Assembly: GCA_023269435.1 (NCBI GenBank)
Contig: JAHFTJ010000002.1
Coordinates: 1-45,686, forward strand
Length of the DNA: 45,686 nt
Source of the DNA: Chlamydiota bacterium
Lineage (GTDB): Bacteria > Chlamydiota > Chlamydiia > Chlamydiales > 2-12-FULL-49-11
Reading direction: 5' to 3'
The translations under genes were made by a program, and so were the position numbers. The notes beneath the pieces were generated by a model. The model saw nothing but the letters and a program-made list of their open reading frames with translations. It had not been told where the DNA came from and did not search any database. Shown one piece after another: positions 1-45,686 of this stretch (within the stretch, counting starts at the first letter, position 1; every line of letters starts with the position of its first letter).

Positions 1-443
1 CGGCATGCCGTTTTATGGCTACTATGTCCGGATCTGAAATCCCTTGGTCCATAACGACTACATCGCTGTAGCGCTTAGGAGAGCTATGTCGTAGTTACAT
101 GTCTCCGGTTTCCCAACGGGTCCTCCCCGGGTAAGAACAATCACTTTCTTCGCCTACCCACCTTCATTACTTGAGCTGGTTACGGAAAAGGATATTGGGT
201 TTCAATAATCACTGCTATCTCACCCCCAGTCTCCTGCCTTACGAAGGATCACTTTCGTTTGGGCGACGAATTTGACTAGGACTTTCTTCAAATTCCTCAT
301 TGGCCTCATCGACACTGTGTATCCACTGCTGTGGAGCCTCGATTTGGTTTCTTCGGACACCCTTGTCTTCGTCTATATATTCCCTCCTTTTCAGGGTTAT
401 AGTTGGACTTTCACCAACGAGTTATTGCCCATACCGGGCGCAC
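1..443 (-). mobile_element. Group II intron, 5' portion (domain I onward), truncated by the left window edge
   Basis: The minus strand from 443 reads GTGCGCCCGGTATGGGCAATAACTCGTTGGTGAAAGTCCAAC. This is the canonical GUGCG 5' end and a GGUGAAAGUCC-type domain I segment of bacterial group II introns. G+C is about 45-48% by hand count versus about 30% in neighbouring genes. There is no convincing CDS; the 300..539 + ORF is antisense to the structured RNA. Confidence 0.75.
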
Positions 444-478
444 AATCGTAGTGATATTAGTTTAATATTACTACGATT
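444..478 (-). terminator. Terminator-like hairpin downstream of atpK, abutting the intron 5' end
   Basis: aatcgtagtgatatta-gtt-taatattactacgatt forms a roughly 16-bp stem with one G.U or mismatch, about 110 nt after the atpK stop on the minus strand. In the uninterrupted paralogous copy (38511..) the equivalent cgatt is followed on the minus strand by tttaaat, so the intron sits at or inside the U tract. Confidence 0.55.
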
Positions 479-540
479 TTTAAATAATATTGTAATTCAA
501 AAGATCCATACATCCATTTTCTGCTTTTGCGTAAGGTGAG
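444..540. repeat. Dispersed 97-bp intergenic repeat, copy A (hairpin plus 58-bp conserved flank)
   Basis: 483..540 (aataatattgtaattcaaaagatccatacatccattttctgcttttgcgtaaggtgag) matches 38550..38607 at 56/58 positions. The preceding hairpin segment 444..482 is collinear with 38511..38549, but the loop is inverted (gttt vs aaac) and the 3' arm differs. The motif gtaaggtgag recurs at 564..573. Confidence 0.85.
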
Positions 541-587
541 TAAAGTTGGACGATATGTGTGAGTATCTTTGTGTAAGGTGAGTTATA

Positions 588-1010
588 TCACATCAGCAAT
601 AAAGCAAACACAAATGCGAAAAGAGCAAATGATTCCACTATTCCTATAGCAACAAATGTCTTACCAAAAACATTTGGTTGTTTTGCAGTAGCTTGAATCG
701 CAGAAGAACAACACAACCCTTGAAAAATCGCTGCTATCATAATAGCAGTACCTGAAGAGGCACCTATTGCAGCAGCAGACAATGGCGTAACAGCTCCTAT
801 TTCAATATTATTTTTTAATAACAACATAAGAACGAAACCGTATATAAGTTGTGATGCTGGCATTGCCGAAATACCAATTAATTTACCATGCCCCTCTTCA
901 GTTCTACTCATAACGCCGTGTGATGTTACTCCAGCACAAGCGCACCCTATAGATGCACCAATAGCACTCAATCCCAACGCAAGAGCTGGTCCTATCATAT
1001 TAAAAGCCAT
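588..1010 (-). CDS. atpK: V-type ATP synthase subunit K (proteolipid c subunit)
   Basis: 140 aa, Gly/Ala-rich four-helix proteolipid pattern (GASIGCACAG, AIGASSGTAIM). It is the last gene of the V-ATPase operon. Confidence 0.9.
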   Translation of the reverse strand: MAFNMIGPALALGLSAIGASIGCACAGVTSHGVMSRTEEGHGKLIGISAMPASQLIYGFVLMLLLKNNIEIGAVTPLSAAAIGASSGTAIMIAAIFQGLCCSSAIQATAKQPNVFGKTFVAIGIVESFALFAFVFALLLM

Positions 1011-1023
1011 AAAATTTTTACTC

Positions 1024-2943
1024 CTATTCTCTAACCATTAGTCTTAATGGGTTAAATTTCTTTCCTCCACCTTCAAATGAATGATGGTACCATTCGAGAA
1101 AATTAAGACGTAACCCGTGTATTACGCCAGCCATTATCCCCAATGATATGTTAACAATGTGCCCTAACAATATAATAATAAATCCTAAACCGCCAAATGC
1201 AATTCCAATTTCATTAAATGTAGCAGCCATAACCATACTAGCCAACCCTAAAGCATATAAACGTAAATAAGATAAAGTATCTGCAAAAATTTCTATAAGT
1301 TTAAAAACTACACCTATTCCCTTCCACTTTTCTTGTATCAGCGCTAATATTATCGCAAGTCCAAATCCGCTATATAATAGATGAATGCCAATAATAGTTG
1401 AAGTTGAAACTTGCATAAATCCCATATAATTCACAATAGAAACAGAACCTAATACGTACGGAAAGTATAAATACCCACCAAATAACATAAGAATCCATCC
1501 TATGCCCGACCAATTTCTATATAAATTTCTTAAAAATGATAACGATAGATGTATTATGCCAACCAATATGGCGATTTCCAAAAGTATCCCATCATATAAA
1601 TTTTCCATTAAGGAAAATTTTACAGTGCTACCATGATTAACTTTACCATTTTGTAAAAAAATAGCTGGGTCTAAAGTATTGGTTAAATTTGGGTATTTTA
1701 TTGTCCATTCACTAAATGTTTCGCTTTTTTTTGTTATATTGTAATCTATTTTATTATAAGCTAAATGATACAATAATGAAATACGATTTAATTGATTATC
1801 AGGCTCCATCTTAATGCTAAAATAAGATGCAACCATAACACCCCAAATAATAGTTGTAAACGACATGAGCGTTAAAAGTTTTAACATCCTTTTTTTAAGC
1901 CCACTCCATTTTTTTCCAAACATACCCCACAAATATAATGAAACACTTAAAAATAATAGACCATAGCCAGCATCAGATATTATCATTCCAAAAAAAATTG
2001 CAAATGCCCAAATCACAAAAGACGACGGATCTCTATCTGTTGTTGATGGCGTGTCGTAAATTTCTACTATATCTTGACCTACAGCTCCCATGTTTTTATT
2101 TTCTAAATACGTTGGAATTTTATCGTTTTTTTCAATTGCCACCTCTTGATAAAAAATAGGAATATCTGAAATGAGATCTTTTATATACTTAATTTGATTG
2201 TTAGGAATCCACGCTTCTACAGCAAACAATTGCTGATCCAAATGATTTGTTATCTCTTCTTTTGCAAATTTTAAATTAATTTCATTTAATTCACCAACAA
2301 GGTAATCGCATAAACAATTTAAATAAGACGCTGAATTTTTTAATTTTATTTCTTTTTCGCGCGAATTAGCCTCTAATTGTTTCAAATCTTTTAAAAGATA
2401 TTTTAATGAACGATCGCAAATAATTTCAGAAAAAAATAAATTAGTAAATCTATCGTCTCCAATATATAAATAATAATCAAAATCGTATTCACTATTTATA
2501 TAAATAAGCTCTTCGGGAATTTTTTCAGCGATCAGTTTTAACCGTTTAATATAAAAAAATTGAATTTCCTTTTTAATTAAAAGTTTGAGTTCTTTGACGT
2601 CATTTATATCAAAATCCCCCAAAGGTGAAACTCTTAAAATTTCCCCCTTTGTTAGCCTAATCGATTCGTGGCAATCTTCAATTGATCGCTTAATAGTTAA
2701 TATATCGTTTACTAGCTGTTGCACATCATGCTTCTCTACTGTTTTTTGCTCATAGTCTACTTGTTGATGTTTTAGCTCATTAATTGCTAATTTCAAATCA
2801 TTTATATATTTAGGTAGATTGTATTGCTTTCCGTTTGTTACAGAGATAAACTCTAACCTTCCGCATTTTTGCGCTTTTTCAAAAAAATAAGAATTAGCTA
2901 TTCTAGAACCAATAAAGAGAAATTTTTTCATCTCAATTCTCAT
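1024..2943 (-). CDS. atpI: V-type ATP synthase subunit I (a-subunit homolog)
   Basis: 639 aa with a soluble coiled N-terminal half and a polytopic C-terminal half ending ...LRLYALG...HGLRLNFLEWY, typical of subunit I/a. 4-nt overlap with atpD. Confidence 0.9.
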   Translation of the reverse strand: MRIEMKKFLFIGSRIANSYFFEKAQKCGRLEFISVTNGKQYNLPKYINDLKLAINELKHQQVDYEQKTVEKHDVQQLVNDILTIKRSIEDCHESIRLTKGEILRVSPLGDFDINDVKELKLLIKKEIQFFYIKRLKLIAEKIPEELIYINSEYDFDYYLYIGDDRFTNLFFSEIICDRSLKYLLKDLKQLEANSREKEIKLKNSASYLNCLCDYLVGELNEINLKFAKEEITNHLDQQLFAVEAWIPNNQIKYIKDLISDIPIFYQEVAIEKNDKIPTYLENKNMGAVGQDIVEIYDTPSTTDRDPSSFVIWAFAIFFGMIISDAGYGLLFLSVSLYLWGMFGKKWSGLKKRMLKLLTLMSFTTIIWGVMVASYFSIKMEPDNQLNRISLLYHLAYNKIDYNITKKSETFSEWTIKYPNLTNTLDPAIFLQNGKVNHGSTVKFSLMENLYDGILLEIAILVGIIHLSLSFLRNLYRNWSGIGWILMLFGGYLYFPYVLGSVSIVNYMGFMQVSTSTIIGIHLLYSGFGLAIILALIQEKWKGIGVVFKLIEIFADTLSYLRLYALGLASMVMAATFNEIGIAFGGLGFIIILLGHIVNISLGIMAGVIHGLRLNFLEWYHHSFEGGGKKFNPLRLMVRE

Positions 2944-3572
2944 CGCAAATGTCCTTCTAAATTAGCATCCAATTTTTTTTTAATAATTTTACATTTTGAA
3001 ACTTTCGCCTCTACAACAGCTTGCAGCGCCCTATCCCCCAAAAATACCTTTATACAACTAATACTCCTCTCTATATTTGGTATAAGACGCTTTTCAAAAA
3101 GATTTACACGAATAGAGATCGTTCTAAACTCTTTTTCTAAAATTTCTTTTTTTTTGATTGACATCAACACTTTTTGATATGTTTTTTTTAAAGTGCGAAA
3201 TATTGCAATTGCATCCTCCGTCCATATTGGTTGATGTATAAGTTTGTTGCCTGGTTCTTTAAAAGAGATATTTTTAATCCACGGAATACTTATTCCTGCA
3301 ATATTATCATATTGTATATCAATATTATCAATTTCAAGGCTCTCAATTAAATCTGAAAACTTTTTATCCGTTAGCAATTTAGCATGTTTAACAACAGCTG
3401 TTTTTTCTATATCATATTTCAATTTACATTCAGCAATCTCTTCATTAGCTTTATTTACTTCAATTTGAAGTAAGGTTTTTTTTAATTTCAATGTAGGTAA
3501 GTATTTTGTAAATAACGACAATCTATCTTTTAGACTAACCAACTCAACTTTAGTAAGTTTAACATTAACCAT
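2940..3572 (-). CDS. atpD: V-type ATP synthase subunit D
   Basis: 210 aa. The N-terminal LTKVELVSLKDRL...LKLKKTLL pattern is typical of V-type D stalk subunits. Abuts atpB. Confidence 0.85.
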   Translation of the reverse strand: MVNVKLTKVELVSLKDRLSLFTKYLPTLKLKKTLLQIEVNKANEEIAECKLKYDIEKTAVVKHAKLLTDKKFSDLIESLEIDNIDIQYDNIAGISIPWIKNISFKEPGNKLIHQPIWTEDAIAIFRTLKKTYQKVLMSIKKKEILEKEFRTISIRVNLFEKRLIPNIERSISCIKVFLGDRALQAVVEAKVSKCKIIKKKLDANLEGHLR

Positions 3573-4874
3573 TTATGCTATCCAATATTTGTCAATTAGA
3601 GTTTGTACTATTCTAACTTCAGAAGAATCAAAGCATTCGCTTAAAATTTTCCATCCAAGGTCAAGGGCGTCGTAGAGTGATATATTTACATTTAAATTCA
3701 TCATTTTACTTTCAAATAAACGCAAATATCTAATAAGTTTTTCATCAAATTTTGATAATTTAAAACCCATGCTGTAGAGCTCTTTCGCTTTCAGAGAGTC
3801 TGCATAAAGACTAATCATCGTATTCATAAGATCGCCATGATCATCACGGCTTTGAGGACCACCGATTACATTTTGCTTAAGTCTTGAAAGTGAGCCAAAT
3901 GGTTCTATTCGTCCACCCTTAAGATAAAATTGACCTTCCGTTATATACCCTGTATTGTCAGGAACTGGATGTGTAACATCATCTCCTGGCATTGTTGTAG
4001 CTGAAACAATAGTAATAGAACCAGCTCCATATATATCAATCGCCTTCTCATAGCGAAGAGCTAGGTCTGAATATAATGATCCCGGATATCCTCTATTAGA
4101 TGGAATTTGCTCCATACCTATGGCTACTTCTTTCAAAGAATCTGCAAAAGCAGTCATATCTGTAAGGAGGACTAATACTTTTTTCCCGCGCTGCGCAAAT
4201 TCTTCTGCAACCGTAAGAGCCATATCTGGAACGAGAATACATTCTACAGGATAATCTGTTGCCATATGAACAAACATCACTGTTTTTTCTAGAGATCCAC
4301 TCGCTCTTGCATTTTCTACAAATGCATGTAAAGTATCATGTCTAGCTGCCATAATGCCAATGACAACTACATCTGCGTTAGTTTGATTTGCAATTCTCAT
4401 TAAAAGTTCATTAAACGGCTCCCCTGCGATAGAAAAAATTGGTATTTTTTGCGATTCAACTAATGTATTAAACATATCTATTAGTGGTATGTTAGTAGAA
4501 ATCATAGTGTGAGGTACAGAACGCTTGACGGGATTAGCAGATTTCATCAATATATCAACTTCATTTCCATGAACTTCTGGTCCTCCATCTATTGGAGCTC
4601 CTGAAGAATTAAGTATCCTACCAAGGACTTGATCCCCTACAACCACTCTCATCTGTTTTTTAAGAAAAGTCACTCTATCACAGGTCGAGACACCCTTTAA
4701 AGTGCCCATGGCTTGAATATAGACATTCTCTCCATCAAAACTGAGAACTGATCCAAATAAAGATGTGCCGCATTTTTTATCAACACGAACCATCTCGCCT
4801 ATTTCAACCCCTGTTGATTTTACAACAAATGTTGAATTGCCAATATTTTTAATTTCTTCGTAATACTTTTGCAT
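3573..4874 (-). CDS. atpB: V-type ATP synthase subunit B (regulatory)
   Basis: 433 aa of the alpha/beta ATPase family without a canonical P-loop. Motifs include SIAGEPFNE and GYPGSLYSDLA. 1-nt overlap with atpA. Confidence 0.93.
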   Translation of the reverse strand: MQKYYEEIKNIGNSTFVVKSTGVEIGEMVRVDKKCGTSLFGSVLSFDGENVYIQAMGTLKGVSTCDRVTFLKKQMRVVVGDQVLGRILNSSGAPIDGGPEVHGNEVDILMKSANPVKRSVPHTMISTNIPLIDMFNTLVESQKIPIFSIAGEPFNELLMRIANQTNADVVVIGIMAARHDTLHAFVENARASGSLEKTVMFVHMATDYPVECILVPDMALTVAEEFAQRGKKVLVLLTDMTAFADSLKEVAIGMEQIPSNRGYPGSLYSDLALRYEKAIDIYGAGSITIVSATTMPGDDVTHPVPDNTGYITEGQFYLKGGRIEPFGSLSRLKQNVIGGPQSRDDHGDLMNTMISLYADSLKAKELYSMGFKLSKFDEKLIRYLRLFESKMMNLNVNISLYDALDLGWKILSECFDSSEVRIVQTLIDKYWIA

Positions 4875-6646
4875 TATCCTACAATTTGGTTAATTTCTTC
4901 TAAATTATTTTGAATATCATGCAACATTATATTGTATTTTTCTGATGGAAATTTTAAATAATTTAATCCTTTCAATTTTGATTGAAGAATAAAAAAATAC
5001 GATTTAACATCGTCAATATTATTAAACGCAAATGGCATATCAAAAATTTGATTTATTAATTTAAATTGCACTTTTTGTTGTTCTATTGAACAATATGCAT
5101 CTTCTTTATCAAAAGCATTTTGTTGCAAATAACAAAAAGATAGTAATTCTGCCTTTAAATATATAATCATATCTTCAACGCTAATCCCTTCAGGACCAAC
5201 AACTTCCATTCTTCTTCCTATTTCATCGCCTTCTAAAAGAATAAATTTTGCTCTATTTATCCACTCGCCCCAATTTGGCATATCTTTTTCTATATACGAA
5301 GATACTGTATCAACATACTTAGACCAAGACTTCAAAAGATCTATAGATGGATAAACTCTTCTATCTGAAAGCTCTCTCGAGAGGCAACTAAAATTACCAA
5401 CAACATTCAATGTTGCTTGCGTAACTGGCTCTTGAAAGTTGCCGCCAGCTGGAGAAATAGCCCCTATAATACTAACGGATCCTTTTTTACCATTTTTCAA
5501 TTTCACTACTCCAGCTCTCTCGTAAAATGAAGCTATTCTAGAAGATAAGTAAGCGGGAAAAGCTTCTTCGCCTGGTATCTCTTCCAATCTGCCGGACATC
5601 TCACGCATCGCTTGTGCCCAACGAGATGTAGAGTCTGCAAGAAGTAATATGTCTAATCCCATTTGGCGATAATATTCAGCTATTGTAACACCAACATAGA
5701 CTGAAGCTTCTCTTGCCGCTACTGGCATTGATGACGTATTACAAATTATAACAGTTCTCTCCATTAACGGTGCATGCGCATGAACGTCAATAAGCGATGG
5801 GAATGTTTTTAATGTCTCAGCGACTTCTCCAGCACGCTCTCCGCAGGCTGCTATTATCACTATGTCAACATTCGAATACTTAGCTATAAGCTGTTGCAAA
5901 ACTGTCTTTCCGGCACCAAAAGGACCAGGAGTGGCAGTCGTTCCACCCTTAACCATAGGGTTTAATGTATCTAAAATTCTAATCCCTGTAGTCATTATGT
6001 CGGTTGCTTTTATTTTTTCACCGGAAATTAACGGTAATTTAACTGGCCATTTTTGCAACATAGTAATATTGTATTCTTTTCCCTCTTTATCTTTTGCTTT
6101 AGCAATGACTTCTTCTATAGTATATCTACCACTATCAGCAACATATGTTAATTCATATTCACCAAACATTGAAAACGGCAACATAATATGATGTGTAAAA
6201 TGAGACTCTTTAACAAAACCTATAATACCACCCCTGCATAACAAATCTCCAACCTTGGCAAACGGAGTAAATTGCCAACATTTAACTCTGTCCAATGCTA
6301 AAATGTAAACGCCTCGTTTCAAATATAATCCAGAAAGATCTGCAATATTTTTTAATGGATTTTGCAATCCATCAAATATTTCAGCTAACAAGCCTGGCGC
6401 CAACTCAACTTCTAGTAACTCATTAGTAAATAAAACTAAATCTCCATATTTCATCCCTGTTGTATCTTCAAAAACTTGCAATTTCGCTATTTTATCTTCA
6501 ATTGCAATAACCTCTCCTTTTAAAGACTCTCTTTCTAGTTGTATATACCCTATTTCACCTTGAATAACTGACCCTTCGAATGCAACTTTAACTAAATTGC
6601 CAAGGACATACACAACTTTCCCTCTCCCTTTAACATTATGAGACAT
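4874..6646 (-). CDS. atpA: V-type ATP synthase subunit A (catalytic)
   Basis: 590 aa with Walker A GPFGAGKTV, Walker B LLLADSTSRWA, and EEIPGEEAFPAYLSSR. Confidence 0.95.
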   Translation of the reverse strand: MSHNVKGRGKVVYVLGNLVKVAFEGSVIQGEIGYIQLERESLKGEVIAIEDKIAKLQVFEDTTGMKYGDLVLFTNELLEVELAPGLLAEIFDGLQNPLKNIADLSGLYLKRGVYILALDRVKCWQFTPFAKVGDLLCRGGIIGFVKESHFTHHIMLPFSMFGEYELTYVADSGRYTIEEVIAKAKDKEGKEYNITMLQKWPVKLPLISGEKIKATDIMTTGIRILDTLNPMVKGGTTATPGPFGAGKTVLQQLIAKYSNVDIVIIAACGERAGEVAETLKTFPSLIDVHAHAPLMERTVIICNTSSMPVAAREASVYVGVTIAEYYRQMGLDILLLADSTSRWAQAMREMSGRLEEIPGEEAFPAYLSSRIASFYERAGVVKLKNGKKGSVSIIGAISPAGGNFQEPVTQATLNVVGNFSCLSRELSDRRVYPSIDLLKSWSKYVDTVSSYIEKDMPNWGEWINRAKFILLEGDEIGRRMEVVGPEGISVEDMIIYLKAELLSFCYLQQNAFDKEDAYCSIEQQKVQFKLINQIFDMPFAFNNIDDVKSYFFILQSKLKGLNYLKFPSEKYNIMLHDIQNNLEEINQIVG

Positions 6647-7439
6647 AGTCTTTCTCCACTAAATTGTATAATTCTTCCTCTCCAACATCTTGTTTCAATG
6701 CATAATGCTCTTCCAAAATCCATAAATTCATCATAAATGCAGTAACGGCGCAAAATGTGAACTGATAATTTAATATATACTTCAAATAAAAATCAAACCT
6801 AAATTTAGCTAAAGCTTCATATTGTTTTGAAGGGTTTGGACCTGCATCAATAAGACTTATCTCTAAATTTTTATATTCAAACGGAAAGACAAAAGAAGAA
6901 GCGCCTCCACTTTGAGCTAATACATATTCTACTATAGGATCATCCATGTTTTCAAACTGCAATTCTCTTATTAAATCTCTGCCAATTTTCTTGCAGCGAT
7001 ATCCAGCTATTAAAACTCTCCAACGATATTCAAAAGTTAAGAATTCCTTAAGAAATCCACTGCTATTTTTGATTTCATTTTTAAAATATTGCGATATCAA
7101 CCATCCAATATTTTTCTTTCTATCTTCTTCATTATCATATTTATACAAAAATTCTAATATATAATCTGGAACTTTTTCTACAATTATTTCCTTTTCAAAT
7201 AGTAATTTATACAAAAAACTCTTTGAAAAATTTCCTCTATCGTCAAAAGAATCACTTAACAGAGAAGCGTGTACATTGTATATATCTATCCATAATTTTA
7301 ATGTGTTAACTTTTTTCATTTGCCGTTTACTAAGATTTAAATTTAATAAACTCATAAAATCGTCATTAGAAATATCTGGCTTACACGTAAAATCTATAGC
7401 AGGTAAAGATGAATATATAAAAAAATGCATAAACCACAC
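6636..7439 (-). CDS. Conserved V-ATPase-operon protein (DUF2764-like; possible C/d-subunit analog)
   Basis: 267 aa. The N-terminal FFIYSSLPAIDF resembles the YYxxSSLPxL start I associate with DUF2764. It sits between atpE and atpA, as in Chlamydia. Confidence 0.6.
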   Translation of the reverse strand: MWFMHFFIYSSLPAIDFTCKPDISNDDFMSLLNLNLSKRQMKKVNTLKLWIDIYNVHASLLSDSFDDRGNFSKSFLYKLLFEKEIIVEKVPDYILEFLYKYDNEEDRKKNIGWLISQYFKNEIKNSSGFLKEFLTFEYRWRVLIAGYRCKKIGRDLIRELQFENMDDPIVEYVLAQSGGASSFVFPFEYKNLEISLIDAGPNPSKQYEALAKFRFDFYLKYILNYQFTFCAVTAFMMNLWILEEHYALKQDVGEEELYNLVEKDYVS

Positions 7440-7459
7440 TATTTATTCGACAATATATG

Positions 7460-8077
7460 TTATAAAAAAATTTTTTCTCTCAATTCAGATGAGACATACT
7501 TACTTAACAAGGCAATCATAGATTTGTCACTAATATCTACAGACACCTTCTCTTTTATCAACTTAAGTTCTATACCTGATTGTATATCACCCAAAACAAT
7601 ACAACCTTTCTTCAATCTTTTTCTTATTTTATCTGTTAAAAACCCACTAATACTTTCTTGAGAAATACTCTTAGGAATTACCACCATTAACTCTGTATCT
7701 ATGCCGTCTTTTTCTATAGATTCTACAACCACATTTATTAATTTTGCTATCACATCTTCTTTTTGCATCTCATGGCGCATCATTTCTTGCCATTCATTTG
7801 AAAAAATTTCCTCAATCGATTGCTTCAATTTTGACATAGAATGTTTTATTGCAAGATTTAAAACAGAGTGATGAACTTCCAACGCTTTTTTTAACCTCTC
7901 GTTGCTTTCATCTTCTTTAATCTTAATTTCTTTATTAGCTTTATCTAGAATATCATCAGCTATTATTTCAGCATCTTTTATTATTCTATTAGCTTCAGCT
8001 TGCGCTGGACGCAACGTCTCATTTCTTATAACATCGCAAATTTCTCTAACTTTTTTATTAGCCGAACTTAAAGTCAT
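7460..8077 (-). CDS. atpE: V-type ATP synthase subunit E
   Basis: 205 aa with a charged coiled N-terminus (AQAEANRIIKDAEIIADDILDKANKE) and a globular C-terminus. First gene of the operon. Confidence 0.85.
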   Translation of the reverse strand: MTLSSANKKVREICDVIRNETLRPAQAEANRIIKDAEIIADDILDKANKEIKIKEDESNERLKKALEVHHSVLNLAIKHSMSKLKQSIEEIFSNEWQEMMRHEMQKEDVIAKLINVVVESIEKDGIDTELMVVIPKSISQESISGFLTDKIRKRLKKGCIVLGDIQSGIELKLIKEKVSVDISDKSMIALLSKYVSSELREKIFL

Positions 8078-8249
8078 ACTTTTCCTAACAATTCAATAAA
8101 TTCACACACTATAATATATACATGTAATGTAGTATACCTATTAATTAATAAAATCCAACACAAAAAATAACGCAAATATTTAAATCCAACACAAAAAAAT
8201 ATTTACGAAAAATGTATAAAATGCAATAAAGACATAGAAGGTTGTATAT

Positions 8250-8519
8250 ATGAATACGAAGAAATATTTTTATTTGATTACTTGTCTGTTTTTTACTTTT
8301 TATTGTTTAAATGTTAATAGCGCTGGCTCTGCTATATCTGATAAATCTGTAAAAAACGATTACTCTTTTGAATTATCGGACGAAAATATGAAAAAAATAA
8401 GTTCTGGTATGATTACATGGTGTTTCATATTTATTACAGTCACTATACTATCAGCATTTATACACACAGATGCGGGAGCACCAGTACCACCAGTACCACC
8501 AGTAAAACCAATAATATAA
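8250..8519 (+). CDS. Small hypothetical protein with signal peptide, one TM helix and a PVPPVPPVKP tail
   Basis: 89-aa ORF with a GAAGG 10 nt upstream of the ATG. Hydrophobic N-terminus and an internal TM (ITWCFIFITVTILSAFI). No recognisable family. Confidence 0.45.
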   Translation: MNTKKYFYLITCLFFTFYCLNVNSAGSAISDKSVKNDYSFELSDENMKKISSGMITWCFIFITVTILSAFIHTDAGAPVPPVPPVKPII

Positions 8520-8570
8520 ACAAACGTAATATCTTATAAAAGATATCAATGCATAGGCTAGCTGCGTGAG

Positions 8571-9536
8571 TTATAAAAAAGATTGTGAAATATAATTTTT
8601 TAGTTCTATGGTATCTTTTACAAAATTCCTTATACCATCAAAAAGTTTTTCTGTAGCCATCTCATCGCTGCACAATAAATATCTGTAATTTTTTTCATCT
8701 ATAATAATTTTATCTATATTTAATTTTTTAGATTTCGATGGATCTAACTTTCTCTCTATCTTCCCTAATGACGAATTTAATTCTTGCAGTAATTGAGGTG
8801 AGATTGTTAGGAGATCGCACCCTGCAAGCGCTATAATCTCGCCTACATTTCTAAAAGAAGCCCCCATTACTTGTGTTTTATAATCAAATTTTTTATAATA
8901 ATTATAAATATTGGTTACTGAAATAACGCCCATATCTTTATCTGGTGATATGTATTTTACGCCATCTTTTTTCAACTGCCAATCATAAATACGTCCGACA
9001 AATGGTGATATCAAAGTAACATTAGCTTCAGCCGCAGCTATAGCTTGCGCTAAAGAAAAGACCAATGTCATATTACAATGTATCCCCTCTTTTTCTAAAA
9101 TTTTAGCAGCTTCTATTCCTTCCCAAGTAGAGGCCAACTTAATTAGAACGCGTTCTTTATCAATTCCAGATTCTTTATAAAGAGTTATATAGTCTCTTGC
9201 CATTTTTACACTTTTATCAATATCAAAAGAAAAAGCGGCGTCAACTTCAATAGATACACGACCTGATATAACATTTAAAATTTTTAAAATAAAATTTACA
9301 AAAAGTTTTAATAAAATTGCACTTAAGAAGTCAGAATTTTTATTTGAATTTTTTTTAGCCCATTTTATAGCGTCAATTATAAGATATTTATAGTTAGCCA
9401 TCTGAGCGGCCTTAAGAATTAAGGACGGATTTGTTGTTGCATCTTGAGGTTGATACTGTTCAATAGATTCTATATCACCAGTATCAACTACAATTTTTGT
9501 AAATTTCTTCAATTCATCAAGTTGCATAATCGACAT
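8571..9536 (-). CDS. tal: Transaldolase
   Basis: 321 aa with DTGDIESIEQY..DATTNPSLILKA and KLASTWEGI motifs of class I transaldolases. Position next to rpoC as in Chlamydia. Confidence 0.92.
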   Translation of the reverse strand: MSIMQLDELKKFTKIVVDTGDIESIEQYQPQDATTNPSLILKAAQMANYKYLIIDAIKWAKKNSNKNSDFLSAILLKLFVNFILKILNVISGRVSIEVDAAFSFDIDKSVKMARDYITLYKESGIDKERVLIKLASTWEGIEAAKILEKEGIHCNMTLVFSLAQAIAAAEANVTLISPFVGRIYDWQLKKDGVKYISPDKDMGVISVTNIYNYYKKFDYKTQVMGASFRNVGEIIALAGCDLLTISPQLLQELNSSLGKIERKLDPSKSKKLNIDKIIIDEKNYRYLLCSDEMATEKLFDGIRNFVKDTIELKNYISQSFL

Positions 9537-9542
9537 TATAGA

Positions 9543-9767
9543 TTAGTTGGTTTGACTTTGATGTGCCCCTTTATCCGATTTTGTTACTACCATCCCAGCA
9601 ACAAACAAGAGAAAACTAAACAAACTAAACGCAGAGAGAACCGCCAAACTTCTTTCTTCACCTTTAATTTTAACATCTTTACCATCATCAGCTTGTAACT
9701 GACTATTACCAATGCATAAAACTAAACAACTAAAAATAGTAGCAATAAAACCAAAATTTTTCTTCAT
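9543..9767 (-). CDS. Small hypothetical membrane/secreted protein
   Basis: 74 aa. A perfect AAGGAG lies 4 nt upstream of the ATG (minus strand tagAAGGAGttaaATG). It has an N-terminal signal-like segment and a C-terminal TM helix, and is wedged between rpoC and tal. Confidence 0.6.
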   Translation of the reverse strand: MKKNFGFIATIFSCLVLCIGNSQLQADDGKDVKIKGEERSLAVLSAFSLFSFLLFVAGMVVTKSDKGAHQSQTN

Positions 9768-9777
9768 TTAACTCCTT

Positions 9778-12700
9778 CTAATTTATAAACAAAAGATCTA
9801 AATCTTCATTATCGGTAAAATCAAACTCAGTAAATTTCTCTTCAAAAGATTCACTTTTTTCTAGTCGATTGCAATAACGTTGATGTCCTGTGCCAGATGG
9901 CATTGGTTTACCTGCAATAATATTAGATTTAAAATCTAATAAATAATCGACCTTACTTTCGCATGCGGCATCTGTAAGAACTCTTGTCGTTTCTTGGAAT
10001 GAAGCTGCCGAGAAAAAACTCTCTGTACCTAAAGATGCTTTAGTGATACCTAATAATACAGGGGCAGCCTGCGCTGGTCTACCTCCGCTTTCGGTAACTT
10101 TTTTATTTTGTAGATGAAATTGCTTTTTGTCTACATCTTCACCATAAAGTAGAATTGTATCGCCAGGTTCGGAAATTTTAACTTTTTTCAACATTTGTCT
10201 TACAATGATCTCAATGTGTTTATCATTAATATCAACACCTTGTAAACGGTAGACTTCTTGAACCTGATTTACTAAATATTTTTGCAACTCTCTTACGCCG
10301 CAAATATCCAGTATTTCCTGCAACCTTACTGGTCCCTCTGTAATCTGTTGACCTTTTTCAACGCGATCTCCTTTTTGGACTATTAGACGTTGCGTTAATG
10401 AAATAAGATGCTCTTCTTCCATTCCGCTCTCCTCATCGCGTACAACCAATATCCGTTTATTTTTTTGCACCCCTTTAAAATCAACAATACCATCTATTTT
10501 AGCTATTTCAGCTGGGTCCTTAGGTTTACGAGCTTCAACAAGTTCAGCTACACGTGGCAATCCACCTGTAATATCCTTAGTTTTTACTGCGCCTTTAGGT
10601 AATCTTCCAAGTTTGGCGCCTGCTTTTACATAATCGCCCTCATTCACAGATAATAAAGCACCTGAAGGTATGGCATATGTACCTATCATTTCTTCGTAAG
10701 AAGAATCTGTATATATAACTATTTGTGGATGTAACTCACCACGATGTTGTTTAACAACTATTTCATGTTGTCCAGTTTTTTTATTTACTGTTTTTTGTGT
10801 AGAAATACCTTCTACTAAGTCTTCATATTTAACGTATCCACCTTTCTCACATATAATAGGAAAATTAAACTGCTCTATATTAGCAATATTTTGGTTTTTG
10901 TTTAATTTACACCCATCTTCTAATAAAATCTTAGTGCCTAATTCAATAGAAAACGATTGCAACGATTCTATCGATTTCAAAGATAATAATTTTTTATACT
11001 CCTCTAAAGGACGCCCTTCATCCTTCACAATATGTAAAAATCCGTTTTTATTTAACGATAGCCATACGCCTTCTTCTGTGTATACATGGCGTATATCTTG
11101 ATAGACAAGTATTCCATCAAATTCACTGATTATCTCTGGCTTAACTGATGCAGAAGCGATACCACCAAGATGAAACGTTCTCATAGTTAACTGAGTTCCA
11201 GGTTCACCAATAGATTGAGCTGCAATAATACCAACAGCTTCACCCATAGCTATCTGCTTACCATTGGATAGGTTGATTCCATAACATTTAGAACAAATCC
11301 CCCTTTCGGATTCACATGTTAATGTAGAACGAATTTTAACAGTTTCAATTCCTGAGTCATCAATTAACTCAGCTTGTTCTATTGTTAAAACATCACCAGA
11401 CCTAGCTATTAATTTTGTTATGTCTCCAGGGAAGTAAATATCATCACACACTGTTCTTCCAAAAATACGATCTTTAAGATGTAATAACTCTTCTTGTGCA
11501 TGCTTAATAGCTGCAACATCTATTCCATTTAATGTTCCACAATCTTCTTCATTTACGAGGACATCTTGTGCAACGTCAACAAGTCTACGCGTTAAATAAC
11601 CTGAGTCAGCAGTTTTAAGAGCTGTGTCTGCAAGACCTTTACGAGCGCCATGAGAAGATATGAAGTACTCTAAAACACTCAAGCCTTCTCTAAAGTTTGA
11701 TGTAATAGGATTCTCAATAATTTCTCCTGAAGGAGTAGCCATCAACCCTCTAAGTGCGCCTAACTGTCTCAACTGAGACTTATTTCCACGCGCTCCAGAA
11801 TCGATCATCATATATAATGGACTCAATTCCAAACCTGATGGCTTCATTATCAAATCGTACAATAAATCTGAAAGCACTTCTGTTGCTTCTGTCCAAATAG
11901 AAATAATTTTAGAGCTTCTCTCGCCATCTGTTATAACACCATCCTCATACTGACTACGTACAATACTAACTTTTTTGTTAGCTTCATCTAAAATTTGTTG
12001 TTTCTCTTTTGGAATAAGAACATCTGTAACACCCATGGAAATGCCAGACTTTGTGGCTTGATCAAACCCTAAACATTTTAAATTATCTAAAAACTGAACT
12101 GTTTTTTCCATTCCAAGTTTTTTATAAATATTCAAAACCAACTCACCAAGTTTTTTATTGCGAAGATTGTAGTTTTGAAATCCTATTTCCATTGGAACAA
12201 TAGTGTTAAAAATAACCCTTCCTGGAGTAGTTTCCAAAAGAGAATTTTCTATGCGTAATTTAATTTTTTCATGAATATGCAAGCCGCGTCCAATATCATC
12301 ACAACGTTCACCATCAACCATATCCTTGTTATACCAAGTATAACTACCCGATGAACTCATTGCCATCAACACCTCATCGTAGGATGCAAATATTTTAGTA
12401 CGTCCGCCAAAGTCTTCGCGAATAAAAATTGGATCAAACATTAAATAATAAAGCCCAAGAACCATGTCTTGACTAGGCATTGCTACAGGCTTACCAGACG
12501 ATGGCAAGAAAATATTATCTGGAGCCATCATCAATAATTTCGCCTCAATCTGAGCTTCTATAGACAACGGAATATGCACAGCCATTTGGTCACCATCAAA
12601 GTCAGCATTAAAAGCTGTACAAACTAACGGATGAATTCTAATAGCTTTTCCTTCAATTAAAATAGGTTCAAAAGCTTGCAACCCCAACCTATGCAATGTA

Positions 12701-13977
12701 GGCGCCCTATTTAGTAATACTGGATGGCCTTTGATAATATCAGCAAGGACGTCCCATACGCGTGGATCTTCATTTTGAATCATTTTTTTTGCTGAACGAA
12801 TAGTATATACATAACCACAGTCTTTAAGTCTTTTAACAATAAATGGTTCAAACAATTCTAAAGCAATTTTTTTTGGCAGTCCACATTGATTAAATTTCAA
12901 CTCAGGACCAACAACAATAACTGACCTACCAGAGTAATCTACCCGTTTACCAAGTAAATTTTGACGAAAACGCCCTTGTTTACCCTTTAACATCTCAGAT
13001 AAAGATTTGAGCGGTCTATTTCCAGCCCCCATAACTGGATGGCCATGTCTTCCGTTATCAAATAAAGCGTCAACAGACTCCTGCAGCATTCTTTTTTCAT
13101 TACGAATGATAACTTCAGGAGTTTTTAACTTCAAAATAGTCTTTAATCTATTATTTCTATTTATCACACGTCTGTATAGATCATTTAAATCAGAAGTAGC
13201 AAATCTTCCACCATCTAATGGAACCAAAGGACGTAATTCAGGGGGAATTACAGGGAGACACTTCATTATCATCCACTGCGGATTATTATCTGAATTTACA
13301 AAACCTTCTACTATTTTAAGACGTTTTGCTAACTTCATCCTAGCTTGTAAAGATTTAGTTTTACGTAATTTATCTTTAAGTTCTTCTACAGTAGCATGCA
13401 TATCCTCGCTTTCCAAAAGAACTTTAACAGCCTCACCACCCATCATAGCTTTAAATGAATCAAAACCCCATTTTTCTTGAGCTTCACGATATTCTAAATC
13501 ATTTAACAAAGATTTTTTTTCTAATGTAGTTCTACCAGAATCAACTATAACATATTCTTCGTAGTAAATTACCCTCTCTAAATCGCCAGCAGACATCCCT
13601 AAAATATTGCCTATACGTGATGGTTGTGTTTTAAAAAACCAAATATGCACTACTGGAACGGCCAAATCAATATGTGCCATCCTTTCTCGTCTAACTTTTG
13701 ATAGAGTTACCTCCACCCCACATCTATCGCAGACTACGCCTTTGTGTTTTATTTTTTTATACTTACCACAATTACATTCCCAATCTCTTGTAGGACCAAA
13801 AATTTTTTCACAAAAAAGGCCACCCTTTTCTGGCTTAAAAGTTCTATAATTAATTGTCTCAGGTTTTTTAACCTCTCCATGAGACCATTTTTCTCTAATA
13901 ACATCATCTGAAGCAATTTGAATTGCTAAATTTTCAAAATAGACACCCTGCATATTTTCTTCATTCATTTCTGACAT
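9778..13977 (-). CDS. rpoC: DNA-directed RNA polymerase subunit beta'
   Basis: 1399 aa with the NADFDGDQM catalytic motif and the zinc-binding CNCGKYK...CDRCG segment. Confidence 0.98.
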
Positions 13978-16900
13978 TAAAATTCTCCGTGAAAAGTTTC
14001 GTCCATTTGATTTGCTCTAACATCTAAGCACAACCCACGCATCTCACTCACTAACACATTAAACGATTCTGGCGTCCCCGATCGAAGTAAATTGTCGCCT
14101 TTAACTATTGACTCGTAAATTTGCGTACGTCCATAGACATCGTCTGATTTAACTGTAAGCATTTCTTGAAGTAAATATGAAGTTCCGAATGCTTCTAACG
14201 CCCAAACTTCCATTTCACCAAATCGTTGCCCACCCCTCTGCGCCTTTCCTCCTAATGGTTGTTGTGTAACCAAAGAATAAGGACCAATTGAACGTGCATG
14301 TATTTTATCTGCTACTAAATGCGATAATTTCAACATATAAATATATCCAACAACTACTGGATTGTCGAATCTCTCGCCTGTTCTTCCATCAAATAAGATC
14401 ATTTTACCATCTTCGCGACCATTAAATTTTCTCATCATCTTCCAAATTTCTTCCTCTGGAAAACCTTGAAATACAGGACTCTTAACATAAATTCCAGATA
14501 ACTTTGCAGCATAACCTAAATGAGTCTCTAACATTTGCCCCAAGTTCATCCTAGACGGAACGCCAAGAGGATTTAATATAATTTCAATCCCCTCTCCGTT
14601 TTCTAAATAAGGCATGTCACACTCTGGTACAATTTTAGATACGACACCTTTATTTCCATGACGGCCAGCCATTTTATCGCCAACTTGAAATTTTCGTTTA
14701 TTAGCTATATAAACTTTTACCTGATTTATTACATCAGACTCTAGTTCGACATCACCTTTTTTAATAAATTCAGTTTGCGATTGATATTTCATTCTTAAAC
14801 TATCAACAGCTTTGTGATGTAGCATTAAAATATTTTTCATCGAATCATATGCATCGTTAGCGGTAATAATTAAATTATCAAGTGGTTCATTCTCAAGAAT
14901 TTCTAACATTTCTTGCGTAACTTCATCGCCTTCTTTAATTATAATATCACCAGTTTTCCTATGCATGACAGACCCTGGAGCAACATCATCCATCAATAAA
15001 GCTCCTAATGTTTCGTGGAGCTCCATCATCAACTCAATCTCTTTATCTTTATATTCTTTTTGTAAATCAACTATTCTTGATTTTTCTTCCACTAACTCAT
15101 CATCTGTTTTAGACAATCTATCACGTCTGCTAAAAACTTTAACATCCATGATAATACCTTCTGTTCCAGGTGGAACAATTAACGAACCGTCTTTGACATC
15201 TGCAGCTTTTTCACCAAATATAGCTCTCAACAAACGCTCTTCAGGAGACAACTCAGTCTCTGACTTAGGAATAACCTTGCCAACTAAAATATCACCAGGC
15301 TTTACTTCAGAACCAATTATAATAATTCCATCATCACCAAGATTTCTCAACATCTCTTCGGAAACATTAGGAATATCCCTGGTAATTTCTTCTTTACCTA
15401 ATTTTGTATCTCTAGCAGTAATTTCATACTCTTCCAAACAAATAGATGTATAATAATCTTCTTTAATCAATTTTTCTGATATTATAATAGCATCTTCATA
15501 GTTATAACCACACCAAGGCATAAATGCTACTAATACGTTCTTGCCTAAAGCAATTTCACCTTTATCTGTAGAAGGACCATCTGCTATAACGTCACCAGCA
15601 ACAATCTCATCTCCAATATCGACGATTGGCGTTTGATTAATACAAGTATTAGTGTTTGAACGAATAAATTTTTTCAGATTATAAGTCTTTTTACTTAAAA
15701 GATTTGCTTTAGATGCAATAACGATTTTAAAACTATCTACATAATCAACTACACCATCCTCTTGTGCAATTATTACAGCCCCCGAGTCCTTTGCAGCTTT
15801 GTATTCTACGCCAGTGCCAACTATAGGAGCTTCTGACTTCAACAAAGGGACAGCTTGTCTTTGCATATTAGAACCCATCAGCGCACGGTTAGCGTCATCA
15901 TGCTCTAAAAATGGTATTAACGCAGTTACAATAGACACTAATTGTTTAGGCGAAACATCCATGTGAGTTACTTTATTGCTATTAATTTTTAACGACTCTC
16001 CATTATGTCTAACCCAACACACATCCTCAACAAACATTTTAAATTCATCGAGTTTAGAAGAAGCTTGCGCAATAATACATGTCTCTTCCTTATCAGCAGT
16101 CATATATTCAATTTCATCTGTAACAATTCCGTTGTTTACAATCCTATAAGGGGTTTCTATAAATCCAAATTCATTAATTTTTGCAAAAGATGACAGAGAT
16201 GTTATTAAACCTATGTTTGGTCCTTCAGGCGTTTCGATAGGACATATCCTGCCGTAATGACTTGAGTGTACGTCTCTAACTTCAAATCCAGCCCGTTCTC
16301 TATTTAACCCACCAGGCCCTAATGATGACAATCTTCTTTTATGCGTTAACTCTGCTACTGGATTGACCTGATCCATAAATTGAGAGAGTTGCGATCTACC
16401 AAAAAAATCTTTAATAACAGATTGAAATCCCTTAGATGAAATAATTTTACCTGGAGTTAAAGTATCTGTAGCAAAATCAAAAAGATTCATCCTCTCTTTG
16501 ATAATTTTTTCCATCCTTACAAAACCTATGCGACATTGATTTTGAACTAATTCGCCAACAGACCTAACCCTTCTATTCGCTAAATGATCAATATCGTCTA
16601 TCTTTACCCCTTCATCGCCATTACGCAATTTAATAAGGTATTTTATTGCATTAACAATATCTTCTTTTTTTAGAACAACTTGATTTAACACATCATCGCT
16701 TGTTTCAATACCGAACTTCATATTCATCTTGTAACGACCAACCTTACCTAAATTATATCTTTTAGGATCAAAAAATAGTCGCATAATCAAAGATCTTGCG
16801 TTAGACAATGTAGATGGTTCACCTGGCCTTATTTTTCTATAAAAATCTTTTAAAGCAGATTCGTAAGAATCTGTAGGATCTTTATTCAACATTTTAATAA

Positions 16901-17756
16901 TAGGGCTAGTTTCATCTGCATCTTCAGCTATACGTATATACGGAATGTTAGCATCTAAAATGCGTTTAAGCATGGCGGTTGTTAATTTCTCAGATGCCTT
17001 TCCATACACAATGCTGTTTTCTTCATCAATTATATTTTCTGCTAAAATTTTACCGACAATTTTAGCAAAATCTTTATCGGATTTTATTTTAATTTTTCTA
17101 GTACTAAAAAATTCTTCTATTATATCTGAATCAGTTGAATATCCTAATGTACGAATGAAGGAAGTAGCTAAAACTTTACGACGTCTTTTTTTCCTATCAA
17201 CATAAATATAAATAAGATCATTAATATCAAACGAACCCTCAAGCCAACTACCTCTATAAGGAATCACCTTAAATGAGTATAACATATTACCTTTAATATG
17301 TTTTTCTTTCTCAAAACATATACCTGGAGAACGATGCAACTGGGAAACAATAACCCTCTCGGCTCCATTAATTACAAAAGTTCCCCTTTGAGTCATTAAA
17401 GGAATAGTACCCATGTATACTTCTTCTTCTTTTATTCCCGTCTCATCAGTTAATCGAAACGTAGCTTTTAACGGCGCATTATATGTAATCCCCCTACGGA
17501 TACACTCTTCTGGATCGTATTTTGTAACACCTAAACTATAAGATAAGTACTCTAAAATAATTTTTTCATCAAAGCTTTTTATAGGAAAAACTTCTTTAAA
17601 CACCTCTTCAATACCGACATTTTCTTTTTCATGTGATAACTTATCAAGCTGAAGAAAATCTTTGTACGATTTTATTTGAATTTCTATAAGATTTGGAAGA
17701 TCTATTATCTCTTCGTACTCTTGAAAACCAATCCGTTTAGGCGCTCGTTTCACCAT
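13977..17756 (-). CDS. rpoB: DNA-directed RNA polymerase subunit beta
   Basis: 1259 aa with conserved [21 protein letters not shown] and SQLSQFMDQ motifs. 1-nt overlap with rpoC. Confidence 0.98.
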
Positions 17757-17831
17757 TTATTTAACTCCCTTAATTATCGTGCTATGCTTATTTAAGTTAA
17801 TTAACTAAATTAGTTAATTAGGAATAAAATT

Positions 17832-17859
17832 AATTCGCGCCCAAGCATGGGCACGAATT
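17832..17859 (-). terminator. rplL-rpoB intergenic hairpin (attenuator/partial terminator candidate)
   Basis: The minus strand reads aattcgtgccca-tgct-tgggcgcgaatt, a 12-bp stem including one G.U. It is GC-rich in an AT-rich spacer and is followed by aattttatt. The rplL-rpoB attenuator of other bacteria occupies the same location. Confidence 0.55.
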
Positions 17860-17890
17860 TTCTCAATTAAAAATTTATTAAAATCGTTAG

Positions 17891-18289
17891 TTAAACACCT
17901 TTAATTTCTACTACCGCTCCAACATCTTCTAATTTTTTCTTGATTTCTTCAGCGTCTTTTTTGTTAGCCACTGTTTTTATATCTTTAGGAGTGTCAGTTA
18001 CTAAATCTCTAGCTTCTTGCAAAGAAAGATCTGTTACAGTTCTAATTTCCTTAATGACTGGAATTTTTTTAGCAGGATCTATAGAAGTTAGAATAACTCT
18101 AAATTCAGTAAATTCTTCTGCAACTGCCACAGGAGTTGCAGCCCCAGCAACTGGACCAGCCATAACTGTCGTTATACCTGAAGGTGCAACTACACCCCAC
18201 TTATCTTCGAGCATTTTTTTTAATTTAGACATTTCTAAAACAGTAAGCTTGCTCAACGTCTCTGCAATTTGTTCAAGTGTTTCACTCAT
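17891..18289 (-). CDS. rplL: 50S ribosomal protein L7/L12
   Basis: 132 aa with an Ala/Val hinge and C-terminal KKLEDVGAVVEIKGV-type ending. Confidence 0.95.
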   Translation of the reverse strand: MSETLEQIAETLSKLTVLEMSKLKKMLEDKWGVVAPSGITTVMAGPVAGAATPVAVAEEFTEFRVILTSIDPAKKIPVIKEIRTVTDLSLQEARDLVTDTPKDIKTVANKKDAEEIKKKLEDVGAVVEIKGV

Positions 18290-18310
18290 GATTTCTTCCT
18301 CAATTTAATT

Positions 18311-18820
18311 TTAATCTTTTTGCTTATTATCCAAACAATAAATGACACCAGTCAATATTGAATTAAATAGACCTAATACACCAGAAATTGGAGAGACAAA
18401 CAATCCAAGCAACTGAGCTCTCATTTCGTCTTGTGTCGGTAACGTGGATATTTCTTCTACTTCATTAGAAGTGCATTTATTATCTTCAAAATAACCGCCA
18501 ATAACCTCAACTGTGTCTATATTTTCTTTTTTAAACTTGTATAAAGCCTTAATAACTTCAACAAAACTTTTTTTAGTATATAAAAAAGCTAAATGCCCAT
18601 CTAATTCTTTAGAATTATATTTAAGATTTAAATCTTTAGCTACTTTCAAAAAGATACGTTTTTTAAAAATAAAAATATCACCACCACAAATAAGCATATC
18701 ACGTCTAAAATCAGACATTGCATTTGCAGTTAAATTTTGATATTTCATCACTATAAATCCAAGTTTAGGATCTATTTTACTTTTTATTTCATCTAATAAT
18801 AATTCTTTTTCAGCTAACAT
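18311..18820 (-). CDS. rplJ: 50S ribosomal protein L10
   Basis: 169 aa. Called from its position between rplA and rplL and from L10-like length and pattern. Confidence 0.85.
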   Translation of the reverse strand: MLAEKELLLDEIKSKIDPKLGFIVMKYQNLTANAMSDFRRDMLICGGDIFIFKKRIFLKVAKDLNLKYNSKELDGHLAFLYTKKSFVEVIKALYKFKKENIDTVEVIGGYFEDNKCTSNEVEEISTLPTQDEMRAQLLGLFVSPISGVLGLFNSILTGVIYCLDNKQKD

Positions 18821-18853
18821 ATATATATTCTTTTTAAATTACTTTAATTTACT

Positions 18854-19537
18854 TTACGCAATGCTCAACTTTATACCAGGACCCATTGTTGTAGACATAG
18901 TAATAGACCTGATAAAATTACCTTTAACAGAAGGGGGTCTACTTTTAACAATAGAGTCCATTAAAGATTTAAAATTATCTACCAACTGATCCATTGAAAA
19001 TGATAATTTCCCAAAAATAGTGTGAATATTATTACCTTTATCAACTTTAAATTCTATTTTACCACTTTTAATATCTTTAACAGCTTTAGCTACATCTTGA
19101 GTAACAGTGCCAGTTTTTGTAGACGGCATAAGACCTCTAGGGCCTAATATTTTACCTAAAGGACCTATTAAACGCATCATATCAGGCGAAGCTACTACTG
19201 TAGTAAAATCACTCCATCCACCTTTAATTTTTTCAGCTAAATCATCACTACCTACAAAATCTGCTCCACTATCTCTTGCTTGAGAAGCTTTATCTCCAGT
19301 TGCAAACACAACAACTACAGCTTTTTTACCAGTCCCATAAGGTAATATAACAGTGCTTCTAACTTGTTGATCTGCTTTTTTACTATCTACAGCAACGTGT
19401 ATACAAAGTTCCATAGTTTGATTAAATTTAACCTGTGGAAATTGCTTCAACAGTTCAATAGCCTCTTTAGGAGAGTATATTTTATCTAAATTGAGACGCC
19501 CTTTTGCTTCTCTATACCTTTTACTTTTATGCTTCAT
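18854..19537 (-). CDS. rplA: 50S ribosomal protein L1
   Basis: 227 aa with [25 protein letters not shown] motifs. Confidence 0.95.
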
Positions 19538-19568
19538 CTCACATTTCCTTTCTGATCAATATAAACTA

Positions 19569-20012
19569 TTACAGTTCCACTTCAACGCCCATAGACCTAG
19601 CTGTTCCGGCTACAATAGCTATCGCAGCCTCTTCTTCGCTATTTCCAATTCTAAGTCTTAAATCTGGCTTTTTCTTTCTAATTATATTTAAGATTTGATT
19701 GCGATTAAGTTTGCCAACTTTATTTATATTTGGCACGCTAGACCCTTTTTCAATCCCAGCTTCTTTTTTAATTAATTCAGCAACAGGGGGCTGTTTTGTA
19801 ATAAAAGTAAAACTTTTATCGTGATAAACAGTTATAATAACAGGTAAAATATCTGTTATACCTTGTGTTTTTGCATTAAATTCTTTACAAAATGCCATTA
19901 TATTTACACCAGCAGAACCTAACGCAGGTCCGATAGGGGGCGCTGGATTTGCTTTACCAGCGGGTATTTGTAATTTAATCTCTTTAATTATTTTCTTTTT
20001 AAGAATAGCCAT
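19569..20012 (-). CDS. rplK: 50S ribosomal protein L11
   Basis: 147 aa with [21 protein letters not shown]. Confidence 0.96.
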
Positions 20013-20024
20013 CTCGAATCCTTT

Positions 20025-20561
20025 TTAATCTACAATAATCTTTTCAACTTGCCAAAATTCCAAATCATCAACTCTAGTATCTCTTCCAAAAATCGACACC
20101 AAAACACTCAATCTACCTTTATCATGAAAAATTTCAGTAACAGTACCTGTAAAATTTACAAAAACCCCATCTATAATTTTTACAGTATCATTCAACTCAA
20201 TGTTATATTTATGGACAATTTCATCTCTTTTACTTCTAAGATCATTTAAAATTCCATCAACCTCTGCATCGCTCAATCTTTGTGGTTTTCCACTACCTAT
20301 AAAATCAATTACTCCATTAGTATTTTTTATATAATGCCAAGCTTCATCTGAAGTATCCATTTTCACTAAAAGATAACCAGGCCATAAATGTCTTTCACGA
20401 ACCCTATGCTCGCCTTGTTTAATCTCTGAAACTTTTTCAGAAGGTAACAACACCTCTGTAATTGAGTCGATCATGTTGTTAGATTCTCTATTATCTTCTA
20501 TTGATTTTTTTACTTTTTTTTCTTGTCCAGACAATACCTGAACTACATACCAATGCTGCAT
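20025..20561 (-). CDS. nusG: Transcription termination/antitermination factor NusG
   Basis: It has an NGN start (MQHWYVVQVLSGQEKKVKKSIE) and a C-terminal KOW (VKIIDGVFVNFTGTV). The ORF-track start at 20618 is a TTG 19 codons upstream; I prefer the ATG at 20561 because it gives the typical NusG N-terminus. Confidence 0.9.
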   Translation of the reverse strand: MQHWYVVQVLSGQEKKVKKSIEDNRESNNMIDSITEVLLPSEKVSEIKQGEHRVRERHLWPGYLLVKMDTSDEAWHYIKNTNGVIDFIGSGKPQRLSDAEVDGILNDLRSKRDEIVHKYNIELNDTVKIIDGVFVNFTGTVTEIFHDKGRLSVLVSIFGRDTRVDDLEFWQVEKIIVD

Positions 20562-20614
20562 ACTACTTGTGCCTATATTCGAATCTTTTAAATTAAATAA
20601 ATCTTCAAATTTTA

Positions 20615-20857
20615 TCAAAAAATTTTATGAAATATCATATTTATCCAGTTTAATGCACCACGTAAAGCCAAATCAACAACATACACGCCTATTCCAAATA
20701 AAAACGTCGCACCAATAACTATTTTTGTGCATACTATTAATTCTTCTTTAGAAGTCCATGTTACAATTTTTAATTCACCCTTGAGTTCTTTAATGTAACT
20801 TTTACACTTCCATTTTTTCTTACACTTCACTTCAGAAGTACCTAATAATTCTTGCAT
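20615..20857 (-). CDS. secE: Preprotein translocase subunit SecE
   Basis: 80 aa with a single C-terminal TM and a KELKGELKIVTWTSKEE motif. Sits upstream of nusG. Confidence 0.88.
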   Translation of the reverse strand: MQELLGTSEVKCKKKWKCKSYIKELKGELKIVTWTSKEELIVCTKIVIGATFLFGIGVYVVDLALRGALNWINMIFHKIF

Positions 20858-20927
20858 TTGCTAAACTATTCTCCAATAATAACCACAATTACTCTAATTG
20901 GTAATTAGCTATTCAACCTACCTATTG

Positions 20928-21001
20928 CGGGCGCGGAGGGAATCGAACCCCCGACTTACGGCTTTGGAGACCGTCGCTCTGCCTAGCTGAGCTACACGCC
21001 C
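20928..21001 (-). tRNA. trnW: tRNA-Trp (anticodon CCA)
   Basis: Hand-folded cloverleaf: GGGCGTG/CGCGCCC acceptor, GCTC/GAGC D stem, anticodon loop CTCCAAA, T loop TTCGATT. No encoded CCA. Lies between tuf and secE. Confidence 0.93.
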
Positions 21002-21087
21002 ACCGCTAAAACTTATATGTTACATTCAATGGTAGTAACTACTATATAGCTTCTCTAAATAGAGGCAACGTTAAAGTTGCCACAAAA

Positions 21088-22272
21088 TTATTTAATGATT
21101 TTAGAAACCTTTCCAGCTCCTATTGTTCTTCCACCTTCACGTATTGCAAATCTCATACCCTCTTCCAATGCTATTGGAGATATAAGTGTACATGTAACAG
21201 TTAAATTATCACCAGGTAAAACCATCTCAACATTTGCTGGAAGATTTACTGTACCTGTTACGTCTGTTGTTCTAATGTAGAATTGAGGACGATATCCTGT
21301 AAAGAATGGTTTATGTCTACCGCCTTCTTCTTTTGTCAAAATATAAACTTCACCTTCAAATTCTGTGTGAGGAGTACATGATTTAGGTGCAGCTAAAACC
21401 ATACCTCTTTCTATATCTTTTTTCTCAACACCTCTCAACAATACGCCTACGTTTTCACCAGCTCTTGCTTCGTCCAAGACTTTATTAAACATTTCAAGAC
21501 CAATAGCAACTGCATCTCTAGTTGGATAAATACCTACAACTTCTACTTTATCGTTTAATTTAATAATACCACGTTCAACTCTTCCTGTGGCAACTGTTCC
21601 ACGTCCAGAAATTGAAAAAACATCTTCAACCGGCATTAAAAATGGCTTGTCAATATCACGTGTAGGTGTAGCAATATTTTCATCTACAGCTTTTAACAAT
21701 TCATCAATTTGCTTTAAATATTTAGGATCCCCTTCAACAGCCTTTAACGCTGAACCTCTTACGAAGACTGGATTTTTAAATCCATGTTTTTCCAAAAGCT
21801 CTGTTAACTCCATTTCTACTAAATCTAGTAACTCTTCATCTTCTTTAGGAATTTGATCACATTTATTTATAAATGTTACAATTGATGGTACGCCTACTTG
21901 TTTTGCCAACAAAATATGTTCTCTTGTTTGTGGCATAGCGCCATCTGTAGCGGCGACAACTAGAATAGCTCCATCCATTTGAGCTGCCCCAGTAATCATA
22001 TTCTTAACATAGTCAGCATGACCTGGACAGTCTACGTGAGCATAATGTCTACTTTCTGTTTCATATTCAATATGACTTGAATTAATTGTTATACCTCTAG
22101 CTTTTTCTTCAGGAGCATTATCAATAGATGAATAATCTCTGAATTTAGCTTTTCCACTTTCCGCTAACCGTTTTGTGATTGCAACAGTCAACGTAGTCTT
22201 GCCATGGTCCACATGGCCAATAGTTCCTATATTGACGTGTGGTTTTTCTCTTTTAAAAGTTTCTTTTGCCAT
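21088..22272 (-). CDS. tuf: Elongation factor Tu
   Basis: 394 aa with [14 protein letters not shown] and NKCD GTPase motifs. Confidence 0.99.
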
Positions 22273-22347
22273 TCGTAAATCCCTCCAATAGAGCGTTAAT
22301 CACCCGCATTTCCACAGAATGCAGATTATAATTATTGTATCTTTTTT

Positions 22348-22419
22348 TGCCCAGGACAGGAATTGAACCTACGACCGCTTGCTTACCATGCAAGTGCTCT
22401 ACCTCTGAGCTACCTGGGC
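22348..22419 (-). tRNA. trnT: tRNA-Thr (anticodon GGT)
   Basis: Hand-folded cloverleaf: GCCCAGG/CCTGGGC acceptor, GCTC/GAGC D stem, anticodon loop ATGGTAA, T loop TTCAATT. Immediately upstream of tuf. Confidence 0.93.
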
Positions 22420-22521
22420 CAAGTTAATAACTCCTGCCTCTTGTTATTCAGATTTTCTCATAAGAAAATCTACAACCTCTCCCGTAATAACGGTAGGTTT
22501 AAAATTTCAAGAATTCCCAAA

Positions 22522-22550
22522 ATTATACACATATTCTATAAAAACTGCAA
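22522..22550 (-). promoter_or_regulatory. Sigma-70-type promoter candidate for tRNA-Thr/tuf
   Basis: The minus strand reads TTGCAG-N17-TATAAT (ttgcag tttttatagaatatgtg tataat), about 100 nt upstream of the tRNA-Thr 5' end. Confidence 0.55.
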
Positions 22551-22564
22551 GTATATATTTTCGA

Positions 22565-22786
22565 TTATCTGTATCTATAAATAATTCTACCTTTTGTCAA
22601 ATCATATGAAGACATTTCCACATTAACTCTATCTCCAACCAATACTCGAATATTTTTCATTCGCATCTTACCGCAAAGATGAGCTTTTATTTGCACCCCA
22701 TTTTCTAATTCAACAACAAATGTCATATTAGGTAATAAATCCAACACCTTCCCACATATTTCAATCACATCTTCTTTTTTAGACAT
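22565..22786 (-). CDS. infA: Translation initiation factor IF-1
   Basis: S1-like fold sequence: [32 protein letters not shown]...IRVLVGDRV. The 73-aa form starts at MSKKED; the track ORF extends 11 codons further, to 22819. Confidence 0.93.
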
Positions 22787-31781: not shown

Positions 31782-33887
31782 TTAAATAACCGTAAATCCT
31801 ATATCAGATGGTGGATAATCTTTTCCAATATGTAATCTGTTGGTAAAGTATTTATAATATATCGATAACGCCTCTTTATGTGTTTTCACACAGAATATTG
31901 TATTAGATATCCATTCTGAACCTCTTATTGTTCCGGTTTCGCGATTTAACTGAAATTTTGACGTTATCTTTCTACCCCAATACTCAGCTCCTCCAAAGAG
32001 CAATATTGGTACAACTTGGTGCATCCCTACCTGTATCCTAAGCAATTCTAGCATTAGCTCGAAATCTGTTCCGACACCACCTTGAAAAAATATTGGAAAA
32101 TCCAAAGAGAACTCAGCTTGACGTACAATTAAATGTTCCAATCTGTAGGTCATTTTTGCTTGTATAAATGGATTCATCTCTTCTATCATAAATATACGTT
32201 CATGTGGTTTTGTAAAATCTACTGCATGACCACACGAGAGTATGTTCAAGTCGCTAGCTATCTGATTACCTGTAGCCATTACGCCTGGACCGCCTCCAGT
32301 AGATATTACTATTGATATTTCAGGATTCAAAAGAGGATGATCCAACTCCTCTTTCATCTCTAAAAGTCCTTGAAATAAAGCTTTTAACTCCTCTTTTTCC
32401 TTGGCTTCTATTAATTTAGACCCATATACACCGAAAAATGTAGCGTTTTTAAAATCTTTAACTTTGTTTATTGGAACAAATACCCCTGAATTCTTATCCT
32501 CTCTTAACACGTACTGAAGGAGAAGGTTGTACTTAAAATCTACCCAAAAAACATCAATTTTAGCTTTAACCAAATCTTGAATGAGCGATCTGTCATCGTG
32601 CGAGAAAAAATCTCCGTAATTTCTAGATGGGATACGAAAGTATATTGCTCTCAGACATCTAGTCACTCTCTCATTTATTAAAAAACTTTTTAATTGAGGA
32701 GTTGGAAAATAAGTACTTAACACTATTCCTTGACTAGTTATGAACCCATCTTGCATAGCCTTAAGTATTGTATAAAGAGCCTGCGATTGTATAAAATTAT
32801 CTAGAGCAATTTTTTCTTTACGATCTCTTGGTGGAACGAATATATTTTCATCATAAGATATATCTGATATTATCCAATCTTCTTTAGAGAGATTAAGGAG
32901 TTGCTTCCCCTTAACAACAAATGCAGCGGCTTTTTCTAGCTCAGGTGCAGTTTCAAATGCATTAAAAAGTTCTTGAGGTTTCTCTAAACATTCACGTAAA
33001 AAGTCTCTATCAGAAAAGAAAAAATGTTCGCGAAATGGTTCGAGAGTATAAAATTCTAATGGAATATGAGATATTTCCTCATTGCTTTGACCATGAAATT
33101 CAAATATATCTCCAGTTTCTTGTTGAGGCTCAATCACATTAGCACTAGCATGATTAAATCCTTCTGGCAGCTCTTCTGACGCAACTTTTGCGAACAGCGT
33201 TTTCATATTCATAGTCATTGTCTTCACAAGTAAAAGACCTTTTGATGGAATTTTCCGTTCTCCATCAATTTGCGTCTGATGTAAAAATAAAAACTTTCTA
33301 AAACTTGAATTTTTTTCCTTCAGCCCTTTGGTAATAGTGGGAATAAAACATAAAACAGCTTCATCGTATATCCAATAACCTTGAACTAATGGAATTCTTG
33401 CAATTGTTCTGTTTTGTTCAACCTCTTCTATTATTTTTTCACTTTTATACTCTTCGCTAAGAATCAACAAAGGATTGCCATCTTCATCGCTTTTTTTTAA
33501 AAGTCGCTTTAAGTACTCTTTTTTACGAACTCTCCTTCTATCATCTGCTGCAAACAATTTTCCTATATAAATACCTGGTGTAGTGTACTTTAACAATTCA
33601 ACCCCTATTGAGTTGAATGCTCTTAATTTTACACATACACGGGCCTTATCAAGTTTAGGTAAAAATTCATAATCGTACGCTATACCATCTACGCCAAGTT
33701 GAGCATATGTACTTTTAATATTAAAAAAAATTTTATCACTATCTATCTGATACCCTACAAACGAAGACTGGATGTGTTCTATTTCTACAACAATGTCCAT
33801 CTCGTTGATGCTTAATATATTTGTAGAAATAATTTTCCCATCTGGAGTAATTAGATCATAATGTTGGTGAAAGATATTTTGTGGCAT
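31782..33887 (-). CDS. Protein with a PpnN/LOG-family (nucleotide 5'-monophosphate nucleosidase-like) C-terminal half and an uncharacterised ~480-aa N-terminal region
   Basis: 701 aa. STGGGPGVMATGN (GGGPG encoded at 32283..32297) and FFQGGVGTDFELMLELL..VVPILLFGG align with the TGxGPGxME and PGGxGTxEE..PxxL motifs of LOG/PpnN (YgdH). Only 32 nt separate it from the downstream giant gene. Confidence 0.6.
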   Translation of the reverse strand: MPQNIFHQHYDLITPDGKIISTNILSINEMDIVVEIEHIQSSFVGYQIDSDKIFFNIKSTYAQLGVDGIAYDYEFLPKLDKARVCVKLRAFNSIGVELLKYTTPGIYIGKLFAADDRRRVRKKEYLKRLLKKSDEDGNPLLILSEEYKSEKIIEEVEQNRTIARIPLVQGYWIYDEAVLCFIPTITKGLKEKNSSFRKFLFLHQTQIDGERKIPSKGLLLVKTMTMNMKTLFAKVASEELPEGFNHASANVIEPQQETGDIFEFHGQSNEEISHIPLEFYTLEPFREHFFFSDRDFLRECLEKPQELFNAFETAPELEKAAAFVVKGKQLLNLSKEDWIISDISYDENIFVPPRDRKEKIALDNFIQSQALYTILKAMQDGFITSQGIVLSTYFPTPQLKSFLINERVTRCLRAIYFRIPSRNYGDFFSHDDRSLIQDLVKAKIDVFWVDFKYNLLLQYVLREDKNSGVFVPINKVKDFKNATFFGVYGSKLIEAKEKEELKALFQGLLEMKEELDHPLLNPEISIVISTGGGPGVMATGNQIASDLNILSCGHAVDFTKPHERIFMIEEMNPFIQAKMTYRLEHLIVRQAEFSLDFPIFFQGGVGTDFELMLELLRIQVGMHQVVPILLFGGAEYWGRKITSKFQLNRETGTIRGSEWISNTIFCVKTHKEALSIYYKYFTNRLHIGKDYPPSDIGFTVI

Positions 33888-33980
33888 ACCTTTATAATAA
33901 AAAAAAATCTTTTATTGTAAACTTTAATTAAAAAATTTTTTTATATTTAAAATTAAATTTAATTATGTTATTATTACTCT

Positions 33981-34814
33981 ATGTCTATACAACAATATGC
34001 TACTAACAACAATGTAGCATCCACAAATGTTAAATCGTCAATCGACTCTCTAACATTGTGGAAGAAAACAGCTTGCAAGATAGCCATCTTAGCTCCAAGT
34101 CTTTTTTTTTCAACTAGTGGATGGATTATTGGATTTGTCCATGGCGGATGTATTGGGGGTGGTTTAGGTAATGGAATTGGAACTTTTGTTGGAGGGGGAA
34201 TTTCAATAGCAATAGAAATATTTATTAGAACAGTAATATTAAAAGAAAAAATAGATAAAAAACAATTTATAAAAACAGAACTTAACAAACTCACTATTAA
34301 TTCATTATCTGCTATTTCAGCTGGATTTGTATTTAATTTATCAATCACCACATGGGCTGCAAAAGCGCCAGCACTTCTTTTGCGATCAATATGCACAGGG
34401 ATTGCAGCTGCAATCGCTACTATATGTTCATTGATCTTAATAAGAGGCGCTTATACTATTGGCAATTTAATTTTTGAAAAAATTAAAAACCATGAATTAT
34501 TTTTAAACATGTACATCATACTAGAAGATATTAAATCTTCTTTATTTACGACAGTTTCAGAAGATACATGTCTTTATGTTACAAGTTACAACATATCAAG
34601 AACTAATTACTTAAAATGTGGTGATTTTATTAAAGCAGGTATATCGAAATATATCGGTGGGATTAGTGGTTTAGTACTTGAAATAATTATAACATATACA
34701 GCGTTATATATCGTGGATAAATTAACTAAATATTGTAAAAAAGAAGGACAATTTATTACAAAATATTCACAATATTATCAAGAATATTTACCTATTGAAT
34801 ATTTGCCTATATAG
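33981..34814 (+). CDS. Hypothetical polytopic membrane protein with a glycine-zipper segment
   Basis: 277 aa. GWIIGFVHGGCIGGGLGNGIGTFVGGGISIAIEIFI plus at least two further hydrophobic blocks. Divergent from the PpnN-like gene. The overlapping minus ORF is Pro-rich antisense of the Gly codons. Confidence 0.55.
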   Translation: MSIQQYATNNNVASTNVKSSIDSLTLWKKTACKIAILAPSLFFSTSGWIIGFVHGGCIGGGLGNGIGTFVGGGISIAIEIFIRTVILKEKIDKKQFIKTELNKLTINSLSAISAGFVFNLSITTWAAKAPALLLRSICTGIAAAIATICSLILIRGAYTIGNLIFEKIKNHELFLNMYIILEDIKSSLFTTVSEDTCLYVTSYNISRTNYLKCGDFIKAGISKYIGGISGLVLEIIITYTALYIVDKLTKYCKKEGQFITKYSQYYQEYLPIEYLPI

Positions 34815-34818
34815 TGAA

Positions 34819-35640
34819 TTATCCTTGGTATTGCATGAAAAAAAATCTATCGAGGCCAGCTAAATCTTTTATGAATTCTTTTTTTGACCACATTTCACTT
34901 GAAAATATTTTTTCTATTGCGTTTTTTTGAGTTGAACCAATCTCTAAAAAGAGAAGGCCACCTTGTTTTAAGTAAAGAGGGACTTGTTTTTCTAATAATC
35001 TATAAAATAACAACCCATCATTACCACCAACTAATGCTAGCTTCGGTTCATAATTTTTTACACTATTTTCTAAAGTTATATATTCTTTTTCAGAAATATA
35101 CGGGGGGTTGCAAACTAAATAATCTATTTTTTTATTTTTTAATGGCTGAAGAAAATCTCCCGTCAAAATAGTTACATCAAGATTATTTATCTTCGCATTT
35201 TTTTCAGCAAGGGAGGTGCAAAATTCAGATATATCAGATAAGATAACATCTAATCTATTTAAATGTTTTTTTATAGCTAATCCAATACATCCAGTTCCAC
35301 AACAAAGATCTAACAGTAACTTTCCGCTAACGTTACCTATTTTATTTAATACATGTTCTACTAAGAATTCGCTTTCTAATCTAGGTATTAAAACGCCATT
35401 CATTAATTCAATTTTGCAACCATAAAATTCGACTTCTCCTAGAATTAGAGATAATGGCTCTCCCAACTCGCGACGAGATATTAATCTCTCTATAATATCT
35501 TGTTCAATTTTAGTGAAATGCAAATTTTCAAAAAATAATTCAGATCTTTTTTTACCAAGTGTATGAGCTACTATTTCCTCGAGATCACGTTGTGAGATTT
35601 TTTTGGTAGAAAAATGAAACGAGTGCACCAATAAGCTCAT
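34819..35640 (-). CDS. prmC: Release-factor glutamine N5-methyltransferase
   Basis: 273 aa with [11 protein letters not shown] (SAM site) and the VCNPPYI motif. Downstream of prfA. The annotated start overlaps prfA by 56 nt. Confidence 0.9.
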
Positions 35641-36649
35641 ACATATCTCCTTCCATAATCTTGTCTAAACTGTACAAAGTTAAATTAATCCTGTGATCTG
35701 TGACTCTATTTTGAGAAAAGTTATATGTTCTAATTCTTTCAGATCTATCGCCTGTCCCTACTTGAGTTGCACGAGTAAGTGCCATTTCAGCTTCTTTTTG
35801 CCTCTTTTGCTCTTCAGATATTTTAGCTTTTAACAACCTCATAGCTTTAGCGCGATTTTTTATTTGAGACCTCTCTTCTTGACAATGAACTATTATTCCT
35901 GTTGGTATATGAGTAATTCGAACAGCAGAATCTGTTGTATTTACGTGTTGACCGCCTGCACCTGACGAACGATACGTATCTATTCTTAGATCTTTTTCAT
36001 CAATATTTAATTCTTCTTCCTCTTTTGGTTCTAATAAAATAGCTATTGTAATCGCAGACGTATGCACCCTTCCTTGCGATTCAGTCAACGGAACTCGTTG
36101 AACGCGATGGGTCCCACTCTCATATTTCATAAACCTATAAACATTTTCGCCTGTAAGGACAAATTCGTAATCTTTATACCCTCCAATTTGAGATGAAACG
36201 GAAGACAACAATTCAAATGACCACCCATTTTTTTCAGCAAATGCACGATACATACGCACACAATCACCAACAAATATCGCAGCTTCATCACCGCCTGTCC
36301 CTGCTCTGATTTCTACAATAACATTTCTATTGTCATCAGGATCTGGGGGAACTAATAAAATTTCTACGTCTTTACGTAATTTATTACATTTAATTTCTAA
36401 TAAAGAAATCTCTTCCTCTAGAAGAGTTACAATTTCCGGATCATTTTCATGTTTTATAAATTTTTTATTTTCAAGTAATTGAAAACAAGCTTCTTTATAA
36501 GCTTCCCATTTGTGTCGCAAATCACACAAATATTTATGTTCACTTGTTAATTGGCGATACCGTTTTTTATCATTTATAGCATCGGGCGAGCTTAGTTCTA
36601 TTTCAAGATTTGCCAATTTTTCCAAAAGGGCCGTAACTTTATTATCCAC
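35585..36649 (-). CDS. prfA: Peptide chain release factor 1
   Basis: 354 aa with the [19 protein letters not shown] (GGQ) motif and a P-x-T-type tripeptide context (VPLTES). No frameshift site. Confidence 0.95.
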
Positions 36650-36674
36650 TTATTAAGCCTTTTAAAGAACAAAT

Positions 36675-36703
36675 ACCGGCAAACTTTTATAAGATTTGCC
36701 GGT
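36675..36703 (-). terminator. Hairpin terminator candidate between the micro-ORF pair and prfA
   Basis: The minus strand reads accggcaaa-tcttataaaag-tttgccggt, a 9-bp GC-containing stem followed by atttgttcttt. It starts 18 nt after the micro-ORF stop. Confidence 0.5.
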
Positions 36704-36720
36704 TAACTCGCTAAAAAAAA

Positions 36721-36852
36721 TTATTTCTTACCAGATTTTTTAGTATCAGTTTGTTTTTGAGTTGATTGTTTAGAAGCATTTTTTTTATCGTCTTGTTTTA
36801 CTTCTTTTGTTGATCCGCTTTTTTTATCGTGACCTTTTTTAGGTTTATCCAT
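36721..36852 (-). CDS. Unannotated micro-ORF, 43-aa lysine-rich protein (paralog 1)
   Basis: Hand translation: MDKPKKGHDKKSGSTKEVKQDDKKNASKQSTQKQTDTKKSGKK*. A GAGGA precedes the ATG. It is below the ORF-track length cutoff. Confidence 0.55.
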   Translation of the reverse strand: MDKPKKGHDKKSGSTKEVKQDDKKNASKQSTQKQTDTKKSGKK

Positions 36853-36865
36853 ATATCCTCGTATT

Positions 36866-37000
36866 TTATTTTTTTCCTGATTTTTTAGTATCAGTTTGTT
36901 TTTGAGATGGTTGTTTAGAAGCGTTTTTTTTATCGTCTTCTTTTTTTATTACTTTTGCAGGTTCGCTTTTTTTGTCGCAACCTTTTTTACATTTATCCAT
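36866..37000 (-). CDS. Unannotated micro-ORF, 44-aa lysine-rich protein (paralog 2)
   Basis: Hand translation: MDKCKKGCDKKSEPAKVIKKEDDKKNASKQPSQKQTDTKKSGKK*. A GAGGA lies 6 nt upstream of the ATG. An alternative ATG at 37006 adds MH. It starts 21 nt after the rpmE stop. Confidence 0.55.
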   Translation of the reverse strand: MDKCKKGCDKKSEPAKVIKKEDDKKNASKQPSQKQTDTKKSGKK

Positions 37001-37020
37001 ATGCATTCCTCTAATTAAAA

Positions 37021-37371
37021 CTATTTTTTAGTTGGTTTTTTAGATACAACTAGTTTCTTAACAACTTTTTTAGAAATTTCTTTACTATTATCTTCTTCTT
37101 CTTTTATTTCTTTTATAGGTTCCGCTTTTTTAAGATAACGTTTTTTAAATTTATCTATTCTACCTTCAGTATCTACAAATTTTTGATCTCCAGTATAAAA
37201 AGGATGAGAATCAGAAGATATTGAAACTTTAACACAAGGATATTTTTTCCCTTCAAATACAATTTCGTCAGCAGTATTTACAACGCTTCTACAAATAAAT
37301 TTTTTATCGGTACTCATATCTAAAAAAACAACCTCTCTATAATCGGGATGCTTATCTTTTTTCATTTTCAA
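37021..37371 (-). CDS. rpmE: 50S ribosomal protein L31, type B (no CxxC), with a Lys/Glu-rich C-terminal extension
   Basis: 116 aa with KKDKHPDY...[28 protein letters not shown]. The zinc-binding Cys pairs are absent. Confidence 0.9.
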
Positions 37372-37530
37372 ACTCCATTAAAAATGAGATTATGGTAGCT
37401 ATTTTACTATATTTCACACAAGAAAAACTTCTTTTATTTTATATTTAATATAGGTTATACTCAATATGTTTTAAAATGCGATTGTTGAGCGTATTGGATA
37501 CATACTTTTAAACAAATTGGTAAAAATAAT

Positions 37531-38400
37531 ATGACATCAAAAATAGTTAAATATTTTATTGCAATTATAGTTTCATTGAGTCTTTTAAGTTGTATGCCTT
37601 TTGCTTTTGGGGTAATGCCGATGTTTGCCCTATCTTTGTGGGGGGTAAAACATTTTTTTATTTGGCAATTATTTTCACATGCTTTTTTATATCCAAGTAC
37701 ACCTGGCAGTGGAATACACATCTCATATCTAATAAATTTAGCCTTTAATATGTTTATTCTATGGAGGTTGGGAGTCTCTATTTCATACCATAAAGGTGTA
37801 AAACATTTTTTGAAACTATTTATCGGAAGTTCAATTACAGTTGGTATTGTAGTATTATCAATCTTTTATGCAACCGGATCTACAATGATATATGCTGGCA
37901 CCACACCAATAGTATTTACCCTTTTAATGGCTTCTATTATTTTGTATCCAGATATGGAAGTTATGTTATTTTTAACAATTCCAATAAAAGCTCGCTCATT
38001 AATATTAATAGCATTAGCGGCAACGCTGTTGATGGACATATCGAATGGGCAAATTTTATATTTTATAATTAACTTAGCTGCAATAACATATGGTTATATA
38101 TATGCAATATTAACATGGGGCTACAGAAGCTCATTCAAAACTTTATACGGTTTAGAGACATTTCTTTTTAAATTTTCTAATTTTTTTAGCAATAGAATGA
38201 GAATTAAATCAAATATAGATGTTTATGATAACTCTGGAGCAAAAATATACGATTTCAAAACTGGGAAAAAAATTTTAGATGATAACACTTTTTTAAATGC
38301 ATGTTTGTCTAAAATAGCTAAAGAAGGGAGAGCATCATTAACGTTCTCTGAAAAATTTAGACTTTGGCGTATTTCAAAAAGAATTAGCGAAAAGAAATAA
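37531..38400 (+). CDS. Rhomboid-family-like polytopic membrane protein; catalytic dyad not evident
   Basis: 289 aa. WQLFSHAFLY...LINLAFNMFILWRLG resembles the rhomboid TM2 WR..F.H...H..FNM motif. The GxSG position reads GTTP, and no His follows NG in the last core helix. Confidence 0.4.
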   Translation: MTSKIVKYFIAIIVSLSLLSCMPFAFGVMPMFALSLWGVKHFFIWQLFSHAFLYPSTPGSGIHISYLINLAFNMFILWRLGVSISYHKGVKHFLKLFIGSSITVGIVVLSIFYATGSTMIYAGTTPIVFTLLMASIILYPDMEVMLFLTIPIKARSLILIALAATLLMDISNGQILYFIINLAAITYGYIYAILTWGYRSSFKTLYGLETFLFKFSNFFSNRMRIKSNIDVYDNSGAKIYDFKTGKKILDDNTFLNACLSKIAKEGRASLTFSEKFRLWRISKRISEKK

Positions 38401-38510
38401 ATTTAATTCACTATGTTCATTTTTAAAGTATTAATGATAATATTAACTCATGTTACGCAAAATGAGAAAATAGGAGGTATGAGAGATTTTGAAAAAACAA
38501 TTTATTTAAA

Positions 38511-38607
38511 AATCGCAGTAATATTAAACTAATATTATGAGACTTTTTGAATAATATTGTAATTCAAAAGATCTATACATCCATTTCCTGCTTTTGCGTA
38601 AGGTGAG
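38511..38607. repeat. Dispersed 97-bp intergenic repeat, copy B (no intron)
   Basis: Collinear with 444..540. The 58-bp part (38550..38607) is 56/58 identical. The shorter AT hairpin is taatatta-aac-taatatta. Confidence 0.85.
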
Positions 38608-38642
38608 CATTAAGCAGATCTCTTATTGGAGTGCTAATATTA

Positions 38643-38671
38643 TTGACACAATATACAAATTAGATTATACT
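38643..38671 (+). promoter_or_regulatory. Near-consensus sigma-70-type promoter
   Basis: TTGACA (38643..38648), a 17-nt spacer, then TATACT (38666..38671). An AAGGAG RBS and the ATG at 38695 follow. Confidence 0.6.
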
Positions 38672-38694
38672 AATTGGTAGAAGGAGAGAATCAT

Positions 38695-39408
38695 ATGAAA
38701 GTAAATTCCAAAATTTTGAGCATTCCGCCATACATATCAACTTCATGGGGAAATATTTCCTTATTACATATGGACAGTACAAGCACTAATTTAGTAATAA
38801 GCTTAAAAGATGGAAATAAAATAATAATTCCAAACTTATCTGGAAATGATTTGGATGGAATTTTTGCAGCTCATAGTGAGTTTTTAGAACAACAGACCAA
38901 ACAACTCATATTACCAAATAAACTACAACCAAACTTTGACAACACGCTAAATATAGGCATTTCATCAAATGTAGGTATTGACGGATTAGAAAATTTCACT
39001 GGAATTATGCAACACGATTCTAACCAAAAAGATGCACCACTACTTCCAAAAGAAATTCTCCTTAAAATCGCAAAAGTTAGTGAAGCTCTTGGAATAAATA
39101 ACGAAGAATTCCACTTATCTCAACAAGAACCGCATTGTAATTGCCCGTATTGTCAAATTACACGAGCAATGCAAGGCGGCAAAGATATAGATAATGACCA
39201 TAATGAACAGTTTGCAGATACAGAATGCATAGAAAATTCAGACTTGACATTCAAAGAATGGAATATAGAGCAAGTCGGGGACAAATTATACAATGTATCA
39301 AACCCTATAGATAATTCTGAACTGTACCAAGTCTACCTAGGTAATCCAATTGGATGCACATGTGGAAAAAATAACTGTGAACATGTCATATCTGTCCTTC
39401 ACTCGTGA
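38695..39408 (+). CDS. Hypothetical protein with two Cys/His clusters (HCNCPYCQ; CTCGKNNCEH, SWIM-like)
   Basis: 237 aa from the ATG preceded by AAGGAG. The track ORF starts 7 codons earlier at a TTG. It sits upstream of the SH3 protein. Confidence 0.7.
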   Translation: MKVNSKILSIPPYISTSWGNISLLHMDSTSTNLVISLKDGNKIIIPNLSGNDLDGIFAAHSEFLEQQTKQLILPNKLQPNFDNTLNIGISSNVGIDGLENFTGIMQHDSNQKDAPLLPKEILLKIAKVSEALGINNEEFHLSQQEPHCNCPYCQITRAMQGGKDIDNDHNEQFADTECIENSDLTFKEWNIEQVGDKLYNVSNPIDNSELYQVYLGNPIGCTCGKNNCEHVISVLHS

Positions 39409-39483
39409 ATTATATCTTGATATTTTTTATTAAAAATAGCACACTAACATTTAAACTATTTTTCATAAACGGGAGTTATTATC

Positions 39484-40713
39484 GTGATAGAAATTTTAAA
39501 ACGTTCACTTATTGCGACTTGTCTATTATCATTTACATATTCTGTTGCAAATGACAAAGTGATTGATAAAAATGGTGTGATCGCAAAAGAAAAACAAATA
39601 CCTCAACATGTTGTTTCAAATAACAAAAATGGAGTAAAAGATCAGTTTAATATAAAAAATTCTACAGAGACCAACTACAAATCGTTTACAGGAAAAATAC
39701 TTGGAAACGGCATTAGAATGAGACTGCATCCTGACGTTGATAGCAATATAATAAAAGAATTACAGAAAGATGAATTAGTAGTTGTAATTGATGAAAAAAA
39801 TGATTTCTACGCTATATATCCACCTAGCGATGCAAAAGTATATATTTTCAGAAGTTTTATACTCGATAATATAGTGGAAGGTAATCGTGTAAATGTACGT
39901 TTAGCGCCAGAATTAAATTCTCCTATTGTTGGTTATATGAATACTGGAGACAAAGTAAATGGTAAAATTAGCGATAAAAACCACAAATGGCTAGAGATAA
40001 GCCCGCCAAAAAATGTGAAGTTTTATGTAGCAAAAGAATTTATAGAAAAAATTGGTGGACCAGAAGTGAAAGATGCGCGAGATAAAAAAATAGAAAACGC
40101 AAACAGACTTATAGACGCTGCAGATCTTTCGAGCCAATCTGAAATGATGAAACCTTTTGAAGAGATAGATTTTGAAAAAATTTCAAACAGTTTTAATAAC
40201 ATAATGTGCGACTATAACGATTTATCAAATCATGTAGAAAAAGCAAAAAATAAACTAACAAAACTTCAAGATATCTATCTACAAAAAAAATTGACATATT
40301 TAGAAGCTAAAGCATCAAGAATTGATACAACATTTGTAAATGATAATGATGTACCGGAAATTAAAGAGACCAATCTATCATATAAAGATAGAGTAAAGAT
40401 ATGGGAGAGGATAGAAGAGTCATATTTTCTAACATGGGCATCAAACCACCACTACAACACGTTAGAAGATTTTTACGAAGAACAAAAAGAAAATTCTACG
40501 CGAATTTCTGGTATTATAGAACCATATAACGACACAGTTAAAAATAAACCAGGAAATTTTATCATACGTGATAGAGATGTGCCAAAAGCCTATCTTTACA
40601 GCACAAAAATAGCCCTACAAAATTACACTGGAAAATACGTTACATTAGTTGTTGCTGATCGTCAAAATAACAACTTTGCTTTTCCTGCATACTTTGTATT
40701 AGAAGTAGAATAA
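39484..40713 (+). CDS. Secreted protein with two bacterial SH3-like (SH3b) repeats
   Basis: 409 aa, GTG start with GGGAG upstream, and a signal peptide. Two similar ~65-aa segments are present (G.IRMRLHPDVDSNIIKELQKDELV...; VNVRLAPELNSPIVGYMNTGDKV...). The C-terminal half is coiled. Confidence 0.65.
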   Translation: MIEILKRSLIATCLLSFTYSVANDKVIDKNGVIAKEKQIPQHVVSNNKNGVKDQFNIKNSTETNYKSFTGKILGNGIRMRLHPDVDSNIIKELQKDELVVVIDEKNDFYAIYPPSDAKVYIFRSFILDNIVEGNRVNVRLAPELNSPIVGYMNTGDKVNGKISDKNHKWLEISPPKNVKFYVAKEFIEKIGGPEVKDARDKKIENANRLIDAADLSSQSEMMKPFEEIDFEKISNSFNNIMCDYNDLSNHVEKAKNKLTKLQDIYLQKKLTYLEAKASRIDTTFVNDNDVPEIKETNLSYKDRVKIWERIEESYFLTWASNHHYNTLEDFYEEQKENSTRISGIIEPYNDTVKNKPGNFIIRDRDVPKAYLYSTKIALQNYTGKYVTLVVADRQNNNFAFPAYFVLEVE

Positions 40714-40733
40714 ACTTGTGAAGTTTACACTAA

Positions 40734-45686: not shown

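Follow-up and report, generated by a model that had tools for sequence, protein, structure and literature searches.

Two short, lysine-rich open reading frames stand between rpmE and prfA in this genome, and the question they raise is where they came from and whether they are genes at all. The window, i.e. the whole stretch of 45,686 nucleotides of DNA analysed here, carries the locus on its minus strand in the order rpmE, micro2, micro1, hairpin, prfA and prmC. The parent gene, rpmE (37021..37365), encodes a type B bL31 protein of 114 aa and ends in a TAG stop codon. Its product was matched by Pfam PF01197 over residues 1-77 (E = 2.2e-25) and by the NCBIfam 'type B L31' model NF002462, with 121.8 bits against a cut-off of 86. 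Alignments of solved type-B L31 chains to the rpmE product cover residues 1-77/82 and end at the C-terminal motif. Beyond the conserved end of the L31 domain, the protein of this genome continues into a lysine-rich tail of 37 residues. Mini-repeats were also observed inside the rpmE tail, at 37076-37116.

The rpmE-proximal frame, micro2 (36866..37000), encodes 44 aa from an ATG at 37000 to a TAA stop, and a Shine-Dalgarno (SD)-like GAGGA (37007..37011) lies 6 nt ahead of this ATG. The ATG at 37006, further upstream, has no spacing at all from the GAGGA and cannot serve as the start of micro2. The distal frame, micro1 (36721..36852), encodes 43 aa and also stops at TAA; its GAGGA (36856..36860) is just 3 nt ahead of the ATG, which is a short spacing. 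Both frames are intact and without internal stops. They are followed by a terminator- or attenuator-like hairpin with a U-rich run behind it (36664..36712, core stem 36675-36703), by prfA (35585..36649), which starts at GTG and encodes peptide chain release factor 1 of 354 aa (Pfam PCRF, 2.7e-63; RF-1, 1.5e-44), and then by prmC (34819-35640). The genome itself is an assembly of 1.05 Mb in 69 contigs, 90% complete and with 33% G+C. A DNA contig from a second sample (36692-37132) spans both ORFs with zero differences, and the tandem arrangement is thus not an artefact of a single assembly.

An earlier note, made from the letters of this DNA, had singled out two minus-strand ORFs, each behind a GAGGA, and had placed the first of them 21 nt after rpmE. 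Both ORFs were recovered at the positions given above, and the distance from the last base of the rpmE stop to the first base of the micro2 ATG is indeed 21 nt. The note put the identity of the two peptides at about 75%, and 77% was measured. Its estimate that roughly a third of the residues are lysine also agrees with the counts (15/43 in micro1 and 16/44 in micro2, about 35%). The shared C-terminus, QKQTDTKKSGKK, is present in both peptides, whose last 12 residues are the same, and the stretch of 28 nt said to be identical at the DNA level corresponds to the invariant alignment columns 120-147. The two peptides differ, as described, in a CKKGC in micro2 (the note's paralog 2) that is replaced by PKKGH in micro1 (its paralog 1). 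Tandem Repeats Finder reported the array with a period of 145, 1.9 copies, 84% matches and a score of 413. The similarity between micro1 and micro2 was far above chance (z = 15.6-18.3), with 0 of 2000 shuffles reaching it.

The earlier note had also remarked that L31 carries a similar lysine-rich tail. The likeness is real, but this reading was too weak: the peptides are homologous to the tail, and in register with it. When aligned with the last 45 residues of L31 (Ile70 to Lys114, encoded together with the stop at 37021..37158), both ORFs match from the first residue to the stop with one or two one-codon gaps, at identities of 48% for micro2 and 40% for micro1. The DNA alignment gave the same register. 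In it, the start ATG of the copies corresponds to the ATA codon of Ile70 in rpmE (37156-37158), and their GAGGA stands at the GAAGG of the rpmE Glu-Gly codons (37163-37167), just upstream of the duplicated segment. DNA-level similarity between rpmE and the copies begins about 10-15 nt ahead of the ATG, and at the other end the 3′ flanks after the rpmE stop and after the micro1 stop are similar.

As these sequences are of low complexity, the similarity was checked against shuffles. Global DNA scores against the rpmE tail gave z = 9.3-10.4 for micro2 and 7.2-8.2 for micro1, and the observed scores were matched by 0/2000 codon shuffles and 0/2000 base shuffles. At the protein level, z against the L31 tail was 8.5 (micro2) and 7.7 (micro1). 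Moreover, a micro-ORF profile searched against all six frames of the genome found exactly three places, namely micro2, micro1 and the rpmE tail. The last of these (37024-37158) was the third-best match, with E = 0.0025 over the full profile length (1-44). A search of the same genome with the micro1 protein as query returned just the two copies. Common descent with the rpmE sequence is borne out alike by the in-register alignment, the shuffles and the profile match within the genome. Judged on sequence, micro1 and micro2 can with high confidence be regarded as tail-only tandem paralogues of bL31 (rpmE). With the same high confidence, the unit duplicated in tandem, and then again, can be put at about 150 nt: the final 45 codons with their stop codon and a short piece of 3′ flank.

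The order of events may be read from the differences. A tandem duplication of the 3′-end unit of rpmE in this lineage came first. The first copy then diverged before being duplicated anew, with a period of 145-148 nt. At 30 sites the two copies agree with each other against rpmE, and there are 18 differences between the copies. Neither period of the array (158 and 148 nt) is divisible by three, and each of the three cistrons accordingly has a frame of its own. With ATG in the place of ATA and GAGGA in the place of GAAGG, each copy became a separate cistron, situated between rpmE and the hairpin upstream of prfA.

No trace of the N-terminal coding part of L31 was found between the copies in the DNA alignment, which argues for a partial duplication rather than the decay of a full copy. 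Duplication of the whole gene followed by decay was rejected on this ground and because the similarity starts only about 10-15 nt before the ATG. The earlier note had named as a refutation that the region be a remnant of a degraded longer gene. This touches the case but does not apply to it as worded: the ORFs arose by tandem copying of part of rpmE, its 3′ end, and are not what is left of a longer gene after decay; they are intact and carry some signs of constraint. A genome-wide habit of such duplications was also considered. Nineteen tandem arrays with a period of at least 40 were found in the genome, and 17 of the 19 have a period that is a multiple of 3; these were taken as within-protein repeats from the period alone. 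The sole arrays with other periods are the rpmE array and one non-coding array on contig C46, and the idea of a general habit was rejected.

The same locus was then compared among relatives. Synteny of rpmE and prfA is kept at 28 of 29 relatives' loci, the remaining one stopping at a contig edge. The spacer between the two genes is 371 nt here, versus 0-88 nt at 19/19 loci of the same family, and it measures 5-212 nt at the nine loci of other families. In the longer rpmE-prfA spacers of relatives (loci L011, L024, L030 and L032) no analogous micro-ORFs were seen. The total length of L31 in the relatives ranges from 79 to 138 aa, and this variation in its tail suggests that the L31 tail region is slippage-prone in general.

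Searches for homologues were extended from these loci to whole genomes and protein collections. A protein query over 40 relatives gave 0 matches. A two-sequence profile searched over 400 genomes of the order produced, outside the genome of origin, weak low-complexity matches only (best E = 0.004); four of them were inspected, proved to be unrelated ORFs or frames, and were rejected. Conservation across the Chlamydiota, for which the earlier note had proposed a search, is therefore absent in the genomes searched (the 40 relatives and the 400 genomes of the order). A word search of 5.8 billion proteins yielded no candidate, and a HMMER search of 1.84 billion representatives gave 0 matches at E up to 0.001. 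In the ESM Atlas micro1 has an exact entry, besides which the best score was 0.78, under the lead threshold. An exact look-up in a collection of 15 billion proteins contained neither peptide, in line with their description as unannotated. The PDB gave 0 matches and so no relative of solved structure, no family matched either ORF in Pfam and NCBIfam scans with E cut-offs of 1 and 10, and Rfam had no match in the region. A metagenome scan with the L31 of this genome for a closer relative reached 45% identity at best, and in the genome collection searched the genus is represented by this one species. Since the spacers of relatives are short and no homologue was found in 400 genomes or in three large protein collections, the copies are specific to this lineage, and the ORF pair is a lineage-specific insertion.

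The note's suggestion of a transcript running from rpmE through both micro-ORFs was compared with the promoter scan and with metatranscriptome assemblies. No promoter-like sites were found between rpmE and the ORFs, and sites are present upstream of rpmE, in a scan which overall did not rise above shuffles (9 sites versus 6.6 ± 2.2). One contig from a metatranscriptome library (36734-36972, depth 12) bridges the junction of micro2 and micro1, and a second (36779-36924, depth 8) is collapsed across the repeat; both are assembled and unstranded. Although the DNA libraries of the same groundwater samples are 3-13 times larger, their depths were 4.2 and 7.5, and on this account the contigs are a sign that the ORF stretch was present as RNA and not as carried-over DNA. 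The RNA contigs carry no strand, no ends, no reliable level and no silent-region control. Others lie over part of prfA, with depths similar to those of the ORF contigs. There was no RNA contig over rpmE or over 36496-36733, an observation that carries no weight as evidence. A transcript of rpmE, micro2 and micro1 fits both the promoter-free gap and the RNA contigs over the pair.

The hairpin that the earlier note saw ahead of prfA, at 36675..36703, is real. It folds at -18.9 kcal/mol (z = -3.09), with 1 of 200 shuffles as good. A scan with a simple terminator consensus did not call it, which from our reading of the fold is due to a bulge in the stem. Hairpin and U-run begin about 8 nt past the micro1 stop and lie about 15-25 nt before the prfA start. 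Full termination here seems unlikely, since prfA starts so soon afterwards. Hairpins were also noticed by eye in the rpmE-prfA spacers of two relatives (L011 and L030).

We regard the origin of the copies as established, and their standing as young genes or as young junk has to be judged from what has been kept in them. The clearest pattern is that of the lysines. In micro2, 14 of the 16 lysines of the L31 tail are kept, versus 6.8-8.2 in neutral simulations (P = 0.0003-0.0013). These simulations applied an equal number of substitutions and one codon deletion, with realignment and with open frames only, over a range of G/C:A/T mutabilities from 1:1 to 3:1. The test presumes roughly even mutability, and the signal shrinks if the A-runs mutate less than this range allows. 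Lysines common to micro2 and micro1 number 15, with 11.0-12.4 expected (P = 0.008-0.066). By site counts, 3 of 39 differences in the one comparison and 1 of 18 in the other fall in lysine codons. Of the 16 alignment columns with lysine, 13 are invariant across the L31 tail and both copies, versus 3 of the 29 others. The net charge is +9 in the L31 tail, in micro2 and in micro1 alike. Moreover, both coding indels are of whole codons, despite the presence of A6-A8 runs. These peptides are of low complexity, and a G+C content of 33% favours lysine codons regardless.

Other parts of the tail have changed. The motif DKF[KRN][KN][RK]Y is matched by 23 of 29 relatives' L31 proteins, its F and Y in 28 of 29, and it is also present in the solved type-B chains. 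In the copies its D, K, K and K are kept, whereas F is replaced by C or P, R by G, and Y by C or H. Counted by eye, 10 of 12 hydrophobic residues of the tail have become polar or small in both copies. That F and Y have each given way to a different residue in micro1 than in micro2 suggests that the aromatic residues of the motif were lost separately in the two. Such a separate loss would spare bL31 competition from the peptides for its own site. The kept lysines and charge, the in-frame indels, the dN/dS between the copies (given below) and the RNA contigs together amount to moderate evidence that the copies may be more than debris, while the loss of the aromatic motif residues and the small counts weigh against it; we consider the chance that they are translated and under selection to be a little better than even.

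The copies may instead be neutral relics or proto-genes, made by slipped-strand copying of the rpmE 3′ end, riding on the rpmE transcript, perhaps translated at a low level, and decaying. We give this account a substantial chance, though one short of even. Rates of substitution are ambiguous in this respect. The dN/dS (Nei-Gojobori) between L31 tail and either copy is about 1.25, and between micro1 and micro2 it is 0.38 (6 synonymous and 12 non-synonymous differences), which is not significant (Fisher p = 0.09). Differences between the copies fall 8, 4 and 6 times on codon positions 1, 2 and 3, and the excess at third positions is absent. In the C-terminal half, however, 4 differences are synonymous and 2 non-synonymous, giving a dN/dS of 0.10 (p = 0.01), for a split that was chosen post hoc. 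Both frames stay open in 4-9% of the neutral simulation runs, a chance that is not extreme, and very few changes were required for a start and an SD (ATA to ATG, GAAGG to GAGGA). The GAGGA motifs are themselves weak evidence for translation, since SD-like motifs stand at 4.5% of random positions and precede 156 of the 759 long ORFs of the genome; the two are also not independent of each other, being copies. Neutral decay is in keeping with the loss of the conserved L31 motif residues, with copies known from a single genome and with a slippage-prone region (L31 of 79 to 138 aa in relatives, and the mini-repeats at 37076-37116). It accounts less well for lysine positions kept well over neutral expectation in both comparisons, or for indels confined to whole codons in the face of A6-A8 runs prone to frameshift. 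Nor would it readily explain why about 290 nt of extra spacer has been kept in a compact genome of 1.05 Mb, in which ORFs of 150 aa or more leave only about 16% uncovered.

Three further explanations place the function elsewhere or deny the descent. The spacer and its hairpin could act as RNA, tuning read-through from rpmE to prfA by attenuation, with the ORFs having no task but to bring ribosomes onto the RNA before the hairpin. The position of hairpin and U-run, close after the micro1 stop and close before the prfA start, would suit this, as would the similar depths of the RNA contigs on prfA and on the ORFs and the hairpins seen by eye in the L011 and L030 spacers. However, the 3′ flank of micro1, including the distance to the hairpin, matches the flank of the rpmE stop, so that the stop-to-hairpin geometry was inherited and not made by the duplication. 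All 19 same-family relatives do with spacers of 0-88 nt, a match in Rfam is absent, and the preservation of lysine at the codon level is left unexplained; we hold a role at the RNA level to be improbable. Still more improbable in our view is a programmed -1 frameshift at the AAA AAA TAG of rpmE, yielding bL31 with a doubled tail, possibly in answer to low levels of RF1, whose gene lies next door. It is true that micro2 is in the -1 frame of rpmE, that this frame is open exactly from the last Lys codon of the A-run and that the rpmE stop is the RF1-specific TAG. The nine open codons concerned lie in A-rich sequence and are weak evidence, micro2 has a GAGGA and an ATG of its own, micro1 would require a different (+1) shift, and a stimulatory structure downstream of the slip site was not found. 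The stop codon also varies over the 29 relatives' loci (TAA in 20, TAG in just 4, TGA in 4, and one not reached before the contig end); an RF1-sensing stop is thus not conserved, and that idea was rejected. Lastly, the earlier note had conjectured ribosome- or nucleoid-associated basic peptides; one version of this, a family unrelated to L31, whether like Hc1/Hc2 or a known small ribosomal protein, was rejected as having almost no probability. Composition alone speaks for it (about 35% lysine and a basic net charge). With E allowed up to 1-10, neither Pfam nor NCBIfam gave a match, an Hc1-family ORF is present at a different place in the genome, and in-register homology with the rpmE tail fully explains the sequence.

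Between young genes and young junk, then, the evidence leans moderately to constraint on the lysine pattern. If the copies are genes, the micro cistrons would be co-transcribed with rpmE and would yield peptides of about 43 aa without structure and with a charge of +9, in which selection would hold the lysine pattern while other positions drift. AlphaFold2 predicted no secondary structure for the peptides (pLDDT 69, pTM 0.15). One possible function, which we regard as doubtful, is that the peptides are in effect free L31 lysine tails that bind rRNA, the ribosome or another nucleic acid electrostatically. According to PMC9966373, the final eight residues of E. coli bL31 are close to bS14 of the 30S subunit and contribute to subunit association; on that finding, the parent segment would be a ribosome-contact region. 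Mimicry of the conserved bL31 C-terminal motif is not proposed, since its F, R and Y are replaced in both copies. The fuller reading is of newborn genes, in which the lysine tail of bL31 was spun off twice, was selected for its lysine pattern and acts in trans on the ribosome or other RNA. We put this forward tentatively, as a serious prospect that falls below an even chance.

If the peptides are made and selected, the locus would show, stage by stage, one way in which a bacterium can gain a micro-protein gene. First, part of an essential gene, its 3′ end, would be duplicated in tandem; an internal ATA would then change to ATG and internal coding bases would turn into a ribosome-binding site, and a second duplication would follow. 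It would also raise the question of whether the variable lysine tails of many bL31 proteins in the group have a role that could also be filled in trans. Should there be no selection on the peptides, the locus is a caution that a 'conserved' pair of SD-bearing small ORFs may be mere copies of a neighbour's tail. The locus is known from one uncultured lineage, and gene birth is a possible reading of it.

Among known systems, the nearest are bL31 and its paralogues (type A and type B, e.g. YkgM). The micro-ORFs are related by descent to residues 70-114 of the type-B protein and have the same lysine spacing and a charge of +9. In contrast, known bL31 paralogues are full-length and carry the N-terminal L31 domain, whereas the micro-ORFs consist of the tail only and have no PF01197 match. 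Having lost F, R and Y from the C-terminal motif of bL31, they descend from this protein yet stand outside its family. Lysine-rich, basic proteins are associated with chlamydiae in the form of the histone H1-like Hc1 and Hc2. The micro-ORFs share this composition, but they have no PF07432 match and their ancestry is rpmE; the PF07432 (Hc1-family) ORF of this genome lies on another contig (C22:4637-4777, 48.7 bits). The presence of that ORF and the gene order rpmE-prfA-prmC are both compatible with an origin in the Chlamydiota. Very small basic ribosomal proteins and ribosome-associated peptides include bL32-bL36, bS21, bS22, bTHX and Sra. The micro-ORFs resemble these in size, in basic charge and in their place beside a ribosomal protein gene, whereas no NCBIfam or Pfam model fits them and in our searches they were absent outside this genome.

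Literature searches returned no case in which partial tandem duplication had made a separate cistron of a ribosomal-protein tail, an internal Ile codon becoming the start and internal Glu-Gly codons the SD, and nothing relevant on tandem duplication of rpmE with small ORFs or on chlamydial L31 extensions. In the passages searched of 'The Cryptic Bacterial Microproteome' (PMC11188072), none was found on smORFs derived from duplication of a neighbouring gene. A parallel is offered by the lineage-restricted bacterial small ORFs and proto-genes of the gene-birth literature (PMC12315717, PMC12542359 and PMC13753837), which are likewise short, disordered and confined to one lineage, with signs of selection that are weak or ambiguous. 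The source of the micro-ORFs is different, being neither non-coding DNA nor horizontal transfer: they come from an essential ribosomal protein gene by a partial duplication that can be traced, and their start codon and SD were recruited from internal codons of rpmE.

Among relatives at loci L004-L032, bL31 varies in length from 79 to 138 aa. A motif of the DKFKKRY type recurs in these proteins, 23 of 29 matching DKF[KRN][KN][RK]Y and 28 of 29 having its F and Y. Downstream of the motif are tails rich in K, A and E, which are highly divergent in both length and sequence. Across the group, the bL31 tail is a fast-evolving appendage prone to slippage. The tail-coding part of the window's own rpmE has, in its KEI...KEI region (37076-37116, minus strand), mini tandem repeats with units of 15 nt and 9 nt, which look like internal slippage within the parent gene itself.

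The frames around the two lysine-rich ORFs between rpmE and prfA, micro2 and micro1, were also inspected. The -1 frame of rpmE is the reading frame of micro2, and in the stretch 37024-37036 (minus strand) it opens exactly at the last Lys codon of an AAA AAA run, ahead of the rpmE TAG stop. Therefore, a -1 slip at this run would join L31 to micro2. Upstream of the micro1 ATG, 31 codons are open in the micro1 frame and overlap the end of micro2. A difference between RNA and DNA falls within micro2: at 36925 (plus strand) the RNA contig from metatranscriptome run X3 has G, whereas the DNA has T, a change that would turn Asn26 of micro2 into His. The reference base is present in the DNA contig from the same sample as X3. 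Strain variation or a mistake in assembly could account for the G.

Inspection by eye of the rpmE-prfA spacers of two relatives revealed a G+C-rich inverted repeat in each (L011, 88 nt; L030, 146 nt), followed in L030 by a run of T. Judged by eye from these two spacers, the group may have a recurrent hairpin between rpmE and prfA. On the other side of rpmE, and divergent from it, lies an ORF of 289 aa resembling a membrane protein (37531-38400, plus strand), whose match to Rhomboid is borderline, scoring 22.7 bits where the cut-off is 22.6.

Elsewhere in the same genome, contig C22 carries an ORF (4637-4777, plus strand) that matches the histone H1-like family Hc1 (PF07432) at 48.7 bits, a score above the cut-off. 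The open frame around it spans 71 aa, and its predicted product represents the lysine-rich, nucleoid-type protein that this genome itself encodes. Among the tandem arrays of this genome, only one besides the rpmE array has a period of at least 40 that is not a multiple of 3. This is a non-coding array outside the window, on contig C46 (1207-1497; period 122, 2.4 copies, 91% matches), and the ORFs overlapping it are all short, at about 30-42 aa. The array is densely dotted with copies of the word AAATGTTGA and looks like a set of iterons or another array of binding sites.
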